Assembly (NCBI GenBank): GCA_964247055.1 | Contig: OZ176051.1 | Span: 5,146,001-5,210,000, forward strand | DNA from: Paragordius varius | Taxonomy: Eukaryota > Animalia > Nematomorpha | Length of the DNA: 64,000 nt | Direction: 5' to 3' | Shown here: positions 1 to 64,000 of the stretch, piece by piece | How positions within the stretch are numbered: the first letter of the stretch is position 1 | Layout: the number at the start of each line of letters is the position of its first letter | Made by a program: the position numbers and the translations under genes | The notes under the pieces: generated by a model | Database searches by the model: none | Seen by the model: only the letters and a program-made list of their open reading frames with translations | What the model was told of the DNA's origin: nothing

Positions 1-110
1 TTGTAACATTTATTATAAATTACAACGTTTTAAGCAAAAGATGTAAAAATATTTGTAAGAAAATAGTCTCGATTATTAGTTTTGATGAATTATGAATATA
101 TGATTTACAG

Positions 111-504
111 CAGAGGTCGGCAACCATTTTTTGGGGGTGAGCCCTTTTTTAAATAAAAAATTTTGAGCCTGCCCTACGCTTGAAAATGTAATTAAAATAG
201 CACTCTCTGTCAATATAATAGTATATTAATAAAATGGAAAAAAATTATTCTTAACATACATGCCACATAAATAATGTGACTTTAAGCAATTTTGCACTCC
301 TTTTTAATTAAAAACCTAATTTTATTCATGACTATAATAGTTTATTTTCATTCATTTATTAAAAATTCAATGTGCTTTCTGTTTTTGAATATTCTTTGAT
401 AATTTATTTAATCTAGTTGTGTTTTCGATACTGAGACTCTCAACAAGTTTTGCAACGCTTAGGTTAATTTATTTTTTTTAGCCACGGTAGGTTGCCGACC
501 CCTG
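111..504. mobile_element. hAT-family MITE
   Basis: TIRs CAGAGGTCGGCAACC ... GGTTGCCGACCCCTG; 8-bp flanks ATTTACAG / GTTTACAG (7/8 TSD match); no ORF. Confidence 0.85.
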
Positions 505-999
505 GTTTACAGTGTTAATCGTTTGTAAAGTAATAAATTAATTAACAGGCACCAAAAATAATTTTATTTTTGTCATAAAATTTGTCATTAGATGCCTGTT
601 ATGATTATATGATTGTAACCACTGAAATTTTAAATGGGAATCGTTGGTTAGAACGCATGACATACAATGAAAACGAAGATGGCTGATAAAATAAGAATGT
701 CCTAAATTAAATTATTATTTATCTCTTTATTTATTATCATATATATAATCAAGATCTAATAAATTGGTTAAAATGAAATATATGTATATAATTAAATAAA
801 CTAGCACACACATCTGAATACCAATTTGATTATTATTCAAAAAATTAAATTATTTATTTGTGTGGTGAAAATTATTGCAAATAAAATGTATAATCAATCA
901 AACATTCCAACATGATGATATGACAGTATATACCGCTTTTAAAAAATACAAAAAAGGAGAAAATGCAATGCGTCGTTCATGTGTGTGATTGATTATTTT

Positions 1000-3900
1000 T
1001 TAAACTTTTTGATGTCGTCTAGTTTCCCTGCCCAAGATACCGCGTTTGTCGTTTAGGGACCCATGCAAACTCAGGTAAATAGATAGGGTGGAAAGTAATC
1101 TAAAGTAAAATATCATTATTATTATTTTTATGTAAAAATTAAAAAAAAATCAAAAATTCTTATTTTTTAGAGAATTCCATATTTTTTTATAAAACCTATC
1201 TTATGGCTGCGAAATAAGGAATAAATTTAGATAGAAATAAGTAACACTAAAGTTTATTATATGTTGCACAATTGTAATCGATAGGTTACATACAAAAAAA
1301 ACAAGGATCAAAAATTATTTTTCTTAAAAATATTAGTTTTATTACTTTTCATTTTTTCTGCATTATCTTAATTATTACTGTATGTATATTAAATTTTAAA
1401 TTTAGTTTTTTGCTAAATGTCAAATATTTATCATTGTAAGATCTGCTAAATTTTTACTTTAAATTTTGTTGCATTTCCAAATATTTGATAGCATCATTAA
1501 TCCAACCATCGGCAACTAATCTGGGCTGACCGCGTAATAAATTTAAAACCTAAAAATAGTAAAATTTACATATGCATGCATATGGTAAAATAAAAAAGAG
1601 ATAAAAACTAAAAGACAAATATTTTTATAAAATACAACCATGCATATTTTTCCAACATTAGCTAATATATTGTAATACCATTACCACCTCTATTTTTAAT
1701 CTTAAAACACAAATAGATAAAGGCTGATTTATAGAAAAATATTTCTCTTTTAGTTTTTATATAAATTCATTACTGTAATAAAATTTTCGAGTGCAATGTA
1801 TATAATAATTGTTTTGTCTTACTTTAACAGCGCTAGTAATATCTCTTTTCTGTAAAACATAATATTCAGCCAAGGATAAAACTTCAAATGTGTCTCCAGT
1901 AAACCGGATTGTAGACGCTTTCCTAACAAACAGAAATATTATTATATTTTTTTGAGCAAATACTTTTTTTGGAAAATTAATAATCTGTTCCAAAAAAATA
2001 ATTATTTAAAACTGTGTGTTGGCCATGAAAAAATTATTTAATTAATAAAATCTTAAATAAAATTTCACTCATTTGTGGCAATATTTTCTTTGGGGGTAGT
2101 TTCAAGTTCATTTGCTGTCTTTACAACATCGGGTAAAACACGCAAGTAATAATTGTTGTCTGTTTCTCTGATCACACACAAAAAACGATAAAAATAATGT
2201 TAAATTCTAATTTAAGAATATTAAAAAATATTGAGAGTTACAAAGGAATGATACCCAAATTATGAGAAAAATATATGGCTTAATATGCGCATCTCATATC
2301 TTTTTTGAAAAATAAATAATTAATGGAATTTTATACTTTTGCTTTTGGTTCATTCTTATGAAATTTGTGGAATCGATATACCCAACTTAAACAATTATAA
2401 CCTAAAAATTATTTTAAAATTCAGGTGCATGAAGATCAGAATGAGCTCAGAAGCTATTAAACGCTGTGTATGAGGTCAACTTTTTGTGAAAAAGTTTTAA
2501 CAAGTTTTTCATTTAAAACGGCACAGATATATGCGTCCCATAATTTTAATATAAAAGAATGAAAAATTTAAAACACAATTATTTTTCCCTAAAGGCAGCC
2601 ATATTTTTTGAAACCATGATTTTTTCCTTAAAGGCAGCCATAATTACAATTGATATATAATTAAGTTAGTTACCAATTTACATTTATATTCCTTTTTTGC
2701 TATCCAAATCGAGAGTGGATATTTAAAAAAGTATGACAGCCCATATAAAAAAATAAATAATTTTTAGTTTTGTCTTTATAATTACAAGTTTCACACATAT
2801 ATCTATCTTCATTGAAAAGTTTATATAACAACTTATATTTTATGGTAAAATGCCAAAATTCCCCCCCCTAAAATCTTTATGTTATTTATTTAACAATACT
2901 TTTCATTCATGGTGTGTGTTGGATCCATTTGTGTAATGTCAATCGCTTTGACAGTTTGAAGCGAAGGTGCAATAATAAAAAGGCTTTGTAGGTAACTGAA
3001 AGCATAACGTAACAAAGATGAATCTGGATCGTGGACCATTGCAACTCGACTACAGACACGTTTAACATTGGGAAAACGATTAATTAAACATCTTAGTGTG
3101 GCAATATAATTATTATCATCAATTTCATTTTCGGATTCAACGAATTGGGTATGTTCATAACCAATTTTATGCGTTTCCGACTCATTAATATTACTTTTTT
3201 GATAATCGTCAAAAACTGCGGAATGAGTCTCAAAATTTTTTATCCTATCCAATGTATCGTCAGTCGACGCCTGAAATAAAATTGTTGAGATTCAGATGAA
3301 AAAAAACTATATTCTGGTGTAAATACAAGCATTATATGCATTGTTTTTCATTTATTACTTAATTCAGGTATGATTATGTCCAATTTATATCAAATATTGC
3401 TTAATATAGAAATGATTTAATTCAAATCAAAAAATTTGGTGAACTTATAATAATTTTCAAAATATCTAACAAATGTTTTAATATTCAAAAAATTTGTGTT
3501 TTATACGTAAATCAAACTAAACTTTAACAAGAAATAAACAGGACAATTCCTCAATAGTGATTAATTGGATTATATTTCAATATATTTCTTAATCAACCAT
3601 TCTATAAAAAACCCAATGATGTTTTAAAATTAATGTAAATAAAATTTCATACCGATTCATATTTAACGAATGATTGACCAATCTGTTTAAATAGGGCGTA
3701 TATAATCGATTCTTCATTCCCACTTTTGACATTAGAAGTAAAAAATGCTTTAGATACCAGCGGTACATATTTCGTTAGTAAACTATGGAAATATGTGTAA
3801 GGTATTTCATAATACATTGTTGATGTTGATGATGGTTGCTTAAATTGATCATTGTCCTGCTTTTCTAATGGATCATGAAATCCCGTCAGGGCTTTAGTTA

Positions 3901-6900
3901 AGGCACAAGACACGGCCCATAATTGAACGGTGTGTAGGAAGGTTTGACGATATCCAAAAGTATCTGTAAGAGTCATAATTTACAGTAAAAATTAGTAAAA
4001 CATAAAGGTATAAAAGGAATAGTAAGATGACATAATCCTTTATTTCTATATAACTGATATGATTACGATTATGAAATATCTATTGTGTGTGTGTGTGTGT
4101 TCCCCATCTAGCAACCCAAAACAATGATTAATAATAAAATAATTTATTAAAAAAAAATATATACCCTACTTTTTATGTTTTGTCTTGATAATTTTAATTA
4201 TTTAGCTAACATACGAGATTAAATATAGATTTCGCCTTTTTTCATTATGTATAGGATCTATGGCATTTATGGAATATAATCAAATTAAAAAAGTTTTTGT
4301 GTATGCAGGTACAACTCTAATTTTTAATTGATAAAAGTAAAAATAAAATAAATTATATGATTGAGCATGCGTTAAAATGTTTTAGCTAAATAATGTGAGC
4401 ACAACAAGGACGAATTATTATTGGCTAAAAAGGAGTTTTAATTGGTGAATAAAGAAAAATAATTGTATATGTGTAGATTAAAATGCATGTACAAATTTTT
4501 TGATTATTCCTCTTAAATAACGCATAAGCTGTTATGCAGGGGTAGGCAACACGGGGCACGTGAATTTGGAATTTGCACAAATGTGCTCACAAAATCTTAA
4601 AAAAATTGATGTTTTTTAAGAAATTTTTCTATATAGGTCATCCGTTTGTCAAATCTACAAAAAATTACTACATTACGTTTGCATTTTGCAGTCTTATGTT
4701 TGAAATGTAATAAATAATTTAATGATGTATAATTTCAAATGAAGCTCACTGAATTTTTTTAGTTAAAAATGCGGCCCGCGAAGGCATTTTAGTTAAACAC
4801 CCTAGCTGTAATGCATTTTAAACTCAATTTTACTTATAAATTGATACTTATGTTTTGTTTTTTGTATTATAAAAAAAGTTTGAAAAAAAAAACCATTGAT
4901 TGCTCGTTCGATCCCATCAAATTTGGATATGTATTCTTTCCGTATGCTTTGATTTCGGAGCTCTTCTTGTTTAATTTTATCCTAAAAAACATATATTTAT
5001 CATAAGAATATAGAGATAGTATCGCAATTAGATGTATATATATATATATATATATTTATCAGTCTAATTTCTCATACAAATAAAAACGGTATTTAGACTA
5101 GGAAAAAGTATATTTAATAATATGCTGTTTGGATATTAAAACCACAACGATTAAAATTTAATTTAAAAAATCTTTAATTTATCTATAAATTAACTATTTT
5201 ATCAATCGAAATCACAATAAAAAACTCTATATCCATATGTCTATTCAAATCTACCCCATTTTTAAAATCGTTTCAAATAATATAGTAAGTAATACATTAG
5301 TTTTGTCATATATAATATAAAGCAAAGAACATTTTGGAATACTTTAACCATTAATGTTTCTATTCGCTTTATATTAGCAGGCAATAATAATGAAAAATAC
5401 TAGCTATGTATTTTAACTCATACAGTATTGATGTTTCTACTACGGAAATTATTAAAAACCTGCAATTGTATTTCATTTAGTTTCAAAAGTTCGGCCCTCT
5501 GTTGAGATAATAATTCAGCCATACGCTTTTCATTTTCAGACGTTTGTTGGGCCAATTGCATTTGTAATTTTTGTTTGTAATCAAGGGCATTTTCTTTTGG
5601 CTAACATAGAAATATATTATATTGCAGTATAAAATTTTAATAAAAAAAGATATAAAAAGTAAATGATTAATTAATTTTTTTATAAAAAAACTCGTGTTTT
5701 ATTATACTTAATTTATATTAATTATTCCAATCAAATTTATCAATTAAGGGTGCTACCAATTTACATACCCCGTATTTGGTAATCGGTTAATTATAAATAA
5801 TAAGGGGTTAAAATATATAATTATACTTTTTAAAAAATTTTTGTTTAATTTTTACGTTTTGCCTTAATCATTTAAAATTTTTTCTCAAACAAAAATTACA
5901 ATATAATATAAAAAGCAAAAGTCAAATATTTTTTCATAAAAAACAAATTTTGGGAGCCATGACATGTAAATTAGTAACAATCAATTTTATATTTATAGCA
6001 ATATAAATATTGATAAAAAATCAAGTTCTATTAATATATTTTCTAATCATTTATATCTTTATAATTTTAATATTTACTAAAATAAATTACAAAAAAATAA
6101 AATACTTCAATTTCCTTCTTAACAAGTGCTGTTGTTTGACTTTCTTTTGCAATTTTTTCACGGTTTTGTACGACATCTCTTATATCTTGGTCAAATTTTT
6201 TGGCTAATTCTTGTTTTTGATTTTCAAGCGCTTTTTCTATCTGAGTCTCTGATAAAACCTTTTTAAAAACAAAAAAAATAATTTTTTATCTCAAAAAAAA
6301 TTATTTTGACAAAAAATAAATGTATTATAAAAAATACTTTTTGTCGGGCCAACTCCTTTTGATATAAATTCAATTTTTTATAAGCGTGGACCAAAAGAGC
6401 ATTTAAATCTTGATTGGTATAATCGGTGCCTAAAACAAAAAAATATTTTATTTTTCCATTTTTTTAAAAAAATAACTCATAGAATTAATTTCGGATTTTA
6501 AAAAAAAGTTCCATATAATTTCCAATAATTTTATTAATATCTACCTTAATGATTTATGTCAATTGTTTTTTTAATTTGCATCAACACCCCTAAATAAATT
6601 TTCATTGTTCAAGGGTAAATTTGAGGTGAAATAATATACTTTTAGATTTTAAAGGTAAATTTTTACCATTAATATATTTTTTTAATAGTTTTTCATATTC
6701 AAAAATATATGTTCTAAATATAATTGTAACCGAAATACCATTTTCTGAAAATAAAATAGTACATAATCATAAAAATTAAAAAGTGATTGAATTTATCAGA
6801 TATACCAAATAAACTCCATTTTTCGCGTTCAGCCACGGGACTTATTGTAAGAACTTCTTTTTTCAATTGTTCCTTTGCTTTATGTAATGTATTGGCATAA

Positions 6901-9007
6901 CTGTTAAATATACGGCCTTTATTTTCCACTTCTTTCATCTGAAAAATTAATAAATACTATTTAATTCAGATTTAAAAATGAATGATCGTTTAAAATTTGT
7001 TTTTTATAAATAATTTTTTATGATGTACAAAAAAATATATTAGAGATAAGAAATATAGGACTATATATTTAATGTATATTTATTATTAAATAAAAGATAG
7101 GTAAACAAAACCATTTGAAAATAATCTTTTTAACAAAGTGTATTCTATTATTTATTCATTTAAAATTTTATTATTTATAACGGACCATAATTTAAGTCCA
7201 AAACGTATGTTAATTAATTTTTTATTTAAATATTTTATTTAGAAAATGATTATAATTAATTCATTAAATATCCATTTACAGTTCAGGTTCACTTGAACAA
7301 TTCAAATATACTCTTTCACCCTCGAACAATTTAAATTCCCCTTCAAACATTCAAATTTACCCTAAAATAAATAATACGTTTTTTTAAGATTAAAAATTAC
7401 CTTTATTTTTTAATATTTTTAAAATATGAAATTCTGTTTAAAATTAATATTAGGCTGAAAAAATAATAAACTAGGTAATAAAAATTTATTTCATATTAAT
7501 AATAATCATATATTAGCCCAAAAATACTTAATTTATTTTTAGGGTTTAAATTTTTCAAGGGTGAATTTTAATTGTTCAAGGGTGAATTTGAATTGCAAAT
7601 GGTATACTTCTTTTTCATATTGGCTGAGTCTTGAAAGTTGTTCTTGAACAAATTTTTCGTAATCTCCCAATTTTGCAGCATTTATACCAGGATTATTTTT
7701 ACCATGGTCTATTAACTCTTGCATGGTTTGCATTTCTGCCCTAAAGTAAGTAGTCAACAAATAAAAGTTTTTAGTAAATTTTCAAAAAATTATAAAATTT
7801 AAAACTAATTTTATATAGATTGCTCTTGATAAAATAAATTTATAGAAATAAATTACAATGATGATTTGAGTGCTCTCTGAGTCTTATTTTGAAGGTTGAT
7901 TTTTTGATCATTTAGACCAAATATAATATTCCATTTTTCGCTTTCTTCATCAAGCTAAAAACAAATTTATTTATTCAATTAGAAATATTGATAAAAATAA
8001 AACCTTAACTTGTTATATATATAAAATAAAAGTACAATTTTTTACTAATAAACTTTATGATTTAAAACCTGTTGATATAAAACATATATATCCAGAATTT
8101 TTAAAAAATATACATATGCTTTCAATTTTCCAAATATAAAATTATAAAAATGTGATGGATAGTTTTGCAAAAATTATTAAACCAAAAAATATTTGAATAA
8201 ACATTTTTATAAAATAGATTTGTCTTACATTAGAGCTATCCTTTTCCATAACATCTTTGTAGGCGTTAGTATGAAGTTCTATAAATTTTTCGTATTCACT
8301 GAAGATTCGTTCCAAACTCCCAAACATAGTCAGAAAATTTTTGTAAGATTTCACAAGTGATTTTTCAATGTCTGTTATTATGAGAAAATATAGAGTGTTT
8401 CGCAATTTCATACCAAAAAACAATTTACGATTCAAAAAAAATAGTCTAGTAGTTTTAATTTAATTACCATTTAATTTAAGGTTGTTGAAAAATCTTTAAA
8501 AAATCTAAAAATATAAAACCTGTTTCTGCATTGTGTAGAGTCGGTGATATTGCCTCAACCAAAATAGCTAAACAAATGAAATAAAATACATTTTTCAAAT
8601 TTATATTGGTAATTTGTTTAAAAGCTTTGTATATTAATAAAAAATATTGTATGTATATTTAACCTTCTTTCTCTTTTTTTACTTCTTTGTCACCATATAA
8701 AGGCTTATTCAAACCAAGTCCTTTAATAAATTCATTTAAATCATCTATAAATGAGCGTATAGGTTGCACGTAATCTCGAAGTGGATCACTATATTTGTAA
8801 AATTTACAATTCATACTTATCAGATACAATTCGATCAAAAATAATTTTTGAGTCTGGAACGTAATATTCGATTTTATTTCTAAATTCGGGATCGTGCGCA
8901 TATATGTAAAAAGCCGAGCCTGCGGCAGTCAATCCCAAAAATGTAAGCGTTTTATATGGAAACTTGGACCTATATAAATTGAAAATGGGTAATAAACTTT
9001 TTAACAT
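1000..9007 (-). CDS. IMMT: MICOS complex subunit Mic60 (mitofilin), 17 exons, ~805 aa
   Basis: Phase-consistent GT-AG exons: 9007-8817, 8788-8664, 8567-8520, 8371-8229, 7954-7857, 7740-7608, 6938-6806, 6429-6338, 6258-6106, 5600-5460, 4981-4894, 3963-3653, 3270-2900, 2167-2069, 1922-1823, 1549-1458, 1099-1000 (2418 nt). Family motifs: N-terminal TM plus YAHDPEFRNKIE; DLNALLVHAYKKL; QLWAVSCAL; RVAMVHDPDSSLLRYAFSYLQSLF; DTFEVLSLAEYY; LRGQPRLVADGWINDA (mitofilin domain). Confidence 0.92.
4537..4805. mobile_element. hAT-family MITE in IMMT intron
   Basis: CAGGGGTAGGCAAC ... GTTAAACACCCTAG imperfect TIRs; flanks CTGTTATG / CTGTAATG (7/8 TSD). Confidence 0.7.
7272..7602. mobile_element. TA-flanked MITE with 21-nt subterminal tandem repeats (family A)
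   Basis: Ends CCATTTACAGTTC ... GAATTGCAAATGG flanked by TA/TATA; subterminal repeats of CAATTCAAATTCACCCTTGAA in inverted orientation at the two ends; related copies at 20947-21260, 22177-22368, 45997-46232 and 49897-50070. Confidence 0.8.
8789..8816 (-). other. 28-nt micro-intron (IMMT intron 1)
   Basis: gtatgaattgtaaattttacaaatatag; removal joins ORF 8804-9007 to ORF 8659-8901 in frame (phase 2); read-through hits a TAA. Confidence 0.75.
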
Positions 9008-9085
9008 TTACATAAGTTGAATAAAAGACCGAATTTGAAACGACGCGTGACAACATTTAGCAGTATATTGTTACTTTGGCCAAAA
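9008..9085. promoter_or_regulatory. 78-bp spacer between divergent start codons of IMMT and LIPT1 (putative bidirectional promoter)
   Basis: ATG on - strand at 9007 and first ATG on + strand at 9086; contains the CpG palindrome ACGCGT. Confidence 0.6.
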
Positions 9086-11600
9086 ATGCAAACATCGAAA
9101 ATACATGGTAATAAATTACATATGATAACTCTTAAGAGTTATTTAAACGCACCGATTTTATTTTCCCAATCCAATAACATTTTCTATAACCTTGCACTCG
9201 AAACATATTTGTATGAAAATTCCTTTCAAAAACACCTTTTGTTTTACATTAATCAGCCTTCGGTGATTATTGGTCGCTTTCAGAATCCGTGGAAAGAAAT
9301 AAATTTAGAATATGTGAAAGCAAACACCATAAATGTTGCTAGGCGCTATAGCGGTGGAGGAGCTGTTTATCATGATTTAAACAATTTAAATATATCATTT
9401 ATCACTCAAAGGTTAGAATACAATCGTAAAAATAATTTGTTGTTTATTCAGGATTCTTTAAAAAAATTGGGGTATACCAATTTAACTCTTAATGATAAGG
9501 ATGACATTTTGCAGAATTCAAACAAAATATCTGGAAGTGCTGCTAAATTAAGCTCGAAAATGTGTTATCACCATTGTACTTTGTTAATTAACTCAGATTT
9601 GGAAAAAGTGAAAAATGCCCTAAACTCGCAGGTAAGGTTTACTATATTTGCCTTTTAGTTTCGGGTGTAACCGCTCGAAAACTACCTTTCTTTGTTATTA
9701 TCAAAAAATAATCTCGCAATTATTTTGCACTCTAAGCAAAAAAGAGGGTTAATTTTTTTATTTATGGAATAGCTTATGACCAGCGAATTCATTTGCCGAA
9801 ATTATTATTTGTTGACAACCTAGTTTTAGAAATATTGAGAGAAAAAGGATAATTGAAAAAACAATGATAAAATTTGAATTATTATGGTTTATTATTATTT
9901 TAGGATATATTAATATTTAAATAACTTAAAATCTATAGTTAGGGCTTCTATAAAATTTCAGGTCAAAAGCTGGTGTTTTTCTTTTAACACCCTTAAAAGA
10001 CAAAAAATTTTAATGAAACTATATTAAAATAATTTTTTTAACTACTTACTACCTAAACTCACTACTAAAATCTTAACATTCAAATTCAGTAAAAAAACAT
10101 ATATCAAAATAATACCAAAAGTATTGTTTTTTATTTTTGCATTTTTTTGTCATCTGGTTTATAAGTGCATAAAAAATTTATACTGTTTTATTTTTGAATC
10201 TTACATGAGATATAATTTATGCGAAATAGGATTCAAAAGTAGTGGAATATCAACCAACAATCCGCACAAATTCCAATGAAATATTAATTTGTTATAAAAC
10301 AGACTTGTTATAGGGATTTGAAGGATTGTTGGTTAATTCCACTACTTTTAAATTTTATTTGCATAAATTATATACTTATAATTCCCACTCATGTAATCCA
10401 AAATAAAACAGTATAAATATTTTTACACTCCTAGATGACAAAGAAATGCAAAAATAAAAAGCAATATTTTTAGTTTTTTATTTTAATATATAAGTTTTTT
10501 TACTGAATAAAATATGAATGGTAAGATTTTAATAGTGAGTTTAGGTAATAAATAGTTAAAAAAAGTATCATATAGTTTCATTTAAAAAATTTCGTCTTTT
10601 AAGGGTGTTAAAAGAAAAACGCCATCTTTTGAGCTAAAATTTTATATAACTAACTATATGATTTAAGGCTTTATATTAAAAATATATGCTAAAATGATAA
10701 TAAACCATAATATCTCAAATTTTATCATTATTTTTTGATTTATCCTTAATTATCCTTATTCACTTTTTGCCCGATTTGGATTTTCGCTCAATATTTCAAA
10801 AACTAGTTGTCAACAAATAAAAACTTTTGCGGCAAATGAATACGCTAGTCATATATAAATTTGTGAATGCATAGAAATTGTTTTTTTAGGATGTATTCAT
10901 TAATTATAAACAAACGGAAATTGATGTAAATTTGTGGATATATTAATTTTCAATTATTTTTTATTAGAGATTATGACACTAAAACAGATTCAAATTATAA
11001 CAAATACTTGCTTCATGGTGTAACTGTTTATGGTTATGAATGACTGCAAATTAACCATAATATTGATATTTATTTATTTCATTTATTTAAAAACAAACAA
11101 AAACATTAATTTCAATTTATTTGTTTTTGTAGATTATCATAGATGAGTGTAAAGGAACACCCAGTAGAAAATCATCCGTTCAAAATCTATCCCCGGAAAT
11201 TGATATCAAAAAACTTTTACTTTTTATTAGCAAAGAATATTCACGTAAATTGGACAAAACTAACTTGGCCATTTCAAACAAGGCCCTTGTAACTGAAATA
11301 AATCCTGAATGCTATGCAAAAGATCTCCAACAATCTTATTCAACCCTATCAAGTTGGGATTGGATTTATGGGAAAACGCCAAACTTTGTTTATCAAATTG
11401 AACATTCCGGTCATATGTATGATATACATGTTCAAAATGGTATAATTACTGAAATAAAAACCAAAAAAGGTGATGGTTTTAAAAATATTCAAGACCAAAA
11501 TGTCAAATTTAATATTCCCTTAATCCCTCAAATACTTAATCAATACGATGATTATTTATTGCAAAGTTCTAAAACCAATAAAATATCTAACAGGAGCTGA
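9086..11600 (+). CDS. LIPT1: Lipoyltransferase 1, mitochondrial; 2 exons (9086-9631, 11133-11600), ~337 aa
   Basis: NLALETYLY, NQPSVIIGRFQNPWKE, RRYSGGGAVYHD, KISGSAAK and HHCTLL motifs; CAG|gtaagg donor and tttgtag acceptor, phase 0; C-terminal WDWIYGKTPNF. The start could be the next Met at 9122. Confidence 0.93.
9775..10853. mobile_element. ~1.08-kb palindromic (foldback) element in the LIPT1 intron
   Basis: Arms of ~500 bp are reverse complements (TATGACCAGCGAATTCATTTGCCG vs reverse complement of GCGGCAAATGAATACGCTAGTCATA), centre near 10290; moderately diverged. Confidence 0.85.
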
Positions 11601-11772
11601 TAACCCAATTATTGTGATAAACAAAGGAATTTGAATAAATGATTTTCATTTATTTTTAAACGGCGTAATTATAATATAATGCAAATATTTCACGTACAAT
11701 GTTTCAACAGGATGGGTAATGATGATGTAGTGTTATACATAAAATAAATCATTAAATAATAATACATACAAG

Positions 11773-11801
<29 letters not shown>
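11773..11801. repeat. (TA)n microsatellite between the convergent LIPT1 and RNF19 3' ends
   Basis: Direct reading; other (TA)n runs near 5035, 17448, 30140, 30672 and 39720. Confidence 0.95.
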
Positions 11802-11805
<4 letters not shown>

Positions 11806-11967
11806 AACATGGCATGCCTAAATTATAAATAGATGAATAAATTATTTGATAAATAAGGGTGAATAAAAAAATATTATATAATAATTGAGTAGTATAAAAT
11901 ATATAATATAGTATTTAAAAAGATTCCATAAATTAACCATTATAATAATAATTAATTAAAAACCAAA

Positions 11968-14900
11968 TTAATTTTTCGCTATTTTTGGTCGCAGGGCGGC
12001 AACCGTAATAATCGGTGTTAAAGTTCGATTTTTTTCAGTTTCGTTAATTGAATTGTTGTTTTGTGGGGATGATACGTTTTTATCCATGGAGTTGTCTTGA
12101 TGTCTAAAAAAATAGTATAATTGAATAAATCATAAAAGAAAGTAAATATTAAAGTTAGTAAAAAAAGGCATATACCATATTTAAAAATGACAACCATATT
12201 TTTTAACGTTGATTTTTCTCTACGTAAACTACATAATCACATTTTATTAGATAAAATGTATGTGTTACGCCTAAAACGATATCAGGGTTAAAAAAGTATG
12301 ATTGTTTTTGAATAATATTAGCTTTTATATTACTTCGTTTTTGTGAATAATTTTAATTTTTACTGTGTTTAAAAGGTTTCATAAATCAATATAGACCGAT
12401 TTTGAATAAAACATTATTTTAAATAACTAAATAAATCAGAAAGCAGAGTAAGGAGTTAAAAATGTAGCAGTTTTGAATCATATTTATATCAGTATAATGT
12501 TTTTCTAAAAAGTTAATGATGGATTTTTATTATTCCGATTTCTAAAAAATTATTTCTCGTAATTTTATCATGGAAAATATAAAACTAAAAAATAGATCTT
12601 AATGATCCAATTAATATTATCAAAATATCAAAATCAAACCTTTCTGATAAATTTATTGACCCTGCAAGACATTTGACGCTAGCTTCTTCCATTTCCCTAA
12701 AGTTAACATAGAGTATAAATTATAAAATCAATACAGTTATCTATATTACACATATTACAGTATGCATTTTAATGGTTGCTCATTTAGAAACAATATTATT
12801 ATAAAATTATATATATATATAATATAACAGTAGAAGTTCTTAAATTTACATATATTTAAAAAACTAAGTATCTTAATTTTAAAATATATATATTTAGGCG
12901 CAAAAACAAAAAAAAGAAGGAAAAAAAACTAGTTTAGATGGTTAAAAAAGTATATCATTTTTATAATTTAGCGTATACGCAACTACAACCTATTATAAGC
13001 AATTGAACCGGCCATAGCTTTTGTACTCCCAGTTCCATCATCCGTTATAGCGGTTTGGAATGAGGAACCATGTCCCCCACTCTTAAAACTAAATTTATCA
13101 TCTTCGGTGGCTAAGCGAAAAGGGGGAGATTCATTTCTTTCACCGATATTATCATTATTATTATTATTGTTGTTAATGTTTGGATGTAATAAAGAATTAT
13201 TACAGTTTATTTTAATGGCATTTAATGAGTCCTGCTCAGTATCAGTTTTTGGAAATAAATGGTCATCAACACTAAACATTAATACATTTGGTAAAAAGTA
13301 GTTTTTAAAAAATTTTATATACACATACTTATATGTTAAAACTGTGCCATAAAAGTTTATAAATATCATAAATATATATCAAAACTTATTCATACATTTC
13401 ATATAACACACATAATTTATTTTAAAACGTAGTTGCCAAATCGTTCGTTTTAATCAAGAAAAAAAATGTAAAACGGTAAGTAAAAATAAATGTGCATATT
13501 AATTACCCTATTTGTCCAAATTTATTAAAAGAGTCTATAATGCAATGACCATTAATGTTTATTTGACTACCAGCGTCATTAATTATATGATTTATTCCAC
13601 TATTATTATTATTGTGTAAATTTAATTGGTTATCATATGTGGTAATATGAGAGATTCTGTCGTCACAAGATAAATTATTAAAATCAAGATTTGATTTAAC
13701 AGCTGTTGTTTTCAATATATTTTGCTTGTCCAAACATGTGTAATGAGATGTGATTGATGGATTATTATTGAGATTTAAACTGTTTAAATAAAATTTTATC
13801 AAATTTTCGTAAACCAGTAAAAAAACTGACCGCTTATGAATTCAGTTACAATAACCACAATATAATCTCTTAACTACACCAAACAAAAAAGTACCGCTTA
13901 ACTTAGTTTTAACAGTTTCGACAATTTTTAATAAAAATCATTATAACCCTTAATAAATAGCATGAAAACAGTAATATAATGAAATCGAATAGAAATCTAT
14001 GGCAAAAGGATAATAATATATAATAACACTAGACAACAAATTTTAACTTTTTTTAACTGCCATTCGTGTAAATTTAAAATTTATTTCATTAAAGTACATA
14101 ATTAGTATATCTGAAAAGAAAATTAATCTAGCATGAAAGAATTTTTTTATATTAGAGTTTATCGATAATTTTTGGCCCCAATTTAACATTAAACTTGAAA
14201 TTTCGAAAATTAAAAGTTTTAGATATGAAGCCATGTATTTTATATCATTCGAAAGAGCGCAAAAAACTGCATCTTTTAAATGGTAGTAAGTCATTTAAAT
14301 CAATCGGATGTAAAAGTTATTTGGATTTAAATGGTCAAAATTTTCAATCCTTAAATAAGTCAAGAATTTTCACAGACTAACTAATTTGAAATTCATATAA
14401 ATTATTTTAATATAATTATTAGGGTTAGTATTTAATTTAAAATAAATGTTAGAAAAAGCTTTTGGTTTGCCTTTTTAATAAAAACATAAATATTTTACCT
14501 AGTGGATACTAAAATGCATAGTTATAACTGTAAATTTATTACATAATGGCTATAAAAGATCAAAAATACCTTAAACTTTGTTTTGATCTTTAAAATTTCG
14601 AAATTATCAGCCTCGTAAAGAAAATAAATTAATATTGATGAGACGGTAATTTTAAAAAAACAAAAAATGTAAAAATGGCTGTTTTGAGTGACATAAAAGC
14701 AATAAAAAATGTTTTAATCAAAAAAAATTTCTTGTGTTATCTTTTTTGGACATTCATCACCATCTAGACAAAGTTTGAGCTATTTTCATCCATTAGTTTT
14801 AAAAATATATTAATTAAAAAAAATGCTCTCGCTTCGCGCGTTTGTCGCTCTCTGTGTCCAATATTAACTGTCGATGTAATACATATTAGTATGTATTTTA

Positions 14901-17900
14901 TAGAGTTTTTATTACTCTTTCGAATCATACATTACAAATGGGCATTACTTGTATATTTTCAAAGAAAAACATTTTTTAGTAAAATTTTGATAAAGAGGGC
15001 GCATAATCAAAAAAATCAAATTATACAAAATTCTTCCATCGGGTTAAAATTTTTATTTCAGATTTACTGTTAGAATGATACCAAATATCGGAAAATGCAA
15101 AAAACTCGAGTGGCAGAAAAATTTGTTGTCCAGTGTAATAGGCTCAATTTTTTAAATGATATAAAAAACTTCTTGTTACACGGGTCCATACAAATTTTTT
15201 AAAAGATTAAAATTAATACAGAATAATGGTATAGCATTTATAACCGTATTTCAAACAACATATTCCAAAAAAGAAAATTTTAAATACGATTATAACAATA
15301 GGTAAATCAATACAAATAAATAATTTATATTATATCATGACAAACAAAATATACTTATTAGCATCAAGCGAATGGAAAGAAAATCTATCACTAAGAGTTT
15401 GAGAAGAAACGTTTAAACGTGAATTGATAGGCGTTTCGCCATGATGGTTTATAATCTAAATAAGAAAATTAGTAAACAGTATATAATTTAATAGTTTAAA
15501 TCCTAAACTAAAACATTAAAAAATAAAAATTAACAAACATACATCACAGAAAAGGATTTGATCAAATTTCAAAGATTGTTCATTTTCTTGTTCCGCCAGT
15601 GGAGCTGAGTGTGGAATGTGCAAATGAGATTGTTGTTTTAAGCCATGATCTGTATCTATGCCATTTGCAATATGGGCTGTTTTTGTTACAAAATATGTTT
15701 AAATACTAATCATGGCACTATCTAAAAAACATTTTTTCCCCTTAAAAAGGCATTTAATTAGTTAACGCCTAAAACTAATTATCTCAACCATAAATTTTTC
15801 AGATTATATATAGGTCAATTAATTTTATATTAAAAATTGAAATCTTATAAAAATATCTGAAAATGTACAGCATGAGCTTATTAGTTTATATAAGTAAGCC
15901 ACATTAAGGGTATTCTTTAGGGATGTGAGTACGAGAACGATAGAGACATTTATGGAAATTTATTCTCAAAACCTGTAAAAAAATTTATTATTTAAAATAT
16001 TTTATGTAAATTATCTTACCACCATAACTATCACGGACCAAATCACAATTATTTGGTAAAGGAGAAGGAGTTATCGATTTCAGTATAACTTTCAAATCTT
16101 TTTGAAAATCTGGCTCATTATGACCATTATCATTGAGCGTAGGATATAAAAAGCTATTTGTTTGTAGGGATGATTGTTGATGTTTAACATCACCACTATT
16201 AGAATCAAGGGAAGAATTATTGTTGTTAAGAAAACTCAGGCCTGATGAATGATTATCACAGAAATAGCGAGTTTTCGTGGCCGCAATAAAGTTTTGTTGA
16301 TGTTGGTGAGAATGATTGAGTAACATGTTATCATCTGAATAACATGTTCCTATACTTACAATACTCGGTTCTTTACAACTTGCACAGGTAATGTTTATGG
16401 GTTTTGTCGTCGCCGGGAACAAGCTATTATCACCTTGCATGGTTTTCAGGTTATTATTGTTACTGTAAATATCCGATTCATTTGTATCATTGAGTGTCTG
16501 TTTATGTGCTTTTTTCTTATAATGTTCACTGTATGGTACACTATATTAAAATTGTTTATCATTAGTGTGTGATTATAAAAACAAATTTTTGTATGGTAGT
16601 ATAGGGTAACTTAGTATCATATTTTGAAATTTTTTTAAATAAAACAAAGGGAAAAAATCAAATTAAATATCACAAATAAAATTAACATATTGTTTACGCT
16701 AAAGTGTTATTGTATTACTATTGCTATTATAATTCAGCTAAAATTAAATGAATTTATTGAGGGAATTATAATTTCAAGAATAAAAAATTAACATATTAGA
16801 AAATTATTACATATTTATTATTATATGGTTTTTATTAATTTTATGGGTAGTTTTGCAATATGCCCATAAATGGGATGCTTTTGAAAATGAATTTAGAGTA
16901 GCTAGGAATTATTATTTTTTAGCTTTGTAATTTATATTCAAAATAATTCACAATAAACAACGTTAAATATATAATCACATAATAACAAAATCGTCTGTTT
17001 TAAAAGATGTTTGTTTATACATGAAATAAATTAAAAATATATTTACATTTATATAGTTATCCTACATTTTGATTAATTATGAAATCGTCAGCTTTAATCT
17101 TTTTTTAAATCGATTAAATATGATGATCAAAACAACTTGTTTTTTGGTCATTTAATTTCGGCTTTCTCAAAAAAAAATTCAATATTTATCCAATCCAGAA
17201 ATATTGCAGCACAGATGATAATAGCTCAAAAACGGAATATTTTATTTACTCATTAATCATAAGTATCTTTTTTTAATCATACAAAAAACGAACGTTTGTG
17301 AAAAAAATTAATAATATTATAAATTATTGTGGCAGGGTATGACAATTTTTGTGCACGGTGTTATATTAATGAATAGAACACATACTTTTTAACAAGTGGT
17401 TTACAACAAATATATGTAATAATTCAATTTAAGAGGCTACTCATGATATATATATATATATATATATTCAAATTCTATAAAATATTTTTTATGACATTAT
17501 TACAAGTTTTGCCAAAAACCTTATTAAAATCTGACTAACGATTGGGTATATCCGTTATCGGGATCGCAATTATATTAAAAAAAGTCGAAATATTTAGCTG
17601 CGAAAGATTATTAGCTGATAGAGCTAAATGGAAAAATTGAGTGGACAAGCTATGATTTTATTATATCGATAAATGGTTTAATATACTTGGATAAATGATT
17701 TGCTTTATTGCCAATATTTTGAGCTTGAAGTTGATCTTTAAATGCATTTATGGTATCCCCTTTAAAAAATAAAAAATATAAAGTGAATATCATGAAAAAA
17801 CAATATTGAGAGACAAGTTAAGTGAATAAAAAATCATACCGCTCTGTGTTCTTTCGTTATTAGGCAAAGGATGTGAAGGATGTTTTAGGAGCCTAAATTA

Positions 17901-20900
17901 TAGATTACGAGAACCATTTATAAAATACACTAGCTTTTACTATATAATTATTATTATGATTTAAAAAAAATAAAAATATTATATACATACTTTCGTTGTG
18001 AGGATGATACATTTCCATTTCTTGACCTACTTGTGGCAAGCAGAGATCTTAAGTTAGAACCAACATTTGGAATATTTAGCAACCTATCAAGGGAAATGGG
18101 TTTTTTTGCACTTTGAGTAGAAAATTTCTCATTCTTTTCAGAGCGTATCAGTAATGTATTATTGGCAGCCAATGGAGGAGTTTTATTGCAAGCAACAGAT
18201 TTATAATTTTTCCCAGCCTCATGTTTGTGAGGAGGCACATCATTCAAATAATGTCCTCCAGTTAATGTTGTGTAATGTGAATTTATAATACGATTACACC
18301 ATGCATTAAATCGATCGTTCCACGGCACGGCTTGTATGGGTCGAGTAGATACTTTACGGCGATATGTTAGATTTATTTTTTTCTCTGGTTTAATTTTTAA
18401 TGATGTATCAAACGTATCTATTGTTGATGTTTGGTTTATGGCAGTAAATGGAATACATTCTTTACTAAGAGTTTTTGTAGTACATCTCCCATATGGGTTG
18501 GGATCAATGATGGGATCATCAGTCTCATCATTACTAGTACTACTTGGAGATACACTGTGGTTTCGCTGTTGAATATTCTTATTATTTTGATAAGGATGAA
18601 TGTTTTCATGAGTCATTAAATAAGACGTTCCAGGTTTATCTACTTGTGGTAGTTCAATTTCGATTCCGTCATTCTCATCATCCGTTTGTTCAATGAATGA
18701 TTTATTGAGGATATTATCATCGATTGAAATTTCTTCTTCTGAAGCTAAAGTGCTCTCTGATATTTTACCATTTTTTTCAAGCTTCTTTGTTGGACATTGA
18801 TGATCGAAATTGTTTGGTTTTTTAATGTGCATTACTTTGTGAGAAACTAAACACACGGATGTGGTAGGTACATTAATGGCAGTTTTATCAGTGGTGGTGT
18901 TGTTACTGGTTATTTCATTAGCTGATTTTTGAAAAATTGTAATGACTTTGTTCGTTTTAACAATACTTTTAGATTTGCCTTGAGCCATTAAGGTGGATTT
19001 TATGGCTTTAAGGTCCTTTTTTGACGTACCTCTCATAATAATAACCGTTGGACTAAATATCATAAGTATAAGCATTTAGATAAAAAATGTATTAATTTTA
19101 TAACACTCAAAATTAAAATATGGCAAATATTTTCTTCTATAGACATAAAGGGTCATAGAAAAACTTTAGTTTGAAATATATCCAAAATAAAATAAAAAAT
19201 GTATTACCCCTCTAAAAATGATTGTTCAATAAGGAGAGATTGATTTTTCTTATGTTTTCTACGCTGTTGTATCAGGGCTTCTCTATTTAGCTTTGCGGAT
19301 ACACAATCACTTTGATGATATATAATTATTTTTCCCGTCGAAGATTTTTTATTCACAGTTTTGGGAATAATTTCTGAGCTATTTCTTTCTTTTGAGGGGA
19401 TATTGTCGTCAGTTTTTGCATGTATATCCTTATTTGAATTATTGCTATGGTTACTAGTATTTTCATAAAGGATAAAACATTTCTTACTGTTGTTGCCACC
19501 ATTATTGGTAAAATTATTAATTCGAACAATTTTAGATTTATTTGATATAGCTTTTTGACTATTATTGTCCGAAGGTGATAACTTTTGTTCAATCTTAATT
19601 TTATGTGTGGCATTTTTGTTTTCATCATCAATTTCTTCTAAAGAATCTTTCTTAGAATTAACGGAAAATTTCCACCAATTACTCATTAATAATTTGTTTT
19701 TAAATGAGTTTTTTGTACTATCATTGTCTTTAGTTTTTGATTCCAAAATTGAATGAGTAAATGATGTTTCACCGGTAGCTAATGTATATAGACATCAAAT
19801 TAAAAAAAACTGAACATTTCATTATTACATTAAACAAAATTAACATTTGTTAAAAATGGAGTAAGTAATATGAAATCAAAAACTAAACTAACTAAACTAT
19901 TAATAAACTATTTTTAAGGCATCCAACCAAAAAGTTTCAATAAACGAATTCAAACTTAATAATACACATATTTTTAATTGTCAAATTTTATACCAAAATA
20001 AACAGAAAATTAACTAAATATGAATTGTCATAAGAGCGGGTAAAATTTAACCAAATACCTAATCGTGTGTATTTCTTAGTAGCACAATCAGTAGCATAAA
20101 ATTTAACGGTATTTCCGCGACAGGAAACAAAGGGTGTAGGCGGTCTAACAAGCTCTTCACATTTTTCTGATTCCTCTCTGTCCGACCTTAAAATTATTCC
20201 AAAAAAATAAATTGATTAAAATTAATTTAATGGTGGTATTGTCTGATGATTAATTTAGGATAAATTTTCCTACAATATTTTATAAATTACGTCAATATAG
20301 AGTCAAACAAAATTTAATAATCTTTCAATTATTATATACAGTAAATTGTGGTTAAAAAATAGTTTTTTTCATATATGGCATAAATAAAAATTATGTTTTA
20401 AAATCTATAAATTTGATTTGAAAAATTTGAAGAAAAAACAAAACAAATTATATTTTCTTACATTTATATATCCTTTATTTTCACTATACGTCGTGCTATT
20501 CAAATATTACGTTTTCAAACAATAATTTACTAGTTTTATCTAACTATTAAACACATACACACACCTACCCCTCAAGATTCATTGGATTTCTGTTTGTTGA
20601 ATAATGAAGTAAGCTAAAAGTTGATTTTGTTGTGCCTGCTTTTCTCCTATCTTTCTTTTTTCTGATAGGTAATATGGTTGTTGAATTCATCTGATGATGA
20701 TTATTTCGGCTTAGCGTTGTGACACTTTGAGTATTACTGCTGTTATTGTTAACTAAGATGTTATTTGCGTTTGTCCCATTATTGCTACTATTCCCACACA
20801 AACCATTGCGACAAAGGGAGAAGGGAACCACACCATAAACGTAAGCAAGTAAAATTGGTACACCAATACCTATTAACAAACATAATATATTTTTTTGCAT

Positions 20901-23900
20901 TGAATAAATAATTCGTATATAATTAATTAAACAACATATTTCAATCTACCCTTGAACAATTCAAATTCACCCTCTAACAATTCAGATTCATCCTCGGACA
21001 ATTCGAATTCACCCTTAAACAATTCAAATTCTCCCTTGAGCAATTCAAATTCCCCCTCGAACAATTTAAACCGAAAAATAATTTAGGTTTCGAACTCATC
21101 ATATGTAATAAACCTTTATGGCATAATTTATTAGTTTTTCAGTATTATATTAATTTTAAACAATATTTCATTTTTTAAAAATATAAAAAAATAAATATAG
21201 GTAATTTTAAATGTTAAAAACACATAATTTATTTTAAGGGTGAATTTGAACTGTTAATGTTATATGTAGTAAGATTTCTTCCCATCCCGGATAATGTCCC
21301 TGATTGCAAAAACAATCCATAGCTCATTATCCATATTTATGATTCTTTTAAAACAAATTAATTTAGAAAATGTTTCTTTTCGATTAATATATAAATTATA
21401 AATATTCTTCTAAATTATATTTGACGATATATAAAAAATGATCAAATTTCGAGTTTTTTTTAAACTGATATAATAGCCCGAAAATGCCGGAAAACTAGAT
21501 ATTTTGAGTGAGGGTGCACGTTAACAATTATTGGGACTTTTTAAAAATTAAAAAAGTAATGTTGAATAGAATGAGTTAATTAGTTTAATTAAGATGTTTA
21601 AAAAAAGATAATTAAAAAAGGGAAGTATTGATTGTCTACTCCAAAGCTATGGTATTCGGGTTTATAATTATTTAAATTGTATAAAATAGTAGTTAAAAAT
21701 AACTTAAGACAACTTAAGAGTAATAAACATCTAAGCTTTTTGTATTTCCATAAATTTTACTTTTTAAACAAAAAAAAAGTTATATTTGACAATACTAAAG
21801 AATGATATAAAAATAATGACAAAGTAGATATTTCTATAACTTACTGACTGTTAGACAAGCAATGATTGGAGCAAGGATAACAGACGTCAATACACCAATG
21901 AATATGAGGGAATTACGATTTATTGTGCGAATTTTTTTGTATTTAGTAAATATCTAAGGTAAAAAAATAAATTATTCTAGAATATTATATAAATTTACGT
22001 TTGTCAACCCTTACTGAAACATATTTGAATTTGGATGCATAAATAGTAATGATATGTCAAAATGGGTTGTTCATAATTAAAAACGCATATCTAATTTAAA
22101 ATATGGGCGAAATTTGTTAATTAAAACCATTTTTTTCCCTTTCTTACCATATCACTTCTGTAAATATAATAAAAAAACAGTTCAAATTCACCCTTGAACA
22201 ATTCAAATTAACCTTCGAACAATTCAAATTCACCCTTGAACAATTCAAATTTGAAATGTTTGAGGGTGAATATGAATTGTTCAAGGGTAAATTTGAATTG
22301 TTAAGGGTAAATTTGAATTGTTAAGGGTAAATTTAAATTGTTTAAGGGTGAATTTGAACTGTAAATGGCATATAATAAAAAAAATTATTTGTCTTAGGCC
22401 TAAAAAAACAGTTTTACCTTACGTCCTACAAAAACCGGAACACCTATGATAATGGCAGGGATAGCAATACTAGCTATGAGAGCAATACCCATTGGAGCCC
22501 CGACTAGAGTTCCAAGTTGCCAAAGAATTTTTTTCTTTCGACTCCATGGTTTTTTGCCCCAAAACGTACATCCTGAAGGACTAAAACATGTAAATTTAAA
22601 TTTTTAATTTTTTTCAAATTAATAAAGGAGATCATTCAAATGGGGAATAATTATGTTTTTTAATAATAAATTTTAATTCTTTATATACGAACGAGCTATT
22701 ACAATTAGGGTTGTGCATTTGACTGCTTTTTCAAAAAAGTCGGTCAGACCCGGTCAGACCATGGTCATGACCACGGTCATGATCACTTTACCTAAGTAAA
22801 TACCATGCCATATTGGATTGTAAAAATAATGTTCGAACGACACTTGTCTTTCACTAATAATGTCATGGTTTTTCTTAAAAGTTTATATTATACATTTTTA
22901 TATTTCAATATTTTCAAACAAATTTAATCAAGAATTTTGTTTTTAAAATGCCACATCTAAATCTTCAAATTTATAGCTTTTAATACTTTATATTTAAAAT
23001 AAAATTTTACCTAGTTTGTTTTATACTTTTCATCATTGAAATATTCAATTATAAAATGTTTTTACATTTTATTGGTTCATATATATAGAATAATAACATA
23101 TTTGCAAAATGCCTGATGTTTTAAAATAACTGGATATGCTAATTGCTAAAATTATAAGGATGCATGTTTGACAATTTTATATTGTTAAATAGCATATTAA
23201 AATATTTTTATATTTTTTAAAAAGTATATTAAAAAGCAATAAAATCTTACTATTCTCTTCCAAAAAAAATTACCTGAAATTTTTAAAAAAACAGCTTTTT
23301 TTTAAAAATGACCATGGTCAAAAAATAAATAGTCATGACTTGGTCAGCAAAACCCTAATTACAATACAAATATTATATTCGGTTATAGTTAAATTATACG
23401 ACAAAAAGATAAATTGCGCCAAAAAGTACAGACTAAAGAACTCATATATGTATAGGCACGAAAGGATGTATATTTGTTATTATATATTTTTCAACTGATA
23501 ATACATGACAATAATTTCACTTTTATCCAAAGTATATACTTTTTCGGTTAATTTGAGTCTAGTTAAAAAATCATTATGTTTCCTCAAATTTTACCTTTAA
23601 ATATAATAAAGATGTTAATATACTAAAATCAAGGCTTTAAATATGGTTTGCTTAAAAAATCATCAATTCAATATATTCAATTTTTACTGTACTTTTTTAG
23701 ATAAAATGGTTAACTCCTTTCTCAAATTTTACCTGAGATAATGGAGATCCGATATTTCTTTCATACAAAGCCAACAAAACTCAGAACCACAAACTGAGCA
23801 AGTCATATGATTACAGGAACCATCATCCATTTTCATAATGTAGGCTTGGCATCTTGGGCACATTTTTATGTTGGAATCGGAAGTGCCTTATATAGTAAAA

Positions 23901-26900
23901 AATACTATAAATTAAATTTCTTCTAAAACATAATATTATTTAAGATTTCTTAAATTATTGAATAATTAAAAGAATGTCCAAAAATTAAGTATATCGAAAT
24001 AATGTGTATTAAAAACTTAAGATACCATAGTAAAATAATGCACTTAAAATCTAAATGATCCTATATTCAAATGGTAAATAACACATTTTCAATAATTACA
24101 ATTATTAAATAAAATTTAATGATAAAACTTGCGGGAAAAATTAATTAAAAATGCTAATGTTTAAAAAAATATTAAACTCATATTCATAGTCACATTCTAT
24201 AGTGCTTATAATGTCATTTAAATCTACATAAAGCCAAAAATATTTTTTGTAACTTAATAAAGCAAACAAACATGCACGTTTATATTTGCGCAGAAAGTTA
24301 TTACTGTCTTTTTTATTTTCCAAGGACTTAAACAATTGCGACACCATATCATGTGAAGGCTAAAAATAATTGCTTGCTTACTTACTTAACTTAATTTTTT
24401 GCAATTAAATTTATACAATGTTGCAAATATGTCACAATTTTGCTAATTATACAACGGTAGATTTAAGCATAATTTAGCAGAGTATAAAACGCGACCAACA
24501 AAAAAGTATTACAGTAAAAACATGTTATATTAGACCTTTAGTGGTTATTACTATACAAAAAATCACCATAATTTAATTCAATTTAAATCAACCGATAATG
24601 TTTGAATAAATACGGGTTATATTAAAACTTAGTAAACAATCCCAAAGAGATATTTTACGGGTTTATAGAAAAAAAATTCAAAAAAACCTGAGCCCATAAA
24701 ATCAGTTAATCCACCGTTAAGCATAAACGATTGATTTTGCGTCAGTGGTGTCGTAATAGATGATTTTGCCAATGGGACCATGTTAAAGATACTATTGACA
24801 GGAAAATTGCTATTTTTCGTAGCAAAAGTTGCGGGAGCATTTTTCCCAATAAAATTGGTATTGGAATTGGTAGAGATAATATTGGGATTGGCATTATTAT
24901 TGGTGCTGCTGTTATTGTTATTGTCATTAAAATTATTATACAAGTTTGATGGGTTATTAAACATTGAACTGGGATTATTTAACGTACCAGAAACCAAATT
25001 GGTCAAATACGTGTGATAAGATGTAGGACTCATAATAAAATCTGACGCTGTTTTCCCATTGAAAATGCGTGTAAAATTAATGTTTGCTCCTCCGCCATTA
25101 TTAGATCCATTCAAACCGTTATTCTTTTTGTCACTTTTGTGATTGCTATTATTGCTATGGTAAGTAAAAGTTTGAGATGTGGATGCCATATCAGACGATG
25201 GCTGTATAATTGAAGAAGTGGAAAAATTTGCAGGAAAAAACCAATCAAAACCACCAAAGGAAGTGGTACTACATGCATCATTGTTACTACATTGTTGCAA
25301 TTGTTGAAATCTAATAATGGGAAAATATTTATTTTCAATCAATTTTTTACGATAGTTATAAATTAAGCAATTCTAGAGTGAAATGATAAAAAAAAACATA
25401 ATAAAATGTGACTTTAACACAGTTTAATTTATAATCAATTGGTAGTATCATGGAAACTAATTGCCAAAATTATAAAATGATTCGTAAAATCAATTAAACT
25501 CGTCTAATAAAAAACATAATAAATGTGGCTTTAAAGCGGTTAAATTTATAATAAATTGTTAGTATCATGGGTAATAATTGCCAAAAATATAAAATCATTC
25601 GCAAATTATAAAATTATACCGAACATTCTTATTCCACAAAAGTTTATTCATAAAATTACTCTCAATGAGAAATACCGCTGCTTAAGTAAAATTATACCAT
25701 TTCCATAAAAACTCATAAATTAATTAATATTTTTCGCACTTTTATTGCTATTAAAAAAATCTTTAATAAATAAAAAACCTTAAAAATTAAATTTTTCAAA
25801 AAAGCATGAAGAAATGTTTTCCAAAAAAGATTTTTGAAAACTTACCTTAGTTGCTTTGCTGCATCGCAGGTTAGATTGGGATGCCAAACATTTTTACAAT
25901 GATAACAAAAGTAGGTATTACATCCTGGCCTTTCACACCTAATCATAGGACAACTGGCACATCCATGAGCAATTAGTGCAAATCTTTTCGTATAATTTTT
26001 TGTTGAATATAAATAATACGACAAAAAAATAGCTTTATTAAGTCGTATTAAAAGAACTTTTTATTTTATTATAAATTTTTTAAATCGATTATCAAGGTAA
26101 GAGAGAATATTAAATGAGAATTATGCACACTTTATTGTAAAACCCTAAATTCAACATAAAATATGGTTGATGGATCGAAAAATTGAATGTGCTACCTTTT
26201 AATAACATCAAATTATGATAAAAACTAAGAAATATATACGTTATAAATTAGAATTAAACAACAAGATATTACAGTAATAACAAATTTTTATAAAAATAAT
26301 GTAAAAATATAGCACCTTTAATTCATGTATAATAATAAATATAAATACCATAATAAAAAGCGTAGGCGTAATGTAAAAATAAAAATAAATTACTAAATAA
26401 TAATGTTTAAAATAAAATTAATATTATCATTATATAGATACCCGCAATCCGGAGCAGGACACCATCTTGCATCTGGCTCTGAAACCAAATAACGACGCAA
26501 AGAAAAAAGTTCAAACTTTGATAAAAGATTTCTACCGGAACTAAAATATATTTTTATAAAAATTTTACTCTAATTTTTCTTTTGAATCACTATTTTCTTT
26601 TGCCCCATTAAGGCAAATGTCAGAAATGTCAAACGGATCAATTTTGTGCGTACATTTGGGACAAGATAATATTATGCGACCCTCAGTGATTTCAATTTCA
26701 AAATACTGAAAAAGACAGGATCTACAAAATATATGATCGCAGTTTAGCAATGTTTTTAGGTAAGCAGAATTAGATTCAAATTTATTATAACAGAGCGGGC
26801 ATTCAGTTTGTATGAGAGGTTGGGCCAAATCTATATCACCAGACACCGTTTCCAACTAAATTTAAATATTATTGTACTTGTATTGTTTTAATATCTTTTG

Positions 26901-27051
26901 ATGGTTGAGCTGAATCATCCTTATTGTTTATATTAGAATAATAATTGGAGGATTTAAAAAGCCTATTGAAATTTAGGCGCTTTTGTTTAGGAGTTTCCAC
27001 GGTTTTTGAAGGTTTGCTCTTTTGAGCAAATAACGTATTGTTTTTAAACAT
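11968..27051 (-). CDS. RNF19A: RBR E3 ubiquitin ligase of the RNF19 (Dorfin) type, ~20 exons, ~1775 aa
   Basis: Exons: 27051-26878, 26855-26569, 26540-26442, 25983-25846, 25310-24688, 23886-23733, 22580-22418, 21953-21845, 20869-20569, 20186-20059, 19778-19208, 19052-17991, 16540-16020, 15721-15707, 15676-15543, 15455-15355, 13779-13507, 13271-12990, 12696-12640, 12103-11968 (5328 nt, all phases consistent). RING1 CPLC...CDHIFCRSC...CPKC; [12 protein letters not shown]...CASCP...FCYHCK.VWHPN.TC; RING2 CPRC...[10 protein letters not shown]...[39 protein letters not shown]; TM region [15 protein letters not shown]; late STKAMAGSI motif. Low-complexity middle exons are less certain; RNF19A vs RNF19B is not resolvable. 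Confidence 0.9.
14160..14700 (+). repeat. Dispersed repeat, copy 1 (diverged direct copy at ~52360-52890)
   Basis: Colinear shared blocks AAAAGTTTTAGATATGAAG, GAGAGCGCAAAAAACTG, GATGTAAAAGTTATTTGG, CCTAGTGGATA and ATTACATAATGG. Confidence 0.8.
15677..15706 (-). other. Candidate 30-nt micro-intron preceded by a 15-nt micro-exon (RNF19)
   Basis: gtatttaaacatattttgtaacaaaaacag removes the only in-frame TAA from an otherwise open exon that starts at a strong ttttttag acceptor (15722); direct splicing to 15676, skipping the micro-exon, is also in frame. Confidence 0.5.
20947..21260. mobile_element. MITE family A copy (left end truncated)
   Basis: Six 21-nt CAATTCAAATTCACCCTTGAA-like units, shared AT-rich core, right end GAATTTGAACTGTTAATG. 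Confidence 0.75.
22177..22368. mobile_element. MITE family A copy lacking the core (near-pure palindrome)
   Basis: About three forward 21-nt units directly followed by about four reverse-complement units, ending GAACTGTAAATGG. Confidence 0.8.
22706..23357. mobile_element. hAT-family MITE in RNF19 intron
   Basis: TAGGGTTGTGC ... GCAAAACCCTA ends, GACC/GGTCA subterminal repeats, perfect 8-bp TSD ATTACAAT. Confidence 0.9.
26541..26568 (-). other. 28-nt micro-intron (RNF19 coding intron 2)
   Basis: gtaaaatttttataaaaatatattttag joins the RING1 exon to the [24 protein letters not shown] exon (phase 2); an AG 9 nt further on (37-nt intron) is also in frame. Confidence 0.8.
26856..26877 (-). other. 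22-nt micro-intron (RNF19 coding intron 1)
   Basis: gtacaataatatttaaatttag joins ORF 26869-27051 ([13 protein letters not shown], like the RNF19 PKKRRISIGSLFR segment) to the RING1 ORF, phase 0; both ORFs are closed by stops inside these 22 nt. Confidence 0.75.
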
Positions 27052-27832
27052 TTTCTATCAATTTGGTCATTTTATTGACCTTTGGGTTTCCAGTACAAAA
27101 TTAGGTTCCAATTCGAATCAGTTGTTTTAACGTAAAAACCAGAAACATGCTTCTACGCACATTATATAAATTACATAAAATTGGGGTATGATAATATCTT
27201 GTTAATATAATATTATTTTATGAAAAATGTATTATGTTTCTCATTTTCTTTTAATATTGGGACCCACGACTCATTGAATTTAGTTTATTTCTGTTTATTT
27301 ATCCTTATCGAATAGTCTTAAAAGAGGGCATATTATGTCAAAAAAAAATTAAATAAGATTTTCGCAATCATATCGGAATAATATTTATAATATATTTAAA
27401 TTGTATGATGTGACCATAGAATATCTCATATTTTTTGATCTTTCCAAATACGCATCAAGATGCAGAGATTAGGGTTAAAATTTTTTAAAAAAATGATAAA
27501 TTAGACATATGTTTTTGAAAGACGTATACTTTACTTGAAATAAGCATTATTACATTTTAAGGTGCCTTTAAAACGGTGTAATATCTTCTATGATATTATT
27601 AATTCTTGCGGAAGTTTTTATATATGTATTTTACGTGAAAGACTCGGTTTTTAAATAAGCCTATATTTTAAAAACATAATTAATATAACCTAAAAATTAT
27701 ATTCTTTTATATTTCTCAAAAAACTATCATATGTAAATTTATTGAAAACTGCCCAAAATATTATGGAGTGTTAATCTTTTTTACTTTTCAGGGTAATTTT
27801 TTCATCTAGCGATTCAATTAATAATATATTTA

Positions 27833-28857
27833 TAGGGTCGGGTGATAAAAAATTTTTTTGACTTGACTTGCAAGTTTTTCAAGTCATGGCTTGCTTTCAT
27901 GTGATAAAAAATATTTAACATTACACGACTTAAGTCAAGCAAGAAAACTTGATAGGAGGTGATAAAAAATCATATGTTCAAGTAAAACAAAGATTTTGCT
28001 AAGTGTGGTGTAGGGCACACTTGACAGATTTAAAAATATGGATTAAATTATTTTGGAAACTATTTATGTGCAAAATTTAGGTTTTATATGTAATTCGAAT
28101 CTTTGTTAATGCTATAAATTGTTAATTTGATAAATTTTGGCTAATTAATCCATTCATTGGGTGGATAAAAAAGAGGATAAATTTATAGAAAAACTCTGCT
28201 AATATTAAATAACATGGCACATAAAAATATGCTAAATATATCAATTCCGGAACCTCAAAAAAATTAGATTCTCGAATCTTGTAAAATTTCAAATCTTCGT
28301 TTATTAAAAGCAAAACTTTACTTTAACCAATGTAAAGAATCAATTTCATCATAAATTTATTTCGAATGTAATGTTTATAATCAAATAATAATTATGTTAT
28401 TGTGTATAAACATTTTCCCATTATATTTGCAACTGGACTCCAAACAAAATAAGTAGTGTGGTAAAATAATGGAAAGTGTTTTAAGGGCGAATGGTTTCAT
28501 CAATCTAAAAATTATTACCAGGCTCACAATTTAGAAAATTCTATAATATTATATAAGATACGTGCAGTGAGTTAAAAAACTTTATAAATGCATATTGTAT
28601 TTATTGTTTATATTTTTGTGCCTTATTTCATAAATTTTAGCTGAAAATGATCAAAAAAATTTCCATAAAATTCGAATTGGGTGGCAAAAAAGTGTTACAT
28701 TCATAAGCAAAAGACTTAACTTAAGTGTTTTTTTTATCACCGATCTTCAAGTGTACACTTGCTGGCTTAAGTAATCTTGCTCAACTTGCCACGCTTGGCT
28801 TACAAGTCAAGTGCGACTTTTTTATCACCCCACCCATAATATGTAATAATTATATGC
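27833..28857. mobile_element. ~1-kb TIR element with CTTGACTTG/CAAG subterminal repeats (hAT-like ends)
   Basis: AGGGTCGGGTGATAAAAAA vs reverse complement TGGGTGGGGTGATAAAAAA; repeated GTGATAAAAA; no clear TSD. Confidence 0.65.
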
Positions 28858-29009
28858 TTTATATGTTGAATATACAAAATATCTTTAAAAAAGGCGAACA
28901 TTTTAAATCCGACTCTAACTTTTAGTTGAAAAATATTTATTATTGGCAATTATTGTATACTCTATTAGCATTCAGACGAGGAATTTATATCCCAGAGCGA
29001 CATACACGA

Positions 29010-29500
29010 TTATCTTTAAATAATTTATGCCATAGTGTATTTGCAAGTTTTAGTTGTAGATAATTACACCGAAATGTAGCCGTCTACAAAAAAATGATAT
29101 GGCAAGAAAGTGTTTTTATTCGTACTCTAGAGCTGATATCTGTAAAAGTAAAGCCTTTTATCATTTAGCATAAACACCCTATAATTGCAAGTTAGAAGAC
29201 ATAAAACACTCTAAGTATCCTTCAATACTGGCTCAAATAAATCTCACATATCTTATACCCATAATGTATTTGAAAACTACCTAAATTTACCAGAAAAAAC
29301 CATACCATACAAACCTCAATATCTCATATTTAGTGATGATAGTCCAAGCCGTTATAGAAATCGTAGTATTGATAAATCCATCAATTTAAAACAATAAAAC
29401 ATTGTGGGGCTGGTTTTACCATGGTTCATAATAAACCTATTCTAATCAACCAATGCAAATTTGTATAAGCCTCTTGAGGATGTAATTGAAAAACAATCAT
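29010..29500 (+). pseudogene. Possible decayed DD(D/E) transposase relic (Sola-like motif pattern)
   Basis: Frameshifted fragments LQKNDMARK..SKAFY...YNC, LIFSDDSPSRYRNRSI and DVIEK loosely resemble the FDLQ..FY..YN / SDNC.GQN.N / IEK pattern; heavily degraded. Confidence 0.3.
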
Positions 29501-30199
29501 CCTCTTTTTATAAAATTTTACAGGTATCTCTTGGACCCTAAAAAGCAAAATAATATTAATTTTTACTGCAAAGAAGTACTATTATATTTATTACTGGATG
29601 GCCCTCACACTTCGCCGTGACATATTCACTGATTAATATTCTAGTTAAAATTTTGAAGTTAATAGACGTAATATTAAAAAATTAATAATACCTAAAGATA
29701 TTTACTAAAAAGAATGTTGATTTTTCTTTTACGGGTTTTTGCATTTGCTCAAATATTGTACATCTGTCTTTATGAATTTATTTTAAGATATTCGTATTTA
29801 AAAATATTGGTATTTATGACACTGTGTACAAAATCGGTGATAAAAATACCTAATGAAATATATAGATTCTGATAAAAAAATCTACATTATCAGGTGCTTT
29901 AGTTTTAGCATTTATGAATGATTAAAAAATTTTGTGGTAAACAAGTAAAGGGTGTAGCGTCGGGAGATCCCCGGCAACCTGCCGTCAAGGCATTCCCTAC
30001 CCACCCGTAACCTATTAATCTTCTGAGCGGGGAGACACATCGGAGTTTGGGTTTGATGTTAGTATCTACATACATCAATAAATGCCTTCGTGTTAGATGA
30101 GTTATTATAAGTTAGTAGGGTTAATTAGCTATAAATCTAATATATATATATATATATATAAATATATATATATATCAAAAGAAATGTTAATTTCGCCGT

Positions 30200-30670
30200 G
30201 TTATGTAAGTAAAAGCAATATTTGACTTTAAATAACCTTACAAACAGGGTTGTGGTTTTTACTCCACAAAGTAATGTCAAATGTCTATGTCGAGTCAAAT
30301 GTGAATAGAATTTTAGGATGTTATCTTTGGTGCAAAAGGAGTCTTCATTTGCTTCTAAATGAGTGTGGCTAAGGTAGACAAATTTTGGAGATATTAGACA
30401 TCCCGAGTGTAAACATTACCCCTTGACCATGTTTCAGCTGTACCTACAACTGGTAGGCTAACCCGGGATAAATAGCCGTTGTCTTGCTCTGATCTAATTC
30501 TCAACTCCGGCCACAAGAGATGCCGGATTTTAGTAAACAGCCCTGCGCTTGTATCAGCGGCTCCAACACCCCCCCCAGGATGTCATTGTCCCACAATGCT
30601 TGGCAAGTAGTCTCGTCAGAGTCGGGTCTTGCATGGCTTGAGTTTGCAAAGGTACATTTAAAGCTCGTAA
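30200..30670 (-). mobile_element. Possible decayed Ty3/Gypsy pol fragment (connection / integrase Zn-finger region); partial second copy at 31120-31230
   Basis: GC-rich island; broken reading QTQAMQDPTLTRLL ... GVMF ... KICLP*PHSFRSK*RLLLH resembles Q..DP.L / RLCVP..LR..ILH; TATCAGCGGCTCC and TGGCTTGAGTTTGCA are shared with the 31120 copy. Confidence 0.35.
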
Positions 30671-31707
30671 CATATATATATATATATATATAGAAAGCAA
30701 TCCTTAATATTGACTATATTAATTTATGCATTTACCATTAACAAATATGTAAATATTTATAATGTGGAAATCGTCGTAAAATAACGTAAAAATAAAATAT
30801 GATTTATTGGTTTTAAATTTTCGCCATAGGCTTTATCAGGAAATACAGGTAAAATATATATATATATATATACAGATGAAAAATTAAATAAATTGAATAT
30901 CATGAATGATACTACTTATATAGAAAACGCAAAGAAGTCATTGTGTTATAAACCCTTACCAATTCAAATAAATAATTATCATAAAATACCAACTCATTTT
31001 CAAAGAGTGATCCAACAGATATGGGAAATAATAAAAATAAACTACCGACTCTGCAATCAAACCATCTATCTGTCAGAGTAAATATCCGACTCAAATAAAA
31101 TGTCGAAAATTGGAATCAGCCAGGCTTAATTATCAGCGGCTCCGATGCCATCGTCTCAAGATTGAAAAAAGTGCTGTTGGATTCTACAGTGGCTTGAGTT
31201 TGCATTAGCGCATTTATTGCCCGTGGCATGCATGGGAGCAATACGAATATAAACCATAGTTTATGTGGTTACCGTCAATAAGTTTAAATAAAATGGGTTA
31301 AATTATTATCGACCATTCCCGAAAATTGATTTATAAACAAAAATTTAGTATACCTTAATCCAAAGATTGAAAATTTAATATTCAAAATAAACTATCAACT
31401 CCAACAAAGCCATTTATTTGCTAGGTTCACCTTTCATTTAAACCTTTAGCAGAATCTATAGGAATAGAAATTTGAGCTGCTCTTTGGTAAATGGAGTGTC
31501 TTCATAGGAAGTATCTATATTTATATCATTCGTGGGTTATAAGAATGGAAATAAAATATGGCGCTATAATTTATGTTCCATTCTCAAAATAAATCGTATA
31601 AAGAATTTTAAACACGCTTGATTAAATTTTTTTGTCTAAATTCATACAAATCCATATCCTTTACTTGCAATATCCATGCTTTAATTGGTCTCACAGAGTC
31701 ATCTCAT

Positions 31708-32658
31708 TTTTGTGGTAAGTGCTCCATTTAAAAAAAAATAAAAAAAATTTGCCCACTTTTAAAAAAGGTTTTTCTGAAAGTTAAATGCTCTATTCCAAAA
31801 AAATCACTAAAATATAACATAAACTAAATAGAAAAAGCCAAATAAAGTAGTTAATAAAAATAATTTTTAGATATGGGGTCCAAAAGTCGGCAAATTTTTT
31901 TGTTCGTCTAAAACGGGCTAAACGCAAAAATGCCGATATTGAGCGATAAAAACGTTAAATATAAGCTAATTGTATAAACCAAAAATATGAAAGCTTTAAT
32001 TTTTAGAAAAATTTGATAGAAGCGCACTTTAAACCATTTTTAGGCATCGTGGAAACAGTTTAAAACGCTTTGACATATTATAAACACTTTTTCTATATCA
32101 TTAGATAATGCCGAATATTTCTATCGCTTCAGAATTTTAATAAGGTTCGTGTGCTTTAAAATTTGGTGAGCTTTAATATTTTTAATATAAGTTTGAAGCC
32201 TAACAATAATCTAATCAAATTTCTGAGGTGATAGAAATGTTTAGCATCATTATCAATTTTAGTAAATTGTTTAATATCTTAAAACATTTTTATACCGTTT
32301 CCATCATGCCTCAAAATTCAACAAAATTTTGCTAAAATTAATTTTTAAAAAAGTATGCTTTTTTAAAAAATATTTTTGGACATCGAAATTCAGCATTTAT
32401 TTAAAATTCCTTTCGAGAAATCTAGGCATTTACGCGTTTTAAAGAGAAATAGCCCATTTTAGAGGAGCGTAAAAATGATTTTCGAAGCCCATATCTAAAC
32501 TCGAACATTTTTTAAAAATATTATTTTGCTTTTTATTTGTAGTTTATAATATATTTTAGTGATATTTTATGGAATGAAGCAACTAGCTTTCACCAAAAAA
32601 ATTTTTATTTTAAGAACGCAAATTTCGCCATTTTTCGATATGGACCACTTACCAAAAA
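31708..32658. mobile_element. ~950-bp palindromic (foldback) element
   Basis: TTTGTGGTAAGTGCTCCA vs reverse complement TTTTTGGTAAGTGGTCCA; internal arm matches GATATGGGG, AAAACGGGCTA and GCATCGTGGAAAC; centre near 32180. Confidence 0.8.
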
Positions 32659-34199
32659 AGTGTAAATAACTTTCTTAAATCACCCGTAGGGCTCAAGTTA
32701 AAAGACCTGATAATCCTGATACATTATATATATAACATATTTTTTTCAAATTCAAAACATCTCCTGCTAATTGACATAACCTGAATATATATTGGGTGAG
32801 TGCCGTAAAACGTTTTTAATTATTATATTAAGAGCTTACGGTTGTTTGTAAATTTTATTAATCATCTCTACAGTATTGGGCCAAATATTTTTGGATGAAT
32901 ATTAAAATTGGATCAAATAATATTTTTCTTCTAAAGAACAGAGACTTTATGAAACGTAATCAAAGAACATAAACTGATATAATTATATAACCGACTAAAA
33001 ATATATAAACCCTTTGCGAACAAGCGATGGTGTTCTTAAAAAAATATTTAAAGGAAGAATTAAAATCAATTTAATTTTTTATTTTAAAATAATTTTTTTA
33101 TATAAAATTTTGTCATTACAATTTTTGCGCCCCGCGTGTTAGACACCCGTGTTTTAGATGTATATGATTAATTAATTTTTTTGCTTTCAATATAAATTTT
33201 GAAAAAAAAATGTATGCGTGGTGTGTAGTTTATACCTTAGACTTAAACGGTAAAAAAATGTTTTTAGGACATAATGTATATCCCAGGTATATGTATATAA
33301 AATGATTTGCTTTTAAGTCGGCTTTACCATATATTTCAGTATTTAAATTATTTCACAAGTCAATTACACTGTGCAACAAAATATGGGGTCAATTTTCTGG
33401 ACTCGATTTTCTAAATATTTTCTGATTCCTTATAGTATTGTGATCAGATTTGCGTAAAAAATTTTTTTACTTACCCAGGTCGTTTTCGAGATATGGGACT
33501 TTTTCCATATTTGGACATTTCCAAAATTTTCTTGTTTGTAAATATTTTTCGCTATGTAAACAAATAATATGTGGCTTACATAAGTATTTTTACAAGAAAT
33601 TACTAATTTATCTTCAAAATAACAAAAAATTACTCAAAATATCCAATACTTTTTGTTTTAGGGGGCAAAAACCCTCAAAAATTGGGTAACTTAACATTTT
33701 TTCACACAAATATTTTTCATCAATTTATTAAATCAATACAAACTTTATTATATGTTATTGGATGTTAATAATGTTTGTTTAAGTAAAAATATCACTTTGT
33801 AATAGCTTTGTGGACTTTAATTTTTAAAAATAAATTTAATTTTTACAGCTTTTTTGCTGTTTTTTTTATGTAAAAAATTATTTAATTTACTCAGCTGTAA
33901 ATACTAATTTCATTTTTTCATCTGAAATTTTTAAATATTTACACGGTAAGGAGCAAGCCTGTCACACCCTTTTCTGGATACCTGGATGATATATTCAAGA
34001 ATACTAAATTTTATGCCTTAAAATATAATCCTAACCATGTAGGATGATAGTCGGGTTGTTATGATTAATAATTTACCCTATATTAGTTAGCTTATGAAAA
34101 TATAATATTATCCTTCTCTCTTACCTTAGTGCATAATACACCTTTGTCCTTGTTACGCTAAAAATGTATATTATCTTGGTTGTGAATGCTTTCATCTAA

Positions 34200-35341
34200 G
34201 GGCCATGTGAATGAGCCAGTTGAGCCGGCTCATTTACCACTTTTAATAATCCGAGTGAATGAGCCTTCCTCATCCTGTTGAGATGGAAGAATTTTTAATC
34301 CTGGTTCAGGGTTAAGGTTATTACAAAAGCCGATATCTCGAGAACTAGGAAGAATTTTTGGAATCTGAAAACTCTATTAGCCTAAATAAAGTAAATTTAA
34401 TATATGTATATGGTAGGTTATGGAAATTTTGGACATGTATCAAAAAATATTTTTCGGGCAGATGCTTACTAAAGGTTATAATGTTTTAGTGCTTTATTTT
34501 TATATATTTAGGCAAGAAATGGTAGTTAGTTGAAGTTTATAAGCAAGTTCAACTGAATATTTAGAAAATCATTGTATAACTACTGATATGTTTTTTCAAG
34601 AATTCAGAATATGTCATCATATAATATTTTCCGCACTTGAAACCATTCTAAATAGTGAAATCATCAGGAATACTATCGAGTATTTTTTAATTTGGTTTAT
34701 TTTAGACATGAAACTCTGCTACTTACTAATGATAATCGGAGTATTCGGTAATACATATTTCCATAAAAGCGATAGGTAACATTGACGAAAATGAGTCAAA
34801 CTTTATATCAGAAGATCAGACAACACCTATATTGAATAGCCATCAGACAGGAGTAGATCAAGAAACGATTTAATTTGACAATTTTATTAATAATTTATTT
34901 TTACACAATAAATGAATATATTTTATAAATATTTAAATATTGATCATTTCTTCGAATAAAGCCTCCCAGACCTTAAGCTTTTCGTTATTGCTAAATTTAT
35001 TTTTAGGATTCATAAAGAGGCACAGATATCTAGAAATTATTAAACAAAACTTTTTAATAAGACCCCCATATAAATCGCGTGTAACTGTTTTCATCATATT
35101 GATAAAAATACAAAACAGGCCTTCGCCATTGCTAAATTTATTTACGGTATTCATAAAGATGGATGCTATAAATTATTTGAACAAAATAACCTAAATAACG
35201 TGTAGAACTGTTATCCATCATACTGATAAAAATTTTCAAAACTCCCACCTCAAAAACTCAATCACCTCCCTCAAACATATGCTTCTTCATAACCCATAAT
35301 CCAGGTGAATGAGGTTGAAAATTGGCTCATTCACATGGCCC
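34200..35341. mobile_element. PIF/Harbinger (Tourist-like) non-autonomous element nested in the long-TIR element
   Basis: 19-bp TIR GGGCCATGTGAATGAGCCA / TGGCTCATTCACATGGCCC with TAA TSD on both sides; internal GAATGAGCC repeats. Confidence 0.9.
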
Positions 35342-35538
35342 TAAATATTAATGCAACATTGTTTTAAAACTATATATAATGCAATATATTTTATACACGA
35401 TATATATAATTTTTTATGCTATAATAAATTCTTTTTTTCGCTTATTACACGGGTAAAAATATTGTATCTCACAGCAAAAAATCTATGTAAACTATTTAGA
35501 GGGGGGGGGCGTTTTTGGGCCGTTCGAGTAGAAAGCAC

Positions 35539-35802
35539 TCATAGAGACGGTGAATATGCAAAAAATGCTTTTCGTATCGTATCGTCTTTGTGTAATGGCC
35601 AGCCATTGTATCCGTATAGAAGCTGTCTGTAATATTTACGATCCTGCCAGGCGTTATCATCAATGTTGGCAACATTTATATCATTATTTATTGTTTTTTT
35701 CCAGTTAGATGTTGGTCCCCCTGTTATTGTTACCTTCTTGATGTAGTGTAACTTATTGGGTTGGAATAAATCCGCTTTTCTATGTTCATAGTTTTTTCTC
35801 AA
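35539..35802 (-). mobile_element. 3' fragment of an RTE-type non-LTR retrotransposon
   Basis: TITGGPTSNWKKTINNDINVANIDDNAWQDRKYYRQLL resembles the RTE ORF tail RGRP..W...I..D.......A.DR..WR.L. Confidence 0.55.
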
Positions 35803-36727
35803 TTAAATCTGTCATCGGCCAAAGGTAAGAGAGAAGGATATTATATTTTCATAAGCCAACTAATATAAGGTCAATTTAAACATAACAAACCGTCAGTCAT
35901 CCTAAATTTTAAAATAAACAATTACTTGGTTAAGATTTTATTTTAAGGCATAATAGTATTGTTGAACACATCATATATGGTAAATATTTAAAATTTTCAG
36001 ATGAAAAAATGAAATTAGTATTTACAGCTGAGTAAATTAAATAATTTTTTACATAAAAAAAACAGCAAAAAAGCTGTAAAAATTAAATTTATTTTTAAAA
36101 GTTAAAGTCCACAAAGATATTACAAAGTTATATTTATACTTAAACAAACATTATTAACATCCAAGAACATAAAATAAAGTTTGTATTGATTTAATAAATT
36201 GATAAAAAATATTTGTGTGAAAAAATGTTAAGTTACCCAATTTTTGAGGGTTTTTGCCCCCTAAAACAAAAAGTATTGGATATTTTGGGTAAATTTATTT
36301 TTTATTTTGAAGATAAATTGGTAATTTCTTGTAAAAATACTTATGTAAGCCACATTTTATTTGTTTACATAGCGAAAAATATTTACAAACAAGAAAATTT
36401 TGGATATGTCCAAATATGGAAAAAGTCTCATATCTCGAAAACGAGCTGGGTAAGTAAAAAAATTTTTTGCGCAAATCTGATCACAATACTATAAGGAATC
36501 AGAAAATATTTAGAAAATCGAGTCCAGAAAAAGTTGTGTCACAGTGTTATGTATTCGTTCAACATGATATCAGGGAATGAACGAAAAATAAATATTATAC
36601 CTAAATGATGTTTTTAAGAAAAAAAAGATTATTAATATCTGCTATTAGCTGCGCCAGTTGGTAACGTGAAACAATATTAAATAAAATAAAATTTATTGTA
36701 ATAATGCCAATAGGTAAACAAAAAAAT

Positions 36728-38230
36728 TTATTTTTCATCACAAAGAGCTTCAGATGCTTCTCGATATCTCTTTTCCCATAATTTTTCGTGGTCGACAAAC
36801 CCATCTTTCCCTTTGTTGAATGAATTAGGTCCAGATGAAGTTGGTGTATTTCTACAAACACAAAACAGTACAAGAGATGATAAAAAATTGAGATTTTTTT
36901 ATATTAGATGGAAAACAAAAATATGACTATTACCAAGTTTATTATGGTTAAGTGTATGTAAAAAAATTATATAAATTCAACGGTATTAAAGCGAAATTAA
37001 TATAAAAAGAATTTTTGTCGGTCAATACAAATATTATTTAAATATATGTGTTTGCATTTGCAATTACAATTATATCTGATGTAATGGGTAATATTGTTAG
37101 GGTGTGAAACCAAATGTAATGAAAATTTAATGATGGCATACCATTTTTCATTAAATATTTACACTACATTTGTGATTTAAAAATTTATATCATATGATTC
37201 CAATTTTACTCGATCAAAGCCAAATTATTTTTTAATATTTTGATAATTAGCCTTTCAATAACTTATAGCCTGATTTTTGTGTTATAATTATAAGTAATAT
37301 AATTTTCTATAACACAATGCGCATAAGTTTTAATCTTATTGATTCATATGCTAATCAGTATATCAAATATGCAAGATTTACAGGTTTGAACAACCGATTT
37401 CAGTTTCTATATCTCGTGAAAAGGCGATTTTCCACATATGTACAAATAATTTTTTTATAAACAAAAAAAATTAAATAATTTCGCAGATTCAACATATTTA
37501 AAGCCTATTTTTGGTTTATATGTCTCTTTATTTATACATTTTTATCAAGTGAGGGTTTAAAGCATTTTAAAATCAAAAAACTGTTGAAAGAACCACAAAA
37601 GCTTATGAAAAAAATTGATAAGAAAATATATGCAAAAATTGAGTTCGCGTTTAAACAAAATTTTAATTGACAATTAAAAAAATTTGAAAATATTAAATTA
37701 AAATGTATTCTGAATCAACTAATTCTTCAAGATTATATTGTGTGAGAAAAAATTAATTTAAATATTTACCGGGTATGTGAGGTATCAAATTGTAAAAACA
37801 TATCTTTCCAAAATTTAATCATAATAAAAATTAAAAAAGATGATCTAAGACTAATTGATAAAATTGATTAAAATATACTTTCCAATATTCCGCATCTTCA
37901 TTTTCGCTTCAAAAGGCATTTCTTCTGGTTCACTCTGGAGATAATAAAAAAGAATACCTCATCTTCGATAAAAATGGATGCTTTTAATTTAGATTCTTTA
38001 ATTACAGCGGGAGGTTTTTGTGGATTTTTGTTTAGCTTTAAAGCTATTGTGTTTTTTGGCTTTTGAAGCTGAGTTTCAAAAACTTTTGGCTTCTTAGATT
38101 CAACTGTTGCGTTATCACTTTTCCTTTTTTCAATAAAATTAACATTTTCTTTCTTCCCTATTTATACTAGAACGTTAGATAAGGTTTATATAAAAACTTT
38201 CATCAAAAAATAAAATTTACCTTTTTCCAT
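36728..38230 (-). CDS. PCNP: PEST proteolytic signal-containing nuclear protein, 4 coding exons, ~129 aa
   Basis: Exons 38230-38221, 38157-37958, 37934-37879, 36851-36728; encodes [51 protein letters not shown], the conserved PCNP C-terminal domain. Absent from the ORF track. The start Met is inferred. Confidence 0.93.
37935..37957 (-). other. 23-nt micro-intron (PCNP)
   Basis: GAG|gtattcttttttattatctccag|AGT splits the contiguous conserved motif EDE|SEPEEMP; length is 3n+2, so it cannot be read through. Confidence 0.92.
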
Positions 38231-39912
38231 ATTGCATGTAAATGAATGCAGAATAACCAGTCGGATCTGGAAGGATAAGCTAAAAAAATCCAAATATAAT
38301 TTTAACAGTCCATGACCTTTTACTATACCTCGGGACGATTTGATATTTAAAAATATAAAAATGTATTTATGTTATTAGCCGAATACAAAAATATGCTTTC
38401 CTTAACTTTTTTAATATAGAAAATTATTTTTTAAAAATGCGAAATTGCAAAAAAATCTTTATCTCAAACTTTTGTATCGCCATTTTTTTCAAGAGTTTTT
38501 TTAAACAACTGCCAAATAAATGTTTATGATAGAAAACCAAAAGTTTTAGGGTTTACCAACAAAAGCTTGATATATATTGATTTTGAGTTCAGCTGTTAAA
38601 TCGTGTTTAGAACCTGTCCCAATTTTAGACTTTAGAAGTCATGTAAAATTATAAACTTTTTTATTTAATACATGAGAACAATATTTTGTAAAATTAATGT
38701 AAAACTTTTAAAACAGTAGTTTATGTACGAAATTGATCTGTGAACTGCCCCATGAACTAAGGCAAAAAAGAACTTGTCATAAAATGTAATTATATCATCA
38801 TCTGGCAGTAATGATATATATATAGTTCGCATACGAATCAATAAATAAAATATAATATTTTACCTAAACTGTAACTTTTTTTCAAACAACCACAGCGTCC
38901 ACAAAAAATATGTTTATGAAATATATATTTCTGATAGATAACGATTATGATTGTATTGCTTTTGGGCCTAACGAGCAGTATAAATTTTTTACAGTTTTTG
39001 TGATAACTGCTCCGTGTTAGAAAATAGGTTAATTAGGAAATTCCAAATATAATTTGGTGAAGGCTAAATGTTTTCTTTAATATAACTTAAATAACAAACT
39101 ATAATTGATAAACAAGACAATTTTTTTATAAAATTTTAAACATATATGGGTTTCTAAAATCTCAAATTTTTAGACCGACTATAGCCCTGCATCCGAAATT
39201 AGGTGGTATAAAATACCTGTACTCAAAAACAATATTAGAATTTTCATGCTTCTGATGCATTAAGAAAGATATAAGATAGTTATTTGCACTTTTGTTGGTT
39301 ATCACTCGATATCGTAAAATCGCCTTGAGCGCACATTATGTAATTTTTGGTAAATGCTAAATGCTATATTCCGAAATATATCATATATATATGGCATACT
39401 ATATTAAAGCATAGCAAAATTTATAAAATTATTTTTAAAAGGCTCCGAAAGTCGGAACTTTTTCGCTTTCTAAAATTTGTTTTTAATATATATCCAAAAA
39501 TGCCGAGATTTTGCATTATATATATGTGCTAGATTACACAGTTGGCACAAAAAATAACCTGATGAAATATATATCTTCTGAAAAAAATTATCATGGTGTT
39601 TTTAATTTTAGCTCTTACGAGATATTTAAGAAATTTATTTACACTTATGTGGTAACTGCTAGTAAGATGAGACCACAAATAAGGGAAATATGTATTGTTT
39701 ATATATTCAAAAATACATACATATATATATATATATTAGCGTAAATCTCGTGCTGCTAGACAGCCCGAGGAAGTCCTTCGGAATTCCGGGGGCTATTTGA
39801 AAAAAGGACAATAAAATGATCCACATATGTGGATTATTTCGAAACAATATTTAATAACTATGATCTCATAGTAATTTTAAAATGGTGCATTCATACTAAT
39901 ATATTGTTTACT

Positions 39913-40821
39913 TGGGCGAAAAATAGATTCAAAGAATTATTTTTTTGAACTTTGTTTTTTGAAAAAAATGGCATTTTACGGAGGGAGCGGGTAAAAAGAG
40001 GGCCTAAATTAAAAAAGTTAGTCGACTATGTTCGGCACAATCGAAAATAAGTAAACAAAAATTATGTTTGAAAGTGAATGATCCAACACGTTCTGCGGAA
40101 AATTGTCTTAAAGACATATTTGTGGACTTTAAAAAAACCGTTTTTCACACGGGGTGGGCCCGAACTGGGGGCCTATTTCAAAAAAAATGCGAAGTTATTG
40201 TCGGGGCATTCATTAATGATTATATTCTTTCAATGTTTAGATTTGAATGGGTTTACCGGTTTTCCGGAAACAGTTCACAAAGCCACCACTTTCCATTTTT
40301 ATAAATATATAGATATCGCAAAAGGTCATTGTGCTACTATGTGTATGCGTAACTTAAAGAGGTGTAAATGTATTTTCATAGAAGTAAAGTGCATGCAACT
40401 ATACAATTTATTCAACAATATAATAACACTGCGTGTAAAATCGGGGACTATGAAAAAATAACCTTCTGAAAAATATATATTCTGAGTCATTCAAATCCAA
40501 ATGTCGAAAATATATAATCATTAATGAATGCCCCGACAATAGCTTTGCCCTTTATTGAATTAAGTCCCCAGTTTGGGCCCACCCCGTGTAAAAAACGGTT
40601 TTTTTGAATCAGAAGTCCACAAAAATCGTGTCTTTGAGACAATTTTCCCGAAAACGTTTTGGACCATTTGATTTCAAATATGATTTTTTTTACTTATTTT
40701 CGATTGCGCAGAACAAAGTCGGCTCGGTTTTTAAATTGCTCTTTCGTTCCCCCCGTAAAATGCCATTTTTTCAAAAAAATTAGGTCCACAAAAATAATTT
40801 TTTAAATCTATTTTTCGCCTA
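39913..40821. mobile_element. ~910-bp element with ~340-bp TIRs
   Basis: GGCGAAAAATAGATT, AATGGCATTTTACGG, GGGGTGGGCCC and TTGTCGGGGCATTCATTAATGATTATAT are mirrored in 40490-40821; ~240-bp unique core. Confidence 0.85.
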
Positions 40822-40829
40822 TGATACCG

Positions 40830-42120
40830 TAAAAGTTCAATAAGGATTCCATTCCCTGTTAAAATGCAAAAATTTTAGTCGTGCGTTTCTTTTATATTGG
40901 TTGCCGGGTAAGGAGCTACCCGCTTAAAACTGATCCGTCATATCAAATAGTGTGCCTTTGAGGCTAAATTTCACAAAACCTATCAGGCCATATGAGTTCA
41001 GCTGCTTAAAGAATTACCCGTAACAAGACAAAAATTTAGATCGTGAGGTTTTTTAAAATTAGCTGTTAATTAGGCCCTTCACGCCCTGAAACATGCGCCA
41101 CCATAGAATGATTTTTTAATTTTGAAGCAATTTTTCCAAAAACTAATGAAAGGATATGGAATCAATCTGATTCCAGGTATGCTCCGTAAAAAGGCAAAAA
41201 TTTTAATCTAGCGCTATTTTGCCTCTGGTTAGGGAACTACCCGCCTAAAACTGCACCACCATATCAAAATTGCGTTGCTTAGAAGTTAATTTTCAGAAGG
41301 CCATATAAGTTTAATAAAGGACTGTAATATTACCCGTAATGGCAAAAATTAAAGTCGAGGGAATTTTTTTAAATTAGCGGTTAACCTGAAATTCCAATGT
41401 CAAGAAAGGTTAGAAAATAATAGGCTATCGGTAGGGGGCTACCTGCGTAAAAATGCGTCACTATATCGATACAGCATGCTTTTTGAGCCAAATTTCAGAA
41501 AACTTATGAGACTATGTGAGTTCAATAAGGGCCTAAAATATTTTTTACCCCTTAAAAAACAAATATTTTAGCATAGGGGGTTATTTCAATGAGTCGCTAA
41601 GAAAAGTTTTACGCCCGGAAAAATTCACCGCCATAGAACAATTTTTTAGTTTTGAAGCAATATTTCCAAGAACTTATAGGAACATATAGACATTATAACT
41701 CTAGATATTCCCCATATAAAGACAAAATTTTGCCCGAAGCTTTTTTATGCCTACCTCTGGGCAAGAAGCTACCCGCCAAAAACTGTGCCACACTATAGAA
41801 ATTGCGTTGTTTTGGAATAAAGTTTGAAATATTACCCTAGGTAAAAATTAAGGTCAGCCCTTTTTTATTAGCCATTTATTTAGGGCCTTTATGCCCTAAA
41901 AATACGCCATCATTTAATGATTATTTAGTGTTGAGGTATTTTTTCGAATAATTCATGAGACGATGGTCTCAAAGATGATTCCAAATACTTTCCCTATAAA
42001 GGCAAAAAATTTAACTTAGTTTTTCCATAGCCTATGGGTAGGGGTCTACGGGTTTAAAACTGAGACGCCATATAAAAATGGCGAGGCTTTGGAGCTAATT
42101 TTCAAAAAACATTTACGCCA
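40830..42120 (+). repeat. Degenerate tandem array, ~320-bp unit, about 5 copies (some deleted)
   Basis: GGTAAGGAGCTACCCGCTTAAAACTG-like motif near 40905, 41228, 41428, 41758 and 42035, each followed by similar downstream blocks. Confidence 0.75.
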
Positions 42121-43702
42121 GTTGTATAAAATTATTTATCATTTACTTTAAATAAATGTATTTTTAAATAAAATATTAGAAATACGGAAATATTTTTTTA
42201 TCTTGTTAGATTCGGTATCTTTATCTTTGATTTTTATTTATTGCCGCTCAGCCTTAGTTAATATTTAAATTGCTAAGGGTTAGCGATTGGCCGGTTACGA
42301 ATGCATTCCTAGCCCGGATTGTCCAGAAAAAATTTCTTTATATATGAAATTTTTTTGTCATTTAATAACGCTCTATTTTTGGATGTTTAAGATTTAATTT
42401 TTATTGTATTTACTGTTTATTTTTTAACTCTACCTAACCCCCTTATACTTTTTCTGCAACTATTTCGGTTACATGTTTGATCAAATAATATTTTTACGTT
42501 TTGCAAAGATCCCATTTCCTTAAATTAACAGTTTTCCTTTTATATAAAAGATAAAAAAAGCAAATAAATGGGGACCAATAATCACGATTGATTCAGTAAT
42601 TATTTTGGTACAGAAATACTAAATCTACGGATTTAAATATTTTCTTGGCATAATATTTTAAAATTCCCACATATGGTATTCATAAATAAAGTTTGATAAT
42701 AATATTCTTTTTCGAAAAAAAAAATATTCTCTTCTCATTCCACCAAACAATTAAAAAATTTAGTAGATAAAAAATATAAAACAATATTTGTTACGTAATA
42801 CAATTCAACCAAACCATTTTTCCTTCATCAAAAAATAAATAAAGGAAAAAAAAAACACAGTAATGCGCGTGTTTGTTTTCGATGCTTTTCCCAGATTTTT
42901 CTGATAACTTCTCTTCATAACTTTAAAATATTTAGTATATTTCCAAACCGTTTGTTATATCGTTTATTTTATGTAAAAAATGATTATACAAAATAAAATA
43001 AAATTATTTTAAATTTACAATTTATATTGCAAATATTGATTGATTCCTGTCTCCCACTAGTCAACAGGTAAAATATAAAATTACTATACAATAAATAATT
43101 TGTTGTAAAGAACCCGAAAATTTTAATTCTTTAAAATTTTACAGGACCCTGCGATAAATAACAAATTACACTTTTAAATGACATGCGATACGTATAAATA
43201 TAGAGATTTAAAACAAACAATAAAATGATTTATATATTTACACATTTTACTTATACATAAACTTTAAACTTTGAAAAATTAATTAACCTATGTATATATT
43301 TTTTCTTGTAAAAGTTATGAATATTTTAGTATAAAATTATTATTAATTAATCAATTTGTTTTATATAGAGAAAAATATTTTATGCATGCATGTGTCGCAT
43401 AGAATTATAGAAATCAACTAGTCCCTTTGTAAATTTTTATTGTGTTAGCACATAGAAGATAAGCATATGTATTAATCGCATCGGGTTGGTTTTCTCATTT
43501 ATATATTTATTGAGATTAATGAATTTTGCCTTTTCATCATTCACATGCGCTTATCGTTACAATATTTAAAAGTATTTAATTTTCTCCATTGCATAATTGA
43601 TTTAATAAGACATATTCATACATTGAGTGAAATATAATCATTAACTTGGTATATTTTATTAGAATCTCATCAACACTGATTATAGATATACTTCACTTCA
43701 CA

Positions 43703-46700
43703 ATGACACCAAAAGTCAAAGTTGTTTCAATATCCTATTATTTCATTTTAATGTTTGCTACAATTTTTTATCCCAAATCTACGTTGACACAAGGTAAAGA
43801 CCTAGATATGTTAGTTTCATCAAAATCATCCTCTAATTCTGATCTCATTGCATCGGCTAAAATTACGGCACCAGAATGTCCCAAATTTACTGAGGGTCAT
43901 TGTCAGTGCATTAAAGCTGGCATTAATTCACCCCTTATGATGGAATCAAGTAATGTTGGTTTTGCCAATGGTAATTCTTCCAGAATGTCAGGCAGTCTTG
44001 GGCAAGGCCTAGAATCTTCTTTCAGCACCACAAATTCTCAGCTTTTTCCATCATCTAATCAAGGGGGGAGTGTGCCGTCAAACGCCTCAACATTCAATAT
44101 TGCATGTAGTTTTACTAAAACTGAAGTAATCCAAGATGCATTGCAAAGAGTCTCTCATCTAAATATATCATCTCTAACGCTCATACATAACGTCATTCCT
44201 AGCCTACATGACGACTTCTTTGCCGGACTTAAACATGTTGATAAAATTTATCTCAAATACAATCGGATAGCTAATGTGTCAGAAAACGCTTTCCGAGGGC
44301 TAGAGGATAGTTTAAGTCAATTGTTCATTGACGAATTTTATTGGTATAGCTTTCATTTTAAGGCATTTGATCAAATCCCGGCATCTGCAATTTGCAAATT
44401 ACAGAAATTGACAGATCTCACTATCTCTAGTGGATACTTAACAAATATATCACAAGCTATGTTTGAAGGTTGTTCCAACCTGCAAAGGTTAACGCTCAAA
44501 GGCTATAAACTCGCCAAAATTGATGATGACGCTTTTGCTGATATGACCAGTTTATCCTCGTTAGAACTTAAAAGTAGCACACTTAGTAGCGTACCCAATA
44601 AAGCCTTAGCTAATTTAGATAATCTAAAATCTTTGAAAATCGAATCGCGAAAAATCCAAAATATCACCGATGATGCATTCGCTCATTTAGATCGGTTAGA
44701 GAAATTGGATTTATCATCTTGTTCCATTTCAAACATTGAAAAAAATGCCTTTTCTGACATTGGCTCCTCATTGAAAGTTTTATCGTTGGATCGTAACTCT
44801 TTGAAATCTCTCCCTAATTTGGGAACACTCCGTAAATTAGAACGATTAGATTTGGGATTTAACGATTTAAATTCACTTGCTAACGTTTCGTTCCGTGGCA
44901 TGAGAAATTTGAAAAATTTATCGCTTGATATGAATGGCTTAATCTTTTTGGGTGAAAACAGTTTTGCCGGTTTAGAGAATAGTTTGCAGTCAGTATCTTT
45001 AACACAAAACAGATTGACTCATTTCCCATCCACCGCTCTTAATAAACTTAAAGCTTTACGAGAACTGTCCTTATCCAGCAATTTAATCATTGAAATACCG
45101 AGTGATGCTTTATCGCTAGCGGGTGATTTAGTCAAAGACACCGGGGCAACTGGAAATGACAATTCTATTAAAGGAGATGATTCTAATTCAATCAAAATGC
45201 ACACAATTGATTTAAGCAGAAATAGAATTAACAAAATATCTGGACAATCTTTTAAAGGTTCACGCGATACTTTGGAAATCCTAAATTTAGCCATGAATAA
45301 ATTGACACAATACCCTACTGAGTTTAATGAATTCACGAATTTAACATCCCTTGATTTGTCCCTCAATGCCATTGAAAGCCTGGACCCACAAACGCTTGAA
45401 GGAAGTCAAGATCGGCTCGAATTCATTGGATTAAACGGTATTTACATAAATATTTTTCTATAATTATGGTGATGACTGTTTATTGGAAAATACGGGGCAC
45501 AAGATTAAAATTAACTTTTATGCGATAGATATTTTGTTTATGGATAGCATATATTTCATCAGGATATTTTTTGGGACAAACAATTTCCAAATAAATTTTA
45601 GTAAGATATTTTTTAAATATAATAATTAATCGCAATTACCGCAGATTGATCTAATTTCACAAACTATTTTATGAAAAATTGTTTAGGTAGAGGTTTTAAA
45701 GTGTGAACAATCTGACTAAAATGTCAGTTTTGTTAAAAATGCATAGTATTATACATAGACTTTTTATTGTCATACAAACATATGACTACATACTCAGTAC
45801 CTGAGATTAAGAAATAAAATTTTTATTTTAAAAAATAATAATCCAAAACTAATTTTGATTATAAGGCTTTTACATTATAAGTTTTATCTATCCATCCAGG
45901 TCCCGAACGGGCTAACAGTTTTTCAAAAAGTTTAAATGTCAATGTGCAAAACTAAGTATGAAAAATTTTGATTTTATTTTAAGTTGTTGTAATATACCAT
46001 TTACCGTTCAAACAATTCAAATTCACCCTTCAACAATTCAAATTTACCCTCGAACAATTCAAATTCACCTTGTCTTTTTTAAAGTTAGAAAGTACCTATA
46101 AAATGATTTTTTTTAAAATTAATATAATACTGAAAAAATAATAAATTATGCCATAAGAATATATTTCATATTAATAATGATTTATATTAGCCCAAAGACA
46201 CAATTTATTTTTAGGGTGTGAATTGTAAATGGTATGTATATTAGGCGCTTGCTTCATTAAAATCTTATTTTATTATTCTCCAAAGTTTTAGCCATTTATT
46301 ATGATAAATTTTATAACGAATATTCTTTTAAAACAGCTGACTATTTTAAATCTAAGAGAAAAGCGTTTTCAAATGTTCCCTGCAGCACAACTAATTTATT
46401 GGGATCCATAAATTATATTTTTGAAAAATATTGCAAATAGTTTTGAATTAGCATTGGGACTGGAAAAGGGGGTTAACAAACTGAAACTTTAGTTTCGGCA
46501 TTAGGATTTACTAATTGTAAAATGTATTTAGTTCTTGTCATTAGGTTAAAAAAATTTTTTCATATAAAAATATATTTAGTTTTCACAAATTTATAATGTA
46601 AATTTTGAAAGATTTGAGAGAATATAGTTGCATTATGCAATTATTGTTTTTGAATACACCACATGTTTATCTGAATACACATAATAAGGTCTTAAGCGAT

Positions 46701-49349
46701 TCGATTCTTTTATAAAAAATATAATTTATGAGTTATAATTTAATTAATATTTAATCCATAAATGTATTCAGGGTCTTTTTTATATAACATATTCTCTCGT
46801 TTAAAATGCTATTAATTATAAGTGAACGTGTTAATTATATAGTTAATTTTTAAGTTGTTTCTACAAAACTTGCGTAATTATTAAATGATTGATGAAAATT
46901 TAATTACCCTATTCAAATACTCTTTTTCCGTTTCTACCATTAATTAAAGTCTCCAAAAGTGTTTATGCATTAATCTTTTTTCTCGGATTTTTAAGGTGTG
47001 GATCATTTATTTATACAAATAAACTTTATTTGCATGGAATGTGCACATTGGAGCCTAAAATTTGATTTCTAATGCTGTCTATAAATAAAATCTATCCTAA
47101 TTGATTTTTTTAAACAAAAGGAACAAAAACTCAAAAAATTTAATGGAATCGCTAAGAACAATGAGATTAGCGTTGTGCTGTGTTTGATTACCCTTTTATT
47201 ATACAGACCGCTAATGAATGCTTTAACTCGATTCGAATTGGGATATCTAAATACCCTAAACTATTTTTATGTTGCTATTTTTAAAAAACTACTGAAAGAA
47301 ACGGCCCTAATTTAAATTTATGCTTTTATCCTTATAAAATTTGTATAAATAAGCCGAAATTTTTAAATAAAAATTAGTTTTGGAAAAAATTTAATATCAA
47401 ACTACTCACATTTTTATTTTACTACATTTTTGCAAAACATCGTGTTTTATTTAATTTTAAAACGAAATTTCCAGCTAATCTAACATTGAAATAGAAAAAG
47501 TCGTTTATTTCGTTTAAAAATTTAGCTAATGCATACATGTCATGTTGATTAAATTTTTACATTTGGGTTTTATCTTAAAATAAATATTATATTTGAATAT
47601 TTTTTTTAAATTTCTGTCTGTTAATAATATATAAGTGCAAAATTTTGCCATGGTTTCAATTCCTTTCATATTTTTTGAAGATAATTCCTGGGCTATCCAA
47701 CTACCTCAATTTAAATCAAAGGACTGAAATGAATGTGCTGTATATAATTGTAAAAGTAACAAATCATAATTAAGGCACATATCTAGTAAACCAAAAAAAA
47801 GTCAAAATAAAAATGTAAAAGAATAAATTATGTTTGTTGACTTTATAGCGTATGATTAAAATATTAAAAAAAGTGATTGCAATACAAAAAATGATTGAAT
47901 ATACATTTCAACAAACTATTTTGTATTCGGGGCATCAGATTCCTAATATTGTAAAAAATATAACCTCTCGGACCTGTTATGTTTGTTAATTTTGCTCTAA
48001 ATGTTACGGCTTTGAAAAAAACTGGTTCAACGCCATTTATTTTTTAAAAATCATTGGCAATTAAAAAGTTACAAATTTCGCCATATTTTTCTTTATAACC
48101 AATTTAAAACTTGAAATAACTCTAGAACACAAAAAGTAACACCCAATTTATTTTTGGATTATATATTTTTATGGATACCACCGTTTAAACAGGTAATCCG
48201 TGGAAATGTGATTGTGTCATGGCTTCGTTCCGCATTTGGCTCGAGAATTGGATTCAAGGTTTAACGCTTCGCGATATGTATAAGATGGAAAAAATGATAA
48301 AAGAAACCAAATGTGAATCACCCGAAGAACTAAAGGGTATACCCTTACATTATCCCCCTATCAGTCATCTTGTGTGTCGCGATGCACAAAATAAAATAAT
48401 CAAAACACCTTTACACGGTTCAACTTCCTTGTTACATGGTAATTCATCTAGCAAGTTACCCATTTACTACTTCATAAGTGTGGAGGATGCGTTAAAAAAG
48501 TTTGATACGTTACTTAACGGAGCCCTTGAGGATGAAGATTTAAGTAATTAACATAAATATTTTTATTTTTTCACGTAATCTTTAGTATAACTAAATGATT
48601 GGATTATATTAGACTTCACAGATACCCATTCAGCCGGAGATTTATCTGCTAACGGATCTGATAAGAAAGGTGGACTTGGAAATACTAATTCCAAAGGATT
48701 TTGGTCGGGTCGTCGAAAGGGGAAATGGGAAGGATCAACCCGTACTTTTGCTATCATGGGTTTCCTTATGTCACTCATTTTGTGTTGTATACTTCTACTA
48801 ACTACCTTTATTTCATGGATTACCGCGGCCGGACGTAAAAAGGGTTATTTTCGCACCGCAAAGAGTTCCATAGGAAATAATTCGTCACTCGGTTCTTTCG
48901 GCCAACTTGCGGGTTCTGCTCAGTCTTTGGGTAATCAAGCGCCGACCAAAGGTCCCACTAGTAATAATCTTTTGTTTAATGGTTTTGGTAATGGTGTCCC
49001 AAAATTGGCTTTTGGTGGCCTAAGCTCAGCCTTTCCTCCCCGTGACATTATTATGATGTCTCCACCGTCCTCAGATAAGAACAATAGCAATACCCTGATG
49101 ACAAATAAAACCAGTACTGATACCAGCGTTTTGAAACCCCAAGTTGGGAAAAGTAATACGGGTTCGGGTTTTCTTAAACAAATCCCAGGAACTGGGAACA
49201 CATTTATAAATAAACTTAAGGGCAAAAATCCCTTAATTAATAGCAGTGGAACGGGTAAAGATTTTGACATTGATAATGACATGTTTGATGTAACGGATGA
49301 TAAGAGTGTTATAACGCAACATGAATATCGTATGCCGACTGCACCTTAA
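43703..49349 (+). CDS. Type I single-pass leucine-rich repeat membrane protein, 3 exons, ~940 aa
   Basis: Exons 43703-45437, 48193-48543, 48613 (or 48622)-49349. Signal peptide; LRRNT (CPKFTEGHCQC...IAC); ~17 LRRs; LRRCT formed across the splice (FIGLNG|NPWKCDC...KCESPEELKG...LVC); TM FAIMGFLMSLILCCILLLTTFISWI; ~170-aa low-complexity tail. Confidence 0.85.
45997..46232. mobile_element. MITE family A copy in the LRR gene intron
   Basis: tata|CCATTTACCGTTC ... GAATTGTAAATGG|ta; 21-nt units. Confidence 0.8.
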
Positions 49350-49782
49350 AATAAGTTTATAAATAAATAATTTTTAGTTTTCCCTCTTTTCACCGTGAAA
49401 TACCAAAATTGTTTCAGCATTCGGAAAAATAAACAATAAATATCATTATAATCACAATAGATTATGTATGTCTCTATTATTAAATGCTTTAAACCTAATA
49501 GCAAAATATGTAATAACAACACACCCAATATAGTCAATTTTTATATTATATATACGTTTGAAACTTTTAGATTTTTCAATTATACAATCCATCACACAAT
49601 TAAAATAATTATATAATACCAAAGTTTTTTTGTAAATTTTATCTTATCTATAGTATATTACCTTAATTCTTCTACCATTTAAATGTTGCAATAAATTTAT
49701 TATGTGTTGCATGAATTGAATATATTATTATATTCTTAATAAATAAATAAATGCATAAAAGGATAGTTAACATTCATTCCAA

Positions 49783-52700
49783 TTAATTTCCGACGGTGGC
49801 CAATATATCTTGAATCCGTATTTTATCTTTTCCATGTGAAGGTAGACCGGCCAAATACTTTTTAGCTATATATTAATTTTAAAATTAATATATATACCGT
49901 TTACAATTCAAATTACCCTTGATTCACCCTAAATATAACTCATTAAAAAGAAATATAATCGTATGTCATAGTTTATTATTTTTTCAGTATTATATTAATT
50001 TTATTTTTTAAAAATATAGGTAATTTTTAATCTAAAAATACATATTTTTTTAGGGTAAATTTGAATTGTTTAGAATTTTTTATCTATTATTGTAGAGGCT
50101 TAACCTCACAGTTGTTTTAAAGTTTAAATTAATCTTAAGACACGAGTATCTATATAATAACCAAATAAGGTATAAAATATAATCCCCTTTTCTTAACTGG
50201 ACGCTTCTAGCTTAATTTACAAGAAAAAACTTGATAATGTGTGAAATCATTATATGTTATGTTGCAATTAAAAAATAATTTTGGATATATAGATTTACCT
50301 CGCCTACCAAAAAACAGCGCAAAGAGTTACTAATATGCGAACTCTTTTTGCGGAAAATTACCTCCCAGCGAATATTTTCAAATCTTAAATAATAAAGCTT
50401 TCATTCCGTTAAAGCGAAAAAAATGGCGCTTTGGAAGAATAAGGGGTCCTAGCAGGCGCTCAATTAACATATTATTAAAAATCGATTTTAATGGGTTCTT
50501 TTTTGGCAACAAACAAACAAAAATTGCCGAAATAAATTTTCGTTATATTGTATCCCTTAATTTTCTACAGTCTTATGCTTGAAATCTAAAAAAAATATTT
50601 ATGCCCATATATTTTTCGAAGGCGGCCCGTGAAGCCATTTATGTTGCCTCTGATCTAAACCGTTTTCCTAAAAACTGTATTATTGTAAAAAAAAACGCCA
50701 TTTTTGCAGGGGTTGAGGCCTAACGCTGTGGTTTATTAAAAGATGGTTTAATTATGATGACGCATTCATTAATTATTAAAAAATATTCATGGTGCTTGAA
50801 TTCGTAGCCCAAAAAATTGTCTCAAACACTATTTTTGAGGATTTGTGTTAATAAACCACTTTTATCGAGGAGGGGGTTAATGAAATACACGAATTGACTA
50901 TGATTGGCGCATTTATACGAATAAAAATATCCAATGTTACTTTAAATGAGCCTCCACATTTTTCAAAAAAAAAACAAATTATATTTTGCTTCATCTTTAA
51001 AGTGATACCAGTGTCAAATATTCTCTACTCACTTTAAATTTCAAATGCAACTCATGCGTACACCATTCAACGGCCCTGCCAATTAAGCACATCGCCCTTA
51101 ATAACTCAAGCTTTGAAGTTGTAAACGAATTATCTTGGTGACAAAATAACATCAGACTCCTCAAACAAGAGCGCAATTAATGCCAGAAACCGTATCTGGG
51201 GAAAGCATCATCAGCTAAAACACTTACTAAAACAAAAGCACATATCCCTCAAAACAAAAGGCTTAATTTATAAAGTGGGTATATGACCAGTTTGGACATA
51301 TGCCACAGAAACCATGGTATTAACACACAAGAGAAACGTTTCATCAGCGTTAATCACATACTACACATGCTGTCAACGCAACTAAATCCCAAGATCTCCA
51401 CATACAAATGGAGTCAATAGACAATAAATTTATCCAATTCAAAAGAATGAGATACTATGATCACCTTGACCGTATGAATAATAATCCGATCAAAACCTCA
51501 TTCGACATCATCCCACCTGGAAACAATAAACCCGGTCGCCCTCGTTAAACTTAGGCTAAAAAGATTGATCTGGATTTCCAACAACTCAAATTGCTAAAAA
51601 CAGATTGTAGTGATAAAGAACTATTTCTTAAAAAGCTGGATAGTTTACGATGGTGCACCATCAAAACTCATTGCTAAACAACAAAAGTTAAGAATTTCAA
51701 AAAAAATATTACACACAAAAATCACGAGATCCGAAATTATGCAGATGATCACAATTTAAGTAACACTTGTATATTAACTAATCAATTTGGTCTTGGCTCC
51801 CATAAAACAGCTCTCCGTTATTTTAACGCAAAACTTTGAAAGCAAAAAAATTTAAAGGGAATTATATTTAGCAATTTAAGTGTATGAAAAAAGATATGAC
51901 ATAGTCGCTTAGTAAAACTGTAAAATGAAACCTAGGTTTGAGTCCAATTTATCAGAACCAATTTGTGTTAAAACGTATTCCATGGCCGTTTTATTTATCT
52001 CCTCTCCATTTTGTCTGTTACGCTTATGTTTTGCATTAGAATTTAGAAACCTGTTATAACGTTTAAAATAAAATTATTATACTGATAGGAGAGGAGACCA
52101 TTCTTTATTTCATTATAATAATTTGTGGTTTTCTTATGGTTGTGTAAAATCTCCAAAAAGGTGGCAAAATTGATTTCTCCGTTCCCTAAAAAGATATGAA
52201 AAAAATATATATTAACGCTTAAAGTAAAATAAATTACACAAGACAACAAATTTTGACTTTTTTTGAGTGCCATTCTTGTAAATTAATTTTTTTTTCATTA
52301 ACATAAATAGCATATCAGAAAAAAATTGGTCTAACACCTAAAAATTTTTTATTATTACGTTTTATCGAAATTTTTTGGCCCCGATTTAAACATTACTCGA
52401 AATTTTTTAAATTAAAAGTTTTAGATATGAAGACACGTATTTTATATCATTTGTGAGAGCGCAAAAAACTGACTCTTTCGAATAGAAGTAGTCATTTCAT
52501 TTAAATCAATCTGATGTAAAAGTTATTTGGCCTTATATGGTCAAAATTTTTAACCCTTAAACAAATAAAAAAAAATCATAGACAAACTAATTTAAAAATC
52601 ATATAAATTATTTTAATAGAATTATTGGTTTAACATATATTGAAAATTAAAGAAAAATCTTTAAAAAAAGCTTTTGGTTTTCTTTTTTAATAAAAATATT

Positions 52701-55700
52701 ATTATCATACCTAGTGGATAGTAAAATATATAATTAATAACTGTATATTTATTACATAATGGTTATAAAAGATAAAGAATAGCTTAAACTATATTTCTAG
52801 TCTTTTAAATTTTGAAATTATCCTTTTAAAGAAAATAATTAATATCGATATGATGGAAATTTTTTTAAAAAATTAAAAATGGCTGTTTTATATAAAAGAA
52901 ATAGGGTTTTGATTTTGAACACCCTTTTCTAAAATAGGGGGTAATACCATATGTTATTGCCAATAAATACTTGATTAAATTACATAAAAAAGGTTTTTAC
53001 ATAAAGTATATATTTTTTTAAAAGTATACTTTCACCAATACTAATAATTTAAATTTCTACAATCTTTCCTGGAATCATAAAAAAAGATTTATAGGATGTT
53101 TTAAATCTCAGAAAGATAAGACTAACGAGAAAACATGGAATTTATTGAAACCTATTTTTGCTCTAATTATTTACCCATAAAAATAACAGTTATTGACATA
53201 AAAATAAGATTCATTAACATTACAAATTCAAAAAATCAATTAATAATTATTTCATGATCTTCGTTATCACTGCTGGATGTGTCAATATCAACATCCATCC
53301 CAGTATTTGTACAAACGATGTTCATCTAAACGATTTCTGTGCGAATTATGTATTTATTTTTGCATCGAAAAGCTTCTTTCGTACTACTTGACGCATGTAT
53401 AAAAATGATTCTCATGACTAGTGATGATAATTCTTGATAATCGGTAAATGTGCCGATAAACTTCCAGAATTCATCGACCTCCAAATAGCCATTCACCATA
53501 TATTTTACAAACTGTGAATATATTTTATCATGAGGACAATCATAATTAAGACATATATATATTTAGAGCATCAAGTGCTTTTGTGGTTTAATCGCTATTC
53601 AAAAAATTTTTCCGACATGGGTTCAACAAATGAGCCAAAAGAACTATATCCGATTTCGTTTACTCTTTACGCCAAAATATTGTACTGATTCATCTATCTG
53701 ACCTCTAAAAACAGTATTTTTCCTTAAACACAGTTTCATATTCATTCCATGTATCATATATTTTTGTTATAAAGAAAGCATCAGCCTCCATATCGCTAAT
53801 TGCTTCGGTAAATATATTAAAAAAGCTTAATATTTCGACCACAGAAGGTCAAAAATCAACTCAAAAATAAAGTTTATACAATGTTTTTTATCTTTGGGCA
53901 TCAAAAAGTCACGCCAGAGATATCGATAGCCATTATTATATGACAGAAAGTGATGGTCAAAAACAAGCTAAGTATTTAATTTCGTAAGATGAATCTTACG
54001 AATTTCTGTTTTCAAGAAGAAATTAGCCAAAAACATTCTGGCAAAATTTATTTCTACATCAACTCCTAACATTGTTGAAATTATTTCGGAGTTTCATTCT
54101 TAGTTTAAAACCAAATTATGCTATTCCAAATAGAAAACAGATTTCCAATGAATTACTAAATTCATGTTATAAAGATATAAAATAGAAGTTGAGGGAATAT
54201 GTAAAAATAATATTTCATTAATCGTTGAATCCTCTACCAATATTGGTAGGGATCAAATAATAAATATTATTGGCCAGGAATCCCAAAAATCATTTTTTAA
54301 TAAATCTATTAACATATTTTATCATAGTAAGACTGCTGAATATATCTATAACATAATGGAACCAATTATAAAAGATATTGGAAATTTATAAATTAATGCT
54401 ATTGTGACGGATAATGCAGCGAACATGAAGGCTGCTCGAAATTTCATTAATAAAATCCTAATATAATATGGCATGCATGCCAATGTTATATTAAATATAA
54501 TTTGATCAAAGAAAATATAAAACTTAATAAGATTACTGAAATTATAATGTAGTGCGTCGATTGTAGATTGCATTAAATCTAAATCGTATGAATAATTTCA
54601 AAGTATAAAAAAAACTTTGAATCATTCTAAGTTAACGTTAAGTTCATGGACAGTGACTCGTTTTTACACGATCACCAAAACTCTTGATAGCTTTGTTAAT
54701 GGCAAGTTAATCATTGGACATATGGCTATCGATCCTCTATGGGAAAGATAAAAAACATTATATAAACTTTATTCTTGACGTTGCTTTTTGGCCTTCTGTG
54801 GTCGAAATATTAAACTTTTTTAATATATTAACCGAAGCAATTAGCGATTTGGAGGCTGATGCTTCCTTTATAACAAAAATATATGATACACGGAAGAAAT
54901 GTAAAACTCTGTTTAAGGAATAAAATACTGTTTTTGGAGATCAGATAGATGAATCAGTACAATATTTTGAGAGGAGTAAAGAGAAAAGGACAACGGATTT
55001 AGTTCTTTTGACTCATTTGTTTGTCGAAAAAATGATTTGAATAGCGAGGAAACTACAAAAGCACTTGATGCTCTAAATATATTTGTCTTTATGATTGTCC
55101 TTATGATAAAATATATTCAGTTTGTAAAATATATGGCATAAACTGGTATTTTTAAAAAGTTAAAATCTGTCCATTTGGAGGTCGATGAATTCTGGAATTT
55201 GCCGATTATCAAGAATTATCATTACTAGTCATAAGAATCATTTTTATACCTGCGTCAAGTAGTGCAGTCGAAAAAAGTTTTTTGATAAATATATACATAA
55301 TTCGCACAGGAACCGTTAGATGAACATCGTTTGAACAAATTGCTGTCCGTTAGATAAAACTGACGGCTGAATGTTGATATGACACATCCAGCAGTGATGA
55401 TGAAGATAAGGATGAAATAATTATTGATTGATTTTTTAAATTCGTAATGTTAATAAATCTTGTTAAATTGATGTCAATAACTTTTATAAAATTTATGAGT
55501 AAATAATTATAGCATAAAGAGGTTTCAATATACGTTAATCTTAGAAATTTAAATTATCAGTATTGGTGAAAGTATACTTTTAAAAAAATATATAATTTAT
55601 GTAAAAACTTTTTTTATGTAATTAAATCAAGTATTTATGTATATAGTTATTTATTATTGGGAATAAAATATAGTATGACCCCCCCCCCCCCCCCCCCCCC

Positions 55701-56280
55701 CCCATTTTTAAAAAGGGGGTCAAAATCCGTACTAACAACGTGCGATTAGAAAAAACATTTTGAAACTTATATATCTCACTCTTTATAAAATGCAATAAGG
55801 ACGGTAAAACAAAACCGCGTTTTAACTACTAAAATTTAAACATATATATTGATAGATAGATTAAAATTAAAATAATGTTATCAATCTTTTAGTTAATGGA
55901 AATATTATTAATTTGGCGATTATAACCGTAAATTACTGCATTTCAAACGGTAAGAACGATAATCTACTCCTATTACAATTATATATAAAATATATTATAA
56001 TTGATATAACATAATTTATGAACGGACCCTAATAATAATTGAAGTAAAAAATATAATATTTACTGTATAAACCAAAACATGCGGTTAGTTCAGTATGAGT
56101 TGGATAAAAGTTTAAGGAATAAAATATATTTTTCAATTGTTCAATATTTTCAATATATCCTTTTCTGGAGTAGAAAAGAAAACATTCGCGGTACCCTTAT
56201 TATAAATGAAGTAAGTTTACTTTCAATCGTTGTTTCATCAAAATGACATGCCTTTTAAAATTAAAAAATATTTTTACCAT
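49783..56280 (-). CDS. CALML4: Calmodulin-like protein 4 (CALML4-like), 6 exons, ~156 aa
   Basis: Exons 56280-56278 (ATG), 56251-56221, 56195-56064, 52185-52083, 52050-51932, 49865-49783: MACHFDETTIERYRECFLFYSRKGYIENIEQLKNIFYSLNFYPTHTEL...NGEINFATFLEILHNHKK...EYVLTQIGSDKL... The first three intron positions match the calmodulin-family pattern. The last exon is less certain. Confidence 0.82.
49897..50070. mobile_element. MITE family A copy, partial
   Basis: tata|CCGTTTACAATTCAAATTACCC ... GGGTAAATTTGAATTG with the family core. Confidence 0.7.
51095..51660 (+). mobile_element. Decayed 3' part of an RTE-clade LINE inside the CALML4 intron (antisense)
   Basis: Frameshifted SFEVVNE..LGDKITSD, LLKQKHISLKTKGLIYKVGI*PVWTYATETMVL, KRMRYYDHLDRM and PPGNNKPGRPR: typical RTE post-RT motifs. 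Confidence 0.85.
52051..52082 (-). other. 32-nt micro-intron (CALML4 intron 4)
   Basis: gtataataattttattttaaacgttataacag; removal joins the EF2/EF3 exon to the INKTAMEYVLTQIGSDKL exon in phase 2; read-through stops. Confidence 0.75.
52360..52890 (+). repeat. Dispersed repeat, copy 2 (see 14160-14700)
   Basis: Colinear diverged match to 14160-14700. Confidence 0.8.
53990..55360 (+). pseudogene. Decayed hAT transposase
   Basis: Broken reading LKPNYAIPNRKQISNELL, IVTDNAANMKAAR, WHACQC, VTRF, ILTEAISDLEAD, IFIPASSSAVEK (hATC dimerisation motif) and HRNRLDEHRLNKLL; many stops and frameshifts. Confidence 0.88.
55679..55703 (+). repeat. C25 homopolymer
   Basis: Direct count; the mirrored position in the left arm carries only G5. 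Confidence 0.9.
56196..56220 (-). other. 25-nt micro-intron (CALML4 intron 2)
   Basis: gtaaacttacttcatttataataag, phase 1, between TTIE and RYRECF: the conserved calmodulin EEQIA|EFKEAF position. Confidence 0.85.
56252..56277 (-). other. 26-nt micro-intron (CALML4 intron 1)
   Basis: ATG|gtaaaaatattttttaattttaaaag|GCA; an intron directly after the start codon, as in calmodulin genes. Confidence 0.8.
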
Positions 56281-56327
56281 TGACCTGGATATTAATTGCG
56301 AATGTTCATATGTTCGCCTGATCACGT
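56281..56327. promoter_or_regulatory. 47-bp spacer between divergent start codons of CALML4 and MMADHC
   Basis: TGACCTGGATATTAATTGCGAATGTTCATATGTTCGCCTGATCACGT; contains the dyad GCGAA-n10-TTCGC. Confidence 0.6.
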
Positions 56328-59109
56328 ATGAAAAAAGGTTTTCAGTATATTGCAAAAAGGCTTTCTTCGAATTTCAAAGGTAATTTAAAATTTATAGCCT
56401 TTAATTTTTTTGAAATAAATTGATTTAATAATTCTTTCTTAGTTGAATCAAATTTCTATTGGCCTAATTTGAAATACGCTAAGCTCGGTTATGTAGATCC
56501 AAGATTCCCTCTGCCTGGTAACACTGGATTTGAAGATGGTATTTTTTACATGCATAAAATTTAGTTGTTGCTAAAAAAAATCATCCCCAAAAACTTAAAA
56601 TAAAACCGTCCAATGAAACGGACAATTACATCATTAATGCATTTGATTCCATACTTAATTTGAAATTGCCGGTGGAACATCAAGTAATATCCCTTCTCTT
56701 TGCTAAAGGATATGCTAAACAAGTTGATAAATTGGAAATGCTTAAACACTTTGAAACTTACCGTCACATTCAACTTCAATTTACCGTTTTCAATTGTCCA
56801 GAGCTATTAAAAAACGGTAAATTTTAATGTAAATGTGTCCAAGTTTTCTATGTAAATAATCAAATTAAACATCCCTACAGTAGTTATTATTAATTAAAAT
56901 AATTTATAAACTTGAGATTGAGTTGGAAAATTTCCTATATTCGAAAATATAATAAAACAGTAAAATAAAACAATTATTAAATTTGTATTATATGTAAATC
57001 AAAAACACATTATTTACTTTGACGGTTTATTAAAAATTTAAGGATAAGTTTGAAATGTCAAAGGTAGAATTTGCGTTAAGGGTGGATGAAGTGTAGTGTA
57101 TTTTATCAAAATAATTTTCTCTGTTTAGCTTTATCAGATTTTTGCAATATGAAATAATTTTTCTCCTTAAAACCGATTCATAATTATTAGTAATGTAATG
57201 CAGTTTTAACTGAATTAATAAAGTTGGGAAACAATATTTTTCATATAAATCTATTTATAATTTTTCATAATATCTAAATTAGGGGTGTTTAACACACTGC
57301 CCTCCGCAGCTTTTTCTGCAACCCGCTAAATATTATCACCAAATAAAATCAAAAATCTATAAATTGCAAAAATATTCATTCTCAAAATCTTAGTTGAATT
57401 AAAATATTGAAATTATACCATTTCCTTAAAATATTTTCTCAAAAATGTTATCTTGTAATAAATTTCTAAATAAAAGTATTATCGGATCTTTAAGGTAAAA
57501 ACTATCATGTTAAGGCTGTTTTAGGCAAGATAATCAGCAATAATTGGTAAAATTTATATTGGTTTACATTCATTTCGTATTTTTTTATACTCTGGATTAA
57601 ATGAATTGTTTATAAATGTCGTCGAATTTATGGGTCCACAATAAGGCTTGAAAAGCCATTTGTCGTCATCTATATTGTTATCAATTTCAAATTAACTTAT
57701 TTTTTTATCATTTGTTTAGATTTCAACAAAATATTTCCCTACATTGCCTTTAAGAATCAAGATGATTACAGTGATATACCGTTAACAGCTATTATTATGA
57801 CTTTGGTTGATAAAAATGTTCCTAAAACTAAGCATTACCTTAAACCGCCCCTACGTGTTAAACTTCCGACCTCTGCAATGCAAAGATATGTAAATATTGC
57901 ACTACTTTTATTGTAAATCAAATAAAATTAATTTTTTTATGTTGGGATGTTTTCATTTCTTTTTGGTTTGATGGCTAAGATTATAGTAATTGACTTTTTT
58001 TCCTCTTTTTTTTCATATATTTCTATATCCATAAACATATTGATGTAAATAAATAGTTTTAACAAATTGATTTTTAATTTAATTATATTTTTTACCAATG
58101 TTTATGTATGTTATAGTGCTCAATCTACATGTCATTTATTACCTCGTTTTTAAAAATGCATGGATATTGGTCTGATCATATAGCCAAACCGAATGGCCAA
58201 ATTTTAGTAATACTATTTTTTCTCTAAAAATAACAGTTATGATTTTTGTAAAATAACTAAAAACATGATTTAAAAATTAAGAAAATAAAATATATATTTC
58301 AATAAAGTACTATTATTATCCAGCATTTATCATTTTTCATGGATGCGAAATTCCTCATTATCTTGTATAAATACCTAAATATAAATGTATTTTCGATTAA
58401 TTTTATATCTTACCAAATAGAAGGAATATCTAAACGATGTTAAATCGAGTCAACCCGATAATTTATCCGAAATCAAAACTGACAATTCCGATGATGATAA
58501 AGAATTACACCGCACAGAAAATGATGCGCAATTGACTGGTAATCAATCATCTTCTAAACCAAATAAAGGGATGACTTTTAATTCAAACATTGCTGGGAAT
58601 TTGCTGTTAGAATCCTTGTATCAACGATCGACCCTTGATGTGCAAAGAAAATCTAATTGTTGGGTAATTATATTAATTTTATTTAATTAGTGATAATAAG
58701 GCTTTGAAATTTTTTAAATTTACTCATAAATATTTTATGCTTGCTTGTCTACCAACATTTTGTCTCTACTCAAATCTATAAATACTCACTTTTTACTGGC
58801 TCAAAAGCTCTTTCCATCGACGCATAGAAAAATATAGACTACTAACATTTTGTCTCTTTATACGCCAATTAAGAATCCTTTAATATGCCTTACTGAATTT
58901 TAAATTGATATATTTCTTTAAATTATATATTTTAGGTCTTGAATTACAACCCAAGCGATTCTAATTCGTCAAACCTAAATTTTCCTATTTCGCAAAATGG
59001 CAGTAAAAGTACTCATTCAACCGCATCTTATCAACAAGGAATTATATTTACGACAGCTCCTTTATACAGCGCAACACTACGAGATGCTTTAACTAAACAA
59101 TTATTTTAA
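56328..59109 (+). CDS. MMADHC: Divergent cobalamin trafficking protein CblD (MMADHC-like), 7 exons, ~358 aa
   Basis: Exons 56328-56379, 56443-56538, 56565-56816, 57720-57889, 58117-58206, 58421-58663, 58936-59109. Motifs WP...DPRFPLPGNTGF, FNCPELLKN|DFNKIFP, LKMHGYWSDHI and GIIFTTAP, in CblD order; basic presequence-like N-terminus. Absent from the ORF track. Confidence 0.8.
56539..56564 (+). other. 26-nt micro-intron (MMADHC intron 2)
   Basis: gtattttttacatgcataaaatttag, phase 1; joins the PLPGNTGFED exon to the long open exon ending CPELLKN; read-through hits a TAG. Confidence 0.82.
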
Positions 59110-59495
59110 AGTGTAGTAGTGTATATTAATTATTCCGCAATAAGAGTCAATAATAAAAAGATTTTCTTACTCTATATAGTTTTTTATGTCATGTCATGTT
59201 ACAATAATTTATTTATTTATCATGATACCGTGTATTTGATATATTTTTTTTGATAAATTTATAAAAAAATGATATACTTTGATAATAAATATGCATTTTT
59301 TTGCTAGATTTGGATATTGTACATTAGTTGAGTTATAAAATAGTTTTTATTATTTTTAAAATATAATGGATTTGAATATGTTAACCATTATTGAGCAAAA
59401 AGAGTAATAATTTATGTAATAATGTTTTATTTTCAAATCTAATAAACAGTTTATTTTGAATATAATGATTAATTTTATATTATCGAGATTAAAAT

Positions 59496-59844
59496 TAGGA
59501 TGAAAATTGAAACCCTTTTTGATTCTGTTCCGGTATCAAGTCATTTTATTGCTTCTGGTTATCATGTGCCGAAATAATTTTGGTTCTGATACCTTACCAT
59601 TAGATATGCTGTGAATAAAGTAGTTTTAGTTTGGGTTTATTATTTGGATCCAATTATTTCGGTTTTTTTTTCATGTTTCATTTTATTAATAGAATAAGAT
59701 TAAAATAGGATTAAGAAATAAGGTGCTAACACTTGCATATCGATAATAATAAATATGATGAAAATATTTTTTTAACCGTTGGTGTTGTCTTTTGGTTTTA
59801 AAAGGATTCCCGATCCACAAAAACGGTTCCAATTCTTATCCCTG
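59496..59844. mobile_element. hAT-family MITE
   Basis: TAGGATGAAAATTGAAACC vs reverse complement CAGGGATAAGAATTGGAACC; flanks ATTAAAAT / ATTAAATT (7/8). Confidence 0.7.
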
Positions 59845-60062
59845 ATTAAATTTTTTTAGGAAACATAATGAGTGGAATAAATATTTTGTAAATATAAATG
59901 TTAAAATTTTATAATTTTGTTTTAGAATTCCTAACAAAATTTATTGATTTGCCATAGAAATATGAGATTGTATAATAGTATTTAATACAAGGACTGGAAC
60001 TAAATATTTTATCTTTGTTTCGACCGTTTGGAATAGGAATAATTTTTTAGGACGCTTTAAAC

Positions 60063-60331
60063 CAGGGCTGTCCAGCACAAATGCTCTGCGGGCCGTATTT
60101 TAAATGAATATAAACGTTCATAATATTGGATTCTAAACATACTGTTAAATGCCAACCAACACAATACAACAATGCTAGTTCGTTGCCAATTAAATGTAAT
60201 TATTAGGCATAATTATTTGAGAAATATCAATTTCAGTGAGATTTAGTGAGCATATTTTCTCAAAAATTATGGATTTACAGTTTTTGCGGGCCTCCAAAGA
60301 GTCTCAAATGACCACGTGTTGGACACCCCTG
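60063..60331. mobile_element. hAT-family MITE
   Basis: CAGGGCTGTCCAGCAC ... GTGTTGGACACCCCTG; flanks CTTTAAAC / TTTTAAAC (7/8). Confidence 0.82.
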
Positions 60332-60624
60332 TTTTAAACCCTAATTTTTATTAAGACATGATGTCTATAACTTCTTAGGGAGCAGATTTTTGATTAGGCA
60401 ATTATACATTGGTAACGAGATTAGTAAAAATTATTATGATTTTCAATTGAATGCCTTATGAGTTTTTATGTTGCGTCCTGGCAAAAACAATTCATGATAA
60501 TTTAGAGATTTAAGAATAAAAATAAATTGCATAATTTGCTACTATCATAGTGCGGGTGGCTAGTTTTATCTAATATAAACGATAAATAGGTTTCTTTATT
60601 TGTCGCAGAATACTCTTCAATTTC

Positions 60625-60627
<3 letters not shown>

Positions 60628-60665
<38 letters not shown>
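60628..60665. repeat. (AT)n microsatellite
   Basis: Direct reading. Confidence 0.95.
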
Positions 60666-60667
<2 letters not shown>

Positions 60668-61059
60668 TAGTGTACCAAATTTAAGGTCAAAAATGTGATT
60701 TTCTATTTTGGTATTTTTGGATAGAGAAACTCATTACCTCTCAGAATCCGAAAAAATTGGGATAACATTGAATATAAGATACCCAAACTTAAAAAACCGA
60801 TTTAACCAGTGAGGTGCTATATAAAAACTTTTAAAAATTTTGCACATAGCTCCTTATTATATTATAGCATGTGATTAACCCGTCTTTGAGATGCAGAAAC
60901 AAAAATATAAATTTTTTAATTAAATAATATTACAATATATGATTTGCATTATAATAAAGCTTCTTTTTACGTTTAAAACACAATATTTTAATATTTTTCA
61001 ATAAATTTTATTTAAAATGCTAATACCTCTTCATTTTAGGTACTGAACGATTTGATCAA

Positions 61060-64000
61060 ATGTTTTTATTACAAAATGTTGAGGTTAGTGTGCGAAAAAG
61101 CGTTTATATAATGAATTAATATACTTAAGATAAATTTTCACATTTTAAACCCTTGCAGACATTTTGATTTATAGCCATTTTTATTATGTAGCAGAGTTAA
61201 AAATCATCAAATTTTTTAAAGCACCTTATTTTAAGCTAATCACATGCAATTTTATTTTGTGGTAAAATAGAGGTTTTTAATCGAGTCGAGAGTTTTTTAA
61301 CAAATTAAATAAAAATTGTTTTTTAGACCTTTCTTTTTATTATTGCGTTAGCTTCTGAGGTGATGTTAAATTTCTTATAACGGATCTCAAAATATATTTT
61401 AAAACAATATATACTATTGTTAAATACAGCGTGGTATGTGATAAATAGATATAATATTGGAGGGCTAACGTTTATCATAGGTTATTAGGTACCACCCTGC
61501 TAAAAGCACTTTCCTATTGATAATTTTAAAATTTAATAATTCAAAGATATCATTTTGCTTTTAATATAGAAAAATTAATTTAATTATAGGGCTATCAAAA
61601 AGATTATCAAATTTTTATCAACCCATGTAAACATCGTTTTGGACCCGATATAAACAAAAATATTTTTTGTTAACAAAAGCCAAATATTCAAATATTTCAT
61701 TTGATATCATCATTTGAATCAGTGGTACTAACCGAAAAATTTGAAGGGCCAAATAAAACATTTTTTTGCCAAGAAAGATTGCATGACTGTTTGTCTCTCA
61801 GATATTTTTACTCAAAATAATTACATTCAAAAATTAAATGAATGATTTAGGGCCACAAAAAGCACTTTTAAGGCCCACGCGGCCCCTAGACTGCGGTGTA
61901 AATATCACTCAATTAAATGATATATTGTATCTATTTATTTTTGTGCAGTATTTGTTTATAAACATAATGGTTATAATTTTAGGATTAAGATTTTTTAGAG
62001 TTGATATCCATCACACATAACAGTACAAGCAGGCGTAACTATACTTACGAAATAGCGAAAAATTGATCCGATCTTAGCTACAACGAAAACATTATTTTTC
62101 CATACTTTTAGAATCAGGTCATTCTAAAAGCAAATTATTTATGATTTTTTAAAAAATTGTTATTTACATACACATATATCCTTAATTCGTTAAATATTAC
62201 TGGCCTATTCTCAGCTCATTTTGATGACGCTTTTGATATTTTGTTATGATGGCCACAACAAGAATTGGATTCATGGGTAATTAATTGATAGTTTTTTAAA
62301 TTAATTTATATGAACTCTACTAGAAAATAATTACCAAATTAATTTATTTTAGGACATTCAATTCTGCATTTGTAGAATCGGAAAACTTGACTAATCAAAT
62401 AGCAGCCATTCATTTTATCGAACAAAAGGATTCCGGAATCACTAATAGTACTTATTATAATGTAACAAATAATTTAAATGCTGAAAGCAAAAATAAAGGT
62501 CAACAAAATGAACTGTTAAAGAGTTATAAAGCACTCTGTATAAATGGTAACATTTCCCTACCTACTGATCATCCAAAATGTACAAGGTTAAGGGAAAAAA
62601 TCCGACAAGCCTTCATGTCCAAACTTGAGGAATACATGCTAAAAAATTATTACTTGACAAACAAATCACACATGGCTGTTTCTGATGGTAAAATAAAAAA
62701 TGTAGGCCATGAAAAAATGCTAAAACATGCAAAAGATGTATTAAGTTTAGATGAAAAATTTATGCAAGCAGAACCAAAAATCCATTCCTTTCAAATAAAT
62801 ATTAGCGATGTTGATGAAGAAGTGTTAAACAACACGTCGACATTAAATTCCGTAAGTTTGGAAAAAACAGTTAAACAAAATTACGATTCGGATACTACTA
62901 TTGGGTTAGAGAAAGCCCCAGGAATAGAACAGAATATTAACAGTCAAACTACTTCAAACATCATGGATGATGATAGCATTAGACAAAATTTTAATATTAA
63001 TAATCAAAACAGTAATTACAATGTCGATAATAATTTATACGTACAAATGTTTTATCAAATGATGAAACAAAATTTGCAACAACAAAACAAATTGTTAATT
63101 TCAAATATTGCCTTAATACTGAAACGAATGGAGGCGCTATATGAAAAGGATCATGAACAAAATAAAAATATTTTACAACAAATACGCCAAGCTCTTCTTA
63201 GGTATTTTGGTCCTTCTCAAAAACCCAAATTTACTGATAAAATTATTGTAACAAAGCCGCCAAAATTATTATCTACGGATATTGTAACTCGTGAAAGCGA
63301 AATAGAAACAACAACACTTACTACTTTGTCAAAGTTAAGAAGTGAAGTCAAAGTTAAAATTAAACCCAATAAAAATACACCGCGGCCAAAGCTAGAGAAT
63401 TTAATCCTTACCCAAGATGATACATTCACTCAAAACTATGAATTATTCACTATGAAAAGTGCAACGATTGAATCCAAACCGATCCCTAGAGATTCTCTAC
63501 AATTTATGCGCTTTTCCCGAAAACTCGCAGGCAAACTTTTCGTCATGTTGAAGCAACAAAATAGGTTTAATAAAACTATATCATTTTAAAATTATGTTAA
63601 AAATATGAATATGCAATGAGAATTAATAATCAAGGGAACACAGTTTTTTTTGAGATCCAAGTATTTTAGTCTATTAATTCGAAATTTATGTTCTTATGGA
63701 ATATATGATTTCTTAGTTAATTTTTTTGTGTTTATTTCTTTAAAATACTTTAATTTCCCCCTAGTTACATAAAGGCCCTACTATCCTACATCATAAATTA
63801 TGCCCAAACCCAAAAAACAAAAGAGAGATTAATGTGGACCCTCATTAAAAGGTATCACATGTACGATTTAGCAATGACTCAAAGAATGCTAAAAAGAATA
63901 GAAACTCTCGATCAGGAAGATAATTTACGGGTAAAATTGCGGGCCCTAAAATTGAATAAACAAAATTTGATGGGTCAGTTATACCGCTTTTACGGGAGTA
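61060..64000 (+). CDS. Uncharacterised, probably secreted protein; 3' end outside the window
   Basis: Phase-consistent exons 61060-61083, 62215-62276, 62353-63564, 63765-end; N-terminus MFLLQNVELILMTLLIFCYDG is signal-peptide-like; contains the 400-codon ORF; Asn/Gln/Thr-rich with helical segments; no recognised domain. The first exon and start are uncertain. Confidence 0.65.

Follow-up and report, generated by a model that had tools for sequence, protein, structure and literature searches.

The PCNP gene of the hairworm Paragordius varius raises the question of whether 23 nucleotides that separate two of its open frames are a spliceosomal intron of a functional gene. The window, that is, the whole stretch of DNA that was analysed, is 64,000 nucleotides long, and its GC content is 21-35%. 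The first-pass annotation of this DNA claimed that the 23 nt interrupt an otherwise contiguous family motif, EDE|SEPEEMP, and that a functional PCNP requires their exact excision. The range that it gave (37879-38157) corresponds exactly to exon 2, the 23-nt segment and exon 3 of the model described below. The first claim holds in that the flanking frames are offset by 2 bases, the segment has GT..AG ends, and a family hidden Markov model (HMM) is contiguous across the exons; the second agrees with the profile contiguity, an intact model of 129 codons and the phase-0 introns of orthologous genes. Very probably the segment (37957-37935, minus strand) is a true spliceosomal intron of the U2-type GT-AG kind in a functional PCNP gene, of ancient origin and shrunk to 23 nt in the lineage of this hairworm.

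Gene model and family profile

The PCNP model lies on the minus strand and is complete: four exons contain 390 nt of coding sequence, or 129 codons from ATG to TAA. Exon 1 (38230-38221) has 10 nt, namely ATG and 7 further bases, and its end splits a Gly codon (phase 1); the presumed start codon is the first ATG of the open frame, and a donor, GTAAAT, follows the exon immediately. Intron 1 (38220-38158) is 63 nt long, with GT..AG ends and 19% GC. Exon 2 (38157-37958; 200 nt) ends with ..FIEDE in phase 0. The 23-nt segment, which takes the place of intron 2 (37957-37935; phase 0), begins with the donor GTATTC and ends with CCAG, the acceptor being CAG. Exon 3 (37934-37879; 56 nt) reads SEPEEMP..NIG and ends in phase 2, and intron 3 (37878-36852; 1027 nt, GT..AG, 22% GC, phase 2) separates it from exon 4 (36851-36728; 124 nt), which extends up to the TAA stop. 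GT..AG ends are thus found in three of the three introns (63, 23 and 1027 nt). Stop codons occupy 7.4% of codon positions in the window DNA, and at this frequency 129 codons would remain open by chance with a probability of about 5e-5.

All PCNP searches were run exon by exon, and the exons were never joined. With the Pfam profile PF15473 (PCNP; cut-off 27 bits), a 20-residue piece covering exon 3 scores 33.5 bits over profile positions 103-121, and exon 4 scores 53.7 bits (E 4.9e-14) over positions 122-153, so that the profile is contiguous (121|122) across the 1027-nt intron. Exon 2 has no Pfam match, and a BLASTP comparison of it with the PCNP of another hairworm, Gordionus, gives no significant match. 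Homologues were collected by searching exon 4 against 1.84 billion representative proteins, which yielded 85 matches. From these a family HMM was built of 18 PCNP homologues, with mammal-like ones omitted, and it was run on every minus-strand stop-to-stop piece of 36600-38300. It gives three matches, which follow the order of the exons: HMM positions 16-76 fall on exon 2, 77-96 on exon 3 and 94-135 on exon 4, the last with a score of 64.7 bits. The exon 2 match (i-Evalue 7.5e-4) stops on the final E of ..FIEDE, and the alignment of the homologues agrees with this end point; by these searches exon 2 is only weakly similar to the PCNP family. Since exons 2, 3 and 4 lie back to back on the family HMM, removing exactly the 23 nt restores the contiguous family sequence.

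The frame that ends with ..FIEDE at 37958 and the frame that opens with SEPEEMP.. at 37934 are offset by 2 bases. Retention of the 23 nt shifts the frame and leads to a stop after 19 codons, so the conserved C-terminal half of PCNP would be obtained from spliced mRNA alone.

Intron position in other animals and integrity of the gene

The closest PCNP among the 1.84 billion representative proteins is that of the hairworm Gordionus sp. m RMFG-2023 (XP_065312697.1), whose reported genomic GC content of 26.9% is in keeping with that of the window. For the annotated loci of other species, each PCNP protein was mapped exactly onto its own DNA. The Gordionus gene has introns of 108, 39, 40 and 40 nt, and the one at the boundary of the 23-nt segment is a 40-nt, phase-0 intron that directly precedes the Ser opening the acidic ..MPFEAKM exon. 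The introns of the two hairworms are alike in gene, codon boundary and phase, and both donors start with GTATT; they differ in length (40 nt versus 23 nt). Phase-0 introns are also present at this boundary in the tunicate Clavelina (1556 nt), the mollusc Aplysia (1223 nt) and the cnidarians Nematostella (558 nt) and Oculina (2044 nt), and there is none in the beetle Phyllotreta or the aphid Acyrthosiphon. Because boundary and phase coincide in hairworm, tunicate, mollusc and cnidarians, the intron position predates the cnidarian-bilaterian split, and the orthologous introns indicate that the 23-nt segment is an ancient intron that has shrunk rather than an insertion into a pseudogene.

The other introns of the gene follow a similar pattern. 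A phase-1 first intron is common to the window, Gordionus (where it is the 108-nt one), Clavelina, Aplysia, Nematostella and Oculina, and the phase-2 position of intron 3 is occupied in every compared species but the aphid. In addition, Gordionus, Clavelina, Aplysia, Nematostella and Oculina keep a phase-0 intron after a ..LKL.. motif. This intron is missing in the window PCNP, where the corresponding sequence belongs to exon 2 (37958-38157, minus strand); on this comparison of gene structures, its absence is an intron loss in the Paragordius varius lineage.

The alternative that bears most directly on the function of the gene is that of a pseudogene, or of a 23-nt insertion that has disabled the gene and whose GT..AG ends are accidental. 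The first-pass annotation had itself named a pseudogene copy among the findings that would overturn its reading. The poor conservation of exon 2 speaks for this alternative, as does the fact that the species' own PCNP was not found in protein collections: under the length limits that applied, a word search with the open frame of exon 2 gave no match, and one with the Gordionus PCNP gave 12 relatives, none of them from the window species. Excision of the segment is, moreover, something that we infer from sequence. Against it, four of four exons are open and in register, three of three splice-site pairs are canonical, and the segment lies exactly at the intron position common to Gordionus, Clavelina, Aplysia, Nematostella and Oculina. 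The frequency with which GT and AG bound a given 23-nt stretch by chance in the window is 0.0015. The comparison with Gordionus over exons 3 and 4 points the same way. The residue is the same at 41 of 57 aligned codons, and the codon differences number 9, 9 and 21 at the first, second and third positions, respectively, with 15 codons differing in a purely synonymous manner. This excess at third positions indicates purifying selection and counts against a pseudogene. In a nucleotide alignment with Gordionus, exon 3 matches well and the introns do not align. Some residues are common to the two hairworm proteins and lacking in other phyla, e.g. the F in MPFEAKM and KDGFVD. With open exons, canonical splice sites and the third-position excess all in place, we consider that a pseudogene or a disabled gene is very unlikely, and the reading as a functional gene with a 23-nt intron is retained.

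The length of the segment can also be examined in independent DNA. A contig from a second sample covers 37780-38260 and differs by 13 substitutions, with no gaps; in this haplotype, which is about 2.7% divergent, the segment has the same length, so the 23 nt are real DNA and not an assembly slip. Nine sequencing runs contain sequence of the locus, and none is recorded as RNA; runs presumed to be RNA contained none of the sequence words searched for. The four runs that were examined at the locus behave as DNA: intergenic and intronic DNA are covered alike, the 23-nt segment is present, and, as DNA would predict, no joint is listed at 37958/37934. As a separate observation, a run filed under another organism label has contigs identical to the window over 36876-39304, at a low depth of 3-5, consistent with a host, with contamination or with mislabelling of the sample.

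A second alternative is that the 23-nt version is not real and that a larger intron, using a neighbouring GT or AG, gives a shorter PCNP. The first-pass annotation had asserted that neither side leaves room for another splice site; this proved incorrect, as three other frame-keeping GT..AG pairs (62, 71 and 110 nt) exist near the segment. All three preserve the frame, and their sizes would be easier for ordinary animal spliceosomes. However, each costs the protein 13-16 residues, among them the ..F.EDE end or else the SEPEEMP.. core, both kept by every family member. In addition, the exon that follows this boundary is exactly 56 nt in Paragordius varius, Clavelina and Nematostella alike. A further AG, 2 nt beyond the acceptor of the 23-nt intron, leads to an immediate TGA. 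Excision of the 23-nt segment is the sole nearby GT..AG removal that spares the frame and the conserved residues together, and we regard a larger intron as highly improbable.

Candidate splicing signals in the 23-nt segment

The donor of the 23-nt intron, GAG|GTATTC, agrees with the usual motif agGTaagt only at AG|GTA, and past GTA its pairing with U1 is poor. The segment is 74% pyrimidine and has adenosines at positions 13 and 16. The first of these, A13, stands in a TTTAT context, which fits the loose branch motif of animals, and lies 10 nt from the acceptor; A16 is the second candidate. We propose the following arrangement: the donor GAG|GTA would be followed by a branch adenosine 7-10 nt upstream of the acceptor, most likely that at position 13, then by a short pyrimidine run and finally by CAG. 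The first-pass annotation had expected donor, branch point and acceptor to be packed together or to overlap. Packing describes the arrangement well (GTA donor, candidate A13, pyrimidine run, CAG), and overlap is not needed.

How such an intron would be recognised is a related question. Recognition across the intron (intron definition) is the most likely mode, and a conventional U2-type spliceosome would be the economical reading. The hint in the first-pass annotation that special machinery might be needed gains no support here, and other animals with such introns have a conventional U2-type apparatus (PMC13644364).

The remaining alternative is removal by a non-standard route, either as a U12-type intron by the minor spliceosome or as a cytoplasmic intron of the IRE1/XBP1 kind. 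Of the first nine bases of the segment, 8 agree with the U12 donor consensus RTATCCTTT; for the branch consensus TCCTTRAY the closest agreement is only 5 of 8, and the orthologous introns carry U2-type donors such as GTAAGT, on which grounds a U12-type identity was rejected. Unconventional XBP1-type introns are 23-26 nt long, and the segment is thus near their size. An IRE1/XBP1-type identity was rejected as well, since the 86-nt fold around the segment is not significant (z -0.62) and contains no twin stem-loops with cleavage sites. Taken together, a non-standard route is scarcely credible.

Ultra-short introns in other animals and other features of the window

Until 2026, animals were believed to have no introns shorter than about 30 nt (PMC13644364). 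A survey of 51 animal genomes published in that year finds introns of <30 nt only in myxobolids and Dicyema, and does not mention hairworms (PMC13644364). Two hairworm genome papers do not discuss introns, and among the papers listed by a literature search none pairs hairworms with intron length. The 23-nt PCNP intron is a known kind of ultra-short animal intron, in a third lineage. It has the length (23 nt) and the donor reduced to about GTa that mark the <30-nt class. Dominance of short introns, another mark of the class, is not seen locally: one of the three PCNP introns is tiny, and a LIPT1-like gene in the window has a single intron of about 1.5 kb.

Among known systems, the myxobolid myxozoans (Henneguya, Thelohanellus and Myxobolus) resemble the window in several respects: their introns are GT-AG, measure about 20-27 nt and occupy conserved positions flanked by conserved exons, of the donor about GTa is left, and the genome is that of a parasite and AT-rich (PMC13644364). 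The survey also cites a Myxobolus genome that is highly repetitive. These introns were validated by the same positional argument that is used here for the PCNP intron, and conventional U2-type splicing was inferred from conserved U2 snRNA and U2AF (PMC13644364). Myxobolids belong to the phylum Cnidaria, have a median intron length of 22-27 nt, and have a pyrimidine tract that is missing or extremely short (PMC13644364); in contrast, the PCNP intron is 74% pyrimidine and stands beside introns of 63 and 1027 nt. Dicyema japonicum is likewise an animal with introns of <30 nt and reduced splice-site motifs, but it is a spiralian whose genome is compact and whose introns are as a rule short (PMC6736024, cited in PMC13644364).

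More distant comparisons are also instructive. Ciliate introns (about 25 nt in Paramecium and 15-16 nt in Stentor) are similar in size and are removed by a conventional spliceosome; ciliates differ in that they are protists, and almost all of their introns are tiny, with no kb-sized introns in the same genes (PMC5014332, PMC13644364). In human, short introns that depend on SPF45/RBM17 have truncated pyrimidine tracts and are handled distinctly, and they offer a possible model for two coexisting size classes, although the model intron has 56 nt, more than twice the 23 nt of the PCNP intron (10.1101/784868).

A 23-nt intron in an ecdysozoan would show the lower size limit broken a third time, and the PCNP intron sizes (23, 63 and 1027 nt) would mean that tiny and long introns are handled in one transcript. 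In Gordionus the lower limit for short introns looks like about 40 nt, as three of its four PCNP introns have 39-40 nt. A wider proposal, on which our judgement is evenly balanced, is that splicing of introns of <30 nt is routine in the Paragordius varius lineage, within transcripts that also contain kb-sized ones, which would make it the third such lineage among animals and an independent one, Gordionus keeping the limit of about 40 nt. If so, the shrinkage would be recent and datable within Nematomorpha, and hairworms would provide a comparative system in which to find what enables the spliceosome of an animal to work below 30 nt. Some of the gene loss reported for hairworms might then also be suspected to be a failure of gene prediction at tiny introns. 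Gene predictors usually reject introns this short, and such genes would then be split or called missing. The completeness of the Gordionus genome is 71.6% by BUSCO, and tiny introns may exaggerate the low completeness scores of hairworm genomes.

Across the window, GT..AG segments of 18-45 nt linking open frames number 405, whereas segments bounded by seven control dinucleotide pairs number 428-558, so this ORF-based scan has no power to tell a tiny-intron class from controls. Besides PCNP, the window contains a CALML4 region and the following two genes. The LIPT1-like lipoyltransferase gene (9005-11597, plus strand) has exons at family-profile positions 8-179 and 182-313 and the single intron of about 1.5 kb mentioned above; GT..AG candidates of 22-27 nt just past its first exon were rejected as false by the family profile, two candidates of the window-wide scan among them. 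Relatives of this gene include nematodes and Hydra among the best named matches, and no hairworm match. The second gene encodes an RBR-type (RNF144-like) ubiquitin ligase (26396-27054, minus strand), with a RING exon at 26569-26855 and an IBR exon from 26540 downwards. A candidate 28-nt GT..AG segment (26568-26541) lies between these two exons, with long open frames on both sides, and a candidate 22-nt GT..AG segment (26877-26856) upstream of the RING exon also joins long open frames. In PDB sequences, coverage of this ligase is limited to its RING1 part.

Finally, the window has two repeat-like regions. A foldback element of about 900 bp (39915-40819) consists of nested inverted arms (75 nt at 85%, 63 nt at 81% and 121 nt at 72%). 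An open reading frame inside it (40078-40458) has no Pfam match. The summed contig depth of the element is about a million, against 400-1300 in adjoining unique DNA, which implies very many genomic copies, and contigs connect its two arms on opposite strands. A second repeat-like stretch, at 35400-36600, has a summed contig depth of 5e4 to 3.6e5 in the three runs of one organism.
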